A DNA stretch of 64,000 bases, from assembly GCA_041650855.1 (NCBI GenBank), contig JBAZKJ010000002.1, positions 69,076-133,075 of the forward strand, given 5' to 3'. Shown piece by piece: positions 1 through 64,000 of this stretch. Source of the DNA: Candidatus Margulisiibacteriota bacterium (GTDB lineage Bacteria; Margulisbacteria; WOR-1; O2-12-FULL-45-9; XYB2-FULL-48-7). The notes under the pieces were generated by a model. The model made no database searches. It was given only the letters and a program-made list of their open reading frames with translations, and was not told the DNA's origin. Within the stretch, counting starts at the first letter, position 1, and every line of letters starts with the position of its first letter. The translations under genes were made by a program, and so were the position numbers.

Positions 1-1
1 C

Positions 2-1171
2 TACGACGCGGTGAACGACCTGGTCCGGCGCGGCGTGACCGGCGGTTTCCCCGACGGCACTTACCGCGGCAAGAAGAACATGAGCCGCTTCGAGATCGCG
101 GCGTTCATTTCCAAGTTTTCCCAGTCCTTCAGCCGGCAGCGCGGCGCCAGCGAAAAACTGGTGGCGGAGCTCCGCTCGGAGCTGGCGCTCATCCAGGCCG
201 ACGCCGACCGGCGGAAAAAAGCGACGCGGGTGGAAGCCGACCTGCTCGGCCAGTGGCGGGCGGCGCGGGCGGCGGCCAGGCGTGGCGGCCGCGCCGATTA
301 CCGGCTGAAGACGGCGATCATCCGGAACTTTTCCGACCTGGCAAGTTTCCGGCTCGACCTGGATACGATGGACGCCGGCTACGATAACGGCGACCGCGAC
401 CTGGCGCGCGAACTGCTCGACTTTGCCGGCGAGGTCAAGCTGGGGCCGGGGGCCTTGCGCGTGACGGAGGGGCCGGGCGACGTGCCGCACAAGGACGACG
501 GGCTTTTTCCCGGCGAGGAGGGGACCAATTACCGGCGGCCGCGCCGGAGCGCCGCCTACGGCGGCCGGGTCGGCCGGACCGATTTCGCGCTGACGCACCA
601 GACCCGCTCGACCGCGCCCGACGGCGTGCTTGGCCTTGAGGAAGTTAGCCTGGAGCTCGGCCAAAGCTTTGACTATGGCCGGGCGGCCGTTATGCCGCGG
701 ACTTTCCGGAGCAACGGCGTCCAGCGAGATAACCGGATCGACCTGACGGCCGAGCTCCGGCCGTTCCCGGAGCTGGCCGGCACGGTCCTGCTCGGCGTCG
801 GTCAAACGGCCGATTACCCGCACGGGCTCTATCTGCGCGGGGAGGTCGGCTACCGCGGCCTGCTGACGCTCGTCGCCCAAAAGATCGGCGCGCGCTACCG
901 GGAGAACGCCAGCTACGACATTTTTGACGTCTTTGACCGTGCCTTGCCGGACGGATCGACAAATTTCGGTTTAGCCCTGGGGTTCGGCGCGGAGTGGTTC
1001 GCCCGCGCGCAGGGGGACTGGACGACGCCGGGCGACGCGCTGACGACCGCCTGGCGCCTGGGCCGGAACCTTGACGATCATTACGCCCTGCAGCTGGTCT
1101 ATCAGACGTACAACAGTACGGCGGTCAGTTTTTCCCAAGCGCTCGGCCTGGAGGCGAACATTAAGATATGA
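2..1171 (+). CDS. SLH-domain outer-membrane beta-barrel (porin-like) protein, 5'-truncated by window edge
   Basis: Frame is open from position 2 (YDAVNDLVRRGVTGGFPDGTYRG..MSRFEIAAF = SLH motif). A coiled coil follows, then amphipathic beta-strand-like sequence. Shares YRLK..LDTMD.GY with 3005..4429. Confidence 0.75.
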   Translation, partial: YDAVNDLVRRGVTGGFPDGTYRGKKNMSRFEIAAFISKFSQSFSRQRGASEKLVAELRSELALIQADADRRKKATRVEADLLGQWRAARAAARRGGRADYRLKTAIIRNFSDLASFRLDLDTMDAGYDNGDRDLARELLDFAGEVKLGPGALRVTEGPGDVPHKDDGLFPGEEGTNYRRPRRSAAYGGRVGRTDFALTHQTRSTAPDGVLGLEEVSLELGQSFDYGRAAVMPRTFRSNGVQRDNRIDLTAELRPFPELAGTVLLGVGQTADYPHGLYLRGEVGYRGLLTLVAQKIGARYRENASYDIFDVFDRALPDGSTNFGLALGFGAEWFARAQGDWTTPGDALTTAWRLGRNLDDHYALQLVYQTYNSTAVSFSQALGLEANIKI

Positions 1172-2970
1172 ACATCGCGGTCTTGCTTTTGATCACGGCC
1201 CCGCTCTTTGTCCTGGCTTACTTTTGGTACGGCGGTTTTCTGGCCCGGGTGCTGGGGACCGACGACCGGCGCCGGACCCCGGCGATGGAGATCAACGACG
1301 GGGTGGATTATGTCCCGACCAAGACGCCGGTCATCTTTGCCCACCATTTTTCCGCCATTGCCGGCGCCGGGCCGATCGTCGGCCCGACGATCGCCCTGTT
1401 CTACGGTTACTTGCCGGTCTGGCTCTGGATCGTGGTCGGTGCCGTCTTTTTCGGCGCCGTGCACGACTTTACCGCGCTCTTTATCAGCGTCCGGGAGCGG
1501 GGACGCTCCATGGCGGAAGTGGCGGGACAAACGCTGGGACGCTCGGGCTTCGCGCTCTTCATCTCTTTTACCATCATCATGATCGTCCTGGTCACTTCCG
1601 CTTTTCTCGGTTTGACCGCGAAGGCATTGACCTCGTTGGCGCCGCTCAGCATCCTGGGGGCGGTGGCAGGCCAGGGCCTGGTCAAAACGGTCCTGGTCGA
1701 CGGGGTAGAGTGCGCCCGGATCGGCGGCATCGCTTCGACCTCGACGATCTTCATTACGCTGCTGTCGCCCCTGATCGGTTATTTCCTTTTCATCAGAAAA
1801 GCCAACACGACCCTGATGTCGGTCCTGGCCGGGTTGGTGGCGGTCGCCAGCATCCTTCTCGGTTTCGCGTTCCCGCTGACGATCGATTTCCGGCTCTGGA
1901 TGGTCATTTTATCGCTCTATACTTTGCTGGCTGCCGGCGTACCGGTTTGGGCCATACTGCAGCCGCGCGACCTGGCCAATGTCCAGATCTTGTACGCCGG
2001 GATCGTCCTCCTGGCGCTGGGGATCGTCAGCTGCGCGGTCGCGGGAGTAACTTTTACCGCGCCGGCCCTGAACCTGTGGCCGGCGAACAACAGCCCGGCG
2101 CTCGGTTTTATCTGGCCGGTCCTGTTCATCACGGTCGCCTGCGGGGCGATCTCCGGTTTTCACGCGCTCGTTTCCGGCGGCACTTCGGCCAAGCAGGTGG
2201 AGAAAGAATCGCACACCAGGGCGATCGGTTTCGGCGGCATGCTGCTGGAGGGTTTTCTTTCGGTCTGCGTCGTTTCCGTGGTGGCGGCCGGCTTGCAATT
2301 CACCGATTACGTCAATCTCGTTTTTCCGGCGGAGATCGCCCGGTCGAACCCGATCCTCGCCTTCGCGCTCGGCGCCGGCAATATCCTCAACCGCGGGCTC
2401 GGCATCCCGCCGGAGATCGGCGCGATCTTCGGCATCCTGCTGGTGGAAGGGTTCGTCATCACGACACTGGACACGGCGGTCCGACTCAACCGTTATCTGT
2501 TCGAGGAACTGTGGGGGCTGATCTTCAAAAAGGTCCCCCGGCTTTTGCGGGCTTATTGGTTCAATTCGTTCCTCTCCGTCGCCTTGATGCTGTTCCTCGG
2601 CTATTCCAACGCCTACATCACGATCTGGCCGATCTTCGGGACCGGCAACCAGCTGCTGGCGGCGCTGACCCTGATCGCCGTTTCCGCCTGGCTGATGGTC
2701 CGGGGAAAACCGGCCTGGTTCACGGTTTGGCCGGCGCTTTTCATGATCGCGACCACTTTCGCGTCGCTGCTGCTGCTCTTGTTCACCAAGTACCTGCCGG
2801 CCGGGAATTACCCGCTGGTCGCGGCCGATCTGCTTCTTTTGGCCTTGGCTTTCGGCATGGCGGCCAAGGGAGCGCAATTGTTCATTAAACTGAAAAGAGG
2901 GGCGCGCTTCAACGCTAAAACGCTAGAACAACAGGCGCAGGATAAACTGGGGGACGAGTTGCATATTTAA
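1168..2970 (+). CDS. cstA: Carbon starvation protein A family peptide/pyruvate transporter
   Basis: Motifs HHFSAIAGAGPIVGP, GAVHDF, ITVACGAISGFHAL, TTLDTAVRL, IWPIFGTGNQLLAAL; highly hydrophobic; ATGA overlap with upstream gene. Confidence 0.93.
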   Translation: MNIAVLLLITAPLFVLAYFWYGGFLARVLGTDDRRRTPAMEINDGVDYVPTKTPVIFAHHFSAIAGAGPIVGPTIALFYGYLPVWLWIVVGAVFFGAVHDFTALFISVRERGRSMAEVAGQTLGRSGFALFISFTIIMIVLVTSAFLGLTAKALTSLAPLSILGAVAGQGLVKTVLVDGVECARIGGIASTSTIFITLLSPLIGYFLFIRKANTTLMSVLAGLVAVASILLGFAFPLTIDFRLWMVILSLYTLLAAGVPVWAILQPRDLANVQILYAGIVLLALGIVSCAVAGVTFTAPALNLWPANNSPALGFIWPVLFITVACGAISGFHALVSGGTSAKQVEKESHTRAIGFGGMLLEGFLSVCVVSVVAAGLQFTDYVNLVFPAEIARSNPILAFALGAGNILNRGLGIPPEIGAIFGILLVEGFVITTLDTAVRLNRYLFEELWGLIFKKVPRLLRAYWFNSFLSVALMLFLGYSNAYITIWPIFGTGNQLLAALTLIAVSAWLMVRGKPAWFTVWPALFMIATTFASLLLLLFTKYLPAGNYPLVAADLLLLALAFGMAAKGAQLFIKLKRGARFNAKTLEQQAQDKLGDELHI

Positions 2971-2988
2971 GTCGCAAAGTGCTATACT
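2959..2988 (+). promoter_or_regulatory. Sigma70-type promoter
   Basis: TTGCAT-18 nt-TATACT with extended TG, upstream of ATG 3005. Confidence 0.55.
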
Positions 2989-3004
2989 AAAATATCGGGA
3001 TAAT

Positions 3005-4429
3005 ATGCGAAAATATCTGATTTTATTGTTCATTGTCTGCCTGACATTGCCCGGCCTGGCCGAGAATGCCGAAAAAACCTTTAAGCTCAAAGACCTGCCC
3101 GATGACCACTGGGCCGCTTCCGCCGTGTACGACCTGGTCAAGCTCGGAGTGACCAAGGGATATCCCGACGGCACTTTCCGCGGCGATAAACCGATCAATC
3201 GCTACGAAGCGGCGATCTTTTTGTCCAAACTGGCCAAGTCGATCGGCAGCGACGATCTCAAGGCGGAGATCAAACAGTTGCGCGACCAGGTCGTGGTCCT
3301 GCAGCAGGCGCCGAAGGAGGAGCTGGTCGTTACCGGCCATTACGAGGGGGACTGGAAAGCGGGCAACGTGCTCTCGTCCAGCGGCGCCTCGCGCGAAGGG
3401 GTGGCCAATTACCGCCTGAAAATGACGGCCAAAAAAGAGCTGAGCGAGAACGCCGACATCAAGATCAACCTCGACACGATGGACTACGGTTATTTTGACG
3501 ACGGCTCGCTGGGCCAACCGGGGCGCGGTTTGCTGGCGACCGACCTGCTCGACATCGAATCGAACATCAATCTGAACCTGTCCGACTGGCGGTTAGCGCA
3601 CCCGGTCGCGCTGAAATTGACCTACGGCCCCGGCGCCAAGCAGCACGCCGCCGATCCGACCGGCGCTTTTCCGAGCGAGATCGGCACCACTTTTGTCCGC
3701 CCGGAGACCGGCATCCTGGCCTCGACCAAGCTGTTCGGCGCCGACGTCAAGGGGGGCTATTACTCGCTGCAGAGCGCGACCCTGGAAACATCGGGCCAGA
3801 TCAACACGAGCCGGATCACCGGCGGCCTCGGCTTTACGCTCGAGCGCTTTCTTCTGGCCAACGCGCTCCGGATCGACCTGACCGGCGATTACATTTCCAG
3901 CGGACTGTTCTCCTCCAACGAACGGAGCATTAAAGCCAAGGTTGACCTGCTGGCGCCGCTGGGGGACAAAGCGCAGGCCAGTACGACGATCGGTCTCGGC
4001 AAAAAGAACAGCCAGATGATGGTTGCCGGTTCGCTGGCCTTGAACGACCTGTGGGAGACCGGCACGGTGTTGACCGTTAAGCTGGCCAAGATCGGCGCCG
4101 AATACATCGATTCCCGTTTTGCCGGCGAAAAGTTCGACCTGGCCGGCTACGATTATTTTAACCGGCCGTACGAGAACGCGACCGTCAACCTGGGCGGCGA
4201 ACTGGTGCAGATCGTTTCCGATAAGGCCCAGCTGGTCGGTAAGGGCGACGTCCGCCTGGCCGGCGACTACCAATACCGGGGACCGCTCGCGCGGTTGACC
4301 GCCCAGGGCGGCATCCGGTACAACCTGGCGCCCAACGTGAACTTTGACGCCGCTTACCGCGTTTACCACGACAAGGCGCAAAACGATACCAGCGACCTGG
4401 CCCAGGTCGGCCTGCTTTATAAATTTTGA
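3005..4429 (+). CDS. SLH-domain outer-membrane beta-barrel (porin-like) protein
   Basis: Signal peptide; SLH motif DLPDDHWAASAVYDLVKLGVTKGYPDGTFRG..INRYEAA; coiled coil; beta-rich C-terminal region ending in Phe (LLYKF). Confidence 0.8.
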   Translation: MRKYLILLFIVCLTLPGLAENAEKTFKLKDLPDDHWAASAVYDLVKLGVTKGYPDGTFRGDKPINRYEAAIFLSKLAKSIGSDDLKAEIKQLRDQVVVLQQAPKEELVVTGHYEGDWKAGNVLSSSGASREGVANYRLKMTAKKELSENADIKINLDTMDYGYFDDGSLGQPGRGLLATDLLDIESNINLNLSDWRLAHPVALKLTYGPGAKQHAADPTGAFPSEIGTTFVRPETGILASTKLFGADVKGGYYSLQSATLETSGQINTSRITGGLGFTLERFLLANALRIDLTGDYISSGLFSSNERSIKAKVDLLAPLGDKAQASTTIGLGKKNSQMMVAGSLALNDLWETGTVLTVKLAKIGAEYIDSRFAGEKFDLAGYDYFNRPYENATVNLGGELVQIVSDKAQLVGKGDVRLAGDYQYRGPLARLTAQGGIRYNLAPNVNFDAAYRVYHDKAQNDTSDLAQVGLLYKF

Positions 4430-4953
4430 TCATCGGCAAGAAGGTCGTCCGCCTCGCCCAAGTCGATTCCACCAATGAGGAAGCGCGCCGCCTGATCAAG
4501 CAGGGCGAGGGGGAGGGCTTGGTGGTGATCGCCGCCAGCCAGACGCAGGGGCGGGGGAAGCCGGGAAGCCGGTGGCTCTCTCCGGCCGGTAATCTGTATT
4601 TTTCCGCGGTCGTCAAACCGTACCGCGATCCGCGCGCGCTCGCCTCGATCACCCTGATCGGCGCGCTGGCCGCCCGGCGCGCGCTGGCCGGGATCGCCCG
4701 TTTGACCGTCGTCATCAAATGGCCGAACGACCTGCTGGTGCGGGGAAAAAAGATCGGCGGCGTGCTGACGGAGCGGGTCCCCTCCGGACACCTGATCATC
4801 GGGATCGGCCTGAACCTGAACGCCGCTCCCGCTCTCCCCACGGCGACCTCCCTGAAAAAAGAGCGCGGCCGGGGCTGCCGCGTTGACCGGTGCGCGGCGC
4901 TGCTGGCGGCCGCCCTGGAGCGGGAGTACCTTGCCTATCTGGGCAAAGTCTGA
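4426..4953 (+). CDS. birA: Biotin--protein ligase, catalytic domain only (no N-terminal HTH)
   Basis: STNEEA, QTQGRGKPG..W, KWPNDLLV.GKKIGGVLTE, IGIGLN; TTG start overlapping upstream TGA. Confidence 0.92.
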   Translation: MIIGKKVVRLAQVDSTNEEARRLIKQGEGEGLVVIAASQTQGRGKPGSRWLSPAGNLYFSAVVKPYRDPRALASITLIGALAARRALAGIARLTVVIKWPNDLLVRGKKIGGVLTERVPSGHLIIGIGLNLNAAPALPTATSLKKERGRGCRVDRCAALLAAALEREYLAYLGKV

Positions 4954-4967
4954 TAATATTTTAGCCA

Positions 4968-5318
4968 ATGTTCACTCGCGGGATCAGAGGCGCGACCACC
5001 GTCAAAAATAACGATAAAGCGGAGATCATTGCCGCGACCACGGAGCTGCTGCGAAAGCTGGTAGCCGATAATTCCTTGCCGGTTGAAACGATCGCTTCGG
5101 CGCTCTTTTCCGCGACTCCCGGCTTGAACGCGGAATTTCCGGCCGTGGCGGCCCGGGAGATCGGCTGGCAAGACACGCCGCTGATGTGCATGCAGGAGAT
5201 CGCCGTTCCCGGCGCCCTGGCGAACTGCATCCGGGTGCTGCTGCTGGTCAACACCGAGAAAAAACCGCAGGAAATGAAACACGTCTATCTACGCGACGCC
5301 GTCAACCTCAGGAGGTAA
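4968..5318 (+). CDS. aroH: Chorismate mutase, AroH class
   Basis: [49 protein letters not shown]. Confidence 0.93.
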
Positions 5319-5325
5319 CTTTTTC

Positions 5326-6345
5326 ATGATCATCATCATGCGGCCGGACGCGACCGAAGAGCAGATCGGCCTGATCTCGGAGAAGCTCAAAAAACACGGT
5401 TTTGGCGTCCATCTTTCCCAGGGCGCCGAACGGACCGTGATCGGCGCGATCGGCGATAAATCGGCGATCCAGCTCGAAGCGCTGCAAATGATGCCCGGTG
5501 TCTCCGAGATCGTTCCCATCCGCAAACCGTACAAAATGGTCAGCCGGGAATTCCAAAAAGCGGATACGATCGTGATGCTGCCGGGCGGCGTGAGGATCGG
5601 CGCCGGCCAAAAGATCGCCGTGATGGCCGGTCCGTGCTCGGTCGAAGGGGAAAAGGAATTTCTGGAGGTCGCGGAAGCGGTCAAGCGGGCCGGCGCGAAC
5701 ATTTTACGCGGCGGCGCTTTCAAGCCGCGCACCTCGCCCTACGCTTTTCAGGGGTTGGGGGAGCAGGGGTTGAAGTTCATGGCCAAAGCGCGGGAGAAGA
5801 CGGGATTGCCGTTCGTCACCGAGGTCATGGATACCCGCGACGTGGAGCTGGTCGCCCGGTACGCGGACATGCTGCAGATCGGCGCGCGGAACATGGCCAA
5901 TTTTAATTTGTTGAAAGAGGTCGGCAAGACCAAAAAACCGATCTTGCTGAAAAGAGGCCCCGGGTCGACCATCCAGGAGTGGCTGATGTCGGCCGAATAT
6001 ATCCTCTCGGAAGGGAACAAGCAGGTCGTCTTGTGCGAACGGGGGATCAGGACCTTTGAAACGGCGACCAGGAACACCCTCGACATTAACGCCGTCCCGG
6101 TCGTGAAGAAATTGACCCATTTGCCGGTCATTGTCGACCCCAGCCACGGGACGGGCGAGTGGTACTTGGTCCCGGCGATCGCCCGGGCGGGGATCGCCGC
6201 CGGCGCCGACGGATTGATGATCGAGGTCCATCCCCGGCCGGAAGAAGCGATGAGCGACGGGGCGCAATCGCTTAAACCTGATACTTTTACCGAGCTGATG
6301 ACTAGCTTGCGGGCCGTAGCGCAGGCAGTTGGGCGTCAATTGTAG
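5326..6345 (+). CDS. aroF: DAHP synthase type I-beta with N-terminal regulatory domain
   Basis: [42 protein letters not shown]. Confidence 0.95.
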
Positions 6346-7414
6346 CCAGCAGTTTGTCCAGGTCGGTCCGCTGCAGCGCCGAGACCGCGACCGCCGGCCG
6401 ATACTTGCTCAAGACCTTTTTTGCCGCTTTGCCTTCCAGCTTGTCGATCTTGTTGAAGACCGTGATCAGCGGTTTGGCTATTCCTCCCAAATCTTCCAGG
6501 ACCTGGTAGACGGCGGCGATCTGCTGTTCGTAATAATTGCTGGAGAGGTCAACAACGTGGAGCAGCAAGTCGGCTTCCGTCACTTCCTCCAGGGTTGCCC
6601 GGAAGGCGGCCACCAGCGAGTGGGGGAGCTTTTGGATGAAACCGACGGTGTCGGTCACGAGGATCGTCCGTCCCGACGGCAGGTACAGGCGCCGGACCGT
6701 CGGGTCGAGCGTCGCGAACAGTTTATCCTGGACCAGGACCCCCGCCTTGGTCAGCGCGTTGAGCAGGGTCGATTTGCCGGAGTTGGTGTAGCCGACCAGC
6801 ACGGCGGAAATGATCCGGCTGGAGCGCCGCTGTTCCCTTTTTAACTGCCGTTCCGCCCGGACCTTTTCGATCTGCTCCTTGAGCTGGGAGATCTTTTTCC
6901 GCAGGCGGCGGCGGTCGTACTCCAGCTTGGTCTCGCCGGGGCCGCGGGTGGCGATGCCGCCGCCCAGGCGCGACATGGCGGCGCCGTGGCCGGTCAACCT
7001 GGTCAGGAGGAACGTCGCCTGCGCCAGTTCGACCTGCAAGTTGCCTTCGCGGCTGCGGGCGTGCTGGGCGAAAATGTCGAGGATCAGCTCGGTCCGGTCG
7101 ATCACTTTGATCCCGATCATGTCTTCCAGGTTCCGTTCCTGGGACGGGGAAAGCTCATGGTCGAAAACGGCCAGGTTGGCGCCGGTCGCGGCGATCAACG
7201 CCTGCAGCTCGGTGACCTTGCCGGCCCCGATAAAATATTTTGCGTCCGGCCGCTCCCGGTTCTGGGTCAGCGTGCCGACGACCGCCGCGCCGGCGGTGGC
7301 CGTCAGCCTTTCCAGCTCGGCCAGCGAAAGGGCGAGGGGAAATTGGTCGCGGGGAAAACCGACGCCGACCAGCAGGGCTTTTTCGATCGCCGGCAAGATT
7401 AATTTTTCGCTCAT
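6302..7414 (-). CDS. hflX: GTPase HflX
   Basis: [44 protein letters not shown]. Confidence 0.96.
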
Positions 7415-7422
7415 TTTACACT

Positions 7423-7444
7423 ATTATATCACATGTGTTATAAT
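7423..7444. promoter_or_regulatory. Back-to-back extended -10 promoters for hflX (-) and receiver gene (+)
   Basis: Minus strand TG-A-TATAAT (7431-7423) lies 8 nt before the hflX ATG; plus strand TG-T-TATAAT at 7436-7444. Confidence 0.55.
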
Positions 7445-7449
7445 CAGCC

Positions 7450-7845
7450 GTGTCAACCATGACCGACGCGACACCAAAAAAGATCCTGGTCGTTGACGAC
7501 GAACCGGACGTTGCCTCGCTCCTGACCCTGATGCTTAAATCACAGGGTTACGCGGTCATCACGGCCGGTGACGGCCAGGAGGCGCTGGAAAAGGCGCGCG
7601 GCGAGGCCCCCGACCTGATCCTGCTCGATGTCATGCTCCCCCGCATGGACGGCTACAAAGTCGCCCGCATGCTCAAGTTCGACGAGAACTACAGCCACAT
7701 CCCGATCATCATGCTCACGGCCAAGATCCAGGACCGGGACAAGCAGACCGGGTTGGAGATGGGGGCCAACGATTACCTGACCAAGCCGTTCGACACCACC
7801 GTCCTGCTCGATAAGATCAAAGACATTTTAGAAAAAAAGGGGTAA
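7450..7845 (+). CDS. Single-domain response regulator (receiver only)
   Basis: ILVVDDE, LILLDVMLP.MDG, IIMLTA, YLTKPF; no output domain; start may be ATG 7459. Confidence 0.92.
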   Translation: MSTMTDATPKKILVVDDEPDVASLLTLMLKSQGYAVITAGDGQEALEKARGEAPDLILLDVMLPRMDGYKVARMLKFDENYSHIPIIMLTAKIQDRDKQTGLEMGANDYLTKPFDTTVLLDKIKDILEKKG

Positions 7846-7855
7846 AATACCGGCC

Positions 7856-9529
7856 ATGGTCGACCAAAGCAAATCGTTGCGCGACAGTCTGGTGAACAGC
7901 GGCCTGCTGTCCGAGGCCCAGGTCAAAGAAGCGATCGACGAGGGGCGCCGGACCGGCGAGACCCTGATCCGCAGTCTCTTGCGCAAAGGGATGCTCGATG
8001 AAGGATCGCTGATCTCTTTCCTGGAAAAAGAGATGGAGATCCCCCGCGTCGACCTGGGCAGTTACCTGGTCGACCAGCGGACGGTTAACCTGGTCCCGAT
8101 CAGCATTGCCAAGAAATACCGCCTGATCCCGCTGTTCAAGGTCGGCGACGTGCTGACCATCGCGATGGTCGACCCGTTCGACGTGCTGGCCCTGGACGAG
8201 GTCCGGACCAGGACCAAATCGGACGTTGAGCCGATGGTCGCGACGGCCAAGGAGATCGACCAGGCGATCTCCCAGTATTACGGCGTGGCCGGTTCGGTCG
8301 AGGACATCCTGAAAGATCTCGGGCCGGTGCCGGAATCCCAGGTCCCGACGGTCGTGGAGGCGCCGGCGGAAGAGGCGCCGATCATCAAGCTGGTCAATAC
8401 CCTGGTGATGCGCGCCCTGATGGAGAACGCCTCCGACGTGCACATCGAGCCGACCGACCAGCATATCCGGATCCGTTACCGGGTCGACGGCCTGATGCAC
8501 GACGTTTCCAATACGCCGCTCCACCTTTTATCCTCCATCGTGACCCGGATCAAGGTGATGTCCAAAATGGATATCGCCGAGTCCCGTCTCCCGCAAGACG
8601 GCCGCTTTGAACTGAAGGTGGAGAACAAGACGGTCGATGTCCGCGTCTCCTCTTTCCCCACCATTTACGGCGAAGCGATCGTCATGCGGCTGCTCGACAA
8701 GAGCAGCGCGATCTTCACGCTCGGGGAACTGGGTTTTAACGAAAGCAACTTGAAGCAGTTCGACGAAACGATCAAGCGGCCGTACGGCATTATTCTGGTG
8801 ACCGGCCCGACCGGTTCCGGTAAAACGACGACCCTGTATGCCACCCTGAGCCGGATCGTGACCCCGGAAAAGAACATCATGACGGTCGAGGACCCGGTTG
8901 AGTACGAATTGGCCGGGATCCGGCAGTCGCAGATCAACCCGAAGGCGGGCATGGAATTCGCGACCGCGCTGCGCTCCATGCTCCGGCAGGACCCCGACGT
9001 GATCTTGGTCGGCGAGATCCGCGACCTGGAAACCGCCCGGGTCGCCATTCAGGCGGCGCTGACCGGCCACCTGGTCTTTTCCACGCTGCATACCAATGAC
9101 GCGGCCGGCACGCTGAACCGGCTGGTCGACATGGGGATCGAGCCGTTCCTGACCTCCTCGGCGGTGGCAGCGGTCATTGCCCAGCGCCTGATCCGGACGA
9201 TCTGCCCGCGCTGCAAGACCGCTTACACGCCCTTGCCGGAGTTGCTGGAAAAGATCGGCCTGGACCCGAAGAAAAAATACGAGTTTTTCCAGGGCAAAGG
9301 GTGCAAGACCTGCCGGAGCACCGGCTATAAAGGCCGGATGGGAATATTCGAACTCCTGACCGTTGATGCCAAGATTCAGGAGCTGGTCCTGCGCAAGGCC
9401 AACACCAACGAGATCAAGCAGCAGGCGATCCAGAACGGGATGAAGACGCTGCGCGACGACGGCCTGCAGAAGGTGCTGGAAGGGAAAACCACGATCGACG
9501 AAGTGCTGCGGGTGACCCAGCTTGACTAA
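7856..9529 (+). CDS. pilB: Type IV pilus assembly ATPase PilB/GspE
   Basis: N-terminal GspE_N-like domain, ASDVHIEP, RLPQDGR, GPTGSGKTT, EDPVE, RQDPDVILVGEIRD, TGHLVFSTLH, CxxC pairs. Confidence 0.92.
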   Translation: MVDQSKSLRDSLVNSGLLSEAQVKEAIDEGRRTGETLIRSLLRKGMLDEGSLISFLEKEMEIPRVDLGSYLVDQRTVNLVPISIAKKYRLIPLFKVGDVLTIAMVDPFDVLALDEVRTRTKSDVEPMVATAKEIDQAISQYYGVAGSVEDILKDLGPVPESQVPTVVEAPAEEAPIIKLVNTLVMRALMENASDVHIEPTDQHIRIRYRVDGLMHDVSNTPLHLLSSIVTRIKVMSKMDIAESRLPQDGRFELKVENKTVDVRVSSFPTIYGEAIVMRLLDKSSAIFTLGELGFNESNLKQFDETIKRPYGIILVTGPTGSGKTTTLYATLSRIVTPEKNIMTVEDPVEYELAGIRQSQINPKAGMEFATALRSMLRQDPDVILVGEIRDLETARVAIQAALTGHLVFSTLHTNDAAGTLNRLVDMGIEPFLTSSAVAAVIAQRLIRTICPRCKTAYTPLPELLEKIGLDPKKKYEFFQGKGCKTCRSTGYKGRMGIFELLTVDAKIQELVLRKANTNEIKQQAIQNGMKTLRDDGLQKVLEGKTTIDEVLRVTQLD

Positions 9530-10748
9530 TTTCGCCTACAAAGCCCGCGACCGTTACGGCGTGCTGGCCGCCGGCCGGATGGAGGCCGACGATTCCCGGA
9601 CGGTCGCCGCGCAGCTCGCCAAACAAGGGTTTACCCCGATCAGTATCGAGATCGACGAAGCGTCCAGCGCCTCCCTGCAGATGGAAAAGGTGATGGCCGT
9701 CCTGCAAAAGGTCAAGCCGGAGGATATCGTGGTCTTTACCCGGCAGCTGGCGTCGACGCTGGAAGCCGGCGTTCCCCTGATCAACAGCCTGGATGCCGTA
9801 GCGGAGCAGATCCGGAACAACCGCTTCCGCCAGGTCGTCCTGGAAGCGAAAAAAGAGATCGAAGGGGGCTCCACTTTTTCCGACGCGCTGGACAAGCACC
9901 GCGACATTTTCTCGGCGCTGGTCATCAACATGATCCGGGCGGGCGAAAAGGCCGGTATCCTGCCCCAGGTGCTGGACCGCATTTCCAACCTGCTGGAAAA
10001 GGACATCGAGACCTCCGGCAAGGTCAAAACGGCCACCCGCTACCCGCTGCTGGTCATGATCGCCCTGGTCATCGCTTTCTTTATCATGACGATCTACGTG
10101 ATCCCGAAGTTCGCCAGTTTTTTCGCCGCTTTCAAGACCGAACTGCCGCTGCCGACCCGGATACTGATGTGGACCAACGAGATCATGATGGGCTACTGGT
10201 ATTGGATGATCGGCGTCGTTTTTATCACGGCCTACGTGCTGAAAAAGTACCTGGATACCGAAAAAGGCCGCTTGAACTGGGACCGGTTCATCCTGTCCAC
10301 GCCGGTCTTCGGCTCGCTTTTTTCCAAGATCTACCTCTCCCGTTTCGGCCGCATGCTGGCCGCGATGCTTAATTCCGGCATCCCGATCCTGGAGGCCCTG
10401 ACCGTGACCGCGGCCACCGTCGAGAATAAGGTGATCTCGCACGTGATCATCGATATCCGGAACGACGTTGCCCAGGGGAAATCCCTGACCGAGCCGATGA
10501 AAGGGAGCAAGGTCTTTCCCCCGATCTCGATCTCCATGGTGGCGATCGGCGAAAAGGCCGGAACGCTGGAGAAAATGCTGGACAAAATGGCCGATTATTT
10601 CGATCGCGAGATCGACTATACGATCGAGAACCTGACGCCGCTGCTCGAACCGATCCTGATCTTCGGTCTCGGCATGATCCTCTTGGTCTTTGCCCTGGGG
10701 ATATTCCTGCCGATGTGGGACCTGGTCAAGATCTATAAATCCTATTGA
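9522..10748 (+). CDS. pilC: Type IV pilus inner-membrane platform PilC/GspF
   Basis: FTRQLASTLEAGVPL, YPLLV, ELPLPTR, GEKAGTLEKML, LLEP; TTG start overlaps pilB end. Confidence 0.92.
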   Translation: MTNFAYKARDRYGVLAAGRMEADDSRTVAAQLAKQGFTPISIEIDEASSASLQMEKVMAVLQKVKPEDIVVFTRQLASTLEAGVPLINSLDAVAEQIRNNRFRQVVLEAKKEIEGGSTFSDALDKHRDIFSALVINMIRAGEKAGILPQVLDRISNLLEKDIETSGKVKTATRYPLLVMIALVIAFFIMTIYVIPKFASFFAAFKTELPLPTRILMWTNEIMMGYWYWMIGVVFITAYVLKKYLDTEKGRLNWDRFILSTPVFGSLFSKIYLSRFGRMLAAMLNSGIPILEALTVTAATVENKVISHVIIDIRNDVAQGKSLTEPMKGSKVFPPISISMVAIGEKAGTLEKMLDKMADYFDREIDYTIENLTPLLEPILIFGLGMILLVFALGIFLPMWDLVKIYKSY

Positions 10749-10772
10749 CAATCAGTCGGGGCAGAGTATAAT
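10745..10772 (+). promoter_or_regulatory. Consensus sigma70 promoter
   Basis: TTGACA (10745-10750), 16 nt, TATAAT (10767-10772). Confidence 0.7.
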
Positions 10773-10804
10773 CGCACTTGGATGGGGACTTTGAAAGGAG
10801 CAAA

Positions 10805-11230
10805 ATGATGGAATGGTTAATTACCGCCGGCATCGTTAGTTTATTGACCGGGATCTTGCTCGTTTTCTCCAGCGATACATTGCAAAAGATCGGCGAGGTC
10901 CTCAATAAGCCGATCGCCAGCATCGACGGCGCGGTCATGGGGATCAGGCTCCCGGCCGGGATCGCTTTGGTCATTGTCGGCGGCTGGATAATTTCGGTCG
11001 CTTTCGGTTATACCTCGCTGTGGTACCTGCACCTGATCGGCGCCCTGATCCTCTTTTTCGGCCTGTTGTACCTTTTCCTGCCGCAATGGCTGGGGATCGT
11101 CTCCCGGGTCGCCGACCAGCTGCTCCTGTCGACCGATGAGCTGGTGCTGGGCACGCGCAAGAGCTTTGGGGTGGTGCTGATCGTCGTAGCGATCTACATC
11201 TTTTATTCGGCCTATCTGTCGGTCAGATAA
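10805..11230 (+). CDS. Uncharacterised 4-TM membrane protein with internal duplication (paralog A)
   Basis: AAGGAG SD before ATG 10805; two similar halves (TM - amphipathic - S.D..V.G.R - TM). Confidence 0.75.
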   Translation: MMEWLITAGIVSLLTGILLVFSSDTLQKIGEVLNKPIASIDGAVMGIRLPAGIALVIVGGWIISVAFGYTSLWYLHLIGALILFFGLLYLFLPQWLGIVSRVADQLLLSTDELVLGTRKSFGVVLIVVAIYIFYSAYLSVR

Positions 11231-11247
11231 GCTAGGGGAGGCAAAAG

Positions 11248-11667
11248 ATGGAATATTTATGGGTCTGTGGTCTTACCAGTCTGGTCTTCGGTCTGTTGCT
11301 GCTGCTCAATCCGTCGGTCCTCGGAACGCTCGGCTCGGTCCTCAATAAAGTCCTCTTTACGGTCAACGGCTGGACCTTCAATTACCGGGTCTGGATCGGC
11401 CTTGGCTTACTGGCGATCGGCGCCTGGATGATGTATGTCGGGCTCAGCTATCCCGACCCGTACATCACCGCCGCCTGGGTGGTTACGATCACTTTCGGCC
11501 TGCTTTTTCTGGTCCTGCCGAACTGGCTTAAGTGGCTGTCGAGCGTGTCGAACATCATGCTTTTATCCACGGACGAGCTGGTCATGGGGGCGCGCCGGCT
11601 CATCGGCGTGCTGATGCTGATCATCAGCCTGTACATATTCTACGGCATTTTCTACGCGATCAAATAA
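11248..11667 (+). CDS. Uncharacterised 4-TM membrane protein with internal duplication (paralog B)
   Basis: GGAGG SD; shares FGLL.L.LP.WL..(L/V)S.V....LLSTDELV.G.R with paralog A. Confidence 0.78.
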   Translation: MEYLWVCGLTSLVFGLLLLLNPSVLGTLGSVLNKVLFTVNGWTFNYRVWIGLGLLAIGAWMMYVGLSYPDPYITAAWVVTITFGLLFLVLPNWLKWLSSVSNIMLLSTDELVMGARRLIGVLMLIISLYIFYGIFYAIK

Positions 11668-11692
11668 AGTAAAAAAGGAGGTGAGATTTTAG

Positions 11693-12070
11693 ATGAAACG
11701 CGGTTTTACTCTTATCGAATTGGTTATGGTTATCGTGATCCTGGGTATCTTGGCGGCGACCGCTCTTCCGAGGTTCATTGACCTCTCCGCTAAAGCCAAG
11801 GAAAACGCGGCTAAAGGTTCGCTGGGCGCCATCCGGGCGGCTGTGGCGATCACTTACGCCAGCAACGCGGCCTACGGCAATGCCAGCGCTCCGGCTGCTT
11901 TGTCGGCAGGGATGTTCCATGACGGTGCTGTTCCGACCGAACCGTATTCCGGCTCCAGCGCTGTCACCAGCGTGACCAGTGTGGAAGGGATCGGTGCCGG
12001 CTCCGGTTGGGCGTATGATTCCGTCAATGGTCGTGTCTGGATCAACAACTCGGCCTATACTGACTACTAA
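11693..12070 (+). CDS. Type IVa major pilin
   Basis: Class III signal MKRG/FTLIELVMVIVILGILAA with Glu5; strong AGGAGGTGA SD; T-ending codons suggest high expression; own terminator. Confidence 0.9.
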   Translation: MKRGFTLIELVMVIVILGILAATALPRFIDLSAKAKENAAKGSLGAIRAAVAITYASNAAYGNASAPAALSAGMFHDGAVPTEPYSGSSAVTSVTSVEGIGAGSGWAYDSVNGRVWINNSAYTDY

Positions 12071-12093
12071 TTATTAGTGGATCTGTTTTAGAC

Positions 12094-12127
12094 AAAGGCC
12101 CCGGCGCAAGCCGGGGCCTTTTCTTTT
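12094..12127 (+). terminator. Intrinsic terminator after pilin
   Basis: AAAGGCCCCGGC-GCAA-GCCGGGGCCTTT hairpin followed by TCTTTT. Confidence 0.88.
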
Positions 12128-12144
12128 GGCCGCCAGGGGACAAT

Positions 12145-12173
12145 TTGAAAGGGGCCCGGATTTAAGTTATACT
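12145..12173 (+). promoter_or_regulatory. Sigma70 promoter of recJ (near-leaderless)
   Basis: TTGAAA-17 nt-TATACT; ATG 8 nt downstream; no SD. Confidence 0.6.
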
Positions 12174-12181
12174 GCCACTTC

Positions 12182-13852
12182 ATGAAAAAATGGCTGATCA
12201 ATCTGCCCGCCGATCCCGGCGCCCCCTTGCTGGACAGGATCCTAGCCAGCCGCGGGATCATTACTCCGGACGATCGGGAAAAATTCCTTAATCCCAAGCT
12301 TGCCCAGCTGCGCGACCCGCTGGAGATCCCCAATATTCAGGCGGCCGCCCACAGGATAATGCAGGCCAAAGAGCGCGGCGAAAAAACGGTCGTTTACGGC
12401 GATTATGACGTGGATGGCGTGACCGGCACGGCGATCCTGATCTCGACCCTGAAGCACCTCGGGCTCAGCGTTACATATTATATACCCCACCGCTACGGTG
12501 AGGGCTACAGCCTATCCCCGGAATCGGTCAAAAAATTAGCGGCCGAAGGGGTAAAATTGATCGTGACCGTTGATTGCGGCATTGCCAGCGCCGCAGAGAT
12601 CGCGCTGGCGGCCGAACTGGGGATGACGGTCGTGGTGACCGATCACCATAACCTGCCGGAACGGCTGCCGCCGGCCGCCGCCATCGTCAACCCGAAAATG
12701 ATCGTCGGCGACCATCCGTCGAAATATCTCTCCGGGGCTGGCGTCGCCTTCAAGGTCGCCTGGGTCCTGCTCCGCTTAGCCGGCGAAAAGGACAGCGTTT
12801 TTCTGACCTCGCTCCTGGACCTGGCGGCGCTGGGGACGTTCTCCGACGTCGTGCCGCTGACCGCGGAGAACCGGATCCTGGCGGTCGGCGGCCTGCGGCT
12901 GATCAACGAGCGCAAACGGCTCGGCCTTAAGCTGCTGGCTGAGGCGGCCTCCCTGAAAGGGACGATCGACGCCGACCGCGTCTACTTCGCGCTAGCCCCC
13001 CGGCTGAACGCCGCCGGCCGGCTCGAACACGCGTCCAAGGCGGTCGAGCTCCTGCTGACGGATGACCCGAGCAAAGGGAAGGAGATGGCGCAGGAACTGA
13101 ACCGGATCAACTCGCGGCGCCAGGACATCGGCGCGGCGATCAAGGACGAGGTCTTCGCCCAGCTAAGCGACGATTACCTGGCCGCGCACCGGTTAATCGT
13201 TCTGGCCGGCGAGAACTGGCACCCGGGAGTGATCGGGATCGTCGCTTCGCAGATCGTCGATCGCTACGGTAAGCCGGCCATTTTGATCGGGATCAACGAA
13301 GGGGTGGGGCGCGGCTCCGCCCGCTCGGTCGCCGGCTTTAATATTTACGCGATCCTCGATTCGTGCCGCGACTTGTTCCTTGATTTCGGCGGGCACGAAG
13401 GGGCGGCCGGGTTTGAGATCGAGCCGGCGCGGGTCCCGGAGCTGCAGCAGCGGCTTGGCGAGCAGCTGGCCAAGAACATCGATCCGGAGAGCATGGTCCC
13501 CAAGCTGGAGCTGGACGCGCAGATCGACCCGCAGGAGATCTCGCTGGCGCTGATCCGGGAACTGGCGAAGCTGGCGCCGTTCGGCGAGGGGAACCCGTCG
13601 CCGCTTTTCATGATCGGCGGCCTAGCGCTGGCGGAGCTCAAAACGGTGGGCAAAGAAGGGAAGCATCTCAAGGCGTGGTTCGGCAGTAACGGTATCCGGC
13701 TGGAGACGATCGGCTTCGGTTTTGGCGCGCTGGCCGATAAATTGGACTATAATAAAGAGTATGACCTGGCCGTTAACCTGGAAGCCAATGAATACAACGG
13801 CTTTGAATCGGTCCAGCTGTCGTTAGTCGACATCAGGGAGGCAGCGAAATGA
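12182..13852 (+). CDS. recJ: ssDNA exonuclease RecJ
   Basis: GDYDVDG, YIPHRYGEGY, TVDCG, TDHH, DVVPL, PRLNAAGRL, GSARS, GGHEGAAG. Confidence 0.96.
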   Translation: MKKWLINLPADPGAPLLDRILASRGIITPDDREKFLNPKLAQLRDPLEIPNIQAAAHRIMQAKERGEKTVVYGDYDVDGVTGTAILISTLKHLGLSVTYYIPHRYGEGYSLSPESVKKLAAEGVKLIVTVDCGIASAAEIALAAELGMTVVVTDHHNLPERLPPAAAIVNPKMIVGDHPSKYLSGAGVAFKVAWVLLRLAGEKDSVFLTSLLDLAALGTFSDVVPLTAENRILAVGGLRLINERKRLGLKLLAEAASLKGTIDADRVYFALAPRLNAAGRLEHASKAVELLLTDDPSKGKEMAQELNRINSRRQDIGAAIKDEVFAQLSDDYLAAHRLIVLAGENWHPGVIGIVASQIVDRYGKPAILIGINEGVGRGSARSVAGFNIYAILDSCRDLFLDFGGHEGAAGFEIEPARVPELQQRLGEQLAKNIDPESMVPKLELDAQIDPQEISLALIRELAKLAPFGEGNPSPLFMIGGLALAELKTVGKEGKHLKAWFGSNGIRLETIGFGFGALADKLDYNKEYDLAVNLEANEYNGFESVQLSLVDIREAAK

Positions 13853-15135
13853 AAGTTTTAGTCGTCGGGTCGGGGGGGCGCGAGCACGCCCTGGTCTGGA
13901 AGATCGCGCAAAGCCCGAAAGTGGACAAGCTCTTTTGCGCGCCGGGGAACGCCGGGACAGCCGGCCTGGCGGAAAATGTTCCGCTCAAGGCGGAAGATCT
14001 CCCGGGTTTATTAAAGTTCGCCCGCGAGAACAAGGTTGACCTGACGGTCATCGGTCCGGAAGTACCGCTGTGCGCCGGGATCGTTAATTTATTCGAACAG
14101 AACGGCCTGCGGGCTTTCGGCCCGCGGCAAGAGGCGGCCCGGATCGAAGGGAGCAAGGTTTTTTCCAAGGAATTCATGATCAAATACGAGATCCCGACCG
14201 CGCAGGCGGGGATCTTTAGCGACCCCGGCAAGGCCAAAGCGTATATCGAAGAGGTCGGCGCCCCGATCGTCGTCAAGGCCGACGGTCTGGCGGCCGGCAA
14301 GGGAGTGGTAGTCTGCCAGACGAAGCAAGAGGCGCTGGAGGCCGTTGACCTGATCATGGGGGCCAGGGAATTCGGCAGCGCCGGCGACAAGGTCATTATC
14401 GAAGAATGCCTGGCCGGCGAAGAAGCGTCGATCATCGCTTTTACCGACGGCAAGTCCGTTATCCCGCTCGCTTCGTCGCAGGATCACAAACGGGTCTTCG
14501 ACGGCGACCAGGGGCCGAACACCGGCGGCATGGGGGCTTACTCGCCGGCGCCGATCGTGACCGACCGCTTAATGGAACAGATCAACCTGGACGTCCTCAA
14601 GCCGTTCGTCGCCGGGATGCGGCAGGAAGGGATCAAATACCAGGGGGTCATTTACGCCGGGATCATGGTGACGAAAAAAGGTCCGCTGGTGCTGGAGTTC
14701 AACGCCCGGTTCGGCGACCCGGAGACCCAGCCGATCATGATGCGGATGAAAAGCGACATTATCCCGATCCTGGAAGCGATCATCGACGAAAAGCTCGACG
14801 ACCGCTTGATCGAATGGGACGAGCGGGCGGCGGTTTGCGTCGTTCTGGCGGCAGGCGGGTACCCGGGCAAGTACGAAAAAGGGATCCCGCTCAAGGGGTT
14901 GGACCGGATCGATCAGCTGGACAACGTGATGGTGTTCCACGCCGGGACGTCGACAGTCGCGGGTCACGAGTCGCGGGTTGTTACTGCCGGAGGCCGCGTG
15001 TTGGGTGTCACGGCGCTCGGCGGCTCGATCAAGTTCGCGATCGATAAAGCTTATCAGGCCGTCAATTTAATAAAGTTCAAGGGGATGCATTACCGCAAGG
15101 ATATCGGCAAGAAAGCGCTGAAGTATGAGCGTTAA
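13849..15135 (+). CDS. purD: Phosphoribosylamine--glycine ligase
   Basis: GSGGREHAL, IEGSKVFSK, KADGLAAGKGV, DHKRVFDGDQGPNTGGMG, EFNARFGDPE. Confidence 0.97.
   Translation: MKVLVVGSGGREHALVWKIAQSPKVDKLFCAPGNAGTAGLAENVPLKAEDLPGLLKFARENKVDLTVIGPEVPLCAGIVNLFEQNGLRAFGPRQEAARIEGSKVFSKEFMIKYEIPTAQAGIFSDPGKAKAYIEEVGAPIVVKADGLAAGKGVVVCQTKQEALEAVDLIMGAREFGSAGDKVIIEECLAGEEASIIAFTDGKSVIPLASSQDHKRVFDGDQGPNTGGMGAYSPAPIVTDRLMEQINLDVLKPFVAGMRQEGIKYQGVIYAGIMVTKKGPLVLEFNARFGDPETQPIMMRMKSDIIPILEAIIDEKLDDRLIEWDERAAVCVVLAAGGYPGKYEKGIPLKGLDRIDQLDNVMVFHAGTSTVAGHESRVVTAGGRVLGVTALGGSIKFAIDKAYQAVNLIKFKGMHYRKDIGKKALKYER
14955..14980. repeat. Period-7 tandem patch in purD
   Basis: AGTCGCG GGTCACG AGTCGCG GGTTG; encodes VAGHESRV. 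Confidence 0.7.
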
Positions 15136-15688
15136 ACTGCTCGTGGCGACGACGAACAAGCATAAGCTCCGCGAGATCAAGCGCGTCCTCAAGGGATACA
15201 GCGTCACGGGTCGCGGGTCGCGGGTCAGGGAGAACGGTCAGACTTTTGAAGCCAACGCGATCAAGAAGGTCAAGGCGCTAAAGTTAAAGGACAATGAGAT
15301 CGGGCTCGCGGATGATTCGGGATTAATGGTCAACAGCTTAAAGGGAAAACCAGGCGTAAAGTCGGCCCGTTTTGCTTCTCCTCCCACACCGGAAAACCTT
15401 TGCCGCAAGCTCTTGCGGGTAATGCGGAATGCGGCAGTCGGAATGCGGGGGGCGAAGTTCGTTTGCGTCATTGCTGTTGCCTGGCCGTCGGGCAAGGTTA
15501 GGACGGTCAAGGGCGTGGTCAACGGGCGGATCGTCCGCGAAATGCGGGGGACGCAAGGCTTTGGCTACGACCCGGTCTTCCGGCCGTGCGGTTACCAAAA
15601 AACTTTTGCGCAGATGTCCGCAGCGGGCAAGAACAGGATCAGCCACCGGGGCCGGGCGCTGCAAAAGCTGAAGGCGATCATTAAGTAA
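15125..15688 (+). CDS. rdgB: Non-canonical purine NTP pyrophosphatase (RdgB/HAM1)
   Basis: ATTNKHKLREI, TFEANA..K, ADDSGL, PGVKSARF, GFGYDPVF, KNRISHRGRAL. Confidence 0.95.
   Translation: MSVKLLVATTNKHKLREIKRVLKGYSVTGRGSRVRENGQTFEANAIKKVKALKLKDNEIGLADDSGLMVNSLKGKPGVKSARFASPPTPENLCRKLLRVMRNAAVGMRGAKFVCVIAVAWPSGKVRTVKGVVNGRIVREMRGTQGFGYDPVFRPCGYQKTFAQMSAAGKNRISHRGRALQKLKAIIK
15202..15229. repeat. Period-7 tandem patch in rdgB (family GGTCGCG)
   Basis: CGTCACG GGTCGCG GGTCGCG GGTCAGG; encodes VTGRGSRV. Confidence 0.8.
15421..15448. repeat. Period-7 tandem patch in rdgB (family AATGCGG)
   Basis: AATGCGG AATGCGG CAGTCGG AATGCGG; encodes MRNAAVGMR. Confidence 0.8.
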
Positions 15689-15692
15689 GATT

Positions 15693-15767
15693 TGCGCCCG
15701 GCAGGAGTCGAACCTGCTACCTATTGCTTCGAAGGCAATCGCTCTAATCCAGATGAGCTACGGGCGC
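15693..15767 (-). tRNA. tRNA-Arg (anticodon TCG)
   Basis: Reverse complement GCGCCCG..ATTGC-CT-TCG-AA-GCAAT..GGTTCGACTCC..CGGGCGC-A forms a cloverleaf; CCA not encoded. Confidence 0.93.
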
Positions 15768-15805
15768 GTTTGATATTATTATACTCTATGTGTTAGAATA
15801 AAATC

Positions 15806-17266
15806 ATGAAAAAACATGTTAAGTTCGGCGGCAAGATCCTGATCATCGGCTGCGGGTCGGTGTCGCAGTGCGCGATCCCAATAGTGTTACAGCAGATCGA
15901 TGTCCCGGCCAGGAACGTCACGATCATGGATTTCGTCGACAACCGCAAGCGGGTCGCCAGTTCGCTGAAAAAAGGGGTCAAGTACGTTAACGACCGGGTC
16001 ACCGAGAAGAACTACCAGAAACTGCTGGCCAAATACGTCGGCCCGGGCGACCTGATCATCGACCTGGCCTGGAACATCGACTGCCGCGCCATCACCACCT
16101 GGTGCCGCGAGAACCAGGTCCTGTATACCAACACTTCGGTCGAGGAGTGGGACCCCTATAAGGACGAACAGCGGAACGACCCGACCAAATATACCCTCTA
16201 CGCCCGCCACATGGAGATCCGCGACATGATCAAGAACGTCTGGAAAGACAACAACGGGACGACCGCGGTCGTCGACCACGGCGCCAATCCGGGGCTTGTT
16301 TCCCACTTCACCAAGCATGCCCTGATCGGCATCGCGAGCAAGATCATCGACGAGAAGCCGAAAGATAAAAGGGTGCCGGAGTTAAAGGACCAGCTGGCAG
16401 CCAAGAATTTTGCCAAACTGGCGCAGTTGACCGGGACCAAGGTCATTCATATCTCCGAGCGCGATACTCAGATCACCGACGAGCCGAAAAAGGTCAATGA
16501 GTTCGTCAATACCTGGTCGATCGAAGGTTTTTACGAAGAGGGTGTCGCCCCGGCGGAACTCGGGTGGGGGACGCACGAGAAATATGTGCCGGAAGGGGCG
16601 TTCTTCCACGAGACCGGCCCGCGCAACCAGATCTGCCTCCGTTCGCTCGGCATGCGGACCTGGGTCCGCTCCTGGGTGCCGCAGGGCGAGATCACCGGCA
16701 TGGTCATCCGCCACGGCGAAGCGTTCAGCATTTCCGATCGGCTGACGGTCTGGGAGAACGGCAAAGCCGTTTACCGGCCGACCGTCCACTATGCTTACTG
16801 CCCGTCGGATGTCGCCATCAATTCGCTGCGCGAACTGGAGATGCGCCAGTACCAGATGCAGCCGAAAATGCGGATCATGGCCGACGAGATCATCGACGGT
16901 GAAGACCAGCTCGGCGTCCTGCTGATGGGCCACGACTTTAAGTCGTGGTGGTGCGGCAGCCTGCTCGATATCCACACCTCGCGCAAACTGGTCCCGCACC
17001 AGCAGGCGACGACGATGCAGGTAGCTTGCTCGGTCGTGGCCGCCGCGATCTGGATGATCAAGAACCCGCGGCGCGGTTTCCTGCTGCCGGACGATCTCGA
17101 TCACGAAGAGATCCTCAAAGTTGCCATGCCGTATATCAAACCATTTGTTTCCAAGGCGGTCGACTGGACGCCGCTCAAGAACCTGAACACCAAGTTCACC
17201 AAGTTCGACATGGCGCTCCCCAAGGAAGAGGACGTCTGGCAGTTCGGTTCTTTCCTGGTAAAGTGA
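15806..17266 (+). CDS. hss: Homospermidine synthase
   Basis: IIGCGSV Rossmann motif, YTNTSVEEW, HGANPGLVSHF, HISERDTQ, FVNTWSIEG, RPTVHYAYCP, ATTMQVA. Confidence 0.92.
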   Translation: MKKHVKFGGKILIIGCGSVSQCAIPIVLQQIDVPARNVTIMDFVDNRKRVASSLKKGVKYVNDRVTEKNYQKLLAKYVGPGDLIIDLAWNIDCRAITTWCRENQVLYTNTSVEEWDPYKDEQRNDPTKYTLYARHMEIRDMIKNVWKDNNGTTAVVDHGANPGLVSHFTKHALIGIASKIIDEKPKDKRVPELKDQLAAKNFAKLAQLTGTKVIHISERDTQITDEPKKVNEFVNTWSIEGFYEEGVAPAELGWGTHEKYVPEGAFFHETGPRNQICLRSLGMRTWVRSWVPQGEITGMVIRHGEAFSISDRLTVWENGKAVYRPTVHYAYCPSDVAINSLRELEMRQYQMQPKMRIMADEIIDGEDQLGVLLMGHDFKSWWCGSLLDIHTSRKLVPHQQATTMQVACSVVAAAIWMIKNPRRGFLLPDDLDHEEILKVAMPYIKPFVSKAVDWTPLKNLNTKFTKFDMALPKEEDVWQFGSFLVK

Positions 17267-17267
17267 T

Positions 17268-18410
17268 TTGTTGACGTTAGCCAAACTGAAGAAGCTGGCC
17301 GGGAAAGAGGGGACGCCGCTCTTGATCATCGACCACGACGTGATCAGGGCGAATTACGAGCGCCTGCGCAAGCACCTGCCGCGCGTCGGCCTTTATTTCG
17401 CGATCAAAGCGAACCCCGAGCCGCAGATCATCCAGACCCTTTATCCGCTCAACAGCGGCTTTGACGTCGCCTCGCTGCAGGAGTACGAAGCGGTCCTGGC
17501 CAACGTACCGGCCAAGGCGCTGCGCGGCCACAAACGGAACGCTTTTATCTGGGACAAGATCATCGTCGCCAACACGATCAAGCCGATCGCCACGCTCCGG
17601 CAGATCACCGGCTATAACACGCTGATGACGTTCGATAACCCGGACGAGTTGACCAAGATCAAGGAGCATTGCCCCGATGCCGGCCTGGTCTGCCGCCTTA
17701 GGGTCCAGAACGTCGGCTCGGTCGTGGAACTGTCGAGCAAGTTCGGCGTGGAGCCGGGGGACGCGGCGAACCTGATCGAAAAAGCGTTCAACCTGGGCCT
17801 GACCGTCGAGGGCTTAAGCTTCCACGTCGGCAGCCAGTGCTGCAACATCGATAATTATCTCAACGCCCTGGAAGCGTCCGCCCAGATCTTTAAGGAGGTC
17901 GGCAAGCGCGGCTTTAAGATGCGCCTCTTGAACATCGGCGGCGGTTTTCCCGTTCCCTACGACGGCAACGTGCCCGACTTTGCGGGGCTGGCCAAGAAAC
18001 TGCGCCGGGAGATCGACCGGCTCTTCCCGAAAAAGATCGAGGTGGTGGCCGAGCCGGGGCGTTTCCTGGTCGCCACCGCGGCGACGCTGGTCGTGGAAGT
18101 GGTCGGCAAGTCGTTCCGCGACGATAAATGGGTCTACTACGTCAACGACGGCGTTTACGGCACGCTGTCCGGCGTGATCTTTGACCATATCCAGTACCAC
18201 TTTACCGCCTTCAAGCGGGGAGAGCAGAAGTTGAGCGCGGTCGTCGGCCCGACCTGCGACGCGCTGGACACCGTTTCGACCGCCGAGATGCTGCCGGAAC
18301 TGAACATCGGCGACCTGCTTTACGTCAAGAACTGCGGCGCCTACACCAACGGGTCGGCTACCACGTTCAACGGTTTCCCCAAGGCGAAGATCCTCAATAT
18401 CAATGCCTAA
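17268..18410 (+). CDS. Ornithine/lysine decarboxylase, alanine-racemase fold (type III PLP)
   Basis: FAIKANP (PLP Lys), FDVAS, SKFG, SFHVGSQ, NIGGGF, EPGRF, GPTCDALD, GAYT. Confidence 0.9.
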   Translation: MLTLAKLKKLAGKEGTPLLIIDHDVIRANYERLRKHLPRVGLYFAIKANPEPQIIQTLYPLNSGFDVASLQEYEAVLANVPAKALRGHKRNAFIWDKIIVANTIKPIATLRQITGYNTLMTFDNPDELTKIKEHCPDAGLVCRLRVQNVGSVVELSSKFGVEPGDAANLIEKAFNLGLTVEGLSFHVGSQCCNIDNYLNALEASAQIFKEVGKRGFKMRLLNIGGGFPVPYDGNVPDFAGLAKKLRREIDRLFPKKIEVVAEPGRFLVATAATLVVEVVGKSFRDDKWVYYVNDGVYGTLSGVIFDHIQYHFTAFKRGEQKLSAVVGPTCDALDTVSTAEMLPELNIGDLLYVKNCGAYTNGSATTFNGFPKAKILNINA

Positions 18411-20109
18411 ATTCCTGCCGGTCAGTAAGGAGGAATTCGGCGGCCAGCTCGACGTCATCATCGTTACCGGCGACGCTTATATCGACCATCCTTCGTTCGG
18501 CCCGGTCCTGATCGCCCGCTACCTGGAGGCGCACGGCTTCAGCGTCGGGCTCATTGCCCAGCCGGACTGGACCAAGGACGCAGACTTCTTAAAGCTGGGA
18601 AAACCCCGTTTGTTCTTCGGTGTTTCGGCCGGCAACCTCGATTCAATGGTGGCGAACTACACTGCCGACAAGAAAGTCCGCCGGACCGACATGTACACGC
18701 CCGGCAATGTCGGCGGTAAACGGCCCGACCGAGCGACTATTGTCTACACCAATAAGCTCAAAGCGCTTTTCCCTGGCGTCCCTGTCGTCTTGGGCGGAGT
18801 GGAGGCGAGCTTAAGGCGCTTTGCTCATTATGATTACTGGGATGATAAGGTGCGCAGGCCGCTCTTGTTCGACGCGAAAGCGGACTACTTGGTCTATGGA
18901 ATGGGCGAAAAAGGGATATTAGGCATTGCCAAGGGGGAGAAGGCCGGCAACACCGCCATTATCGAAAAGGATATATCAGGATATCCGGATGCTTTAGTTT
19001 TGCCCAGCTATGAAGAAGCGGCGGCGGATAAGAAGAAGTATGCCGAGGCGTTCAAGTTATTATACACGGAAGGGCGGAAGAAGAAGCCGCGGACGATCAT
19101 CCAGCCGTGCCAGGGGCGGTATGTCGTCGTCTTCCCGCCGGAAAACCTGAGCGCCAAAGAGCTGGACGATCTGTTTTCCCTGCCTTTTGCCCGCGCTCCG
19201 CATCCTGCTTACAAAGAACCGATCCCTGCCTGGGATTTTGTCCGTTTCTCGACGGTTTCCCACCGCGGCTGCTTTGGCGGCTGCTCGTTCTGCGCCATCT
19301 CCCAGCACCAGGGGAAATACATTACCAGCCGGAGCCTCGGCTCGATCAAAAAGGAGATCGGCGCTACGATGCTCAAAGACCCCGGCTTCAAGGGGAACAT
19401 CCTTGACGTCGGCGGGCCGACGGCGAACATGTACGGGATGGAGTGTGCCAGGGCAGGGGGGTGCACCCGGGCTAGCTGTAATTATCCGACGGTCTGCAAG
19501 GATCTGAAAGTTTCGCTCAAACCGGCCATTGGTCTGCTCAAAGAGATCAGGAACATCCCCGGCGTGAAAAAGCTGTTCATCGGTTCCGGGATCAGGTACG
19601 ACCTGGCGCTGCTCGACGACGAATATATGGAAGAGCTGGTCAAACACCACGTCAGCGGGCAGTTAAGCGTCGCCCCGGAGCACATTTGCGAAGAAGTGCT
19701 GCTGATGATGGGGAAGCCGAAGGCGGAAAAATTCCTGGAATTTAAAGAGCGCTTCGAGCAGTTAAGCCAAAAGCACGGCAAGAAACAGTTCATCGTCCCG
19801 TATTTTATCTCTTCCCACCCGGGATCGACGCTCAAGCATGCTCTGGAGTTGGCTTTATTTTTGAAGAAAAACAGGATCAGGGTCGAACAGGTGCAGAACT
19901 TTACCCCGACGCCGCTGACCGTCTCGACCTGCCTGTATTACACCGGCCTCGATCCGTTCACCGGCAAGACAGTCCATATTCCCAAGGGGGAAGAGCGCAG
20001 TTTTCAGAAAGCGCTCCTCCAGCCGCAGCTGGCCAAGAACTATCGTTTAGTGGCAAAAGCGTTGAAAATGCTTAAGCGGGAAGATTTGCTTAAGACCCTG
20101 ACCAAGTGA
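18403..20109 (+). CDS. ygiQ: YgiQ/UPF0313 family radical SAM protein
   Basis: VTGDAYIDHPSFG, GNLDSMV, GGVEASLRRFAHYDYW, HRGCFGGCSFC, GGPTANMY, QVQNFTPTP. Confidence 0.92.
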   Translation: MPKFLPVSKEEFGGQLDVIIVTGDAYIDHPSFGPVLIARYLEAHGFSVGLIAQPDWTKDADFLKLGKPRLFFGVSAGNLDSMVANYTADKKVRRTDMYTPGNVGGKRPDRATIVYTNKLKALFPGVPVVLGGVEASLRRFAHYDYWDDKVRRPLLFDAKADYLVYGMGEKGILGIAKGEKAGNTAIIEKDISGYPDALVLPSYEEAAADKKKYAEAFKLLYTEGRKKKPRTIIQPCQGRYVVVFPPENLSAKELDDLFSLPFARAPHPAYKEPIPAWDFVRFSTVSHRGCFGGCSFCAISQHQGKYITSRSLGSIKKEIGATMLKDPGFKGNILDVGGPTANMYGMECARAGGCTRASCNYPTVCKDLKVSLKPAIGLLKEIRNIPGVKKLFIGSGIRYDLALLDDEYMEELVKHHVSGQLSVAPEHICEEVLLMMGKPKAEKFLEFKERFEQLSQKHGKKQFIVPYFISSHPGSTLKHALELALFLKKNRIRVEQVQNFTPTPLTVSTCLYYTGLDPFTGKTVHIPKGEERSFQKALLQPQLAKNYRLVAKALKMLKREDLLKTLTK

Positions 20110-20135
20110 TAAAATTACCGTAAGAGGTGAGGGAT

Positions 20136-20741
20136 ATGGTTAAGAAAGCGAAAAAAACCAAGAAGGTCGCCCGGAAGGCGAAGCCGAAAAAGAGCAAGAA
20201 GATCGCCAGGAAAGCCAGAAGTAAGGCAAAGGCGAAGATGCCGGTTAAGTCGAAGGAAAAACTCCTGGGCTTGATCGACCACTACTTCGATAAGATCTCC
20301 GTCGCGGCGATCAGGGTCAAAGCGCCGTTCAAGGTCGGCGACGTCATCCACATCATGGGGCACACCACCAATTTTTACCAGCGGGTCGATTCGCTGCAGA
20401 TCAACCGCCAGGAGATTGCGCGGGCCAAAAAAGGGGACGACGTCGGGCTGAAGATCAAAGATTTTGTCCGGGACACCGACAAGGTTTACCTCGGTTCCGA
20501 GAAAGACCTGGCCGCCCAGCCGCGGACCTCGGGGATCATGATCAGCAAGCCGACCGGACCGAAAAAGCCGATCTACCAGACCTCGATCTTCAAACAGGAA
20601 GAAAAAACGTTGTACAAACCGGCGCCGAAGCCGGTCGTCCAGCCGCAGCAGCCGATAACCGCGGCTCCGCCGCCCCCGCCGCCGCCTAAAAAACCGGATA
20701 AACCGGACCCGTATTCGAACACGCGGTTCTTTAATTTTTAG
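20136..20741 (+). CDS. Hypothetical protein: Lys/Ala-rich N-tail, EF-Tu domain II-like barrel, Pro-rich C-tail
   Basis: SD GAGGTGAGG before ATG 20136; core HYFDKISVAAI..KVGDVIHI.GHTTNFYQ.VDSLQI....AKKGDDVGLK. Confidence 0.75.
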   Translation: MVKKAKKTKKVARKAKPKKSKKIARKARSKAKAKMPVKSKEKLLGLIDHYFDKISVAAIRVKAPFKVGDVIHIMGHTTNFYQRVDSLQINRQEIARAKKGDDVGLKIKDFVRDTDKVYLGSEKDLAAQPRTSGIMISKPTGPKKPIYQTSIFKQEEKTLYKPAPKPVVQPQQPITAAPPPPPPPKKPDKPDPYSNTRFFNF

Positions 20742-20776
20742 CGTATTTAGGCCAAAAAAGTAAAAACGGTTGGGGC

Positions 20777-20805
20777 TTGAAATCTGCCGGTTTTTCCGCT
20801 ATAAT
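20777..20805 (+). promoter_or_regulatory. Sigma70 promoter of proS-pur run
   Basis: TTGAAA-17 nt-TATAAT. Confidence 0.65.
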
Positions 20806-20838
20806 TACTCCTGTCAGATGGGGAGGGTGCTGAGCTAA

Positions 20839-22533
20839 ATGAGAATGTCTCAGGTGGTGGCGCCGACGCTCCGGGAGGATCCGGCAGAGGCGGAGGTAGT
20901 TTCCCACAAATTAATGCTGCGCGGAGGATACATCCGCAAAGTAGCCGCTGGAGTCTACACATTTTTACCCCTCGGTTTCCGCGTCCTGAACAAGGTCGCC
21001 AACATTATCCGCGAAGAGCTGAACCGGGCCGGGGCCCAGGAAGTGCTGATGCCGACCCTCTTGCCGGCCGAGCTCTGGCAGGAGACCGGGCGCTGGAACA
21101 TCTACGGCAAGGAACTTTTCCGCATCAAGGACCGCCATGACCGTGAGTTTTGCCTGGGTCCGACCCACGAAGAGTGCATTACCGACCTGGTCAGAAACAT
21201 CGTTAAATCGTACAAGCAATTGCCGGTCAACCTATACCAGATCCAGACCAAATTCCGGGATGAAATTCGCCCCCGCTTCGGGTTAATGAGAGGCCGCGAA
21301 TTCGTCATGAAAGACGCCTATTCGTTCCACACCAGCCAGGAATCGCTCGACCAAGAGTACCGGAACATGTACGACGCCTACTGCCGGATCTTCGACCGGC
21401 TCGGCCTTAAATACCGGGTCGTGGAGGCCGATTCCGGCCTGATCGGCGGCGGGTACTCCCAAGAGTTCATGGTCCTGGCCGAGACCGGCGAAGAGGAGAT
21501 CTTCCATTGCTCGCATTGCGACTATTCCGCGAGCCGCGACTCGGCCGGCGTCGGGGAGTATAAAGCCCCAGGTACCAGGGGCCAAGTACCCGGGACCCAA
21601 GAGGTCGCGACGCCTAACGCCAGGACCGTGGAAGAAGTCAGCGCCTTTCTCAAGATCAAGCCGGCCCAGCTGATCAAGACGCTGATCTACGAGACGGAAA
21701 AAGGGCCGCTGGCGGCGCTGGTCCGCGGCGACCACGCCATTAATGAGGCCAAACTGAAGAAAGTCGCCGGGGTGGACGAGCTCCGCCTGGCGAACGCCGA
21801 AACGATCAAGAAAGTGACCGGCGCGCCGGTCGGTTTTGCCGGCCCGGTCGGTTTAAAAGGGGTCAGGATCGTGGCCGATAACGCGGTCGAATTGATCGCG
21901 GACGGCGCTTCCGGCGCTAACAAGGCCGACTACCACGTTGTGAACATTGTCTACGGCCGGGATTACAAGGCGGAAACGACCGGCGACCTCCGTTACGCGG
22001 TGCACGCCGATAAATGCCCGCGCTGCGCGGAGGGGAAGTTCGAGGTTTCCCGCGGGATCGAAGTCGGCCACATCTTCAAGCTGGGGACTAAATATTCCGA
22101 CAAGATGCGCTGCGTTTATCTGGACGAGAACAACCAGGAAAAAGTGATGATCATGGGGTGCTACGGGATCGGCGTCAGCCGGACGGTGGCCGCCGCGATC
22201 GAGCAGAACCACGACAAGGACGGGATCATCTGGCCAATGCCGCTGGCCCCCTTCGAGGTCGCCGTGGTGCCGGCCAATACGGCGGAAAAAGAGCAGGTCG
22301 CGGTCGCGGAAAAGCTTTATCGCGACCTGGCGGCCGCCGGGTTCGCCGTCCTGCTCGACGACCGGGAAGACCGGCTCGGGGTCAAATTAAAAGATATTGA
22401 CCTGATCGGCATCCCGTACAAAGTGATCATCGGCAAGGCGCTCAAGGAAGGTAAAGTGGAGATCAAGTCGCGGCGGACCGGCGAGACGGTCCTGACCGAA
22501 CCGGCCGGCGTGGCGGCTAAGATAGGGAGATAA
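20839..22533 (+). CDS. proS: Prolyl-tRNA synthetase (bacterial type with INS editing domain)
   Basis: SHKLMLRGG, LGPTHEE, RDEIRPRFGLMRGREF.MKDAY, GIEVGHIFKLG, MGCYGIGVSR. Confidence 0.97.
   Translation: MRMSQVVAPTLREDPAEAEVVSHKLMLRGGYIRKVAAGVYTFLPLGFRVLNKVANIIREELNRAGAQEVLMPTLLPAELWQETGRWNIYGKELFRIKDRHDREFCLGPTHEECITDLVRNIVKSYKQLPVNLYQIQTKFRDEIRPRFGLMRGREFVMKDAYSFHTSQESLDQEYRNMYDAYCRIFDRLGLKYRVVEADSGLIGGGYSQEFMVLAETGEEEIFHCSHCDYSASRDSAGVGEYKAPGTRGQVPGTQEVATPNARTVEEVSAFLKIKPAQLIKTLIYETEKGPLAALVRGDHAINEAKLKKVAGVDELRLANAETIKKVTGAPVGFAGPVGLKGVRIVADNAVELIADGASGANKADYHVVNIVYGRDYKAETTGDLRYAVHADKCPRCAEGKFEVSRGIEVGHIFKLGTKYSDKMRCVYLDENNQEKVMIMGCYGIGVSRTVAAAIEQNHDKDGIIWPMPLAPFEVAVVPANTAEKEQVAVAEKLYRDLAAAGFAVLLDDREDRLGVKLKDIDLIGIPYKVIIGKALKEGKVEIKSRRTGETVLTEPAGVAAKIGR
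21567..21601. repeat. Period-7 tandem patch in proS
   Basis: CCCAGGT ACCAGGG GCCAAGT ACCCGGG ACCCAAG; encodes PGTRGQVPGTQ in the linker before the INS domain. Confidence 0.7.
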
Positions 22534-22537
22534 GCAA

Positions 22538-23842
22538 ATGTGCGGTATTTTCGCGGTCTCGGCGGCTAAAGAAAATATTTTAGACGACCTTTTTCTGGGG
22601 ACTTTTTACCTCCAGCACCGGGGGCAGCAGTATTGCGGCCTGTCCACCTACGCGGGCGACGGGATCAAGATCCGGACCCACCGCGGGCTGGTCCGGGCGA
22701 CTTTTACCGACGACCTTGGCGGGCTGGAGGGGCGGATGGGGATCGGCCACGCGGCGCTCAAGGACCGGCAGCCGATCAAGCTTGATTCCAAGATGGGGGA
22801 GTTCACCATCTGCTTCGAGGGGAACATCATTAATCTGGCCGAGCTGACCGACGAATTGAAGAAACAGGGCCATTCGTTCTACACCACTTCCGACATCGAA
22901 GTGATCGCCAAGCTGATCGCCCAGGGGGACGATTTCGTTTCCGGGATCGAATATATGGCGGGGAAGATCCGCGGCGCCTACGCCCTGCTTATCCTCTCCC
23001 GCGGCAAGATCTACGCCGCCCGCGACAAGCACGGGTTCCGGCCGATGATCATCGGCCAGAAAGAGGGGGCGGTGGCGGTCACTTCGGAATCGTGCTCGTT
23101 CGTCAACCTCGGCTACAATATCGTCCGCGACGTCAAACCGGGCGAGATCCTGGAAATAGAGGACGGCGAGTTCAAGACGGTCAAGGTCCTCTCTTCCGAC
23201 CTGATCCAGTACTGCACGTTCGAGTGGGTCTACACGGCCAACGTCGCCTCGACGATCGACGGAATGGCCGTCGATATCGCCCGGCGGAACCTGGGCGCTT
23301 GCCTGGCCCGGCGCTACCCGGTCAAGGCCGACATTGCCTGTGCCGTGCCCAATTCGGGGATTGGCCACGCGATCGGCTACTCCCAGGAATCGAAGATCCC
23401 GTTCGACAACGTTTTTATCAAGTACGATTACGCCAGCCGGAGCTACACCCAGCCGACCCAGGCGGAGCGCGACCGCGAGGCGAAGATCAAGCTGATCCCG
23501 GTCCCGGCCAAGATCGAAGGGCGAAAAGTGGTGATCTGCGACGATTCGATCGTCCGCGGCACGCAGATGAAGAACGACCTGGTCGTGAAACTGCGCAAGA
23601 ACAAGGTCAAGGAGATCCACGCCATGATCGCCTGCCCGCCGCTCAGGGCGCCGTGCCTTTACGGGGTCGCCACCCGTTCCAAAAAGGAACTGGTCGCCCA
23701 CGAAAAGACGGTGGAACAGCTGCGCGAATATATCGGGGTCGACGGCCTGGCCTATGCCACGCTGGAAGACCTGAGCCAGTCGATCGGCAAACCGCTGGAA
23801 CAGCTCTGCACTTCCTGCTGGACGGACGTTTATCGCGTATGA
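22538..23842 (+). CDS. purF: Divergent amidophosphoribosyltransferase paralog (PurF-like)
   Basis: N-terminal Cys (MCGIF), QHRGQ, DDSIVRGT PRPP loop and four Fe-S Cys present; GHVRY is replaced by GHAAL and HNG by FEG. Confidence 0.85.
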   Translation: MCGIFAVSAAKENILDDLFLGTFYLQHRGQQYCGLSTYAGDGIKIRTHRGLVRATFTDDLGGLEGRMGIGHAALKDRQPIKLDSKMGEFTICFEGNIINLAELTDELKKQGHSFYTTSDIEVIAKLIAQGDDFVSGIEYMAGKIRGAYALLILSRGKIYAARDKHGFRPMIIGQKEGAVAVTSESCSFVNLGYNIVRDVKPGEILEIEDGEFKTVKVLSSDLIQYCTFEWVYTANVASTIDGMAVDIARRNLGACLARRYPVKADIACAVPNSGIGHAIGYSQESKIPFDNVFIKYDYASRSYTQPTQAERDREAKIKLIPVPAKIEGRKVVICDDSIVRGTQMKNDLVVKLRKNKVKEIHAMIACPPLRAPCLYGVATRSKKELVAHEKTVEQLREYIGVDGLAYATLEDLSQSIGKPLEQLCTSCWTDVYRV

Positions 23843-25227
23843 AGGAATATTGCGGCGTCTTCGGGATCTATAATTTCGCGCCGGATTCGCCGGCCAAGTC
23901 GGTCTACTACGGGCTGTACGCCCTGCAGCACCGCGGCCAGGAATCGGCCGGGATCGCGGTCTCCGACGGCAAGGATATCGGCCACCACAAGGGGATGGGG
24001 CTGGTCAACCAGATCTTCAACGAAAAGAACCTCTCCGCGCTGAAAGGGACGCTGGCGATCGGCCACGTCCGCTATTCCACCACCGGTTCGTCGGTCATGG
24101 AGAACGCCCAGCCGATCGTGATCGATACCCGCTACGGCCCGATCGCGGTCGCCCACAACGGCAACCTGGTCAACGCGGACGACCTGCGGCAGCAGCTCAA
24201 GGACAAGGGGATCAGTTTCGTCGGCACGACCGATTCGGAAGTGATGGCGGCGCTGATCGCCACTTCCAAGAAACAGGAGCTCGAGGACGCCTTAGTCGAC
24301 GCGCTCAAGCAGTGCAAGGGGGCGTTCGCCCTGCTGGTGATGACCCGTGACAAGCTGATCGCCGTGCGCGATCCGAACGGGATCAGGCCGCTTTGTCTCG
24401 GCCGGCTGGACAAATCGTACCTGGTCGCTTCCGAGACCTGCGCCCTCGACATGCTCGGCGCCCAGCACGTCCGCGACGTGGCCAACGGCGAGCTGATCGT
24501 GGTCGATCAGGACGGCGTCCGGTCGCGCACCTGGGAAATGGCGGAGCGGGAAGCGCTCTGCGTTTTCGAGTACATCTATTTCGCCCGGCCCGACAGCGTA
24601 ATGCACGGGCGCAACATCTATGAAGCGCGCTACAACATGGGGAAATACCTGGCCAAAGAGCACCCGGTCGACGCCGACATGATCATGCCGGTGCCCGAGT
24701 CGGGCGTCCCGGCGGCGATCGGTTTTTCCGTCGAATCGAAGATCCCGTACGGCGAGGGGTTGATCAAGAACCGCTACATCGGCCGGACGTTCATCCAGCC
24801 GAGCCAGGAGATCAGGGACCTGGGGGTCAAGATCAAACTGAACCCGATCCGCGACGCGGTCCGCGGCAAGAAAGTCGTCGTGATCGACGACTCGATCGTG
24901 CGGGGGACCACTTCGCGCCAGATCGTCAAGCTGGTCCGGGAGGCGGGCGCCCGCGAGGTCCACATGCGGATCTCCTCGCCGCCGACGCTCAATTCCTGCT
25001 TTTACGGGATCGACACGCCGACCCGGGCGGAGCTGATCGCGGCGAACCTGTCGGTCGAAGGGATCCGGAAGTACCTGGAGGCGGACTCGCTCGGCTATCT
25101 TAGTTTAAAGAATTTGATCCGCTCGATCAGCCTGCCGAGCAAGAACCTGTGCCTGGCCTGTCTCAACAGCGAATACCCGGTCAAAGTGCCGGAGCGGATG
25201 GAATCATTAAAACTGTTCTTTAAGTAG
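23839..25227 (+). CDS. purF: Amidophosphoribosyltransferase (canonical)
   Basis: ATG 23839 (MKEYCGVF) overlaps upstream TGA; QHRGQESAG, GHVRYST, HNGNLVN, GRTFIQP, DDSIVRGTT, CFYGID, CLAC. Confidence 0.95.
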   Translation: MKEYCGVFGIYNFAPDSPAKSVYYGLYALQHRGQESAGIAVSDGKDIGHHKGMGLVNQIFNEKNLSALKGTLAIGHVRYSTTGSSVMENAQPIVIDTRYGPIAVAHNGNLVNADDLRQQLKDKGISFVGTTDSEVMAALIATSKKQELEDALVDALKQCKGAFALLVMTRDKLIAVRDPNGIRPLCLGRLDKSYLVASETCALDMLGAQHVRDVANGELIVVDQDGVRSRTWEMAEREALCVFEYIYFARPDSVMHGRNIYEARYNMGKYLAKEHPVDADMIMPVPESGVPAAIGFSVESKIPYGEGLIKNRYIGRTFIQPSQEIRDLGVKIKLNPIRDAVRGKKVVVIDDSIVRGTTSRQIVKLVREAGAREVHMRISSPPTLNSCFYGIDTPTRAELIAANLSVEGIRKYLEADSLGYLSLKNLIRSISLPSKNLCLACLNSEYPVKVPERMESLKLFFK

Positions 25228-25237
25228 GAGGTGACTG

Positions 25238-25435
25238 GTGATGGGGGATGCGTGTTTTCCGAAATGCGAGAAATGCGAAAAGGGCGTGTTGGTCCCGCTG
25301 TCCGATTTCAGCAATAACGCGGTCGCGATCAAGTACAAAGCGTGGGCCTGCACCAACAAGGATTGCCGGTTCTTTATCGTGCTGCGCGGCGGCGACGTTT
25401 ATTACGGCACCGCGACGGCGGAGGCCGCCCGTTAA
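25238..25435 (+). CDS. Small Cys-rich (Zn-ribbon-like) hypothetical protein
   Basis: Strong AGGAGGTGA SD; CxxC...CxxxxC; fills the gap between purF and purM. Confidence 0.75.
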   Translation: MMGDACFPKCEKCEKGVLVPLSDFSNNAVAIKYKAWACTNKDCRFFIVLRGGDVYYGTATAEAAR

Positions 25436-25467
25436 GGGGCGGGAAATCAGTTTGAAAGAGGTGAACA

Positions 25468-26451
25468 ATGATCACATATAAACAAGCCGGCGTTGATATC
25501 GAGGCCGGATACGAGGTTGTCAAACGGATCAAGAAGGTCGCCAAGGGGATCGGCCTGTTCGGCGGGCTTTTTCCCTTCGGCAAATACTACCTGGTCGGCG
25601 CGACCGACGGGGTCGGGACCAAACTGAAGCTGGCGTTCATGCTCAACAAGCACCACACGGTCGGGATCGACCTGGTGGCGATGAACGTCGACGACGTGGT
25701 GGCGATGGGGGCCAAGCCGCTCTTTTTTCTCGATTACGTCGCTTTGCACAAGGTTGACCCGAACCTGGTGGAAAAACTGGTCAAGGGGATGGTGGAAGGC
25801 TGCAAGCAGGCGGACGTCGAGCTGGTCGGCGGCGAAACGGCCGAGCTCTCCGATCTGTACCAGAAAGGGGAGTACGACCTGGCCGGGTTCGCGGTCGGCA
25901 TCGTGGAAAAGAGCAAGGTCATCAACGGAGCGAAGATCAGGGAGGGGGACAAGATCATCGGCCTGGCCTCTTCCGGTCTGCACAGCAACGGTTACACGCT
26001 GGCCCGCAAGGTCATTTTTGAGCAGGCGCAGATCCAGCCCAAGGACAAGCTCGACGGCTTTGACAAGCCGATCGGCGAAGAGCTGCTAACACCTACCCGG
26101 ATCTACGCCGGGCTGCTCCTGGAAATGATCAAAAAGTTCAAGATCAAGGGGATCGCGCACATCACCGGCGGCGGCCTGCCGGAAAACCTGGGGCGGGTCA
26201 TTCCGCCCAAGCGCCAGGCGGTGATCGAGCTCAATTCGTGGCCGATCCCGAAGATCTTCCGGCTGATCCAGCGGCTGGGGGACGTTGACCACGAGGAGAT
26301 GTACAAGACGTTCAACATGGGGATCGGCATGGTCCTGGTGGTGGAGGCGAAACAGGCCGACCGGATCATGGCTTACCTTAAGAAGAAGAAAGAGACCGCT
26401 TACGTCATCGGCGAGATCGGCAAGGGGAACCGGGAAGTTATTATAATCTAA
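25468..26451 (+). CDS. purM: AIR synthase
   Basis: YKQAGVDI, TDGVGTKL, GIDLVAMNVDD, GGETAE, SSGLHSNG, HITGGG, TFNMGIG. Confidence 0.96.
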   Translation: MITYKQAGVDIEAGYEVVKRIKKVAKGIGLFGGLFPFGKYYLVGATDGVGTKLKLAFMLNKHHTVGIDLVAMNVDDVVAMGAKPLFFLDYVALHKVDPNLVEKLVKGMVEGCKQADVELVGGETAELSDLYQKGEYDLAGFAVGIVEKSKVINGAKIREGDKIIGLASSGLHSNGYTLARKVIFEQAQIQPKDKLDGFDKPIGEELLTPTRIYAGLLLEMIKKFKIKGIAHITGGGLPENLGRVIPPKRQAVIELNSWPIPKIFRLIQRLGDVDHEEMYKTFNMGIGMVLVVEAKQADRIMAYLKKKKETAYVIGEIGKGNREVIII

Positions 26452-27053
26452 TGCTCAAGCTGGGGGTTTTGATCTCGGGCAGAGGCTCGAACCTGCAGGC
26501 GATCATCGACGCTTGCGAGGCGGGGAAGATCCCGGCTAAAGTGGCGGTCGTCATCAGCAATAATCCCGACGCCGGCGGGCTGGAACGGGCGAAAAAACAC
26601 AACATCCCGGCGGTCGTGATCGACAACCGCGACTTCCAGGATAAGAATACCTACGAGTTGGAGATCGTTAAGACCTTGAAAGAGCGCGAAGTCGGCCTGG
26701 TTTGCCTGGCCGGCTACATGAGGATCGTCGGTGAGGTGTTGCTGGAACATTTCCCGGAGCGGATCATCAACATTCACCCGTCGCTTTTACCGTCGTTCCC
26801 CGGCTTGCACGCCCAGCGGCAGGCGCTGGACCACGGCGTGACGGTGACCGGCTGCACCGTCCATTTTGTCGATTCCGGGTGTGATACCGGGCCGATCATC
26901 GTCCAGTCGGCAGTCCCGGTTAAGGAGAACGACACCGAAGAGACGCTCTCGGCCAGGATACTGGAACAGGAGCACCACATTTATCCGTTGGCTATTGAGT
27001 TTGTCGCCAAAGATAAACTTAAAATTGATGGCAGAAAGGTAAAACTAAAATGA
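26451..27053 (+). CDS. purN: GAR transformylase
   Basis: ISGRGSNLQA, LAGYMRI, NIHPSLLP, GCTVHFV, DTGPII. Confidence 0.96.
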   Translation: MLKLGVLISGRGSNLQAIIDACEAGKIPAKVAVVISNNPDAGGLERAKKHNIPAVVIDNRDFQDKNTYELEIVKTLKEREVGLVCLAGYMRIVGEVLLEHFPERIINIHPSLLPSFPGLHAQRQALDHGVTVTGCTVHFVDSGCDTGPIIVQSAVPVKENDTEETLSARILEQEHHIYPLAIEFVAKDKLKIDGRKVKLK

Positions 27054-28618
27054 AAAAGAAAACCGCGGAGAAAAGATACGCCCTGGTCTCGGTCTATGAT
27101 AAAGCGGGCTTGGCGCCGTTCGCCAAGGAGCTGACCCGGCTCGGTTTCGACCTGGTCTCTTCGGGCGGCACGGCCAAGTTCCTCCACCAGCATAAGATCA
27201 AGGTGACGGAGGTCCAGAAGATCACCAAATACCCGCACATGTTCGACGGCCGGGTCAAGACCCTGCATCCGATGATCCACGGCGGGATCCTGTCGGACCG
27301 GACCAACAAAGCGCACCTGAAAGAGATCAAAAAGTACGGGATCAAGCCGTTCGACCTGGTCGTTTGCAATCTCTACCCCTTCGAAGCGGTCATTGCCAAA
27401 AAAGACTTTACCCACGCGGAGGCGATCGAGAACATCGATATCGGCGGGCCGGCGATGGTCCGCGCCGCGGCCAAGAACCACCAGAACGTGGCGATCGTCG
27501 TCGATCCGCATGATTACCAGGTTATCCTGGACGAATTGAAAGCGGCCGGCGGCATCTCTCTCGCGACCAGGGAGCGATTAGCCCTGAAAGCGTACGAGCA
27601 CACCGCCCAGTACGACACGCTGATCGTCCGCTACCTGAAAGCGCGGGCCGGCGGGGAAGAGCGGTTCCCGCAGGAGATGGAAGTGCTGCTGGAAAAGATC
27701 CAGACGCTCCGTTACGGCGAGAACCCGCACCAGCAGGCGGCGCTCTACCGGGAACGGGGGGCGAAAGGCGAGGGCCGGGTGACGGAAGCCAAACAATTGC
27801 ACGGCAAAGAGCTGTCGTTCAACAACATCGTCGACATGGACGCCGCCTGGAGCTGCGCCAATTATTTCGCCGATCCGACGGTCTGCATCGTTAAACATAA
27901 CAACCCGTGCGGCGTCGCCAAGGCGGCCACGTTGGTGGAAGCGTACCAGCGCGCCCTGGAGTGCGATCCGGTCTCGGCCTACGGCGGGATCGTCGCGGCC
28001 AACCGGCGGATCGACGAGCTGACCGCCCGGGAAGTCGCCGCCCTGTTCGTGGAAGTGATCATCGCCCCTTCTTATACGCCCAAAGCGCTGGAGATCCTGA
28101 AGGCGAAACAGAACATCCGGATCATGGAGATGGGGGAGAGGTCGATCAATAAGCCGTTCAAGGGGCTGGATTACAAGCGGATCAGCGGCGGCGTGCTGGT
28201 CCAGGACCCGGATATCGCCCAACTTGGGATCAACGAGATCAAGGTGGTGACCAAGCGGGAACCGACCATGGCGGAGATGGAAGACCTCTTTTTTGCCTGG
28301 GGGGTCGCCAAGTTCGTCAAATCGAACACGATCGTTTACGTCAAGGACGGCCGCACCGTCGGGATCGGCGCCGGCCAGATGAGCCGGATCGACTCGGCGG
28401 AGATCGGCGTCAAGAAGTCGCAAGGGAAGGTCAAGGGCGCGGTCCTGGCGTCCGACGCCTTCTTCCCGTTCCCCGACGTGGTCGAGTTAGCCGCGAAGGT
28501 CGGCGTGACGGCGATCATCCAGCCGGGCGGCAGCAAGCGCGACCAGGCGTCGATCGACAAGGCGAACGAAGCGGGGATCGCCATGGTTTTTACCGGCCGC
28601 CGGCACTTTAGGCACTAG
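27050..28618 (+). CDS. purH: Bifunctional AICAR transformylase/IMP cyclohydrolase
   Basis: SVYDK, GRVKTLHP, ENIDIGGP, LRYGENPHQ, KHNNPCG, GAGQMSR, SDAFFPF, FTGRRHFRH. Confidence 0.97.
   Translation: MKKKTAEKRYALVSVYDKAGLAPFAKELTRLGFDLVSSGGTAKFLHQHKIKVTEVQKITKYPHMFDGRVKTLHPMIHGGILSDRTNKAHLKEIKKYGIKPFDLVVCNLYPFEAVIAKKDFTHAEAIENIDIGGPAMVRAAAKNHQNVAIVVDPHDYQVILDELKAAGGISLATRERLALKAYEHTAQYDTLIVRYLKARAGGEERFPQEMEVLLEKIQTLRYGENPHQQAALYRERGAKGEGRVTEAKQLHGKELSFNNIVDMDAAWSCANYFADPTVCIVKHNNPCGVAKAATLVEAYQRALECDPVSAYGGIVAANRRIDELTAREVAALFVEVIIAPSYTPKALEILKAKQNIRIMEMGERSINKPFKGLDYKRISGGVLVQDPDIAQLGINEIKVVTKREPTMAEMEDLFFAWGVAKFVKSNTIVYVKDGRTVGIGAGQMSRIDSAEIGVKKSQGKVKGAVLASDAFFPFPDVVELAAKVGVTAIIQPGGSKRDQASIDKANEAGIAMVFTGRRHFRH
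27750..27784. repeat. Degenerate period-7 patch in purH
   Basis: GGGAACG GGGGGCG AAAGGCG AGGGCCG GGTGACG; every unit ends in CG. Confidence 0.5.
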
Positions 28619-28628
28619 GGGATAGTTT

Positions 28629-29837
28629 ATGAAATTGAGCAATTGGTCATTGGTCATTATTTGGTGCTTATTGCTTGGGGCTTGGTCACTCTGCAACGCG
28701 CTAGACTTACCGGTGACGACCTCCGTGACCGGCTCGACCGGCGGACCGACCCAGCTGCGTTCGAACATCGGCGGGATCAGCCTTGGCTGGATCAAGGTCG
28801 GGAGCCGGGAGGTCGCGACCCTGGCCTGGCACCCCGATTTCAAGTTCGGCGCCTGGGGCGCCGGGTTCGACGTCAACCTGGCGTTGGGCGACAATAAGCC
28901 GGAAGGGTACGAAACCGCCGTGCTCCGTTACGTGGAATACGATGACTTTAAGAAAGGGCTGCGCTACGGGATCCTGGACGGCGTGACACTCGGTCACGGC
29001 CTGATCATGAAGAATTATTCGACCCGGGTCGGCAATTCGGTCCTGCCGGTCAATGAACAGACCGGCATCAGGGGTTACATCGACCTCGACAGGAACGTGG
29101 TCCGCGCCATGGCGACCAAGTCCAATGTTTACTACCTTCGCCTGGAACAGCGAGTTAACCCGTTGCTGACGCTGGGCGGGTATTACGTTACCGACTCGAC
29201 CGGCCGCAAGATCGTCCAGACCGACGGCTCGACCAGGCTGTTCCCGTCCGTTTCCGCGGTCGGCGTCGACGCGGTCATGCCGCTGCCGCTGAACCTCGAA
29301 GGATACGCGGAAGCCGGCCAGTTAATGAACCACGGCAACGGTTACGCCGCCGGCCTCTCCTGGGGTTACGACCTGATGGTGGCGAACGCCTCGTTCCTGG
29401 CCGAGTACCGGGTGCTGGATAAAGGTTTTGTCCCCGCTTATTTCAGCGCTGATTACGAGAACAACCCGGTCGACCTGGCCTCGGCGGAAGCCTCGGGCAG
29501 TACGAAGAACGGTTATCTGGCCCAGCTGGGCGTCAACGCGCTCGGGTTGGCGAGCTTAAGCCTGATCTACGAAGCGTATCAGGACAGCAACGCCACGCTG
29601 ACCGGCGACCTGACCGCGAAATTCACCGACCAGTTGACGGTCCGGGGGTACTACAAGCAGCCGAACTTTGTCGACTACCGGTCGATCACGCTGGAGCAGG
29701 GGGCGGTCCTGGGAGCGGACGTCGCTTACAAGCTCAATCCTTATACCAGCCTGATCACCCATTACAAGAAGTCTTATAACCCGGTCACCGGCCAGGTCGA
29801 AGCGACGCAGTACTACGAGATCGGGCTGAGCTTCTAG
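28629..29837 (+). CDS. Putative outer-membrane beta-barrel protein
   Basis: Signal-peptide-like N-terminus, alternating hydrophobic beta pattern, C-terminal YYEIGLSF. Confidence 0.65.
   Translation: MKLSNWSLVIIWCLLLGAWSLCNALDLPVTTSVTGSTGGPTQLRSNIGGISLGWIKVGSREVATLAWHPDFKFGAWGAGFDVNLALGDNKPEGYETAVLRYVEYDDFKKGLRYGILDGVTLGHGLIMKNYSTRVGNSVLPVNEQTGIRGYIDLDRNVVRAMATKSNVYYLRLEQRVNPLLTLGGYYVTDSTGRKIVQTDGSTRLFPSVSAVGVDAVMPLPLNLEGYAEAGQLMNHGNGYAAGLSWGYDLMVANASFLAEYRVLDKGFVPAYFSADYENNPVDLASAEASGSTKNGYLAQLGVNALGLASLSLIYEAYQDSNATLTGDLTAKFTDQLTVRGYYKQPNFVDYRSITLEQGAVLGADVAYKLNPYTSLITHYKKSYNPVTGQVEATQYYEIGLSF
28643..28688. repeat. TTGGTCA (STRR2-like) repeat patch forming the signal-peptide coding region
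   Basis: TTGGTCA TTGGTCA ..TTGGTGC..TTGGGGC TTGGTCA. Confidence 0.75.
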
Positions 29838-30358
29838 GGGCGTAGGGTCTTAGGCGTTTTAGTCGCGTCGATGACTTTTGACGGTTTTCCCAGTTTAACG
29901 CGTCCGGAGAGAACGAAATTTATTCCTTTAAGCCCGGCCGAAACTTGTTGAGCGTTGAGGAACGGGTTTTCCCCGGAAAGATTGGCCGAGGTGGCGGCGA
30001 TCGGGCCGACTTTGCGGATCAGGTCGATGATCGTCCGGTGGGCGGGGACGCGTAAACCGACCGTTTTTCCCTGACGTCCGGGAACGACCAGAGTTAACGG
30101 CCCAGGCCAGTGCTTTTTCGCTAAGCGCAAGGCTTGAGCGTTAAATATCCCCAGTTCTTTGGCCTGCCTTAAGCTGCTGACCAGTACCTGCAAGGGTTTG
30201 TTCTTTGGTCTTTTCTTTATTTTGTATATCCTGGCGATCGCCCGGGGCTTCGAGAGCAGGGCGCCGATCCCGTAGACCGTCTCGGTCGGAAAAGCTATTA
30301 CTCCTCCCGCTTTTAATATCCTTTGCGCCCTTAGTGTGCTTAGTGCCTTAGTGGTCAT
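29834..30358 (-). CDS. tsaC: L-threonylcarbamoyladenylate synthase (YrdC/TsaC, no Sua5 domain)
   Basis: PTETVYG, KKRPKNKPL, WPGPLT, VGLRVP, TSANLSG; start at ATG 30358 after GGAAAGGGA; the longer track ORF is an upstream extension. Confidence 0.92.
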   Translation of the reverse strand: MTTKALSTLRAQRILKAGGVIAFPTETVYGIGALLSKPRAIARIYKIKKRPKNKPLQVLVSSLRQAKELGIFNAQALRLAKKHWPGPLTLVVPGRQGKTVGLRVPAHRTIIDLIRKVGPIAATSANLSGENPFLNAQQVSAGLKGINFVLSGRVKLGKPSKVIDATKTPKTLRP

Positions 30359-30409
30359 TCCCTTTCCGGATTTTACCACCAAGACACGAAGAACACAAAG
30401 AACACTAAG
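30330..30409. repeat. Inverted pair of CACNAAG-unit arrays around the tsaC start
   Basis: Left arm has CTTAGTG x3 (30330-30355); right arm has CACNAAG x4 (30375-30409); 19-nt spacer. Confidence 0.85.
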
Positions 30410-30431
30410 TTTGCTATAATCAACGCTATTA

Positions 30432-31745
30432 ATGGACGCCGATCTAATTATTAAGGGCGGGATGGTCATGACGCTGGACGACAAGTTCACCCTGCATGAC
30501 CAGGCCGACGTCGCGATCAAGGGGACGAAGATCGTCGATATTTCCCCGCGGACCAAATACCGGGCCAAGAAGACGCTCGATGCCGCCGGCAAGCTGGTGA
30601 TGCCGGGCCTGATCAACTGCCACACCCATTCGGCGATGGTGATGATGCGCGGCCTGGCCGACGACATGCCGCTCGATATCTGGTGGAATAAGTTCATTTT
30701 TCCGATCGAAAAGAAGCTGCTGAACCCGGAATTCGTCGAGATCGGCGCGGCGCTGGCCGCGGTCGAAATGATCAAATCGGGGACGACCTGTTTTTCCGAC
30801 ATGTACTTTTTCCAGGCGGCGGCCGCTCCGGTCTACAAGCGGATCGGGATCAGGTCCATCCTGGGCGAAGCGGTGCTCGATTTTGCCACCCCGGACGCGG
30901 CGAACGCCGACGCGACCAACCGCTTGACGGAAGAACTGTTCGCGCAATGGGGTGGGGACGACTTGATCGGCCTCTCCGTCGCGCCGCACGCCCCATATTC
31001 CTGCGGCGAGGAGAATCTGCGCAAGGCCAAAGCCCTGGCCGATAAGCACGGTTTGTTGCTGCATATCCATATAGCCGAGACGGCCGGCGAGGTGGCCGAA
31101 TTCCAGCAAAAGCACGGCCAAACCCCGGTCGAGTACCTGGCCCGGCTGAAGTTCCTGGGCGAGAACGTGATGGGCGTTCACTGCGTCCATGTCTCGCCGG
31201 CAGACGTGAAAATCCTGCGCCGGCACGACGTCAAGATCGTCCACTGCCAGGAGAGCAACATGAAGCTGGCGTCCGGCTACGCGCCGGTCGTCGAAATGCA
31301 GTTCGCCGGCCTGACGGTCGCCCTGGGGACCGACGGGGCGGCGTCCAACAACAACCTCGACATGTTCGACGAGATGGATTCGGTCGCCAAGTTCCACAAG
31401 CTGATCCGGAACGACCCGACGGTGATGGAGGCGAAGAGCGTGGTCCGGATGGTGACGACCGACGCGGCCAAGGTTATCGGGCGGGAAAAAGCGCTCGGTT
31501 CGCTCGCGGTCGGCAGAACGGCGGACCTGATCACGATCGATCTGGCCCGGCCGCAGCTGACGCCGATGTATAATCCGTATTCCCACCTGGTCTACAGCGC
31601 CGGCGGCTCGGAGGTCGATTCGGCGGTCATCAACGGCCAATTGGTGATGGAAAACCGGGAGATGCTGACGATCGACGAGGACGAAGTGCTGGACCGGGCT
31701 AACCGGTTAGCTCAAAAGATCAAAGCGGAGGTGGCCAATGCCTAA
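30432..31745 (+). CDS. mtaD: 5'-methylthioadenosine/S-adenosylhomocysteine deaminase (amidohydrolase)
   Basis: PGLINCHTH, APHAPY, HIHIAET, HCVH, HCQESNMKLASG, GTDGAASNN. Confidence 0.88.
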   Translation: MDADLIIKGGMVMTLDDKFTLHDQADVAIKGTKIVDISPRTKYRAKKTLDAAGKLVMPGLINCHTHSAMVMMRGLADDMPLDIWWNKFIFPIEKKLLNPEFVEIGAALAAVEMIKSGTTCFSDMYFFQAAAAPVYKRIGIRSILGEAVLDFATPDAANADATNRLTEELFAQWGGDDLIGLSVAPHAPYSCGEENLRKAKALADKHGLLLHIHIAETAGEVAEFQQKHGQTPVEYLARLKFLGENVMGVHCVHVSPADVKILRRHDVKIVHCQESNMKLASGYAPVVEMQFAGLTVALGTDGAASNNNLDMFDEMDSVAKFHKLIRNDPTVMEAKSVVRMVTTDAAKVIGREKALGSLAVGRTADLITIDLARPQLTPMYNPYSHLVYSAGGSEVDSAVINGQLVMENREMLTIDEDEVLDRANRLAQKIKAEVANA

Positions 31746-32454
31746 AATAGCGATCATCGGCGGTTCCGGGGTAGAGAAGCTCGATTTTGCCGGGAAGATG
31801 CGGCCGCTGATCGTCACCACGCCGTACGGGAGCGTGCCGGTGGAGCTGGGCAAAGTCGCCGGCCGGGAAGTGGTTTTCCTGCTGCGCCACGGCAAGGAGT
31901 ACCGGCTCCCGTCCGAGATCAACTACCGGGCGAACATTACCGCCCTGAAACTGGCCGGGGTGACCGGGATCATCAGTTCGGCGGCGGTCGGCGCCATTAA
32001 CCAGCAAATGAAGCCGGGCGATCTTTCCCTGCTGACCGATTTTATCGATTTCACCCGGGGGAAAAGAGAGACCTTTACCAGCCATTCATTTATTGATATG
32101 AGCCGGCCGTACGATCCGGGTTTGAACGGCAGGATCGCCAAAGCCGCTAAAGCGCTCAAGATCAAGCTGCATCCCGGCGCGGTCTACGCTTGCGCGGAAG
32201 GCCCCCGGTTCGAAACGAAAGCGGAGATCAGGATGTACGGCCAGGCCGGAGCCGACGTGGTCGGCATGACGCAGGTTCCCGAGGTGGTGCTGGCGGCAGA
32301 GGCGGGGATCCCGTACGCGGCGATCGCCGTGATCACCAACTACGCCGCGGGCGTGACCGCCGGCAAGATCGATCCCGATCACGTCGTGGCGATGATGCGC
32401 CGGTGCTCCGCCCAGCTATCCCGCCTGATCGCCCGGACCATAACCAGCCGTTAA
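31738..32454 (+). CDS. mtnP: MTAP-family phosphorylase, probably 6-oxopurine (methylthioinosine) specific
   Basis: IIGGSG, RHG, INYRANI, EGPRFET.AE, VVGMT, TNYAAG (Asn-type, not DYD). Confidence 0.85.
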   Translation: MPKIAIIGGSGVEKLDFAGKMRPLIVTTPYGSVPVELGKVAGREVVFLLRHGKEYRLPSEINYRANITALKLAGVTGIISSAAVGAINQQMKPGDLSLLTDFIDFTRGKRETFTSHSFIDMSRPYDPGLNGRIAKAAKALKIKLHPGAVYACAEGPRFETKAEIRMYGQAGADVVGMTQVPEVVLAAEAGIPYAAIAVITNYAAGVTAGKIDPDHVVAMMRRCSAQLSRLIARTITSR

Positions 32455-32498
32455 AATTACCTGAAATAGCCGGCGGCAACGGCCGAAAAACAGGGGTA

Positions 32499-33347
32499 AT
32501 GATCGGTAAAACCACTGCCCGCCGGTACAGCCCCATTAACTGGCTGAGCAATTATTGTTTTCGGCGCGGGCTAACCGCGATCGACCGGGAGACTCCGGGC
32601 ACGATCCGTTATCCGCGGCGGCGGTTGATTCAGGACGTCGCTGCCGAACTTTGCCAGCGCCTGACCCAGCCGACGCCGCTGGCCGTTGCCTTGAAAAAAG
32701 CGGAAGACGAAAGCGCGCTCAAGGTCGCTTTTTCCCGGCGCCTGGCCGGTTTTATTTTTTTAGCTAACCAGCTTTCCCGCGACGAGAACTTTGTGGCCGA
32801 TTGCCTCCTGGAAGCGTCCCGGTATTACGACCTGGCGCTTTATCAGCATCAGGTCAGGGTTACCCTGCTTAGCGGCCACCTGGCCGACCGTCTCGGCCTT
32901 GACGGGGAACCGATCATGACGGCGGCGATGACCCACGATTTCGGCAAGATCGGGATGCCGTGGGACATTATGAACAAGGGGCACTGGACGGAGGACGAAA
33001 AAGAGCTCAAACCGTTCCACCTGCAACTGAGTTTGCTGGCCGTTTCGGCGATCCGCTCTTTTGCCGAAGTGGCCAAGATCGTTCACTACAACCATTATTA
33101 CGACGGCTATCCGAACGGGGTGGCGGGTAAACCGGTGCCGCTGGCGGGACAGGTCCTCTCCGCGGCCGATTTCTACGACGCGCTGACCACCCCCCGGCCT
33201 TCGCGCAACGGACGGGCCAAACCGGCGAGCGAGGCGCTGCAGAAGTTCGAGGAGCGGGGGAGATCGACCGAAGTGGCGACCCCGTATGACCCGCGGCTTA
33301 TTGCCGCGCTACGAGAAACCGTTCTTTCCCGGCCAGATCTTTTTTGA
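32499..33347 (+). CDS. HD-GYP-like domain protein (partly degenerate)
   Basis: HQVRV, THDFGKIG, DGYPNG, ADFYDAL..RP; start placed at ATG 32499, downstream of the mtnP stop. Confidence 0.75.
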   Translation: MIGKTTARRYSPINWLSNYCFRRGLTAIDRETPGTIRYPRRRLIQDVAAELCQRLTQPTPLAVALKKAEDESALKVAFSRRLAGFIFLANQLSRDENFVADCLLEASRYYDLALYQHQVRVTLLSGHLADRLGLDGEPIMTAAMTHDFGKIGMPWDIMNKGHWTEDEKELKPFHLQLSLLAVSAIRSFAEVAKIVHYNHYYDGYPNGVAGKPVPLAGQVLSAADFYDALTTPRPSRNGRAKPASEALQKFEERGRSTEVATPYDPRLIAALRETVLSRPDLF

Positions 33348-34140
33348 TCTCTACCGACCGGTAAAGGCCGGCTGCCAGTTGCTTGACCGCATTCCCCTGA
33401 TCGAAACCGATCTCGATAAACAGCAAACCGGGGGGCTGGGTGGTCAGGTGTTCGGGGGCTTTCTGAATTATTTCCCGCAGGAATTTTAGGCCGTCCTGGC
33501 CGCCGTCGAGCGCGCCCCGCGGTTCCCAATCCTTGACCTCCGGCTGCAGCTTATTGATCTCTGCCGTCGGGATATAGGGCGGGTTGGACACGATGATATT
33601 GACCTTTTCCGGCAAAGGCTCCAGCAAGTTGCCGCCCATAAAATGACAGCGCGCGGCGACTTTATTGTTTTCCGCGTTCTTTTTTGCCAGCTTCAAGGCA
33701 TCGCCGGAAGCGTCGATCCCGTAAACTTCGGCTAACGGCAGGTGTTTGGCGAGCGCAACGGCGAGGCAGCCGCTGCCGGTCCCGATGTCAGCGATGACGA
33801 CCCGCGACTCGCGGCCCGCGACCCGCAAGACTTGCTCGGCAAGCTGTTCGGTCTCGGGGCGGGGGATCAGGACGTGCCGGTCGACGGCGATATTGAGACC
33901 AAGGAAGGGTTGGTCGCCGATGAGGTAGGCGGTCGGTTCGTGCTTCAGGCGGCGGGCCAGCAGTTGTTTGAACCGGACCAGGCCGTTCTTCTCGATCGTC
34001 AGGCTCTGGTTGAGGATCAACTCGCTTTTTTTAATGTTGAGGGCGTGGGTCAAGAGCAGTTCCGCTTCCAGCCGGGGATCGGCGATCCGCTTGCCGGCCA
34101 GCTGGTCGGCCGCCCAGTCGAGCGCTTCCCCCAGGTTCAT
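33298..34140 (-). CDS. prmC: Release factor glutamine methyltransferase
   Basis: EPTAYLIG, VLIPRPETE, DIGTGSG, SNPPY, ALDGG.DGL, EIGFDQG. Confidence 0.95.
   Translation of the reverse strand: MNLGEALDWAADQLAGKRIADPRLEAELLLTHALNIKKSELILNQSLTIEKNGLVRFKQLLARRLKHEPTAYLIGDQPFLGLNIAVDRHVLIPRPETEQLAEQVLRVAGRESRVVIADIGTGSGCLAVALAKHLPLAEVYGIDASGDALKLAKKNAENNKVAARCHFMGGNLLEPLPEKVNIIVSNPPYIPTAEINKLQPEVKDWEPRGALDGGQDGLKFLREIIQKAPEHLTTQPPGLLFIEIGFDQGNAVKQLAAGLYRSVEIKKDLAGKERFLVARQ
33799..33828. repeat. Period-7 tandem patch in prmC (GGTCGCG family)
   Basis: Plus strand CCCGCGA CTCGCGG CCCGCGA CCCGCAA; encodes RVAGRESRV. Confidence 0.78.
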
Positions 34141-35198
34141 GCCGCTTTGGCCAGCTTGGCGGCGCGATCGGCGGTGGCCAGCGCGTCGATGATCTCGTCG
34201 AGCTCGCCGTCGAGGACGTTATTGAGCTGGTGGACGGTAAAGCCGATCCGGTGGTCGGTGACCCGGCTCTGCGGGAAATTGTAGGTCCGGATCTTTTCCG
34301 AGCGGTCGCCGGTGCCGACCATGATCTTGCGGGTCGATTCCCGGTCTTTCCGCTGTTTTTCGATCTCCGCCTCGTAAATGCGGGAACGGAGCAGCTTCAT
34401 CGCCTTGACCCGGTTCTGCAGCTGCGACCGCTCTTCCCGGCACTCCACGATCACGCCGGTCGGCAGGTGGGTCAGCCGGACGGCCGAGGAGACCTTATTG
34501 ACGTTCTGGCCGCCGGCGCCGCCGGAGCGGAACGCCTCGAACTTGATGTCCTTTTCGTCGACCTTCACGTCGACTTCGTCGACTTCCGGCAGGACGGCGA
34601 CGGTCGCCGCCGAGGTGTGGATCCGGCCGCTGGCCTCGGTTTTGGGGACGCGCTGGACGCGGTGGGTGCCGCTTTCGTATTTCAGACGGCTGTACGCCCC
34701 TTTGCCGATGATATTGAAGACCGCTTCCTTGTAGCCGCCGAGGCCGGTGTCGTTGACCTCCAGCATTTCGGTCTTCCAGCCTTTCCGTTCGGCGTAGCGC
34801 AGGTACATGCGGAGCAGGTCGCCGGCGAAGAGGGCGGCCTCGTCGCCGCCGGTCCCGGCGCGGACTTCCATGATGATGTTCTTTTCGTCAAGCTGGTCCT
34901 TGGGCAGCAGAAGGGTCTCCAGTTCTTTGGTCAGTTCCTCTTTGCGTTTTTTCAGGTCGTCGAGCTCGACCTCGGCCAGCTCCTTCATCCCTTCTTCTTC
35001 CATCATCCCTTCCGTGTCCTCGGTTTCCCGCACCACGGCCCGGTATTCCCGGTACTTATCGACGATCTCCTTGAGGTTGTTGTATTCCTTGGTGTATTTG
35101 ACGAAGGTGTCGTGGTCGTTGATCACTTTGGGGTCGCTGACGAGCTTTTCCAGTTCGAGGTAATGCTGTTCGATCTTGGCGAGTTTTTCGGGGAGCAA
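34137..35198 (-). CDS. prfA: Peptide chain release factor 1
   Basis: EVRAGTGGDEA, HRVQRVPKTE (PxT), SGGAGGQNVNK, EKIRTYN; TTG start. Confidence 0.97.
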   Translation of the reverse strand: MLPEKLAKIEQHYLELEKLVSDPKVINDHDTFVKYTKEYNNLKEIVDKYREYRAVVRETEDTEGMMEEEGMKELAEVELDDLKKRKEELTKELETLLLPKDQLDEKNIIMEVRAGTGGDEAALFAGDLLRMYLRYAERKGWKTEMLEVNDTGLGGYKEAVFNIIGKGAYSRLKYESGTHRVQRVPKTEASGRIHTSAATVAVLPEVDEVDVKVDEKDIKFEAFRSGGAGGQNVNKVSSAVRLTHLPTGVIVECREERSQLQNRVKAMKLLRSRIYEAEIEKQRKDRESTRKIMVGTGDRSEKIRTYNFPQSRVTDHRIGFTVHQLNNVLDGELDEIIDALATADRAAKLAKAA

Positions 35199-35204
35199 GG
35201 GAGC

Positions 35205-35471
35205 CTACTTCTTGCCGGCGGTCTTCTTGGCGGCGGGTTTCTTTTTCTTGACCGGCTTCTTCGCTTTGGCGGCGACGCCCGCGTACTTTTTCTGGAACTT
35301 CTGGACCCGGCCTTCGGCGTCGATCAGTTTCTGCTTGCCGGTGAAAAGCGGGTGGCAGTTGCTGCAGATGTCGACGTGGATGTTCTGGCGGGTGGAGCCG
35401 ATCTCAAAAGCCGCCCCGCAGGCGCATTTCGCCGTGGTCTGGAAGTATTTAGGATGAATGTCCGGTTTCAT
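35205..35471 (-). CDS. rpmE: 50S ribosomal protein L31 (Zn-binding type) with Lys/Ala-rich tail
   Basis: [31 protein letters not shown]. Confidence 0.96.
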
Positions 35472-35493
35472 GTAGGCTCATTTTATCATATGG

Positions 35494-36348
35494 TCAGTTC
35501 TTTGGCAACTCGCTCTCTAGCCCGCGCCGATAATGATATTCTTCGGCCAAATATTGGTAAAAAGGGGAGGAGTTGGCCCTGGCTTCGATGCGCGCCAGTA
35601 AGTTCGGGTAATTTTTAATGAGGCGGTAGATCGCCATTGCCAGCGGGTTCAACCCGAGGAACAGTTTGATCGTTAAATTCGGGTGTTTTTTGTAGAACAG
35701 GGCGGCCGAGCGCCCCATTGCGAACTTCCTTTCCAGCATCCCTGCGCGGGAGACTGGATGGTGGTGGTGGTTGACCGCGGGGGGGAGGTAATAGAGCTTG
35801 ATCCGCATCTGGGCGAGGCGGTAGCCGAGCTCAACATCTTCCCAGCCGTACCCTTTGAAGTTCTCGTCAAACAGGCCGGCGTCGATCAAAGCTGACCGGC
35901 GGATCGAGAGGTTGCCGGTCAGGAAATACGACCATTTCAGCTTTTGCAGCAGCCGGAACTTTTCCCGGATGTACGGTTTGCCGTCCGGATTGACGGTCAG
36001 GCCTTCGAACGCGCCGTTCGGTTTGCGGTGGTGGGCGTTCAGGTGCTCTTCCAGGAGGTTCGGTTCCGCCTCCATATCGGCGTCGGTCAGGAAAATAATG
36101 TCGCCCGTGGCTTGTTTAATGCCAAGGTTGCGGGCGTAAGCCTTGCCCTTGTTCTCCACCCGCTGGTAGTTGAAGCGGCAGGTTGGCTTCAATTCCTCGA
36201 CCATTTGCTCGGTCCCGTCGTTCGATGAGCTGTCGATCAGCTCGATCTCGTAGAGTTCGGGGGAGAGGGTCTGGTGGAAGAGCGACTCCAGCGTCTTTTT
36301 CAGGACGTGTTTCTGGTTATAGGTGCCGATGACCACGCTGATCTTCAT
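35494..36348 (-). CDS. Glycosyltransferase family 2
   Basis: ISVVIGTYN, DSSSNDGT, ARNLG, TDAD, GWEDVELGYR. Confidence 0.9.
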   Translation of the reverse strand: MKISVVIGTYNQKHVLKKTLESLFHQTLSPELYEIELIDSSSNDGTEQMVEELKPTCRFNYQRVENKGKAYARNLGIKQATGDIIFLTDADMEAEPNLLEEHLNAHHRKPNGAFEGLTVNPDGKPYIREKFRLLQKLKWSYFLTGNLSIRRSALIDAGLFDENFKGYGWEDVELGYRLAQMRIKLYYLPPAVNHHHHPVSRAGMLERKFAMGRSAALFYKKHPNLTIKLFLGLNPLAMAIYRLIKNYPNLLARIEARANSSPFYQYLAEEYHYRRGLESELPKN

Positions 36349-37616
36349 TGTTGGGTTGCCGCCTTGATGGAATCATAAGTGATGGCCAGCAATTTCGCAA
36401 GCTCGGCCCGGGAGATATTAAGCGGCGGCATCAGGATGATCACGTCGCCGAGCGGGCGGAGAATAGCGCCCCGCTTCCGCGCTTCCAGAATGACCCGGTG
36501 CCCCAGGCGGGCCGCCGCGGGATATCCGGCGAGCTCGATGCCGACCATCAGCCCCAGCTGGCGGATCTCCGCCACCGGAGCGAGCCGGAAAAAGCGCGGC
36601 AGTCCCTTTTTTAGCAAGGCGATCGAGCGGTTGACCTTTGGCAGCAGCGCGGTCTGCCGGAAGAGCCGGAGCGAGGCGAGGGCGGCAGCGCAGCCGAGCG
36701 GGTTGGCGGTGTAAGTGTGGCCGTGGAAGAACGTGCGCTGGCTTTCGTGCGAGCCGAGGAACGCCCGATAAACCTTTTCGGTCGTCAGCGTCGCGGCGAC
36801 CGGCAGGTAGCCGCCGGTCAAACCCTTGGCGACACACATTATATCGGGCCTGATCCCTTCGTGTTCGCAAGCGAACATCTTGCCGGTCCGGCCGAAACCG
36901 GTCGCCACCTCGTCGCAGATCAGCAGGACGTTATATTTGGTACAGAGACGGCGGACCCCCTTTAGATAGCCGGGCGGCATCAGGAGCATGCCGGCGGCCG
37001 CCTGCATCAGCGGTTCAACGATCATGGCGGCGACCTGGCGGTGATGTTTTTTCAACGTCCGTTCCAGCGCCGGGAGATCCCCGACCGGCACCTTGAACGA
37101 TTTGAAAAGGAGGGGCCGGTACATTTTATGGAAAAGATCGATCCCGCCGACCGAAACCGAGCCGATCGTGTCGCCGTGGTAAGCGTTGGCCAGCGTGACG
37201 AACCTGGTCTTATTTTTCCGCCCGCTCTGCTGCTGGTACTGGAAAGCGATCTTGAGCGCGATCTCGACCGCGGTCGAGCCGTCGTCCGAATAAAAGACCC
37301 TGGTCAGGCCCCGGGGCGCGATCTTGACCAGCTCTTGAGCCAACTCGATCGCCGGTACGTGGCTTAAGCCGAGGAAAGTGGAGTGGGCGATCTTGTCCAG
37401 CTGCCGCTTGATCGCGTTGTTGATGGTCCGCGCGCGGTGGCCGTGCACGGTGACCCAGAGCGACGAGACGCCGTCTAAGTATTTTCGCCCCCGGGTGTCG
37501 AACAGGTACGAGCCGGCGCCGCGGGCGATCACCAGCTGGTCGTGCGCCGCCCAGTCTTGCATCTGGGTGAACGGGTGCCAGAGGTGTTTCTTGTCGAGCT
37601 TTTGCCAGTCGGGCAT
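36345..37616 (-). CDS. bioA: Adenosylmethionine-8-amino-7-oxononanoate aminotransferase
   Basis: Start MPDWQKLDKKHLWHPFTQM; SSLWVT.HG, DDGSTAVE.ALK, YHGDT, DEVATGFGRTG, AKGLTGGYLP, HGHTYTANP. Confidence 0.95.
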   Translation of the reverse strand: MPDWQKLDKKHLWHPFTQMQDWAAHDQLVIARGAGSYLFDTRGRKYLDGVSSLWVTVHGHRARTINNAIKRQLDKIAHSTFLGLSHVPAIELAQELVKIAPRGLTRVFYSDDGSTAVEIALKIAFQYQQQSGRKNKTRFVTLANAYHGDTIGSVSVGGIDLFHKMYRPLLFKSFKVPVGDLPALERTLKKHHRQVAAMIVEPLMQAAAGMLLMPPGYLKGVRRLCTKYNVLLICDEVATGFGRTGKMFACEHEGIRPDIMCVAKGLTGGYLPVAATLTTEKVYRAFLGSHESQRTFFHGHTYTANPLGCAAALASLRLFRQTALLPKVNRSIALLKKGLPRFFRLAPVAEIRQLGLMVGIELAGYPAAARLGHRVILEARKRGAILRPLGDVIILMPPLNISRAELAKLLAITYDSIKAATQQ

Positions 37617-37694
37617 ACTGTTAGTATAAATTCTATTTACCCCGCCGTCAATTTTGTCTATAATCAAACCGGCGCCGATCAAGGAGGAAAACAA

Positions 37695-38795
37695 ATGGCT
37701 GATCAATATACGGTGACGACTAGAAAAAGCTGGGGGAGCAATATCCTGGATTCTTTCGTTGGGGCGGGGATCGGGATACTGATCTTTATCCTTTCGTTTA
37801 TCGTGCTCTGGAACAACGAAGGCTCGGTCGATTTCTCCAAAGTGGCCCGGACCAGCGTACCGGTCTCGGCCAGCGCGCTGGAGAGCGGCGCCAGCGGCAA
37901 GCTGGTCTCCCTCTCCGGCAAACTGAGCACCGCCGACCTGGTCGGCGATCCGCAATTCCTGAAGCCGGGGAGTTACCTGCAATTGTCCCGGCGGGTGGAG
38001 ATGTACGCCTGGCAGGAGAAAAGCCAGAGCGAGACAAAAGACCAGCTGGGCGGCGGGAGCGAGACCAAAACCACTTACACTTACGTCAAAGGGTGGACGA
38101 TCAATCCCAAGGATTCCAGCCGCTTTAAAGCGCCGGACGGCCACGAAAATCCGCCGCTGCCGGTGGAAAGCATGACGTTCACCGCCCTGACCGGCAAGAT
38201 CGGGGTCTACAGCGTCGATCCGCAAAGCATGGAGCTGCCGAAGCCGGCGCCGCTCAACCTGCGGGCCGACATGTTGCTGCCCGGCGAGGCGCTCTCCGGC
38301 AACCTGATCTTTAAAGGGCGTGGGACGCCGCAGTCGCCGCAGGTCGGCGACCTGCGGATCACTTACTCGGTCGTGCCGAACAAGATCGGCGTGACCGCCT
38401 TCGGCAAGCTGGAAGAAGACAGCCTGGTCCCTTTCCTGTATAAAGGGCGGGACAAACTATACCGCGCCGTGAAAGGGAGCCGCGACGAAGCGATCGCGGA
38501 GCTGGCGGCGGAGCACGGCGCCGCGGTCTGGGCGGTCAGGCTGGTCGGTTTCCTGCTGATGTGGGGCGGACTGTTCCTTTTCCTCAATCCGCTCAATGCC
38601 GTTTTGAAAGTGCTGCCGTGGCTCGGCACCGCCGGCCGCTGGACGATCGGGATCGTTACCTTCCCGGTCGCGCTGGTCTTAACGGCCGTGACCGTTATCA
38701 TTGCGATCGTCGCCCATAACATCTGGCTGCTGCTGGCGGTGCTGGCGCTGCTGGTCGGCCTGGTCTACTGGCGGTCGACGCTCAAGAAAAAATAA
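37695..38795 (+). CDS. TMEM43/DUF1625 family membrane protein
   Basis: AAGGAGG SD before ATG 37695; LWNNEG, RRVEMYAWQE, YTY.KGW, P.VGDLRI; four C-terminal TM segments. Confidence 0.82.
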   Translation: MADQYTVTTRKSWGSNILDSFVGAGIGILIFILSFIVLWNNEGSVDFSKVARTSVPVSASALESGASGKLVSLSGKLSTADLVGDPQFLKPGSYLQLSRRVEMYAWQEKSQSETKDQLGGGSETKTTYTYVKGWTINPKDSSRFKAPDGHENPPLPVESMTFTALTGKIGVYSVDPQSMELPKPAPLNLRADMLLPGEALSGNLIFKGRGTPQSPQVGDLRITYSVVPNKIGVTAFGKLEEDSLVPFLYKGRDKLYRAVKGSRDEAIAELAAEHGAAVWAVRLVGFLLMWGGLFLFLNPLNAVLKVLPWLGTAGRWTIGIVTFPVALVLTAVTVIIAIVAHNIWLLLAVLALLVGLVYWRSTLKKK

Positions 38796-39331
38796 TGCTG
38801 CTCAACGTCTGCTGCGCCCCCTGCGGCCTGCCGATCATCGAGGCGCTCGCGGGGAGCGAGCTGACGCTTTTCTTCGACGGCCCCAACATCGCTCCCCGGG
38901 CGGAATACGACCGGCGCCTGGCGGCGACCCGCCGAGTCGCCGAGCTCTATCAACTTAAGTTCCTGGCGGGGGAGTACGAGCACGAGGCCTGGCTGAAGTT
39001 CGTCGCCGGCCAACTGGAGCAGCCGCCGGCCAAATATCCCGAGAACGGCGAGCGCTGCCGGGCCTGTTTCAAGTTCCGCCTGCAGCGGACCGCTTTTTTT
39101 GCCCGGGAGCACGGTTTTACTGCTTTTGCGACCACGCTGAGCGTCAGCCGTTTCAAGGACGTCGTTTTTATTAACCAGTACGGCAAGGAGTTGGCCAACA
39201 AACTTTGGTTGACTTACGTGCCGCTGGAGCTTGACCCCGGGCTGGCGCACCGCCGGGGGAGAGAACTTTCCCAACAGCATGAGATCTACCGGCAGAAATA
39301 TTGCGGCTGCGAGTTCAGCCTGCAGGCTTAA
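38795..39331 (+). CDS. queH: Epoxyqueuosine reductase QueH
   Basis: CCAPC, PNIAP..EY, RC..C...RL, FATTLSVS, YRQKYCGCEFS. Confidence 0.88.
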   Translation: MLLNVCCAPCGLPIIEALAGSELTLFFDGPNIAPRAEYDRRLAATRRVAELYQLKFLAGEYEHEAWLKFVAGQLEQPPAKYPENGERCRACFKFRLQRTAFFAREHGFTAFATTLSVSRFKDVVFINQYGKELANKLWLTYVPLELDPGLAHRRGRELSQQHEIYRQKYCGCEFSLQA

Positions 39332-39930
39332 CGCCAGGGGAGCTGGGCGAGGACGGGGAGGTTGGTCAGTCGTTCGATGATCGCCGCGTTGCTTTTTTCC
39401 GCGCGGTCTTTTCCCCGGTAACCGTTAATGATTATTCCCATGATCGGAATATTCCGCCGGCGCAAAGCTTCCACGGTCAACAGGGTATGATTGATCGTCC
39501 CCAGCCCCGCCCGGGCAACGATAATGGCCGGCAGTTTTAGCCGCTTGATCAGATCGACGACCAATAGCTTTCCCGTGATCGGGACCAGCACTCCGCCGAT
39601 CCCTTCAATCAGCACGATCCCGTGCCTTTTTTTCAATTGCCGATAAGCCTGGATCGCGGTTTCGAGTTTCAGGTTTCGTTTTTCGAGTTTAGCTGCCGCC
39701 AGAGGGGCCAAGGGAGCCTTCAGGTGGATCGGATTGATCAAGCGGAGTGGATCTTTTAGCTTCAATTTATTTTTGAGAAAGCGGGCATCATCGTCCCTGG
39801 CCGATCCCGTGGAGATCGGCTTCATGACGCCGATGTCGAGGCCGCAACGCCTTAAATAGCGCGCCAGCCAGACCGTTACGTAAGTTTTGCCGCAGCCGGT
39901 GTCAGTTCCCGTAATAAAGACGCCAGACAT
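39328..39930 (-). CDS. bioD: Dethiobiotin synthase
   Basis: FITGTDTGCGKT, MKPISTG, APLAAA, IEGIGG, LGTINHTLLT. Confidence 0.95.
   Translation of the reverse strand: MSGVFITGTDTGCGKTYVTVWLARYLRRCGLDIGVMKPISTGSARDDDARFLKNKLKLKDPLRLINPIHLKAPLAPLAAAKLEKRNLKLETAIQAYRQLKKRHGIVLIEGIGGVLVPITGKLLVVDLIKRLKLPAIIVARAGLGTINHTLLTVEALRRRNIPIMGIIINGYRGKDRAEKSNAAIIERLTNLPVLAQLPWR
39661..39688. repeat. Period-7 tandem patch in bioD
   Basis: TTCGAGT TTCAGGT TTCGTTT TTCGAGT; encodes LEKRNLKLE on the minus strand. Confidence 0.72.
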
Positions 39931-40955
39931 TCGATCTCCTCCTTGGTGTGGGCCGCCGTGATCGTTATGCGTAAACGCGAGCCGCCGGCCGGGACGGTCG
40001 GCGGCCGGATGCCGGAGACAAAAAAGCCGCGGTCGAACAACTCGGCCGAGAGCCGCAGCGTCTCCGCCGCGTCGCCGATGACCAGCGGAATGACGGAGCT
40101 CTCCGCCCGCGGGCTAAGCAGGCGGATGTTGTCCCAGAGCTTTTGCCTGAGCTCCGGTTGAGCTTCAATTATTGCCAGGGCGGCGAGGGAGGCGGCGCAA
40201 ACGGCGGGGGGGAGGGCGGTCGTGTAAATAAAACTGCGCGCCTTGTTGCGCAGGTAGTCGATCAGCTCCGCGCTGCCGGCGACGAAGCCGCCGAGGCTGC
40301 CGACCGCCTTGGACAATGTTCCCATCACGACGTCGGCGGGGTTGTTGAACTCCAGCACGCCGGTCGCGTGAGCGTCGTCGGTCATTAAGATCGCGTCGTA
40401 TCGTTTAGCGAGCCGGGAGAGTTCGGGGAGCGGCGCCAGGTCGCCGTCCATGGAGAAGACGGTGTCGGTCACGATCAGCCGGCGGCGCGACTTGGCGGCC
40501 TTTTTTAGTATTTCTTCCAGGGCGGCGGCATCTTTATGCGGATAGACTTGCAGTTTTGCTTTGGACAACCGGCAGGCGTCGATGATCGAGGCGTGGTCCA
40601 GCCGGTCGATGATAACGGTGTCATGTTCGCCGACCAGCGCGCTGATCGTGCCGAGGTTCGCCATGTAACCGGTCGGAAAAACGAGGGCGGCCTCGCGTTT
40701 CTCGAAAGCGGCGATCTTTTTTTCCAATTCTTCGTGGAGCGGCGTGTTGCCGGAGATCAGGCGCGAGGCGCCGGCGCCAAGACCATATTCATCAATGGCA
40801 GACTTGGCTTTCTCCCTGACCAGCGGGTGCCGGGAGAGCCCCAGATAGTCGTTGGAGCAAAAGATCTTGTGGGTTGCCCGGTCGATGGTCCTCAATTCGC
40901 GATACAGACCCGCGGCTTTCAGCGCTGCCAGCTCGGCGTTAATGAACTCGAGCAT
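39876..40955 (-). CDS. bioF: 8-amino-7-oxononanoate synthase
   Basis: FCSNDYLGL, GAGASRLISG, GYMANLG, DRLDHASIID, VFSMDGD, DDAHATG, GTLSKA, IRPPTVP. Confidence 0.95.
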   Translation of the reverse strand: MLEFINAELAALKAAGLYRELRTIDRATHKIFCSNDYLGLSRHPLVREKAKSAIDEYGLGAGASRLISGNTPLHEELEKKIAAFEKREAALVFPTGYMANLGTISALVGEHDTVIIDRLDHASIIDACRLSKAKLQVYPHKDAAALEEILKKAAKSRRRLIVTDTVFSMDGDLAPLPELSRLAKRYDAILMTDDAHATGVLEFNNPADVVMGTLSKAVGSLGGFVAGSAELIDYLRNKARSFIYTTALPPAVCAASLAALAIIEAQPELRQKLWDNIRLLSPRAESSVIPLVIGDAAETLRLSAELFDRGFFVSGIRPPTVPAGGSRLRITITAAHTKEEIECLASLLRELTPAAAKLT

Positions 40956-41925
40956 CGATCTCCAGGCCGAGCTCTTTGAGCATTTGCCGATCGCGTTCCG
41001 GTGCCTGGCCTTTGGTTGTCAGGTAATCGCCGATCAGGGTGACGTTGGCCCCGGCGGCGAACATCAGCGGCTGCAGCGTGCCGAGCGCTTTTTCCCGCCC
41101 GCCGAAGACGCCGAGGTCCTGGGTCGGCAGGATAAAGCGGTAGGCCGCGACCAGCTTGAGGACGGCAAAAGGGGTGAGCGGGGGATTGTTGGCCGCCGGG
41201 GTGCCGGGTACCGGGTGGAGGATGTTAATGGGGACAGACTGGACATTAAGCTCTTTCAGGGCGAAAGCCAGCTCGATCCGCTGCTCCGCCGTTTCGCCGA
41301 TGCCGAATATCCCGCCGGAACAGACCTCCAGGCCCGCTTCCTGAGCGAGCTTGATCGTCTTGATCCGGTCGGCGTAGGTATGGGTGGTGCACATTTGCGG
41401 GAAGAAGCTCTCCGCCGTTTCTAAATTATGATGCAGGCGTTTCAGGCCGGCTTTTTTCAGCTTATTGATCTGTTCCCGGTCCAAAGTCCCCAGTGAAACG
41501 CAGCGGTTGAGCTTGGTTTCCCTGGTCACGGCTGCCAGGGCGGCGCCGATCGTCGCCAGTTCCGCGTCGGAGTGGATCGTTTTGCCCGAAGTGACAAAGG
41601 AGAAACAGGTGGCGGACATGTTCCGTTCCGCTTGTTTGGCGGCGTTGACCAATTCCGGCTCGGCCATTAACGGGTAAACCCGGCAGTCGGTCTGGTGGTG
41701 GGCGGATTGGGCGCAGAAGCTGCAGTTCTCGGAACAGCGGCCCGACTTGGCGTTAACGATGCCGCAGAGCTTGACCTGGTTGCCGTGAAAACGGCGGCGG
41801 ACCTGGTCGGCGGCGGCCAGCAGCGACCAGATCTCCCGGTCGGGACAGGCGATCAGGCGTTCCGCTTCGCCCTGCGTGACGGGGCTTCCCGCGCCGACCC
41901 GGTCTGCTAATGCCTGGTGATCCAT
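40939..41925 (-). CDS. bioB: Biotin synthase
   Basis: NAKSGRCSENCSFCAQS, HHNLET, CSGGIFG, SVPIN; start at ATG 41925 (MDHQAL). Confidence 0.96.
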   Translation of the reverse strand: MDHQALADRVGAGSPVTQGEAERLIACPDREIWSLLAAADQVRRRFHGNQVKLCGIVNAKSGRCSENCSFCAQSAHHQTDCRVYPLMAEPELVNAAKQAERNMSATCFSFVTSGKTIHSDAELATIGAALAAVTRETKLNRCVSLGTLDREQINKLKKAGLKRLHHNLETAESFFPQMCTTHTYADRIKTIKLAQEAGLEVCSGGIFGIGETAEQRIELAFALKELNVQSVPINILHPVPGTPAANNPPLTPFAVLKLVAAYRFILPTQDLGVFGGREKALGTLQPLMFAAGANVTLIGDYLTTKGQAPERDRQMLKELGLEIDARVH

Positions 41926-41943
41926 GCTAAAATAATTATAACA
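41925..41943. promoter_or_regulatory. Interlocked divergent extended -10 promoters between bioB and bioH
   Basis: CATGCTAAAATAATTATAACATG: plus strand TG-C-TAAAAT, minus strand TG-T-TATAAT; 17 bp between the start codons. Confidence 0.65.
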
Positions 41944-42563
41944 TGGATATCTTCCTCCACGGCTTCGCGACGACGCCGGCGATCTGGCCGGCGGGCGGCC
42001 CCGTTCTCCATTTTGACGATCTGGAGCGGGAGGCGGAACGCGTCGGCCAAGGGTTGGGCAGGGGAACGAGAGTGATCGGCTGGTCGATGGGGGGGATGGT
42101 GGCGCTGCTGGTCGCAGCAAGATATCCGGAGAAGGTCGGTCAACTTGTCCTGGTCTCGACCACTCCCAAATTCATCGCGTCCGCTGATTTCTCCGGCGGT
42201 TTGCCGCTGGCTTTGCTGCGGCGGTTAGAAAAACGGATCAAAACCGAGGGGATCAAGGCGTTCCACGCCCTGGTCTTTCCGGACGGGCATAACGCCGGCT
42301 TAGCCGACCTGACGGTGGAGCAGGCGTTAAAAGAACTGGCGGCGCTGGAAAAAGTCGATCTGCGGTCCCTGCTCGGCTCGATCAAAGCGCCGACCCTGAT
42401 CGTCCACGGCGAGCGGGACGAGATCTGCCGGCCGGCGGCGGCTAGCTACTTGCACGCCGGGATCGCCGGGAGCGAACTGGTCATCTTGCCGGGGGTCAAA
42501 CACGCGCCGCCGGTCGAAGCGCCGGAGCGGTTCGCCGAATTGCTGAGGAACAATGCTGGATAA
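41943..42563 (+). CDS. bioH: Pimeloyl-ACP methyl ester esterase (short alpha/beta hydrolase)
   Basis: FLHGF, GWSMGG nucleophile elbow, STTPKF, HG.RDE, KHAPP; bio context. Confidence 0.85.
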   Translation: MDIFLHGFATTPAIWPAGGPVLHFDDLEREAERVGQGLGRGTRVIGWSMGGMVALLVAARYPEKVGQLVLVSTTPKFIASADFSGGLPLALLRRLEKRIKTEGIKAFHALVFPDGHNAGLADLTVEQALKELAALEKVDLRSLLGSIKAPTLIVHGERDEICRPAAASYLHAGIAGSELVILPGVKHAPPVEAPERFAELLRNNAG

Positions 42564-43269
42564 AACGGCGATCAGCGATAATTTTTCCCGCAGCGCGCCG
42601 CAGTACGACCGGCACGCGGTCCTGCAGCAAGCTATGGCGGCCGGGTTGCTGGCGAAATTACCGGACATTAAACCGCAAAAGATCCTTGACCTTGGTTGCG
42701 GCACGGGGACCCTGACCCGGGAGCTGGCGGCCAAGTTCCCGGCCGCGCGCGTCGTCGGCCTCGATATCGCGCCGGGGATGATCGAGATCGCCAACCGGCG
42801 GGCCGGCGGCAACTTGGAATTCCGGGTCGGTGACGGTGAAGCGTTGGAGGGCGAGAAGGAATGGGACCTGGTCGTCGCCAACGCTGCTTTGCAGTGGATG
42901 GACGCGGCCGCGGTCTTTGCCCGCGTGGCGCGGGCGCTGAAGCCGCACGGCCTTTTTGCCTTTACCACCTTTGGGCCGCAGACCTTGCTTGAACTGCGGA
43001 CCGGCGGTTTCGCGGTCAACCGGTTCCTGGCGGCCGAAGAGCTGAACCTGTTGGCCGTGCCGCTCTTTGCCCGGGCCGAGATCGCGGCCGAGACCCGGCT
43101 CAGCGGTTTTTCCAGCCTGAAAGAGCTGCTCCATTACCTTAAGGAGCTCGGCGCCAATACGCCGGAGTACCGGCCGCGCGCCGAACTGTCCGCTTTTCGC
43201 CGTTTCCGGGAGCGTCACCCGCTGGTCACGGCGACGTTCGAAGTGATCACCGGGTTGCTTTTTAAATAG
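42553..43269 (+). CDS. bioC: Malonyl-ACP O-methyltransferase
   Basis: FSRSAPQYD..A.LQ, LDLGCGTG, NAALQW, FTTFGP.TL.EL, YLKELGA. Confidence 0.9.
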   Translation: MLDKTAISDNFSRSAPQYDRHAVLQQAMAAGLLAKLPDIKPQKILDLGCGTGTLTRELAAKFPAARVVGLDIAPGMIEIANRRAGGNLEFRVGDGEALEGEKEWDLVVANAALQWMDAAAVFARVARALKPHGLFAFTTFGPQTLLELRTGGFAVNRFLAAEELNLLAVPLFARAEIAAETRLSGFSSLKELLHYLKELGANTPEYRPRAELSAFRRFRERHPLVTATFEVITGLLFK

Positions 43270-43291
43270 GGCTGGCTTATTATTCAATTGC

Positions 43292-44389
43292 ATGGAAGTC
43301 AGGTACAGTAAAGCGGAGGTCCTGAGCCGGGTCGCCTGGGCGAACCATTTCCGGATCATCTTCGGTTCGATCTTTTTCTTCGGTTTGATCGTGATGAATT
43401 CCTTCGGCGTTTTCCTGCGCGAACCGACGATCGTGCTGGTGCTGATCGGCCTGGCGATCCTTTTTTACGCCCTGCTCAGCTATTATTACCTGACGACCCA
43501 GCGGCCGTCGCTCGGGGAGACCATTTTCCTCTCGGTCTTCCTGGGGGTGGTCGATATTCTGGCCATTACCGTTTTCGTTTATTTCAGCGGCGGGGCGGAT
43601 AGCCCTTACTTTGTCTTTTACCTGCTGGTTTTGGCGGCCAAGCTGATCAGCACCCCGTATTTCCCGCAGGCGGTTTTCCTGTGGGCGGCGGTCGCCGCCT
43701 TCTGTTACGACGCGCTCCTGCTCCTCCTGCTGGCGGGTTTCCTCCCGGTCTACGCCCGCGGCGCCGAGATCGTCGGGATGACGCCGGCGGTCGCGCATTC
43801 GATCACGACCAACCTCTTCCTGATCCCGGCGGTGATAGCCTTTTTCGCGCTCGGGGTGTATTTGATCGGCCAGGTGACCAGGCGGGAGCGCCAGACGCTG
43901 CAAGGCGAACTGGAAGGGGAAAAAGAGCTGGAAAAAAAGATCGCCGCCTTCGGGCAGGTCTTTTGGACGCTGACCCACGTGTTCAACCTGGACAATATGC
44001 TGAGCGAGGTCCTGGCCAAGCTGCTTGATATCCTCGACCTCGGTTCCGGCCTGATCATGATCACCGACCAAAGAGGGGCGCTGGTGCCGAAGGCCGCCAA
44101 AAATGTCCCGCCCGAACTGCTGGAGGTCTTCAGCCGGCAGAACTTGAAACAGCTCGATATTTCGCCGGCAAACCTGAAAGGGATCATGATCGATAATGAC
44201 GTGATCCATCACCTGATGCTGAAGAAACTGGCTTTTCAGAAACGGTCGCTCGGCTTATTGGTCCTGTTCTGCCGGGAAGGGGAGCATTGCCCGAACGCGA
44301 AGCTGAGCGCCGCTCTGGAGCCGGTCGTGGACGAGCTGTCCGTTACGCTTTATTACGCCAGATTGTTCCGGCGGGTGAAAGCCGAATGA
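43292..44389 (+). CDS. Multi-TM membrane protein with C-terminal GAF-like region, no output domain
   Basis: About 6 hydrophobic helices including GGADSPYFVFY, then a coiled coil and LDNMLSEVL..LLDILDLGSGLI (GAF-like). Confidence 0.65.
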   Translation: MEVRYSKAEVLSRVAWANHFRIIFGSIFFFGLIVMNSFGVFLREPTIVLVLIGLAILFYALLSYYYLTTQRPSLGETIFLSVFLGVVDILAITVFVYFSGGADSPYFVFYLLVLAAKLISTPYFPQAVFLWAAVAAFCYDALLLLLLAGFLPVYARGAEIVGMTPAVAHSITTNLFLIPAVIAFFALGVYLIGQVTRRERQTLQGELEGEKELEKKIAAFGQVFWTLTHVFNLDNMLSEVLAKLLDILDLGSGLIMITDQRGALVPKAAKNVPPELLEVFSRQNLKQLDISPANLKGIMIDNDVIHHLMLKKLAFQKRSLGLLVLFCREGEHCPNAKLSAALEPVVDELSVTLYYARLFRRVKAE

Positions 44390-44655
44390 AAGGCGCCGCC
44401 GTCGTTCTGCTGCTGATCATGGCGGTTACCCCGGTCCTGGCCCAGACCGCGACCGCGGAGGCGGGCGGCCGCGGTTTTGCCACCGAATTCGACCTCACTT
44501 TCTGGCAAACGCTCCCGTTCGCCACGTTCTGGAGCTACGCCGTCGCCAATCAATTGGCGCACGGGGGAGCGCTCAACTGGTCGCCGATCATGAACGCCGC
44601 GCTGATCGTTTCCGTCGCTAACGCCGTCATCCACGCCCGGAATGTGGCAAAGTAA
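44386..44655 (+). CDS. Small hypothetical exported/membrane protein
   Basis: ATGA overlap with upstream gene; signal peptide MKGAAVVLLLIMAVTPVLA; two hydrophobic segments. Confidence 0.65.
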   Translation: MKGAAVVLLLIMAVTPVLAQTATAEAGGRGFATEFDLTFWQTLPFATFWSYAVANQLAHGGALNWSPIMNAALIVSVANAVIHARNVAK

Positions 44656-44673
44656 CGCCGGTTGTGCTAAAAT

Positions 44674-45996
44674 GTGGCGTTTGATTTTATGCCAAATTTC
44701 CGCGGCGGTGTCCACCCGCCCGAACAAAAGGACGCAACAGAGAAACAACCGCTGAAAACAGCCGCTTTGCCGGCCAGGGTCGTGCTTCCGCTGCAGCAGA
44801 ATCTCGGTTGTCCCAATGACCCGCTCGTCAAGGTCGGCGACGAGGTCAAGGAAGGCCAGAAGATCGCCGACGCCCAGAAGTTCATTGCCGCCCCGCTCCA
44901 CGCGCCGATCTCCGGCAAAGTCACCAAGATCGAAAAACTGGACAATGCCTGCGGTTTTGATACTGCTTCGATCGTGATCGAGGGGAGTGGGGCTGCTACC
45001 GCATACGCCGGCCAGTGGTCGGTCGAAGAGCTGACCCCGGAACAGATCCGCCAGTCGGTCCGCGAAGCGGGTATCGTCGGCCTCGGCGGAGCCGCCTTCC
45101 CGACCCACGTAAAACTGACCCCGCCCGCCGGCAAGCAGATCGATGCCGTCATCATTAACGGCTGCGAGTGCGAACCGTACCTGACGGCCGACCATCGCAT
45201 CATGCTGGAAAGGGGCGCGGACCTGCTCTACGGGGCGCGGGCGATCGCCAAAGCGGTTGGGGCGGGCCGGATCATTATGGCGATCGAGGAGAACAAAGCT
45301 GACGCAATCGCTAAGGTGCAACTCGCGACACGCGACACGCAACTCGAGACAATAAAGCTTCGGACCAAGTATCCGCAGGGCGGGGAAAAGATGCTGATCA
45401 AGACGCTGCTCGGGCGGGAAGTCCCGTCCGGCGGGCTGCCGTCCGACGTCGGCGTCGTCGTCCAGAACGTCGGGACCGCGGTGGCGATCGCCGAGGCGGT
45501 CAAGTACGGCAAGCCGCTGATCGAGCGGGTGGTCACGGTGACCGGCTCCGCGGTCAAACAGCCGCAAAACCTGGTGGTGCGGATCGGGACGACATTTAAA
45601 GAAGTGATCGACCAGTGCGGCGGGCTGACGGAGGACGCGGCCAAGGTGATCATGGGGGGGCCGATGACCGGGATCGCGGTCGCGTCGCTCGACGTGCCGG
45701 TCGTTAAGGCGACCTCCGGTATCCTGGCCCTGAACAAACGGGACGCGCAACACTATGAAGAGGGGGATTGCATCCGCTGCGGCCGCTGTCTCAAGGTCTG
45801 TCCGACCGGCTTAATGCCGAATTTCCTCGGCGAGTATGCCCGGTTAAAAAATTGGGACAAGATGGCGGAGTACCACGTCGCCGATTGCATCGAATGCGGC
45901 TGCTGCAGCTACGTCTGCCCGAGCCGGATCTATCTGGTCCAGTATTTCAAGGTCGCCAAGCGCGAGCTGCAGACCAGAAAGGCTGTTTGTAAATGA
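44674..45996 (+). CDS. rnfC: Rnf complex subunit C
   Basis: FRGGVHP, GIVGLGGAAFPTHVK, NGCECEPYLTADH, KYPQGGEK, two CxxCxxC ferredoxin motifs; start may be ATG 44689. Confidence 0.95.
   Translation: MAFDFMPNFRGGVHPPEQKDATEKQPLKTAALPARVVLPLQQNLGCPNDPLVKVGDEVKEGQKIADAQKFIAAPLHAPISGKVTKIEKLDNACGFDTASIVIEGSGAATAYAGQWSVEELTPEQIRQSVREAGIVGLGGAAFPTHVKLTPPAGKQIDAVIINGCECEPYLTADHRIMLERGADLLYGARAIAKAVGAGRIIMAIEENKADAIAKVQLATRDTQLETIKLRTKYPQGGEKMLIKTLLGREVPSGGLPSDVGVVVQNVGTAVAIAEAVKYGKPLIERVVTVTGSAVKQPQNLVVRIGTTFKEVIDQCGGLTEDAAKVIMGGPMTGIAVASLDVPVVKATSGILALNKRDAQHYEEGDCIRCGRCLKVCPTGLMPNFLGEYARLKNWDKMAEYHVADCIECGCCSYVCPSRIYLVQYFKVAKRELQTRKAVCK
45319..45346. repeat. Period-7 tandem patch in rnfC
   Basis: CAACTCG CGACACG CGACACG CAACTCG; encodes QLATRDTQL. 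Confidence 0.78.
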
Positions 45997-46907
45997 GCTT
46001 TGACATTTCCACCGGCCCGCACATCCGCGTTCCGTCCGACGCCAGGCTGGTCATGTGGCTGGTGGCGTTCGCGCTCCTTTTTCCGGCGGCGGCCGGGGTC
46101 TATTACTTCGGTTCCGGCGCGCTGATCTTGATCGTTTTCACGACCCTCGTGGCGGTCGCGACCGAAGCGGCGTGCCAGTGGTTCGCCCGGCGGCCGATCA
46201 CCGCGCTTGACGGGAGCGCGGCCGTGACCGGCCTGCTGTTGGCCCTGATCCTGCCGCCGACCCTGCCGCTCTGGATGGCCGGGATCGGCGCCGCTTTCTC
46301 GATCGCGATCGTCAAGGTCCTCTTCGGCGGGCTGGGCTTTAACATTTTTAATCCGGCGCTGGCCGCGCGCGCCTTTTTGCTCGCTTCCTGGCCGGTGGCG
46401 ATGACGACCTGGGTCCGGCCGTTCGACGCCGTCACGACGGCGACCCCGCTTTACCTGGTCAATAAACTGCACGAAGCGGCGCCGAGCTACTGGGCGCTTT
46501 TTGTCGGCAACCGGGCCGGTTCGCTGGGCGAGACTTCGGTCCTGGCCATTCTGATCGGCGCGGCGCTCCTCCTGCTGGTCCGGGTCATCGACTGGCCGGC
46601 GCCGACCGCTTTTATCGGCACGGTGGCGCTCCTTTCCTGGCTGCTCGGCCACGATCCGCTTTTCGCCATCTTGAGCGGCGGGTTGGTCCTCGGCGCGTTT
46701 TTCATGGCGACCGATTATGTCACCGCGCCGGTCACCGTCAAAGGGCGTTTTATCTTCGGCCTTGGTTGTGGCTTACTGACGGTCTTGATCCGCTATTTCG
46801 GCGGTTTCCCCGAAGGGGTCAACTATTCCATTTTAATAATGAACATGCTGACCCCGGTGATCGACAAGTACGCGCGGCCGCGTTTATTCGGGAGCAAACA
46901 TGCTTAA
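45993..46907 (+). CDS. rnfD: Rnf complex subunit D
   Basis: GPHIR, DGSAAVTGLLLAL, FGGLGFNIFNPAL, DAVTTATPL (FMN Thr), GSLGETS, FMATD. Confidence 0.95.
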   Translation: MSFDISTGPHIRVPSDARLVMWLVAFALLFPAAAGVYYFGSGALILIVFTTLVAVATEAACQWFARRPITALDGSAAVTGLLLALILPPTLPLWMAGIGAAFSIAIVKVLFGGLGFNIFNPALAARAFLLASWPVAMTTWVRPFDAVTTATPLYLVNKLHEAAPSYWALFVGNRAGSLGETSVLAILIGAALLLLVRVIDWPAPTAFIGTVALLSWLLGHDPLFAILSGGLVLGAFFMATDYVTAPVTVKGRFIFGLGCGLLTVLIRYFGGFPEGVNYSILIMNMLTPVIDKYARPRLFGSKHA

Positions 46908-47346
46908 CAGCTGCAAAATGGGACTGATCCTGGCGGTTTTCTGCGTTATCTCCGCCTGGGGTTTGGCTTATGTTTACATGTTCACGCAGACGCAGATCGC
47001 GGCGAACGGCCAGATCGCCTTGGAGAATTCGACCAAAGAGGTCCTGCCGGCGTCCGGCCAGGGGCGGGCGGTCGCCGTTAAGGCGCGCGGTTACGGCGGT
47101 GAGATCGAGCTGCTGGTCGGCATCGACGCCAAAGGGGTGGTGAGCGGGCTCAAGGTCCTGAACCACCGGGAAACGCCGGGGCTCGGTGCCAATATCACGG
47201 GAACCAAATTCCTCGGCCAGTTCAAAGGGAAGAAGGCCGGCGACCGGCTGGAAGCGAAAAAAGATATCGACGCAATCAGCGGGGCGACGATCTCCAGCCG
47301 GGCGGTCTGTTTCGGCGTTAAAGAGGCGTTGAAAAAAACACCATGA
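46900..47346 (+). CDS. rnfG: Rnf complex subunit G (short)
   Basis: GYGGEI, HRETPGLGA, DAISGATISS (FMN Thr). Confidence 0.92.
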   Translation: MLNSCKMGLILAVFCVISAWGLAYVYMFTQTQIAANGQIALENSTKEVLPASGQGRAVAVKARGYGGEIELLVGIDAKGVVSGLKVLNHRETPGLGANITGTKFLGQFKGKKAGDRLEAKKDIDAISGATISSRAVCFGVKEALKKTP

Positions 47347-47933
47347 GCTTATGGCAAGACTTTAACCAGGGAATAATCAAAGAGAACCCCGTTCTCCGGC
47401 TGATGATCGGGCTCTGTCCGACGCTGGCGGTCTCGAACAACGCGACCAACGCGCTCGGGATGAGCGTGGCGGTCGCTTTTGTCCTGATCTGCTCCAACTG
47501 GGTGATCGCGGCGCTCCGCAAATTCACCCCCGACCAGATCCGGATCCCGATCTTCATCATTATTATCTCCACTTTTGTCACGATCAGCGACTACATTATG
47601 CAGGCTTATTATCCGGCGCTGTACGCCGCGCTCGGCGTCTTCGTCCCGCTCATCGTCGTCAACTGCATCATCCTGGGCCGGGCGGAAGCGTTCGCTTACA
47701 AGAACCCGGTCCTCAGCTCGGTCCTCGACGGGGTGGGGATGAGCCTCGGGTTCGCTTTCGCGCTGGTCAGCATCGGCGTGGTCCGCGAGCTGCTCGGCGC
47801 CGGTTCGGTCTTCGGCCTGACGGTTTTCAATCCGGCCGTAGCGGCGACGATCATGGTCCTGCCGCCCGGGGCGTTCATCACGATCGGCATCCTGATGGCG
47901 CTGCTCAATAAATACGAGAACAAGGTGCAATAG
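47343..47933 (+). CDS. rnfE: Rnf complex subunit E
   Basis: ENPV....GLCPTLAVS, IRIP, PLIVVNCIILGRAE, LPPGAF. Confidence 0.95.
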   Translation: MSLWQDFNQGIIKENPVLRLMIGLCPTLAVSNNATNALGMSVAVAFVLICSNWVIAALRKFTPDQIRIPIFIIIISTFVTISDYIMQAYYPALYAALGVFVPLIVVNCIILGRAEAFAYKNPVLSSVLDGVGMSLGFAFALVSIGVVRELLGAGSVFGLTVFNPAVAATIMVLPPGAFITIGILMALLNKYENKVQ

Positions 47934-48511
47934 TGGAACTTTTCGGCATATTTTTCGCGGCGTTCCTGATCAATAACATCTTATTGATCCGTTTCATCGC
48001 GCTTTGTTCGTTCTTCGGCGTCTCGACCAAGATCGACACCTCGGTCGGGATGAGCCTGGCCGTCATCTTCGTCATGACGATCTCGTCCGCCGTTTCCTGG
48101 GTCATTTTCCACGCGATCCTGGCCCCGTTCCACCTGGAGTTCCTCCGGACGGCCACCTTTATTTTGACGATCGCGGCGCTCGTCCAGCTGGAAGAGCTCT
48201 ATCTTAAGAAAATGATCCCGACCCTTTACCGGGCGATGGGGATCTACCTGCCGCTGATCACCACCAATTGCGCGATCCTGGCGGTCGCTTTCCTGGCGAT
48301 CGATTACCGCTACGACTTCGTTCAGTCGATGGTCTATTCGCTTGGCGTCTCGTTCGGCTACTCGCTGGCGATCATCCTGTTCGCCTACGTCCGCGAGCGG
48401 ATGGCGCTGGCGCCGATCCCGAAATGGTTCCAGGGTTATCCGATCGCCTTTATCACCGCGGCGCTGATGTCGCTCGCTTTCCTCGGTTTTACGGGGTTGT
48501 TCGGGCTATGA
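47933..48511 (+). CDS. rnfA: Rnf complex subunit A
   Basis: NNILL..F..LCSF, LRT..FIL, GIYLPLITTNCAIL, RERM. Confidence 0.94.
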   Translation: MELFGIFFAAFLINNILLIRFIALCSFFGVSTKIDTSVGMSLAVIFVMTISSAVSWVIFHAILAPFHLEFLRTATFILTIAALVQLEELYLKKMIPTLYRAMGIYLPLITTNCAILAVAFLAIDYRYDFVQSMVYSLGVSFGYSLAIILFAYVRERMALAPIPKWFQGYPIAFITAALMSLAFLGFTGLFGL

Positions 48512-49290
48512 TCATAACTTCGATCGTTGTTCTGGGGATAATGGGGTTCGTCTTTGCGGCGCTCCTGGCGCTGGCGGCCGATTATTTCGCGATCGAGGTC
48601 GATCCGCGGGTCAGCTCGATCATCGCGATCCTGCCCGGCGCGAACTGCGGCGCCTGCGGCGCCGGCGGCTGCCACGATTTTGCCGAGCGGGTCGTTAAGG
48701 GAGAGATCGCGGTCAGCGGCTGCGTCGTCGGCGGGGCGGAAGTCGCCAAGAAGATCGCCGAGATCATGGGGACGTCCGGTTTTACCGTCCACAAGAAGGT
48801 TGCCGCGGTCCATTGCGGGGCGAACGAGGGCCAGCGGCGGCGGAACGCGCACTACTATGGGGTCAAAACCTGTCAGAACGCCGACATTGTCGGTACGGCC
48901 GGCATGATGTGCGCTTACGGCTGTCTCGGCTACGGCGACTGTTTCTGCGCCTGCGCTTTTGACGCCATTAAGATGGTCGACGGTCTCCCTCAGATCGACC
49001 CGGAAAAATGCACCGCCTGCGGCAAATGCGTCGCCGCCTGTCCGCGCGGCATCATCAGCTTGCGCCCTTACAACTTGCCCGTCCGCGTCGCCTGTTCGTC
49101 GCACGACGGCCCGGCCGCGACCAGGAAAAATTGCCCGGTCGGCTGTATCGCCTGCAAAATATGCGAAAAAGCGGTTCCCGAAGTTTTTAAGGTAGTCGCC
49201 AACCTGGCGGTGCTCGATTACGCCCAGACCGGCGTCAACTGCGATCCGGCCGTGGAAAAATGCCCCACCAAGTGTATACTTAAGTCGTAG
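48508..49290 (+). CDS. rnfB: Rnf complex subunit B
   Basis: Start MIITSIVVLG at ATG 48508; DPRV, LPGANCGACG..GC, polyferredoxin Cys motifs. Confidence 0.94.
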   Translation: MIITSIVVLGIMGFVFAALLALAADYFAIEVDPRVSSIIAILPGANCGACGAGGCHDFAERVVKGEIAVSGCVVGGAEVAKKIAEIMGTSGFTVHKKVAAVHCGANEGQRRRNAHYYGVKTCQNADIVGTAGMMCAYGCLGYGDCFCACAFDAIKMVDGLPQIDPEKCTACGKCVAACPRGIISLRPYNLPVRVACSSHDGPAATRKNCPVGCIACKICEKAVPEVFKVVANLAVLDYAQTGVNCDPAVEKCPTKCILKS

Positions 49291-49309
49291 CAAGTACGGG
49301 AGGTTGAAG

Positions 49310-51175
49310 ATGAAAAAAACAATTTTGGCGCTGGTCTGTTTAATTTCTTTCGTGTTCCTGCTCGGCTGCGGCGAGGGGATACCCGATCTGGTCGTTACTA
49401 CTACCACCACGGTCGCGCCGGGGACGACGACCACGACCGGGACCGGGTCGACAACAACGACGACCACGACAACGACCAGCACCACCACGACGACGATCGG
49501 GGCTTACATTGTCGGCGGTTTTACCGCGGCCGGCGAATTTAACCGGCCGTCCGGCATCTTTATCGATAACAGCGGTAATTTTTACGTGTCGGAAATGATG
49601 GGGTGCCGGGTGCAGAAATTCGACAGCAGCTGGGCGCACCAATTGACGATCGGCGGATACGGGAACAGCAACGGCCAGTTCATCATGCCGCGCGGGGTGG
49701 CGGTCAAGAGCGGCAATATTTATGTCGCCGATACCAATAACGACCGGATCCAGATGTTCAACAGCAGCGGTGTTTTTCAGTGGACCTACGGGAGCGCGGG
49801 GACCGGGATCGGCGCGTTCGACGGTCCGCAGCGGCTCTCTTTTTCCGGCGCCGGCGACCTTTACGTGACCGACTACGGCAACAACCGGGCCCAGTACTTC
49901 GACCTGACCGGCGGGACGCCGAGTTACTTTGGGGAGTTCGACGGTACAGCCGGCGGCGGGACCGCTTTCAGCAAACCGCGCGGATTATTCCACACGACCA
50001 GCGACCAGTTTTGGGTCACTTCGACCGATAATGTGAAGATCCAGCAGTACAATCCGGCCGGCAGCTTTTTATTCGGCTTCGATTCGGCCGGTTCGCCTTC
50101 TGGAGTGGCGATCGATTCATCGTTAAATGTTTTCGTGGCCGATGACGATAATAACCACATTTATAAATACAACTCTGCCGGCACGCTCCAAACGACGATC
50201 GGTTCGACCGGTAAGGGGGCTGGCCAGTTCAACGGGGCGGAGGATGTGGCGGTCGACGGTTCCGATAACATTTATGTCGTCGACGCCAATAATCACCGGG
50301 TCCAGAAATTTGATAACAGCGGCAACCTGCTGGCTATTTACGGTTCGCAGGCGACCGCCGAAGGGAAATTCAACATGCCGGCTTGCGTGGCGATCGACGC
50401 GGGCAAGAACAGCTACGTGACCGACATGTACAATGCCCGGGTGCAAAAATTCACCCCGGCCGGGGTCTTCCTCTGGCAGTTCGGTGAGCTCGGCATCGGG
50501 GACGGCCAATTTGCCAACGCGGTTGGGATCGCCGTTGACGCGGCCGGGAATATCTTGGTGGTTAACAGCGGTAATGACCGGGTCCAAAAGTTCGACAGCT
50601 CCGGCGCCTTAGTCAGCAAGTTCGGCTCGACCGGCAGCGCCCACGGCCAGTTTGACCAGCCTGCCGGCATCGCCCTGGACGCGAGCGGCAATATTTATGT
50701 GGCCGATACGGACAACGACCGGATCGAGATGTTCAACAGCCTTGGCGTTCACCAGGCGACGTACGGCAGTTCCGGGGCGGGCGACGGGCAGCTCGATGGG
50801 GCGCGCGGGGTAGCGGTCGACGCGGCGGGCAACATCTTCGTCGCGGATACCAATAACCACCGGGTCCAGCGGTTCAACGCCGCCGGGACGATGACCTTGA
50901 AATTCGGCAGTTACGGGCCGGGCAACAGCCAGTTCAAATCGCCGTTCGCGGTCGCGGTCGACGGTGCGGGCAACATCTACGTGGCCGATTACGAGAACCA
51001 CCGGATCCAGAAATTCGACAGCGCCGGCAACTACCTGGCGAGTTACGGTTCGCCGGGGAGCGGCAGCGGCCAGTTCGGTTATCCGAGCGACGTCAAGTCC
51101 GACAGCGCCGGCAATCTCTGGGTGATCGACAGCGCCAATAACCGGATGCAGTATATCCCGGCCGGGACATTCTAA
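49310..51175 (+). CDS. NHL-repeat lipoprotein with Thr-rich linker
   Basis: Lipobox LLGC; TTTT linker; about 12 repeats of F..P.GIAVD..GNIYVAD..N.RIQKF; GGGAGG SD fits ATG 49310. Confidence 0.88.
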   Translation: MKKTILALVCLISFVFLLGCGEGIPDLVVTTTTTVAPGTTTTTGTGSTTTTTTTTTSTTTTTIGAYIVGGFTAAGEFNRPSGIFIDNSGNFYVSEMMGCRVQKFDSSWAHQLTIGGYGNSNGQFIMPRGVAVKSGNIYVADTNNDRIQMFNSSGVFQWTYGSAGTGIGAFDGPQRLSFSGAGDLYVTDYGNNRAQYFDLTGGTPSYFGEFDGTAGGGTAFSKPRGLFHTTSDQFWVTSTDNVKIQQYNPAGSFLFGFDSAGSPSGVAIDSSLNVFVADDDNNHIYKYNSAGTLQTTIGSTGKGAGQFNGAEDVAVDGSDNIYVVDANNHRVQKFDNSGNLLAIYGSQATAEGKFNMPACVAIDAGKNSYVTDMYNARVQKFTPAGVFLWQFGELGIGDGQFANAVGIAVDAAGNILVVNSGNDRVQKFDSSGALVSKFGSTGSAHGQFDQPAGIALDASGNIYVADTDNDRIEMFNSLGVHQATYGSSGAGDGQLDGARGVAVDAAGNIFVADTNNHRVQRFNAAGTMTLKFGSYGPGNSQFKSPFAVAVDGAGNIYVADYENHRIQKFDSAGNYLASYGSPGSGSGQFGYPSDVKSDSAGNLWVIDSANNRMQYIPAGTF

Positions 51176-51190
51176 CCGAGGAGGGTAAAA

Positions 51191-51811
51191 ATGAACAAGC
51201 AAATTATCGCGGTTTGCCTGATGTCCGCTCTGGCCCTGGCGGCCGAGGCCGCCGTCCAGGAGTTTTCGGCCGACGTGGTGACGAAAACCAAAGGGCAGAC
51301 CATTAACTCCAAGCTGAATTACGGCGGCGATAAATGGCGCCTGGAGACGACGGCCGGCGGCAAGAAGACGGTCTCGATCGTCCGGAGCGACAAGAAGGTC
51401 GTCTGGATGGTCATGCCGGAACAGCGGCTCTACCTGGAACAGAAAATGGGACCGGAACACCAGCGGGGGATGACGGCGAAGCAAAACGGCGAAGTATCGC
51501 GCAAAAAGATCGGCCGGGAGCCGGTCAACGGGGTCGCGGCCGACAAATACGAAGTGACCTACAAGAACGGCCGCAAGACCGAGAAGATGCACCAGTGGAT
51601 CTCCGATGACAAATGGCCGGTCAAGTCGGCGGCGGTCGACGGCTCGTGGAGCACCGAGTTCAAAAACATCAACAAGGGCGATCAGCCTGAGGTGCTATTC
51701 AGCGTGCCGGCCGGGTTTAATAAAATGAGCTTACCATCGATGAGGGCGCCGCGCGGGATGAACCCGAGCAACCTTTACCGGAACATGAAGGAATTACCCG
51801 ATCAGGAATAG
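51191..51811 (+). CDS. Secreted protein, DUF4412/LolA-like fold candidate
   Basis: Signal peptide (A-x-A), EFSAD, WMVMP....Y, KIGRE.VNG....KY, LFSVPAGF. Confidence 0.65.
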   Translation: MNKQIIAVCLMSALALAAEAAVQEFSADVVTKTKGQTINSKLNYGGDKWRLETTAGGKKTVSIVRSDKKVVWMVMPEQRLYLEQKMGPEHQRGMTAKQNGEVSRKKIGREPVNGVAADKYEVTYKNGRKTEKMHQWISDDKWPVKSAAVDGSWSTEFKNINKGDQPEVLFSVPAGFNKMSLPSMRAPRGMNPSNLYRNMKELPDQE

Positions 51812-52564
51812 CCGTTTGGCGTTCCGGGTCGTCGCTAAAGCAACCTCGGCCGTGGTCAGGCCTTTGACCGCCGCGATCTGTTCCGCCACTTTTACCGCGT
51901 AAGCCGGCTCGTTCCTTTGGCCGCGGAACGCCTGAGGGGCGAGGAACGGACAATCGGTCTCGATCATGATCCGCTCCAGCGGCACCTGTTTGACCGCCTC
52001 GCGCAGATCGTCCGCCTTGGGGAAAGTGATATTGGCGGTGAACGAGATATAGAGTCCCATGTCCAATGCCGCCTGGCCCAGCGTCAGATCCCCGGCAAAG
52101 CAATGCAGAACACCCTTCAGCTTCCCCTTATTTTCTTCCCGCAAGATCGTCAGCGTGTCGCGCGCGGCGTCGCGGGAGTGGATGACGGCCGGTTTATCGA
52201 TCTCCTGGCAGAGCTGGAGAAAGCGGCGAAAGACCTGCTGCTGGGCTTCGACCGGGGAGAGCCGGTAATGGTAATCGAGGCCGGTCTCGCCGATCGCGAC
52301 GAGCTGATGTTGTTTCGCCAAATCCTTGAACCGTTGATAATCCGCTTCCCGGTAATCCTGGGCTTCTTGCGGGTGGATCCCGGCCGCGGTAAAGAGATAG
52401 CCGGGATATTCGGCAGCGAGGGCGACCGATCTTTTCAGCGCCTCATCATCCAAGGCGATATTGACGATCGCTTCCAGGCCGGCTTCTTTGGCCCGTTTGA
52501 TAACGTCGGGGAGGTCGAGCGCGAACTCAGGAAAAGTTAAGTGCGCGTGGGTGTCGATGTACAT
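51794..52564 (-). CDS. tatD: TatD family nuclease
   Basis: IDTHAH, GIHP, IGETGLDY, IHSRDA, VLHCF, IETDCPFL, RNEP. Confidence 0.95.
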   Translation of the reverse strand: MYIDTHAHLTFPEFALDLPDVIKRAKEAGLEAIVNIALDDEALKRSVALAAEYPGYLFTAAGIHPQEAQDYREADYQRFKDLAKQHQLVAIGETGLDYHYRLSPVEAQQQVFRRFLQLCQEIDKPAVIHSRDAARDTLTILREENKGKLKGVLHCFAGDLTLGQAALDMGLYISFTANITFPKADDLREAVKQVPLERIMIETDCPFLAPQAFRGQRNEPAYAVKVAEQIAAVKGLTTAEVALATTRNAKRLFLIG

Positions 52565-53402
52565 AGTCGTTCAATTCGGCCAGGATCCGCAGGGGGGCCC
52601 CGGTATCGACGAAGTTGGCCGTGCCGACCTGGACCGCTTTGGCGCCGGCCAGCAGGAACTCGGCCGCGTCGCTGCCGGTCATGATCCCGCCGATCCCGAT
52701 GACCGGGACTTTAACGGCCCGGGTCAGTTCATAGACCATCCGGACGGCAATTGGCCTGATCGCTGGCCCAGAAAGGCCCCCGGTTTTTGTCCCGAGTCGC
52801 GAGTCGCGGGTCTCCGTGTCGATGACCATGCCGACGATCGTGTTGATGGCGGAGAGAGCGTCCGCTCCGGCGTCGACCGCCGCCTGGCCGATGACGGTGA
52901 TGTCGGTCACGTTCGGCGTCAGCTTGGCGATGACCGGCTGGGTCGTCGCTTTACGGACAGCCGAGATGACTTGGGCGGTTAATCCGGCATCTACGCCGAA
53001 CGCCATACCGCCGCTTTTCACGTTAGGGCAGGAGATATTGACCTCGAGCCCCTTGACCATGGTCTCTTTGCTTAACCGCTTGGCCAGTTCGGCGTATTCT
53101 TCCACCGTCTCGCCGGCGATGTTGACGATCGTCGGGGTATCGAACTTGGCGAGGAAGGGGAGGTCTTCTTGCAGAAAATGTTCCAACCCCTCGTTCTGCA
53201 GGCCGATCGAATTGAGCATGCCCGACGGCGTTTCCGCGATCCGGGGGGCGGGGTTCCCGGCGCGCGGCTTGAGCGTGATGCTCTTGGTGATTATCGCGCC
53301 GAGCTTATTAAGGTCCAGATACTCGGAGTATTCCTTGCCCCAGCCGAACGTTCCCGAGGCGACCATGATCGGATTTTTTAACTTGATCCCGGCTAACTCC
53401 AT
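52527..53402 (-). CDS. pyrD: Dihydroorotate dehydrogenase B catalytic subunit
   Basis: ASGTFG, GNPAPR, NSIGLQN, NISCPNV, KLTPN, INT, GGLSGPAIRP, GIGGI. Confidence 0.96.
   Translation of the reverse strand: MELAGIKLKNPIMVASGTFGWGKEYSEYLDLNKLGAIITKSITLKPRAGNPAPRIAETPSGMLNSIGLQNEGLEHFLQEDLPFLAKFDTPTIVNIAGETVEEYAELAKRLSKETMVKGLEVNISCPNVKSGGMAFGVDAGLTAQVISAVRKATTQPVIAKLTPNVTDITVIGQAAVDAGADALSAINTIVGMVIDTETRDSRLGTKTGGLSGPAIRPIAVRMVYELTRAVKVPVIGIGGIMTGSDAAEFLLAGAKAVQVGTANFVDTGAPLRILAELNDYVHRHPRALNFS
52791..52812. repeat. Period-7 tandem patch in pyrD (GGTCGCG family)
   Basis: CCGAGTC GCGAGTC GCGGGTC; encodes TRDSRLG. Confidence 0.72.
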
Positions 53403-54181
53403 GTGATCTCCTTAGCGTCAAAGACCGGCCCATCCTTACAGACCATTTTATAACCACCCTTGGTCATAATAGCACAACCTTTACAGGCTCCCACGCCGCA
53501 CGCCATCCGTTCTTCCAGGGACAACTGGCAGTCGATCTTCTTTTGCCAGGCGATCTCGGCAACAGCCTTGAGCATCGCCTTCGGCCCACAAGCGTATATT
53601 TCCGTTAGTCCCCAGTCCCTAGCCCCCAGCGTATTCTCGAGCAGATCAAGGAGCAGATCGCTTACCAGTCCCTTCTTTCCGTGACTGCCGTCATCGGTGC
53701 TGACGATCACCCGGTCGGCAACTTCTTTCAGCTCCGCTTCGCACTGCACACAATCTTTCTCCCTTGCCCCAATCAGGATGAACGGTTTGCTGCTTTTGAG
53801 CTTGTTGGCCAAGGCAAGCAAGGGAGCGACGCCCATGCCTCCGCCGACTAAGAGATGGGCCTTCTTCCCCGGGTCAATCTTAAAGCCGCTGCCTAAAGGG
53901 CCGAGGACGTCCAGTTCTTCGCCGACGAAATATTTGGTCAAAAGTTCGGTCCCCCGGCCGACCACTTCGTAGAAGAGCTCAAAGGTCTCGTGTTCCGGGT
54001 TGATCCGGTGGAGGCTGATCGGCCGGCGGAGGAGGGGGTCGTAACTGTCCGAACACCTGACCTCCACGAACTGCCCGGGTTCGGCGTGGGTCGCGATATA
54101 TTGGGAAAGGAGGGTCAGTTTGTAAAAGCGGGGGCCGATCTTTTGGTGGTCGAGTATCCGGCACTTTTCCTGGATCGGCAT
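53393..54181 (-). CDS. pyrK: Dihydroorotate dehydrogenase B electron-transfer subunit
   Basis: PGQFV, LRRPIS, GPLGSGF, GGGMGVAP, ACGP, LEERMACGVGACKGC, VCKDGPVF. Confidence 0.94.
   Translation of the reverse strand: MPIQEKCRILDHQKIGPRFYKLTLLSQYIATHAEPGQFVEVRCSDSYDPLLRRPISLHRINPEHETFELFYEVVGRGTELLTKYFVGEELDVLGPLGSGFKIDPGKKAHLLVGGGMGVAPLLALANKLKSSKPFILIGAREKDCVQCEAELKEVADRVIVSTDDGSHGKKGLVSDLLLDLLENTLGARDWGLTEIYACGPKAMLKAVAEIAWQKKIDCQLSLEERMACGVGACKGCAIMTKGGYKMVCKDGPVFDAKEITWS
53610..53630. repeat. STRR1-like heptamer triplet in pyrK
   Basis: CCCCAGT CCCTAGC CCCCAGC (21 nt), within the segment encoding TLGARDWGL on the minus strand. Confidence 0.75.
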
Positions 54182-54230
54182 TGCCCTGTAATTATATGAA
54201 ATTTTCCGCCTTATTTCAAGATAATTAGCT

Positions 54231-54905
54231 ATGCAGGTACGTTCGGGAATAAAAATACGGGTGGGCAGACCTTTATCTTTGGTTCAGGGAAAACAAATCC
54301 GGGCGTTAAGTCTGGAGAACCGGCGTTTGCGCGGCCGGGTCGCGGCGCTGGAAAATAACAACGAGCGGCTGCTGGAGCAGGCTCTGCGCGACCCGTTGAC
54401 CGGCTTGCTTAATAAACGCGGTTTTACCGCCGGTTACGAACGGACCCTCTCGGCCGCCATCCGGCACGGCCGCAAGTTCACCCTGGCGATCCTCGACCTT
54501 GATTTCTTTAAAAAAGTTAACGATACGCACGGCCACGCGGCCGGCGATTTTGTCCTGCAAGAGGTTGCCCAAATAATGCAGAAGGCGCTCCGGTTGACCG
54601 ATACCGTCGCTCGTTGGGGGGGGGAAGAGATCGCCGTGCTCCTGGACGAGACCTCGTTCGCCCAGGCGACCGTACCGCTGGAGAGGATCAGGCAGCGGAT
54701 CGCCGAACACGCCTTCTCGTTCAAGGGGACGGCGATCAAGTTGACCGCCAGTATCGGCTATACCGCTTATGAACCGGACAAACTGCGCTTTCATATGGAC
54801 CAGGACGGCCATCAGGCGTTAAAAGAGACGCTTTTTGAGAAGGCGGACCTGGCCCTTTATTACGCCAAGAACGCCGGCCGCAACCAGATCAGCGGACAGG
54901 AATAG
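54231..54905 (+). CDS. Diguanylate cyclase (GGDEF) with N-terminal coiled coil
   Basis: DPLTGLLN, DLDFFKKVNDTHGH..GD, RLTD (RxxD), RWGGEEI, ADLALYYAK..GRN. Confidence 0.92.
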   Translation: MQVRSGIKIRVGRPLSLVQGKQIRALSLENRRLRGRVAALENNNERLLEQALRDPLTGLLNKRGFTAGYERTLSAAIRHGRKFTLAILDLDFFKKVNDTHGHAAGDFVLQEVAQIMQKALRLTDTVARWGGEEIAVLLDETSFAQATVPLERIRQRIAEHAFSFKGTAIKLTASIGYTAYEPDKLRFHMDQDGHQALKETLFEKADLALYYAKNAGRNQISGQE

Positions 54906-54923
54906 TCTTTTCTCCTTTTGTTG

Positions 54924-54932
54924 TGCTATAAT
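54924..54932 (+). promoter_or_regulatory. Extended -10 promoter of tRNA cluster
   Basis: TG-C-TATAAT, 11 nt upstream of tRNA-Gly. Confidence 0.6.
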
Positions 54933-54943
54933 TTTCTAATCGA

Positions 54944-55016
54944 GCGGGAGTAGCTCAGTTGGTAGAGCTTCTGCTTCCCAAGCAGAAGGTCGCGGGTTCG
55001 AACCCCGTCTCCCGCT
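54944..55016 (+). tRNA. tRNA-Gly (anticodon CCC)
   Basis: GCGGGAG/CTCCCGC acceptor stem, TCTGC-TT-CCC-AA-GCAGA anticodon arm, GGTTCGAAC T-loop; no CCA. Confidence 0.95.
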
Positions 55017-55027
55017 TTTTTTCTTGC

Positions 55028-55098
55028 GGCGGCATGGCCGAGTGGTTAGGCAGCGGTCTGCAAAACCGTTTACTCCAGTTCGAACCTGGATGCCGCCT
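55028..55098 (+). tRNA. tRNA-Cys (anticodon GCA)
   Basis: GGCGGCA/TGCCGCC acceptor stem, GCGGT-CT-GCA-AA-ACCGT anticodon arm, U73; no CCA. Confidence 0.95.
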
Positions 55099-55228
55099 TA
55101 TGTTACAATATACCGGATACCGGGAAGAATGCGCGCTTAGCTCAGCTGGTTAGAGTACTTGTCCCGATGGTCATTATAATAGATAATAATGGAATCATCG
55201 GGATCCCGATTCGATCAGCATCATCATT

Positions 55229-55302
55229 GCGCGCTTAGCTCAGCTGGTTAGAGTACTTGCTTGACAGGCAAGGGGTCACTGGTTCGATCCCAGTAGCGCG
55301 CA
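55229..55302 (+). tRNA. tRNA-Val (anticodon GAC), intact, nested in the insert of the outer copy
   Basis: GCGCGCT/AGCGCGC acceptor stem, CTTGC-TT-GAC-AG-GCAAG anticodon arm, GGTTCGATCC; no CCA. Confidence 0.93.
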
Positions 55303-55333
55303 ATGATGAGTTGGCCCCATCGGGACTTGACAG

Positions 55334-55358
55334 GTGCCTCGACTTCGCTCGGCACAGG
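55334..55358. repeat. Small hairpin element in outer tRNA-Val anticodon arm
   Basis: GTGCC-TCGACTTCGCTC-GGCAC; ACAGG is duplicated on both sides. Confidence 0.75.
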
Positions 55359-55403
55359 CAAGGGGTCACTGGTTCGATCCCAGTAGCGCGCATTCTTCTT
55401 TTT

Positions 55404-55916
55404 TTATGCCGCCAGGAATGCCAACAAATGCCTGATGATCGTGGTGGGAGAGGGAGGGCAGCCGGGGATATGCAGATCGACCTTGAGGACCTTATCGACC
55501 CCGCCCAGCGTGTAATACGAATCCTTGAATAATCCCCCGTTCAACGCGCAGTCGCCCACGGTGATGACAAATTTCTCCCCCGGCAGCGCTTCGTAAGTCT
55601 TCTGCAGAGCCAACAGCATGTTGCGGCTGACCGGGCCGGTCACCAGCAAGGCGTCGGCGTGCTTGGGCGAGGCGACAAAACTGACACCGAACCGCTGGAT
55701 GTCATAGATCGGGTTGGTGGTCGAGATGATCTCCGATTCGCAGGCGCCGCACGAGCCGGTGTCGACCTCGCGGATCTGGAACGACCCCTTGAACCGCCGG
55801 TCGATGACCCGCTTTAATTCTTTCCCCAAGGCTTCAACCTCGGCGGTCAGCTCCTGGCGCGGCAGATCGACGATCCCCTGGCGCAGACGGTTTTTGATCA
55901 TCTTTAACAGTGCCAT
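55404..55916 (-). CDS. Ehr/group-4 small Fe-S subunit (NuoB/HycG-like)
   Basis: DTGSCGACE, HADALLVTGPV, GDCA..GG, IPGCPP. Confidence 0.92.
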   Translation of the reverse strand: MALLKMIKNRLRQGIVDLPRQELTAEVEALGKELKRVIDRRFKGSFQIREVDTGSCGACESEIISTTNPIYDIQRFGVSFVASPKHADALLVTGPVSRNMLLALQKTYEALPGEKFVITVGDCALNGGLFKDSYYTLGGVDKVLKVDLHIPGCPPSPTTIIRHLLAFLAA

Positions 55917-57484
55917 TACAGGTCGTTCCCCGCGTAAGAAAGATCAAAGCTCTTGTTGCAGAGCGGAAAGTCGGGGATGATCTCCCCCTGGGCGGCGTAG
56001 GAAAGTCCTTCCCAGTTATGGAAAGAAGGATCGACGATCTTGCACCGTTCGATCTTCCCTTCATTGTCCAGCTTCAGCCAGTAGAGGACCGGGCCGCGCC
56101 ACCCTTCAACTGCTCCCAACCCGTAACCTTCGACCGGAGAGGGGGCCGTAACCGTCAAATCACCGGGGAGAAGCTGCCCGAGAAAATTGCTGATCAATTC
56201 GCTCGATCGCTTGAACTCCAGCAACCGCATTTTTAGCCGGGCCAGGCAATCGCCGGTTTCCTGGACGACCGGCTGGAAGCCGGCCGATCGGTACGGCTCA
56301 AGGTCGGCGCGCAGGTCGCGCGGCAGGCCGCAGGCGCGCGCGGCCAGGCCGAGCACGCCGATATCTTCGGCGGTCTTCCGGCGGAGAATGCCGGTCGAAT
56401 CGACCCGGTCGATAAAACTGGCGCTGTTGAACAGTATCCCCTCCAGCTCTTTCAAGTCGATGGTCAAAGAGAGGAGCTTGGCAGTCAGCTCGGCGGCCAG
56501 GTTCTTATCGAGGTCCTTGGCGACGCCGCCGACCAGATTGATCCCCTTCAAATAACGGCTGCCGGTCAGCCGGTCGTTCAGCTGCAGCATCCTCTCTTTC
56601 TGGACCGAGGCGAACGAGGCGGCAAAGGTGAAACCGACGTCGAGCGCGATCCCGCCGATGTCGTTGAGATGGTTGGACATCCGCTCCAGTTCCAGATAAA
56701 CGGCACGGAGCAAGACGGCGCGCGGGGGAGGCGTCAAGCCGAGCAGCTTTTCCGACGCTAGCACAAAGGCCAGGCTGTGGGCAAAAGCGGAGTCGCCGGC
56801 CACGCATTCGCTTAAACGGAGCCCTTCGATCAAAGTTTTCCCTTCCATGATCTTTTCCACGCCGCGATGAGTAAAGCCGAGCCTGATTTCCAGGTTAATG
56901 ATCGGTTCCCCGGCGACGCTGAAGCGGAAATGGCCCGGGCCGATGATGCCGGCGTGCACCGGCCCGACCGGTATTTCGAACAACCCTTCGCCTTCGCCTT
57001 TGATAAAATCGTAGGACTGTCCGGTCGGCCCTGCGGCCGACGGGGCGACGAAGTCTTTGCGGAGCGGGAAAACGCCTGCCGGCCAGACCTCGTCGTGCAG
57101 CCGCAAGCGGCGCAGGTCGGGGCTCCCCTCCAGGTCGATCCCGAACATCTCCCGGATCTCCCGTTCGAACAAGCTGGCGGAATAGATCTCTTTAGCCAGG
57201 GAAGGGAACGACTCGGCCCCCGCCGGGAGATCGAGGCAAACGTAGAACCAGTGCCGCTCCGCCGCCGCGTAGAAAGCGGTGTTGAGCCGGAAACAGGAGC
57301 GCGTCCGCCGCTTATCTTCCGCGAACATCATCATGACCGGCGAGGCGCAAAGCTTGTGCAGGGCCAGACAAGCGGGGATAAAATCGGCCGGCTTGACCGT
57401 CAAATAACTTTCCCCCGGTATCTTGGCGTTGACCGTGACCGGTTCGATCTTATATTTGCCGTGTAACTCTTCCCTGATACCCAT
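55916..57484 (-). CDS. Ehr large subunit (NuoCD/HycE-like) lacking NiFe ligands
   Basis: GPVHAGIIGPGHFRF, THRGVEK, ELER..NH, VEGWRG, KIVDPSF; L1 reads ECVAGDSAFAH and L2 reads DLSYAGNDL (no CxxC). Confidence 0.9.
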   Translation of the reverse strand: MGIREELHGKYKIEPVTVNAKIPGESYLTVKPADFIPACLALHKLCASPVMMMFAEDKRRTRSCFRLNTAFYAAAERHWFYVCLDLPAGAESFPSLAKEIYSASLFEREIREMFGIDLEGSPDLRRLRLHDEVWPAGVFPLRKDFVAPSAAGPTGQSYDFIKGEGEGLFEIPVGPVHAGIIGPGHFRFSVAGEPIINLEIRLGFTHRGVEKIMEGKTLIEGLRLSECVAGDSAFAHSLAFVLASEKLLGLTPPPRAVLLRAVYLELERMSNHLNDIGGIALDVGFTFAASFASVQKERMLQLNDRLTGSRYLKGINLVGGVAKDLDKNLAAELTAKLLSLTIDLKELEGILFNSASFIDRVDSTGILRRKTAEDIGVLGLAARACGLPRDLRADLEPYRSAGFQPVVQETGDCLARLKMRLLEFKRSSELISNFLGQLLPGDLTVTAPSPVEGYGLGAVEGWRGPVLYWLKLDNEGKIERCKIVDPSFHNWEGLSYAAQGEIIPDFPLCNKSFDLSYAGNDL

Positions 57485-58882
57485 TTAGCTCCCCCGCAAG
57501 ACGCTGACCGCCGCGTCGAGGCTCTGGCGCAAGACATTGGGGATGAATATCCCCAAACCGATGATAAAAATAAGCAGGAACCCGTAAGACAACCAGCCGC
57601 CGATCGGTTCGGCCGGAGAAACGGTCTGTTCCAACGGCCGCCCGAAGAGGACCTTGCCGAAATGATAGAGGAGGGCGCCGCCGATCACCGCCAGCAGGCC
57701 AAGCAGGAGCGCGCCGATCAGGTAATGACCGGCGATGAACGCGGCGCCGACCAGATAGAACTCGCTGACGAAGACGGCGCCGGGCGGAAAGCCGATCAGG
57801 GCGAAAATACCGACCAACAGAGCAAGCCCGGTCACCGGCAGCGCGCGGCCGACGCCCGAGATCTTGGCCAGGTCGTGCGTGCCGTAGGCTTGGGCGACGC
57901 GGCCGGCGCCGAAGAACATCAGCGCTTTGCCGACCGCGTGGTTGAACAGGTGGAGGAGGGCGCCGAACATCGCCAGAGGGCTGTTGAGGCCGATCCCGAT
58001 CGCGATCAGGCCGAGATGCTCGATGCTGGAATACGCCAGGAGACGCTTCAGGTCCTTCTGGGTAACGATGAAAATGCACGCCACGATCAGCGAGAGCAGG
58101 CCGAAGAGGAGCATCAGGCTGGAATAGAACGGCGCCCCGCAGCAGCGCGTGACGACGATCCCGTAGCGTAAGATGGCGTACAGCGAGCATTTGAGCAGGA
58201 CGCCGGAGAGCATGGCGCTGGCCGGGGAGACCGCCTGGCTGTGCGCGTCGGGCAGCCAGGTGTGCAGCGGCGCCAGGCCGGCTTTGGTGCCGTAGCCGAC
58301 CAGGATAAAGATAAAAGCCACCTTAACGACTTGCGGGTTAAGCAGCTTGGCCGCGGCCAGCAGATCGGTCCAGTTCAGGCTCTTGAGCCCGGTCGCCGAG
58401 GAGAGCGCGAAGGTGAACAGGATCGCGCCGAACAAGGCCAGGGTGATGCCGACGGAACAGATGATCAGGTATTTCCAGGCCGCCTCGACCGAATGTTTGG
58501 AGTTGTAGAAGCCGACCAGGAAAGAAGAGATAAGCGTGGTCAGCTCGATCGCCATCCAGAGGAACCCGAGATTGTTGATCAACGGGACCAGGAACATCGC
58601 GGCGGCGAACAGGTTGAATAATAAATAATACAGCAGCGCTTTACCGGTAGTGATCTTCCCCTGCGCCAGGTCGTCGGCGATAAAGGAAATGGAAAAGAGG
58701 GCGGCGGCAAAAGTGACCGTGGCCGTCGTCAGGATCAGGAGAGCGCTCAGCGCGTCGACATAAAAGAGCGCGCCCAGGGGGATTTTCAGATTGCCGGCGC
58801 CGACCGTCGCCAGGAGATAAAGCGACACCAGCCAGATCAGAAAATGGCCCGCGGCGTTGATCAGGCCTGCTCGTTTGATCAT
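57485..58882 (-). CDS. Antiporter-like membrane subunit (HyfF-like)
   Basis: W.AIELTT, EAAWKY, GYGTKAGLAPLHTWLPDAH, KRLLAYSS.EH. Confidence 0.9.
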   Translation of the reverse strand: MIKRAGLINAAGHFLIWLVSLYLLATVGAGNLKIPLGALFYVDALSALLILTTATVTFAAALFSISFIADDLAQGKITTGKALLYYLLFNLFAAAMFLVPLINNLGFLWMAIELTTLISSFLVGFYNSKHSVEAAWKYLIICSVGITLALFGAILFTFALSSATGLKSLNWTDLLAAAKLLNPQVVKVAFIFILVGYGTKAGLAPLHTWLPDAHSQAVSPASAMLSGVLLKCSLYAILRYGIVVTRCCGAPFYSSLMLLFGLLSLIVACIFIVTQKDLKRLLAYSSIEHLGLIAIGIGLNSPLAMFGALLHLFNHAVGKALMFFGAGRVAQAYGTHDLAKISGVGRALPVTGLALLVGIFALIGFPPGAVFVSEFYLVGAAFIAGHYLIGALLLGLLAVIGGALLYHFGKVLFGRPLEQTVSPAEPIGGWLSYGFLLIFIIGLGIFIPNVLRQSLDAAVSVLRGS

Positions 58883-58883
58883 G

Positions 58884-59519
58884 TTAACCTTTTAACCCCG
58901 ACAGTTTGCTGACGTCGATATGGGTAAAGATCGCGTTGATCCGGTAAATGAACAGCCCCAGGATCATGACGCTGACCAGGATATCGAAGAACAGGGCGAT
59001 CTCGACGAAGAACGGCATTCCGCCGGGAATGACGGTCGCGGCCAGGAAAACGCCGTTCTCCGTCAGCAGCAGGCCGATGACCTGGGCGAGCGCCTTGATC
59101 CGGGTGACCATTAAAAATATTCCGGTCAGCATGACAAAACAAGCTACGCCCAAGGTAGCTTGCTCCAGGTAGGCGGGGGCGGGTATGACCATGCAGGCCA
59201 GCGACCAGGAGAGCAAACCGATGACGACGGTCAACAGCAGGGAAACCTGGGAGTTCACGAACAATCCCAGGTGGTCGCTGGAGCCGATCCGCTTGATCAG
59301 CACGTCGAAGAGATGCGGGATCAGCAAAACTTTTAAGCTGAACAGCAGGCAAGCGATCAGGTAAAGTTCCGGGCTTCCCTCGCGGTAGGCGGCGATCAGC
59401 GTCAGCAGGGCGAGGCAGAGCGATTGGTAGCGGAAATTACGCAAAAGCGCCGGGAAGCGGCTTACCAGCGCGGTTTCCGCGGTTATTAATAAAATTGCGA
59501 ACAGACAAAGCCAGACCAT
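58884..59519 (-). CDS. HyfE-like membrane subunit
   Basis: QVIGLLLTENG, GMPFFVEI..FFD; position in the cluster. Confidence 0.85.
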   Translation of the reverse strand: MVWLCLFAILLITAETALVSRFPALLRNFRYQSLCLALLTLIAAYREGSPELYLIACLLFSLKVLLIPHLFDVLIKRIGSSDHLGLFVNSQVSLLLTVVIGLLSWSLACMVIPAPAYLEQATLGVACFVMLTGIFLMVTRIKALAQVIGLLLTENGVFLAATVIPGGMPFFVEIALFFDILVSVMILGLFIYRINAIFTHIDVSKLSGLKG

Positions 59520-59524
59520 TTAAC

Positions 59525-60325
59525 TTATACCCCCAGGAGCGCGCTGACTACGGCCAGCAGCGCCAGGATCACGCCGAAAACGAGCAGGTCGGGGACCTTG
59601 AACAGCCGGTACTTTGCTGTCCCAACTTCGATCAGCGCGATCACGATGATCAGCACCGGCAGAGAGAGCAGGCCGAACACGCCGGCCAGCAGGCAAAGCC
59701 AGAACGCTTGCTTGATCTGGGCGGATAGTTCGATCAGCGCGAGCGCCGGGCCGGAATAATCGAGCAGCATCGCTTCGTGGACCATGGTCAGCTCCAAGTG
59801 AGTTTCCTGGTTATCGACCGGCAGGCGGGCCGTTTCCGCCAGGATGACGAGCAAGAGAGCGAGGCCGGCCAACAGGTGCGAGACCGACCAGCCTGCTCCG
59901 GGCGCCAGATAAAGAGTGAAAATGACCAGACAGGCCGCCGGCTCGACAAAACTGGCGATGAACATCTCCCGGGAGGCGCCGATCCCGCCGAAAGAACTCC
60001 CCGCGTCGAGCGCGGCTAACGCCAGGAAGAAGCGGCCGAGCGCCAGAACAAAAATGATCGCCAGCAAGTTGTCCGCCTGGAGTAAGATGACCGCGGTCAC
60101 GCCGGTCGCGAAAGCGATGAACGGAGCGGCCCGGAAGATCCAGGAGCTGTCGGCCGGGACGATCGACTCTTTGCCGAATAATTTCCAGAGCTGACGGTAC
60201 GGCTGAAAAATATCCGGACCTTGACGGAGACGGAGGTTATTCTTGATCTTGGCGATCAGGCCGCTAACCAAGGGAGCCAGCCCGATCACCAGGAACAACC
60301 GTAAGACGATCGTCATGCTTGTCAT
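59525..60325 (-). CDS. NuoH/HyfC-like membrane subunit
   Basis: RQGP...QPY..L.KL, ALD.GSSFGG.GASRE, AETARLPVDN, LELTMVHEAM.L.YSG. Confidence 0.9.
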   Translation of the reverse strand: MTSMTIVLRLFLVIGLAPLVSGLIAKIKNNLRLRQGPDIFQPYRQLWKLFGKESIVPADSSWIFRAAPFIAFATGVTAVILLQADNLLAIIFVLALGRFFLALAALDAGSSFGGIGASREMFIASFVEPAACLVIFTLYLAPGAGWSVSHLLAGLALLLVILAETARLPVDNQETHLELTMVHEAMLLDYSGPALALIELSAQIKQAFWLCLLAGVFGLLSLPVLIIVIALIEVGTAKYRLFKVPDLLVFGVILALLAVVSALLGV

Positions 60326-62151
60326 CAAAATACCCTCACCAGGAAGACCAGCAAGACCAGCGTGGCCAGAATATAAGAAATATACAGGTGGATGCTGCCG
60401 GCCTGGACCCGCTTAAACTGCCGGGCGGCGCGGAGCAATACGCCCAGGCTGGCGTCATAAAGATATTCTTTGAAGATCTTGGTCGTGTAGGTTTCGTAAA
60501 CGAACGATTTGACGTGATAAAAAGAATCTTTGACCTTCTCCGTTTTCCGGAAAGGGAGGAGGAAGAAACTGAAGCTGATCCGGAACGGTTTGGAAAATGC
60601 GGTAGCAGTGTATTCGTTCCGGCTGCCGACCTGGTAATAACCGCAATCCCAGGTCCGGCCGAGCCGGACCCGGTTGCCGGCCGTGAGCCGGTAAACGACC
60701 GCTGCGACGGTCAAGCCGCCGCCCAAAACCAGCGTGATGAACAACGGGGAGATCGCCGGACGACCGAGCGGCGGCAGGCCTAAACTGAAAAGATCGGTGA
60801 TCTGCGGGGTGGCGTGGCAGATCGGTCCGGCGACCCGGGCGATCAGGTTGAACACGGCCGGCGCCAGCAAACCGAGGCCGACCACTGCCGCCGCCAAAAA
60901 GGCCATGCCGAGCTGCATGGAGAAGGGAGATTCTTTGGCTTGCTCGGCCTCCCGGCCGCGCGGCAGCGCCAGAAAAGTGATGCCGAACGCTTTGACGAAA
61001 CAAGCGGCGGCCAGGCCGCTGGTCAGGGCGAGGGCGGCCGCGCCGAGCGCCAGGCCAAAGGCCAGGGTGCCGGGCACTTTGAGCGCGCCGGCGAAGAAAG
61101 TTTGAAGGATCAGCCATTCACTGACAAAGCCGTTCAGCGGCGGGAGCGCGGAAATCCCCATGGCCCCAACAAGGAAAAAAGCGGCGGTCCACGGCATCTT
61201 CTTGATCAATCCGCCCAATTTTTCCATGTCCAGGGTGCCGGTCCCTTTCTGGACGCTGCCGGCGCAGAGGAAGAGGAGCCCTTTGAAAACGGCGTGGTTG
61301 ACCAAGTGGTACAGGCCGGCGATCAGCGCCAGCGCGGCCAAGCTCGCCAAATTCAGGCGGGTAAAGACCATTGCCAGTCCCAGACCGAGCAGGATAATGC
61401 CGATGTTCTCGACGCTGTGATAAGCGAGCAGCCTTTTCAGGTCGTGTTCCATCAAAGCGTAGATCACGCCGACCAGGCAGGAGATCGTCGCCAGGACCAG
61501 GACAGCGACCCCCCACCAGAGCGAACTGATCCCCAGGACCAGAAAAACGAAACGGATCAGGCCGTAGAGCGCCGTTTTGATCATGACGCCGGACATCAGG
61601 CAGGAGATATGGCTGGGCGCCTGGGGGTGCGCGGCGGGGAGCCAGATATGGAGCGGCACGATCCCCGCCTTGGTCCCGAAGCCGATCAGGAAACAAAGGA
61701 ACAATCCGTTGCGGAGCAGGGGGGACATGGTTTGGCAGGCGGCGGCCATGGCGGCGAGATCGAACGAACCGGCGTGCCGGTAGATCAGGAAAATGGCGCC
61801 GGTCAGAAAAGCGGTCCCGCAATGGGTCATGATGATATACAGGGAGGCGGCGTTGACCGCGGCCTCGTTCTCGCTGTCGGTCAGGACCAGCAGGTAGGAA
61901 AGGAGCGTCATCAGTTCCCAGACGATCAGAAAGACCAACGCGTTCCCCGCGACTACCAGCAGCAGCATGGAGCCGATAAAAGCCAGGGTAATAAGCTGGG
62001 TGGTCAGGAGCTTGGCCCGGGTGAATTTCCCCCGCAAATAACCGAGCGAATAGACCAGGGCGGGAACGCTGACCAGGAGAATAACTGTTAGAAAATAGAG
62101 GGCGAGAGGGTCCAGTAATACCAGCGAGCGCAGATCAATAAGTAAGTTCAT
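60325..62151 (-). CDS. Antiporter-like membrane subunit (HyfB-like)
   Basis: WELMT, GFGTKAGIVPLHIWLP.AHP.AP, KRLLAYHSVENIG, LPPLNGFVSEW, WDCGY. Confidence 0.92.
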   Translation of the reverse strand: MNLLIDLRSLVLLDPLALYFLTVILLVSVPALVYSLGYLRGKFTRAKLLTTQLITLAFIGSMLLLVVAGNALVFLIVWELMTLLSYLLVLTDSENEAAVNAASLYIIMTHCGTAFLTGAIFLIYRHAGSFDLAAMAAACQTMSPLLRNGLFLCFLIGFGTKAGIVPLHIWLPAAHPQAPSHISCLMSGVMIKTALYGLIRFVFLVLGISSLWWGVAVLVLATISCLVGVIYALMEHDLKRLLAYHSVENIGIILLGLGLAMVFTRLNLASLAALALIAGLYHLVNHAVFKGLLFLCAGSVQKGTGTLDMEKLGGLIKKMPWTAAFFLVGAMGISALPPLNGFVSEWLILQTFFAGALKVPGTLAFGLALGAAALALTSGLAAACFVKAFGITFLALPRGREAEQAKESPFSMQLGMAFLAAAVVGLGLLAPAVFNLIARVAGPICHATPQITDLFSLGLPPLGRPAISPLFITLVLGGGLTVAAVVYRLTAGNRVRLGRTWDCGYYQVGSRNEYTATAFSKPFRISFSFFLLPFRKTEKVKDSFYHVKSFVYETYTTKIFKEYLYDASLGVLLRAARQFKRVQAGSIHLYISYILATLVLLVFLVRVF

Positions 62152-62173
62152 TTTGTCGTTTATTTCACCGCAA

Positions 62174-62189
62174 TGCTATAATTATAACA
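62174..62189. promoter_or_regulatory. Overlapping divergent extended -10 promoters (Ehr operon / lipid kinase)
   Basis: TGCTATAATTATAACA: plus strand TG-C-TATAAT, minus strand TG-T-TATAAT. Confidence 0.62.
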
Positions 62190-62190
62190 T

Positions 62191-63090
62191 ATGCGGTCTT
62201 ACTTCATCGTTAATCCGCGTTCGGCGAACGGCAAGACCGCCCAGAGATGGCCTGCCATTAAACAAGCGTTCGAGTCCTCCCTCGGCCCGCTCGATTTTGC
62301 CCTGACCGAGGCGAAGGGCCACGCTACCAAGCTGGCGTTGACCGCTCAGGCGAACGGCTTTGAGAAGATCGTCGCCGTCGGCGGCGACGGCACCCTGCAC
62401 GAAGTCCTCAACGGTTTGAGCGAAAGAGCGGTCCTCGGTTACTATCCGAGCGGGACCGGCCAGGATTTTTCCCAGACGATGGGAATCGCCGGACGATCGC
62501 TGGCCGACCATGTCCAGCGGATCTTAAAGGGGGAGCAGCAGCGGATCGACGTCGGCCTGGTTACTTACCGCTCGCCCGAAGGGGGCCAGGCCGCCCGCAA
62601 GTTCATCAACGTTTCCAGCCTCGGTTTTTCCGCCCACGTGGTCCAGCGGGTCAACCGCTCTTCCAAGCGGCTGGGCGGCAAAGCGACCTTTATCCTCGGC
62701 GTCCTCCGGTCGCTCCTCTTCCTGAAAAACACCCCGCTCCGGATCGAGGTCGACGGCGCGGAGTTCTTCAGCGGCCGCTCGCTGATCGTCACCATGGCCA
62801 ACGGCCGCTTTTTCGGCGGGAGCATGATGATCGCCCCGCAGGCGGAGGTCGACGACGGGTTGTTCGAGGTCGTGGTGGTCGGCCGGATGGGGCGGATCGA
62901 GGTGTTGCTCAATATCGGCAGCATCTACGCCGGCACGCATTTGACCCATCCCAAGATCAAGGTGACCAGGGGGCGGGCGATCACGATCAGTTCGGCCGAA
63001 ACGGCCTGGGTGGAAGCGGACGGCGAGCTTTTGGGGATGACCGAAGCGAAGTTCCAGATATTACAACAAGCGGTCGCTTTTATCGTTTAG
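62191..63090 (+). CDS. Diacylglycerol kinase family (YegS/DagK-like) lipid kinase
   Basis: IVNP.SA, VGGDGTLHEV.NG, PSGTGQDF, ANGRFFGG, DDGLFEV, EADGE. Confidence 0.92.
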   Translation: MRSYFIVNPRSANGKTAQRWPAIKQAFESSLGPLDFALTEAKGHATKLALTAQANGFEKIVAVGGDGTLHEVLNGLSERAVLGYYPSGTGQDFSQTMGIAGRSLADHVQRILKGEQQRIDVGLVTYRSPEGGQAARKFINVSSLGFSAHVVQRVNRSSKRLGGKATFILGVLRSLLFLKNTPLRIEVDGAEFFSGRSLIVTMANGRFFGGSMMIAPQAEVDDGLFEVVVVGRMGRIEVLLNIGSIYAGTHLTHPKIKVTRGRAITISSAETAWVEADGELLGMTEAKFQILQQAVAFIV

Positions 63091-63684
63091 TTATTCGGCC
63101 GGTTCTTCGTCGCGGAGCGCTTTTTTCAGCTTGAGCGTGGCGTCTTTGCAGATGCGGGAAACCTGCGATTCCGACAGGCCGATCTCCTTGCCGATCTGCT
63201 TAAAGGTCTTGTCTTTCTGATAGTAGTTCTCGATAACCGATCTTTCCTTGGCCGAGAAGTCTTCCATCGCCGAGTCGACGTGCAGCAGTTTGTCGACCTC
63301 TTCGTGGACGATCTCTTTCCGGTTGAACGCCATGTAGACGTTCGCCGCGCTGGTGATGAACTCGTAGAGGCCGGCGACCGGGTCGGTCCCCCGCTTGCGC
63401 AGGTAATCCTGCATGGAGCCCTTTAACCGGACGGAAACGTACGGCCACAGGTCTCCCTTGCGCGGGTCCCAGGTCTTGAGGCATTCCACAAAGGCGATCT
63501 TGGCTTCCGATTCCAGGTCGTGCGCCTCGGAGCTGGCGATGTGCCGGGGGAGGGTGGAAACGTACCAGCGGACGGTCGAATTGATCTGGTCCTTGTATTT
63601 TTCCAGTGTTTCAGAGCTGTATTTGACGAACTGTTCGCGCAGAATGGAGACGATCCGGTCCTCTACCTCTTTGCGGGTCGTCAT
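63091..63684 (-). CDS. FliA/WhiG-like sigma factor with only regions 2 and 4
   Basis: DLESE.K.AFVE....WDPRKG....Y...R.KG.M.DYLR (region 2); KER.VI..YY....TFKQIG..IGLSESQVSRI (region 4). Confidence 0.8.
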   Translation of the reverse strand: MTTRKEVEDRIVSILREQFVKYSSETLEKYKDQINSTVRWYVSTLPRHIASSEAHDLESEAKIAFVECLKTWDPRKGDLWPYVSVRLKGSMQDYLRKRGTDPVAGLYEFITSAANVYMAFNRKEIVHEEVDKLLHVDSAMEDFSAKERSVIENYYQKDKTFKQIGKEIGLSESQVSRICKDATLKLKKALRDEEPAE

Positions 63685-63893
63685 GAGAACCTCTTGGCGA
63701 GATTTTTGAGGAATTCCTGGGTCTTATTGTTTCCCAGCTCTTTGCTGAAGCGCTCGGCCATGTCGTGGGCGAATTTCCATGACGCTCGGAGGATGGGGGA
63801 GATGCCGGCGGGCGGCGCGGAGGCGGCCCCTTCGACGCCGGGCCGCCCGATCTTTCTCAGCTCTTTGTGCTGGTCGACTCTTCTAATGCTCAC
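63681..63893 (-). CDS. Small hypothetical protein coupled to the sigma gene
   Basis: ATGA overlap with the sigma start; GTG start overlaps an upstream TGA. Confidence 0.55.
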   Translation of the reverse strand: MSIRRVDQHKELRKIGRPGVEGAASAPPAGISPILRASWKFAHDMAERFSKELGNNKTQEFLKNLAKRFS

Positions 63894-64000
63894 GGTTTCT
63901 TTTTAATGTAGAGACTGGCCATGGCCAGGGTCTGGCGCCGGAGCTCCGGGTTGGTCACGATCGCTTCCGCCAGAGTGTCCACCATTTTAGCAAAGCCGGG
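63890..64000 (-). CDS. 3' end of a hypothetical protein (truncated by window edge)
   Basis: Open frame PGFAKMVDTLAEAIVTNPELRRQTLAMASLYIKKKP* ends in a GTGA overlap with the next gene. Confidence 0.4.
   Translation of the reverse strand, partial: PGFAKMVDTLAEAIVTNPELRRQTLAMASLYIKKKP

Follow-up and report, generated by a model that had tools for sequence, protein, structure and literature searches.

A double-hairpin DNA element with a complete tRNA-Val of its own splits a valine tRNA gene of an uncultured Saganbacteria-type bacterium

In the genome of an uncultured Saganbacteria-type bacterium, a valine tRNA gene is split by a double-hairpin DNA element that contains a complete valine tRNA of its own. 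The locus lies in a window of 64,000 nucleotides of contig JBAZKJ010000002.1 (its coordinates are those of this window) and consists of a resident gene and an invading doublet from a dispersed family of DNA hairpins. We consider it probable that the resident tRNA-Val(GAC) gene was invaded by a small non-autonomous hairpin element with a replacement tRNA as cargo, and that such elements spread in a homing-like manner. If this holds true, a selfish element has an unusual way to survive: it disrupts a tRNA gene that is essential and present only once, and brings the full replacement along in its own hairpin loop, so that no splicing would be needed. This would also account for the many fragmentary or nested tRNAs and for the peculiar leader-trailer stems that are seen in Saganbacteria, Omnitrophota and the candidate phyla radiation (CPR), all of which have small genomes. 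Features of this kind confuse tRNA annotation and completeness estimates. The locus contributes a natural empty-site allele, covariation of the repeat around the cargo, and a nuclease-less, presumably non-autonomous copy of the element.

Organization of the locus

The Gly-Cys-Val cluster on the plus strand is headed by tRNA-Gly(CCC) (54944–55016; Rfam 72.5 bits, also called by ARAGORN), followed by tRNA-Cys(GCA) (55028–55098; Rfam 61.6 bits). The resident tRNA-Val(GAC), on the same strand, extends from 55131 to 55392 and is interrupted between standard positions 30 and 31 by a cassette of 164 nt (55162–55325). Its 5' piece (55131–55161, standard positions 1–30) comprises the 5' strand of the acceptor stem, the D arm and CTTG of the anticodon stem; it has the same sequence as the inner copy, and is contiguous with the 3' pieces in an empty-site contig (X2, see below). 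Downstream of the cassette, the piece CTTGACAG (55326–55333) covers standard positions 31–38 with the anticodon GAC included. It is followed by a second insert that is unrelated to the cassette, a mini-hairpin of 24 nt (GTGCC...GGCAC plus AG, 55334–55357), the exact placement of which is ambiguous inside a duplicated ACAGG. A family of such mini-hairpins is found at the same site in three relatives, and only one look-alike exists elsewhere in the genome. The 3' piece (55358–55392) reaches from GCAAG through the discriminator A and is identical to the inner copy. The gene is preceded by the flank GAAGAAT (55124–55130) and followed by ATTCTTC and then a T-run (55392–55405), which faces a convergent gene on the minus strand (55404–55916). 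This flank and T-run are the probable end of the tRNA transcript; a simple terminator scan made no call at the T-run.

Two hairpin units on the plus strand make up the cassette. TCCCGA/TCGGGA closes each of them, and they meet at the palindrome TCGGGATCCCGA. Hairpin unit 1 (55162–55203, TCCCGATG...CATCGGGA) has an AT-rich interior (CATTA...TAATGGAAT) and is a conserved unit of the family, with about 95% identity to a unit in another genus (L009). The junction between both units is the palindrome ATCGGGATCCCGAT (55197–55210), which had been noticed in an earlier sequence-only reading of this DNA and is confirmed here; its core TCGGGATCCCGA is the signature of the family. Hairpin unit 2 (55204–55325) has the cargo tRNA in its loop. 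Its closure by TCCCGAT (55204–55210) and ATCGGGA (55319–55325) is present as described in that reading, and homologues of its 3' arms (GATGAGTTG..CATCGGGAC) occur in other genera. The cargo is an intact tRNA-Val(GAC) (55229–55302), assigned to the tRNA family by Rfam (RF00005, 65 bits at a gathering threshold of 29) and called Val-GAC by ARAGORN; CCA is not encoded. According to ARAGORN it is the sole Val(GAC) gene in the whole genome. It is enclosed by an inverted repeat, TCATCATT (55221–55228) upstream and AATGATGA (55302–55309) downstream, the latter beginning at the discriminator A. A simple promoter scan reported a lone weak promoter-like site within hairpin 1 (TTGTCC-17-GATAAT, 55159–55187). 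To regard the AT-rich unit as a promoter source for the cargo tRNA is speculation.

Evidence for an insertion

A contig of 721 nt from an independent wastewater metagenome run (X2) matches 54960–55161, continues with CTTG, and then matches 55354–55400. It represents the same locus with an uninterrupted anticodon arm (CTTGC-TTGACAG-GCAAG), in which both the cassette and the mini-hairpin are missing. Since an uninterrupted allele of the same locus exists, the cassette is an insertion. The sequence-only reading had suggested excision or recombination as the role of the long stems; the recombination half of this suggestion fits with the empty-site allele and with the membership of the insert in a dispersed hairpin-element family. 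An origin by recombination or from mobile DNA is thus supported.

The same reading had argued against a simple assembly duplicate, and we come to the same view. In short-read metagenome-assembled genomes, mis-joins between repeated tRNA sequences or strain variants would be conceivable: they can arise at exact repeats, the outer copy has the same sequence as the inner one, and tRNA repeats are the points at which the Logan contigs of the source run end. These contigs also have holes, for example over 55320–55345, from which no conclusion is drawn. On the other hand, a single unitig of the probable source run spans 55132–55257, bridging the outer 5' piece, hairpin 1, the palindrome and the inner tRNA. 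Diverged homologous nests are furthermore present in independent assemblies, both in other genera and another family of the order (L009, L007, L019, L024, L016, L006) and in another family of the class (L031). An assembly artefact is therefore extremely improbable and was rejected.

The nest might also have arisen by a local tandem or partial duplication of tRNA-Val with independent later insertion of hairpin repeats, in which case the tRNA would not be mobile cargo. This would be in line with the many family members in partial tRNA fragments that adjoin, rather than enclose, an intact tRNA, with cargo-less doublets being the rule, and with insertions being survivable only in redundant copies. 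However, the second hairpin encloses the intact copy between its TCCCGAT and ATCGGGA arms, the same topology and homologous arm sequence recur in several genera, and the empty site is devoid of all insert parts at once. A covarying inverted repeat that hugs the inner tRNA is not predicted by local duplication, which we regard as unlikely.

State of the outer copy and possible splicing

The outer exons and the cargo tRNA are 100% identical in this genome. In L007 the two copies differ (inner GGGCGC/CAGAGG, outer GCGCGC/CACTGG), and in another genus they share derived changes in the T-stem, with the outer copy spanning four inserts. Such identity or shared changes need a recent origin or conversion; a gene under selection would also fit. 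The outer copy is decayed in several relatives: one is without positions 11–31, two have kept 3' pieces and lost the 5' half, and another has 5' relics only. The inner copy is intact in all relatives with truncated outer copies. These partial deletions indicate that outer copies are dispensable. The decayed nest of a congener together with the empty site of a closer relative requires repeated invasion, allelic replacement, or precise loss.

The inserts could represent a new kind of bacterial tRNA intron, with the inserts being removed, the outer pieces ligated, and the inner tRNA released. The perfect preservation of the outer exons here, and across the four inserts of the other genus with T-stem changes shared with the inner copy, would agree with this idea. 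So would the finding that exact removal of the inserts always restores a tRNA, and the constant boundaries with G before TCCCGA and C after TCGGGA. A weak point in the same direction is that, with respect to the sense strand of the tRNA, the AT-rich unit points the same way in most inspected cases; the regular expression behind this observation caught few units (4 of 5 consistent), and no claim about polarity rests on it. However, a bulge-helix-bulge motif is missing, and both junctions (G before UCCCGA and C after UCGGGA) lie inside a perfect helix of 7–10 bp. The truncation of outer copies in several relatives, with the inner copy always intact, and the location of some members outside tRNAs also argue against an intron, and most family members reside in fragments that are unable to yield a tRNA. 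Excision of the doublets followed by a rerun of ARAGORN restored a tRNA in 4 of 85 cross-phylum cases, a result that is unusable as an intron test, as most hosts are fragments or multiply interrupted. A new type of intron appears highly improbable. We judge in the same way the more specific notion that TCCCGA/TCGGGA hairpins are protein-guided tRNA intervening sequences of Saganbacteria, Omnitrophota and CPR, cut at their bases and rejoined with release of the nested tRNA.

Splicing endonuclease (PF01974) and RtcB (PF01139) gave no match in the 95%-complete genome, in which the controls were detected; both are likely absent. A bulge-helix-bulge tRNA intron was rejected, the two 3-nt bulges around a 4-bp helix not being present and the machinery not being found. 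An Rfam search of 54850–55500 at E <= 1 returned the three tRNAs only, and no intron, ribozyme or known motif. Group I introns and other catalogued self-splicing or self-cleaving RNAs were rejected, as the insert has no Rfam match. An integrase-type island was also rejected, as the 164-nt insert is without an ORF and the whole tRNA is duplicated, not just one end.

Paired flanks and extended acceptor stems

Both tRNA-Val copies had been described as having extended acceptor stems, unlike their Gly and Cys neighbours, and this description is accurate. Around the outer copy, GAAGAAT (55124–55130) pairs with ATTCTTC (55392–55398), the first pair being formed by T(-1) and the discriminator A; around the inner copy, the pairing of TCATCATT with AATGATGA is present in the sequence. 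The flanks of tRNA-Gly and tRNA-Cys form 1 and 0 pairs, respectively. Among 52 ARAGORN tRNA calls scored, an extension of at least 7 pairs was found for the inner Val and for one tRNA-Met (C1:305204) only. The latter, judged to be an initiator by its CGCGGGG 5' end, displays leader-trailer pairing without any hairpin element nearby. The long extension of the Val flanks exceeds chance.

In 22 Val(GAC) genes, 63% of the cells of the leader-trailer helix are paired, and both partners vary in 7 of the 8 extension pairs. Covariation scores 0.223, as compared to 0.109 in shuffles (0 of 500 reach 0.223) and to at most 0.169 in slid controls. Covariation across these genes marks the helix as a real, selected design feature; a lack of covariation in homologues, which the sequence-only reading had named as a refutation of its view, is thus not what is seen. 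The inverted repeat of the inner copy covaries in kin (CCATTATT/AATAATGG, TCATCAAT/ATTGATGA, TTTTATCCAT/ATGGATAAAA), and the outer flank pairs of kin are related to GAAGAAT/ATTCTTC (AAATGAAT/ATTCATTT and AAGAAT/ATTCTT). Met, Leu, Pro and Phe tRNAs beside cassettes likewise have extensions of 7–9 bp, as compared to an average of about 2 for the Gly and Cys neighbours. Extended stems are also present on the X2 allele and on uninvaded, simple Val genes of relatives. The outer flanks recur in the uninterrupted X2 allele with no more than a single difference, on the 3' side; the outer extension thus predates the invasion and is a property of the resident gene. The outer gene would share the design of the inner one because leader-trailer inverted repeats are common, and covary, on Val(GAC) genes and on cassette-adjacent tRNAs in the order.

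The extended stems might primarily be signals for processing or termination at the RNA level, the hairpin element being incidental. A leader-trailer duplex, as around rRNAs, would then guide RNase III or another nuclease, or aid termination at the T-run. This is consistent with the covariation of the helix, with its presence on the uninvaded Val genes of relatives and the X2 allele as well as on tRNA-Met C1:305204, with the RNase III encoded in the genome, and with the outer 3' arm leading directly into the T-run. The tRNA cluster of a congener furthermore has a gene for a 23S-IVS protein between long inverted repeats, which is a classic setting of the RNase III type. On the other hand, acceptor stem and extension together comprise only 14–15 bp, which is short for bacterial RNase III, and extensions are enriched on cassette-adjacent tRNAs. 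The pairing is missing in about one third of the cells and in most other tRNAs; hence maturation does not generally depend on it. An RNA run (X13) contained only conserved tRNA parts and the simple Val gene of a relative in a different arrangement. The element-free tRNA-Met C1:305204 leaves room for an RNA-level reason for the stems; that such signals are their primary role seems possible, yet rather doubtful.

Alternative folds of the transcript

Two alternative folds had been proposed for the insert, and the pairing of GTCCCGATGG (55161–55170) with CCATCGGGAC (55317–55326) on which the second one depends is present in the sequence. For the transcript of 290 nt, the folding energy is -129 kcal/mol (z = -7.5). 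With enforced pairs, the two-hairpin fold reaches -83.1 kcal/mol versus -78.8 kcal/mol for the alternative, and is thus better by about 4 kcal/mol. Adjacent units share TCCCGA(YGG)/(CCR)TCGGGA arms, and the two folds exist because four alternating copies of one arm are present (a-a'-a-a'). They are an unavoidable by-product of this arm layout. Both orientations of the AT-rich unit are seen within doublets; in 9 of 13 cases, unit 2 gives a better alignment with unit 1 when it is reverse-complemented. Such mixed orientation points to a feature at the DNA level rather than to a strand-specific RNA signal. RNase III-guided excision and a fold switch that regulates processing, both of which had been considered in the sequence-only reading, are unsupported. 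In an invading hairpin element, the reading that we prefer, the paired flanks and alternative folds come from the inverted-repeat design of the element.

A dispersed family of hairpin elements

Of 31 genomes from the order, 25 contain the core palindrome TCGGGATCCCGA, as compared to 0 matches for a reversed control pattern. More than 120 loci of the family are distributed across Omnitrophota, CPR, Margulisiibacteriota, Planctomycetota and others, where the doublets often reside in tRNA genes or in fragments adjoining an intact tRNA; doublets without cargo are the rule. By reading of their sequence contexts, about 16 of about 23 sampled occurrences of the hairpin type lie in tRNA genes or fragments. 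Recurrent insertion sites in the tRNA are between G10 and C11, between positions 30 and 31, and in the T-loop between TTC and GA. Some members are located outside tRNAs, e.g. after the 3' end of 16S or between protein genes. The present genome has 2 true doublets, and relatives have 0–11 core palindromes each, mostly in tRNA sequence. The second doublet of this genome lies within a 5' fragment of tRNA-Thr(CGT), directly upstream of an intact tRNA-Thr(CGT).

In some relatives, a gene for a single-domain GIY-YIG nuclease of 80–88 aa adjoins the doublet. In L043, the D-loop of a 5' tRNA-Pro fragment contains a doublet, and the GIY-YIG gene and an intact tRNA-Pro follow in this order. In L198, a 5' fragment, the GIY-YIG gene and an intact tRNA-Pro precede a 3' fragment whose T-loop contains a doublet. 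With further cases in L056, L209 and several others, this link between nuclease and hairpin consists of a handful of co-locations and is not a statistic. For the element-linked nuclease of the relatives, Pfam reports GIY-YIG only, and the nearest PDB entries are UPF0213 proteins. None of the elements in the present genome is linked to a gene for a nuclease, transposase or recombinase. A single small GIY-YIG gene is present there, with no hairpin up to a distance of 1.5 kb, and the top-scoring counterpart of this gene in 28 relatives is also nearly always hairpin-free. The mobility of the elements in this genome is deduced from relatives only.

Proposed mechanism

Based on this dataset, we hypothesize that the split outer gene is dead and that the cargo copy supplies tRNA-Val(GAC), presumably matured by ordinary RNase P, 3' processing and CCA addition. 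The inner extension would be the lower stem of the cargo hairpin, its inverted repeat being kept at the DNA level and appearing in the transcript for that reason. Resident genes may themselves descend from earlier cargo copies, which would fit with the shared stem design. Full-length versions of the element would be those of relatives with the GIY-YIG gene (80–88 aa) beside a doublet and a replacement tRNA. Their spread is probably homing-like: the nuclease would cut the tRNA gene, possibly as single-stranded or hairpin DNA, and the cut gene would then be repaired or recombined from the filled allele; the homology would come from the outer halves of the tRNA and from the flanks. With respect to a homing cassette, the empty site is seen in X2, and related cassettes in kin carry a nuclease gene; the 164-nt cassette itself is without one. 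As this genome has no element-linked nuclease gene, its copies may be passengers or relics.

Comparison with known systems

No description of tRNA-carrying hairpin cassettes was found in the open-access literature. Ssn single-stranded-DNA nucleases are associated with NTS/SRM hairpin repeats, the NTS stem being TTCCCGCG/CGCGGGAA (Chenal et al., 2025, PMC11893778). Both systems have short GC-cored hairpin repeats (here TCCCGAYG/CRTCGGGA) that are dispersed in genomes and spread across phyla, and in some relatives of our genome adjoin a single-domain GIY-YIG gene of about 90 aa. In contrast to the hundreds of Ssn repeats, 2–11 copies per genome are present here, and the units are doublets that are targeted to tRNA genes and able to carry a tRNA; moreover, no nuclease gene is linked to the hairpins in this genome. 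The SRM pattern HGTCWY..RNCYNB matches neither doublet locus (11 matches genome-wide) and is not enriched on the largest contig (6 matches versus 11–13 in shuffles). An identity with the published SRM repeat was rejected, the pattern missing both doublets and not being enriched. If our reading holds, a family of very small GIY-YIG nucleases may have the DNA of tRNA genes or hairpins as its target, possibly in single-stranded form, and such nucleases would interest tool developers, as Ssn enzymes do.

REP, BIME and REPIN sequences are imperfect palindromic units in inverted doublets, mostly non-autonomous, with RAYT transposases. The elements described here resemble them in their inverted palindromic doublets and in the alternative of unit hairpins and one long doublet hairpin. 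They differ by a very low copy number, by insertion into tRNA genes rather than extragenic sites, and by the cargo. A Y1 (RAYT) transposase was not detected in the 95%-complete genome (PF01797, no match).

SegB of phage T4 is a free-standing GIY-YIG homing endonuclease encoded in a tRNA cluster (PMC2330249). A small GIY-YIG gene among tRNA genes is common to both settings, and inheritance reportedly proceeds by cleavage and repair from the nuclease-bearing allele. SegB-type genes lie between intact genes, and the enzymes have DNA-binding extensions. In contrast, the target tRNA gene is physically split here, hairpin doublets plug its pieces, and a spare tRNA rides along.

Disruption of tRNA genes by a mobile element has been modelled for archaea (Sugahara et al., 2012, PMC3293823), where heterogeneity in natural populations likewise displays filled and unfilled states. 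Integrative elements of tRNA genes also land in a tRNA gene, leave fragments and bring replacement tRNA sequence. Such elements, however, span kilobases, have a gene for an integrase or recombinase, and restore just one end of the tRNA. Whereas disrupted archaeal tRNA genes are rescued by bulge-helix-bulge splicing, the cassette of 164 nt carries a whole tRNA. Rickettsia palindromic elements and other miniature inverted-repeat elements are small palindromic DNA within functional genes, RNA genes included. Those inserts are tolerated in the product, whereas the product of the split tRNA-Val gene is presumably destroyed and replaced by that of the cargo copy.

The split tRNA-Val gene and its paired flanks

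The outer tRNA-Val(GAC) lies in three pieces, 55131-55161 (standard positions 1-30), 55326-55333 (CTTGACAG, positions 31-38) and 55358-55392 (position 39 to the discriminator), each letter-for-letter identical to the inner copy. Rfam (65 bits) and ARAGORN recognise the inner copy, at 55229-55302, as a complete tRNA-Val(GAC); it is the sole Val(GAC) gene found by ARAGORN in the 1.85-Mb, 95%-complete genome, and is carried by insert 1 (55162-55325, 164 nt). Reading of the sequence from 54700 to 55900 bears out the pairings proposed in the sequence-only reading: the outer copy is bracketed by GAAGAAT (55124-55130) and ATTCTTC (55392-55398), and the inner one by TCATCATT (55221-55228) and AATGATGA (55302-55309); also present are the closure TCCCGAT (55204-55210) / ATCGGGA (55319-55325), the alternative partners GTCCCGATGG (55161-55170) and CCATCGGGAC (55317-55326), and the palindrome ATCGGGATCCCGAT (55197-55210). 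The neighbouring tRNAs are likewise free of such an extension, with one flank pair for Gly and none for Cys. Among 52 ARAGORN tRNA calls scored genome-wide, seven or more contiguous flank pairs occur only at the inner tRNA-Val and one tRNA-Met. The paired-flank observation stands, and chance is ruled out.

The nest had been argued to be no simple assembly duplicate, and it is real DNA: a single Logan unitig from a landfill run, which is probably the source, bridges 55132-55257 and joins the outer 5′ piece, the first hairpin, the palindrome and the inner tRNA.

An empty site in a close relative

An independent wastewater study (2025) yielded a contig that aligns to 54960-55161 without any substitution, though three small deletions fall in the Cys-Val spacer; it continues with CTTG, and resumes at 55354-55400. 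The tRNA-Val that it spells at this locus, ...GAGTA-CTTGC-TTGACAG-GCAAG..., is uninterrupted, has matching outer flanks and lacks both inserts. The upstream protein gene differs by 1 base in 190 in this run, so the empty site belongs to a very close relative. The resident gene is thus the outer copy, whose GAAGAAT/ATTCTTC flanks are older than the invasion. At the same locus the congener (L016) has a decayed nest and this closer relative an empty site, a pattern that could come from repeated invasion, from allelic replacement by recombination or from precise loss.

Insert 2, also absent from the empty-site contig, is a mini-hairpin of 24 nt (55334-55357; GTGCC TCGACTTCGCTC GGCAC AG) at outer tRNA positions 38/39, with ACAGG on both sides. 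Including three relatives with variant loops at the same site (L009, L016, L024), this family is present in four genomes. The only look-alike elsewhere in the present genome is on the minus strand, about 300 nt past the end of the window.

A hairpin element that splits tRNA genes

Two hairpin units make up insert 1, both closed by TCCCGA...TCGGGA and meeting at TCGGGATCCCGA: unit 1 (55162-55203), with an AT-rich interior CATTA...TAATGGAAT, and unit 2 (55204-55325), which holds the inner tRNA. The AT-rich unit occurs in either orientation within doublets, and in 9 of 13 doublets unit 2 is closer to the reverse complement of unit 1 than to unit 1 itself, which indicates that the doublet is an inverted pair of palindromic units. 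The interior of unit 1 also displays the −10-like hexamers TATAAT (55175-55180) and GATAAT (55182-55187) downstream of TTGTCC (region 55159-55187), and hairpin units in relatives hold TATAAT-like words as well; by its sequence, this interior may possibly serve as a portable promoter for the cargo tRNA.

Compared with shuffled sequences, the 290-nt stretch is far more stably folded (z = −7.5). With pairs enforced, two side-by-side hairpins reach −83.1 kcal/mol versus −78.8 kcal/mol for the alternative, which combines the outer 10 bp with the central palindrome. Two folds are possible because four alternating arms (a-a′-a-a′) can pair 1-2/3-4 or 1-4/2-3. The two folds are a trait of the family and no evidence that they switch processing.

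The 12-nt core is present in 25 of 31 genomes of the order (Saganbacteria/WOR-1, in Margulisiibacteriota), with a maximum of 11 per genome, and a reversed control pattern gave no matches. In contexts read by eye, at one locus per genome, tRNA genes or fragments host about 16 of about 23 hairpin-type occurrences, recurrently at G10|C11 (TAG|CTCAG), 30|31 and the T-loop (GGTTC|GA..), and the hairpin-bearing fragment typically adjoins an intact tRNA of the same kind. The second doublet of the present genome (contig C4, 21440-21557) sits at G10|C11 inside a 19-nt 5′ fragment of tRNA-Thr(CGT). This fragment, duplicated together with its leader GCTTGG, precedes the intact tRNA-Thr(CGT) by 25 nt. A pattern scan across phyla, with one genome per species, returned at least 120 loci. 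Omnitrophota (among them Candidatus Velamenicoccus archaeovorus, with a complete genome), many lineages of CPR, Margulisiibacteriota, Planctomycetota and further groups are represented, and TAG|CTCAG is once more a frequent site among the matches listed. The same theme is seen in a distant phylum at a Parcubacteria locus (L109; LBUF02000017, 1960-2204 and 5290-5530), where an intact tRNA-Val(GAC) is followed after 13 nt by a diverged full-length tRNA-Val(GAC) bearing a doublet at G10|C11 in both cases.

Nests in relatives and the intron question

The inserts could be read as tRNA introns, and the perfect outer exons of the present locus fit this reading; so do those of another genus (L009), which remain perfect despite four inserts (10/11, 30/31 with the nested tRNA, 38/39 and T-loop) and share derived T-stem changes with the inner copy. 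Otherwise, both would require recent origin or conversion. However, the outer copy decays in other relatives: L019 and L024 have lost the 5′ half and retain 3′ pieces, L006 holds 5′ relics only, L016 has outer positions 11-31 deleted and further inserts, and L031, from another family of the class, displays several rounds of 3′ relics. In L007 (other family), with outer copy, nested tRNA and a T-loop doublet, compensated changes in the acceptor and T stems set the inner copy apart from the outer one. All seven homologous nests retain an intact inner copy, so the outer copies are dispensable. Moreover, neither tRNA splicing endonuclease nor RtcB ligase has a match in the present genome (both positive controls were detected), the insert junctions lie in perfect helix rather than in a bulge-helix-bulge, and Rfam has no match in the insert. 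For these reasons we consider the intron reading weak.

A third insert family, CCCGAG...CGAGGG, whose arms would pair CCC/GGG around tandem G-A mismatches, sits in the variable loop, T-loop and 3′ flank of outer tRNA-Val relics in relatives (L016, 1640-1760, minus strand; L009, 1740-1790; L024, 635-670; L031, 1640-1665), with no clear copy in a tRNA of the present genome.

Conservation of the extended acceptor stems

In 22 Val(GAC) genes of the class, taken with 12 nt of flank on each side and an 8-bp extension counted from T(−1):A73, 63% of extension cells are paired and 7 of 8 pairs are changed on both sides. The homologs do covary, with a score of 0.223 versus 0.109 for shuffles (0 of 500 reach 0.223) and at most 0.169 for slid partners. 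The extended stems are maintained. The nested copies of the present genome and the congener are flanked by TCATCATT/AATGATGA, others by CCATTATT/AATAATGG, TCATCAAT/ATTGATGA or TTTTATCCAT/ATGGATAAAA; pairs at simple genes include AAATGAAT/ATTCATTT, AAGAAT/ATTCTT and CCTTTAAT/ATTGAGGG. Over all tRNAs of the fetched loci, Val(GAC) has a mean of 4.4 extension pairs versus 2.2-2.4 for the adjacent Gly and Cys, and other extensions of 7-9 bp belong to Met, Leu, Pro and Phe tRNAs beside hairpin cassettes. We infer that each extended stem is the inverted repeat at the base of a cargo-bearing hairpin, and that resident genes flanked in this way may descend from earlier cargo copies.

A role at the RNA level, in processing or termination, is a live alternative: the tRNA-Met at C1:305204 also carries an 8-bp helix of this kind, and no element is close by. 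This gene (C1:305196-305288; an initiator by its CGCGGGG 5′ end) lies between two protein genes, and one or two nucleotides separate its leader-trailer helix TAAAGTTA/TAACTTTA from the acceptor stem. While the observation of extended stems is confirmed, its interpretation as RNase III-like excision and a switch is only partly supported.

Nuclease genes and a possible mode of spread

Directly beside doublets of relatives lie genes for small GIY-YIG proteins of 80-88 aa; Pfam reports only the GIY-YIG domain in them, and their nearest solved structures are UPF0213 proteins. At one locus (L043), a 5′ tRNA-Pro fragment with a D-loop doublet is followed by the nuclease gene and an intact tRNA-Pro; at another (L198), the order is 5′ fragment, nuclease gene, intact tRNA-Pro and 3′ fragment with a T-loop doublet, a large version of the present nest. 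Further co-locations are found at L056 and L209, and another relative has three such genes on a single contig. The present genome has a single small GIY-YIG gene, whose 90-aa product shares 33% identity with an element-linked one; no hairpin lies within 1.5 kb of this gene, and among the top-scoring small GIY-YIG loci from 28 relatives, 26 are without a doublet. No Y1 transposase was found in this 95%-complete genome, so its two doublets would be non-autonomous copies or relics.

The most likely mechanism would be a homing-like spread, in which a tRNA gene is cleaved and then repaired or recombined from the filled allele; tRNA function would be retained, since the cassette brings a whole tRNA.

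Relation to known systems

Ssn nucleases are GIY-YIG proteins of about 94 aa that cleave single-stranded DNA adjacent to dispersed hairpin repeats (PMC11893778). The small GIY-YIG genes beside hairpins in relatives bear a real resemblance to them; however, the published SRM pattern fails to match the present hairpins. Besides Ssn/NTS repeats, the nearest concepts are REP/REPIN doublets, free-standing GIY-YIG homing endonucleases in tRNA clusters, and tRNA-restoring integrative elements, including the archaeal disruption model (PMC3293823). A tRNA-splitting hairpin element carrying a replacement tRNA was not found described in the open-access full-text literature. We regard the element as selfish palindromic or homing DNA, to which this locus adds an empty-site allele, covariation of the cargo inverted repeat, and a nuclease-less copy.

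Other observations in tRNA loci

Between tRNA-Gly and tRNA-Cys of the congener, inverted repeats of about 40 nt, rich in ACAACTGACAAC, lie on either side of a gene for a 120-aa 23S-rRNA-intervening-sequence protein (L016, 1908-2270, minus strand; PF05635, 103 bits). Between Cys and Val the same repeats form another pair that encloses no ORF, and similar repeats flank tRNAs in L012 and L027. The unit is an IVS-type element placed in a tRNA operon instead of 23S rRNA. In the present genome, ARAGORN reports a tRNA at C5:39338-39414 with the four-base anticodon tggc and assigns no amino acid to it. Contig C15 (2.5 kb) repeats the Gly-Arg-Leu-Lys tRNA cluster of C1:198950-199305 with slightly different spacers, which could reflect strain variation or a true duplication.
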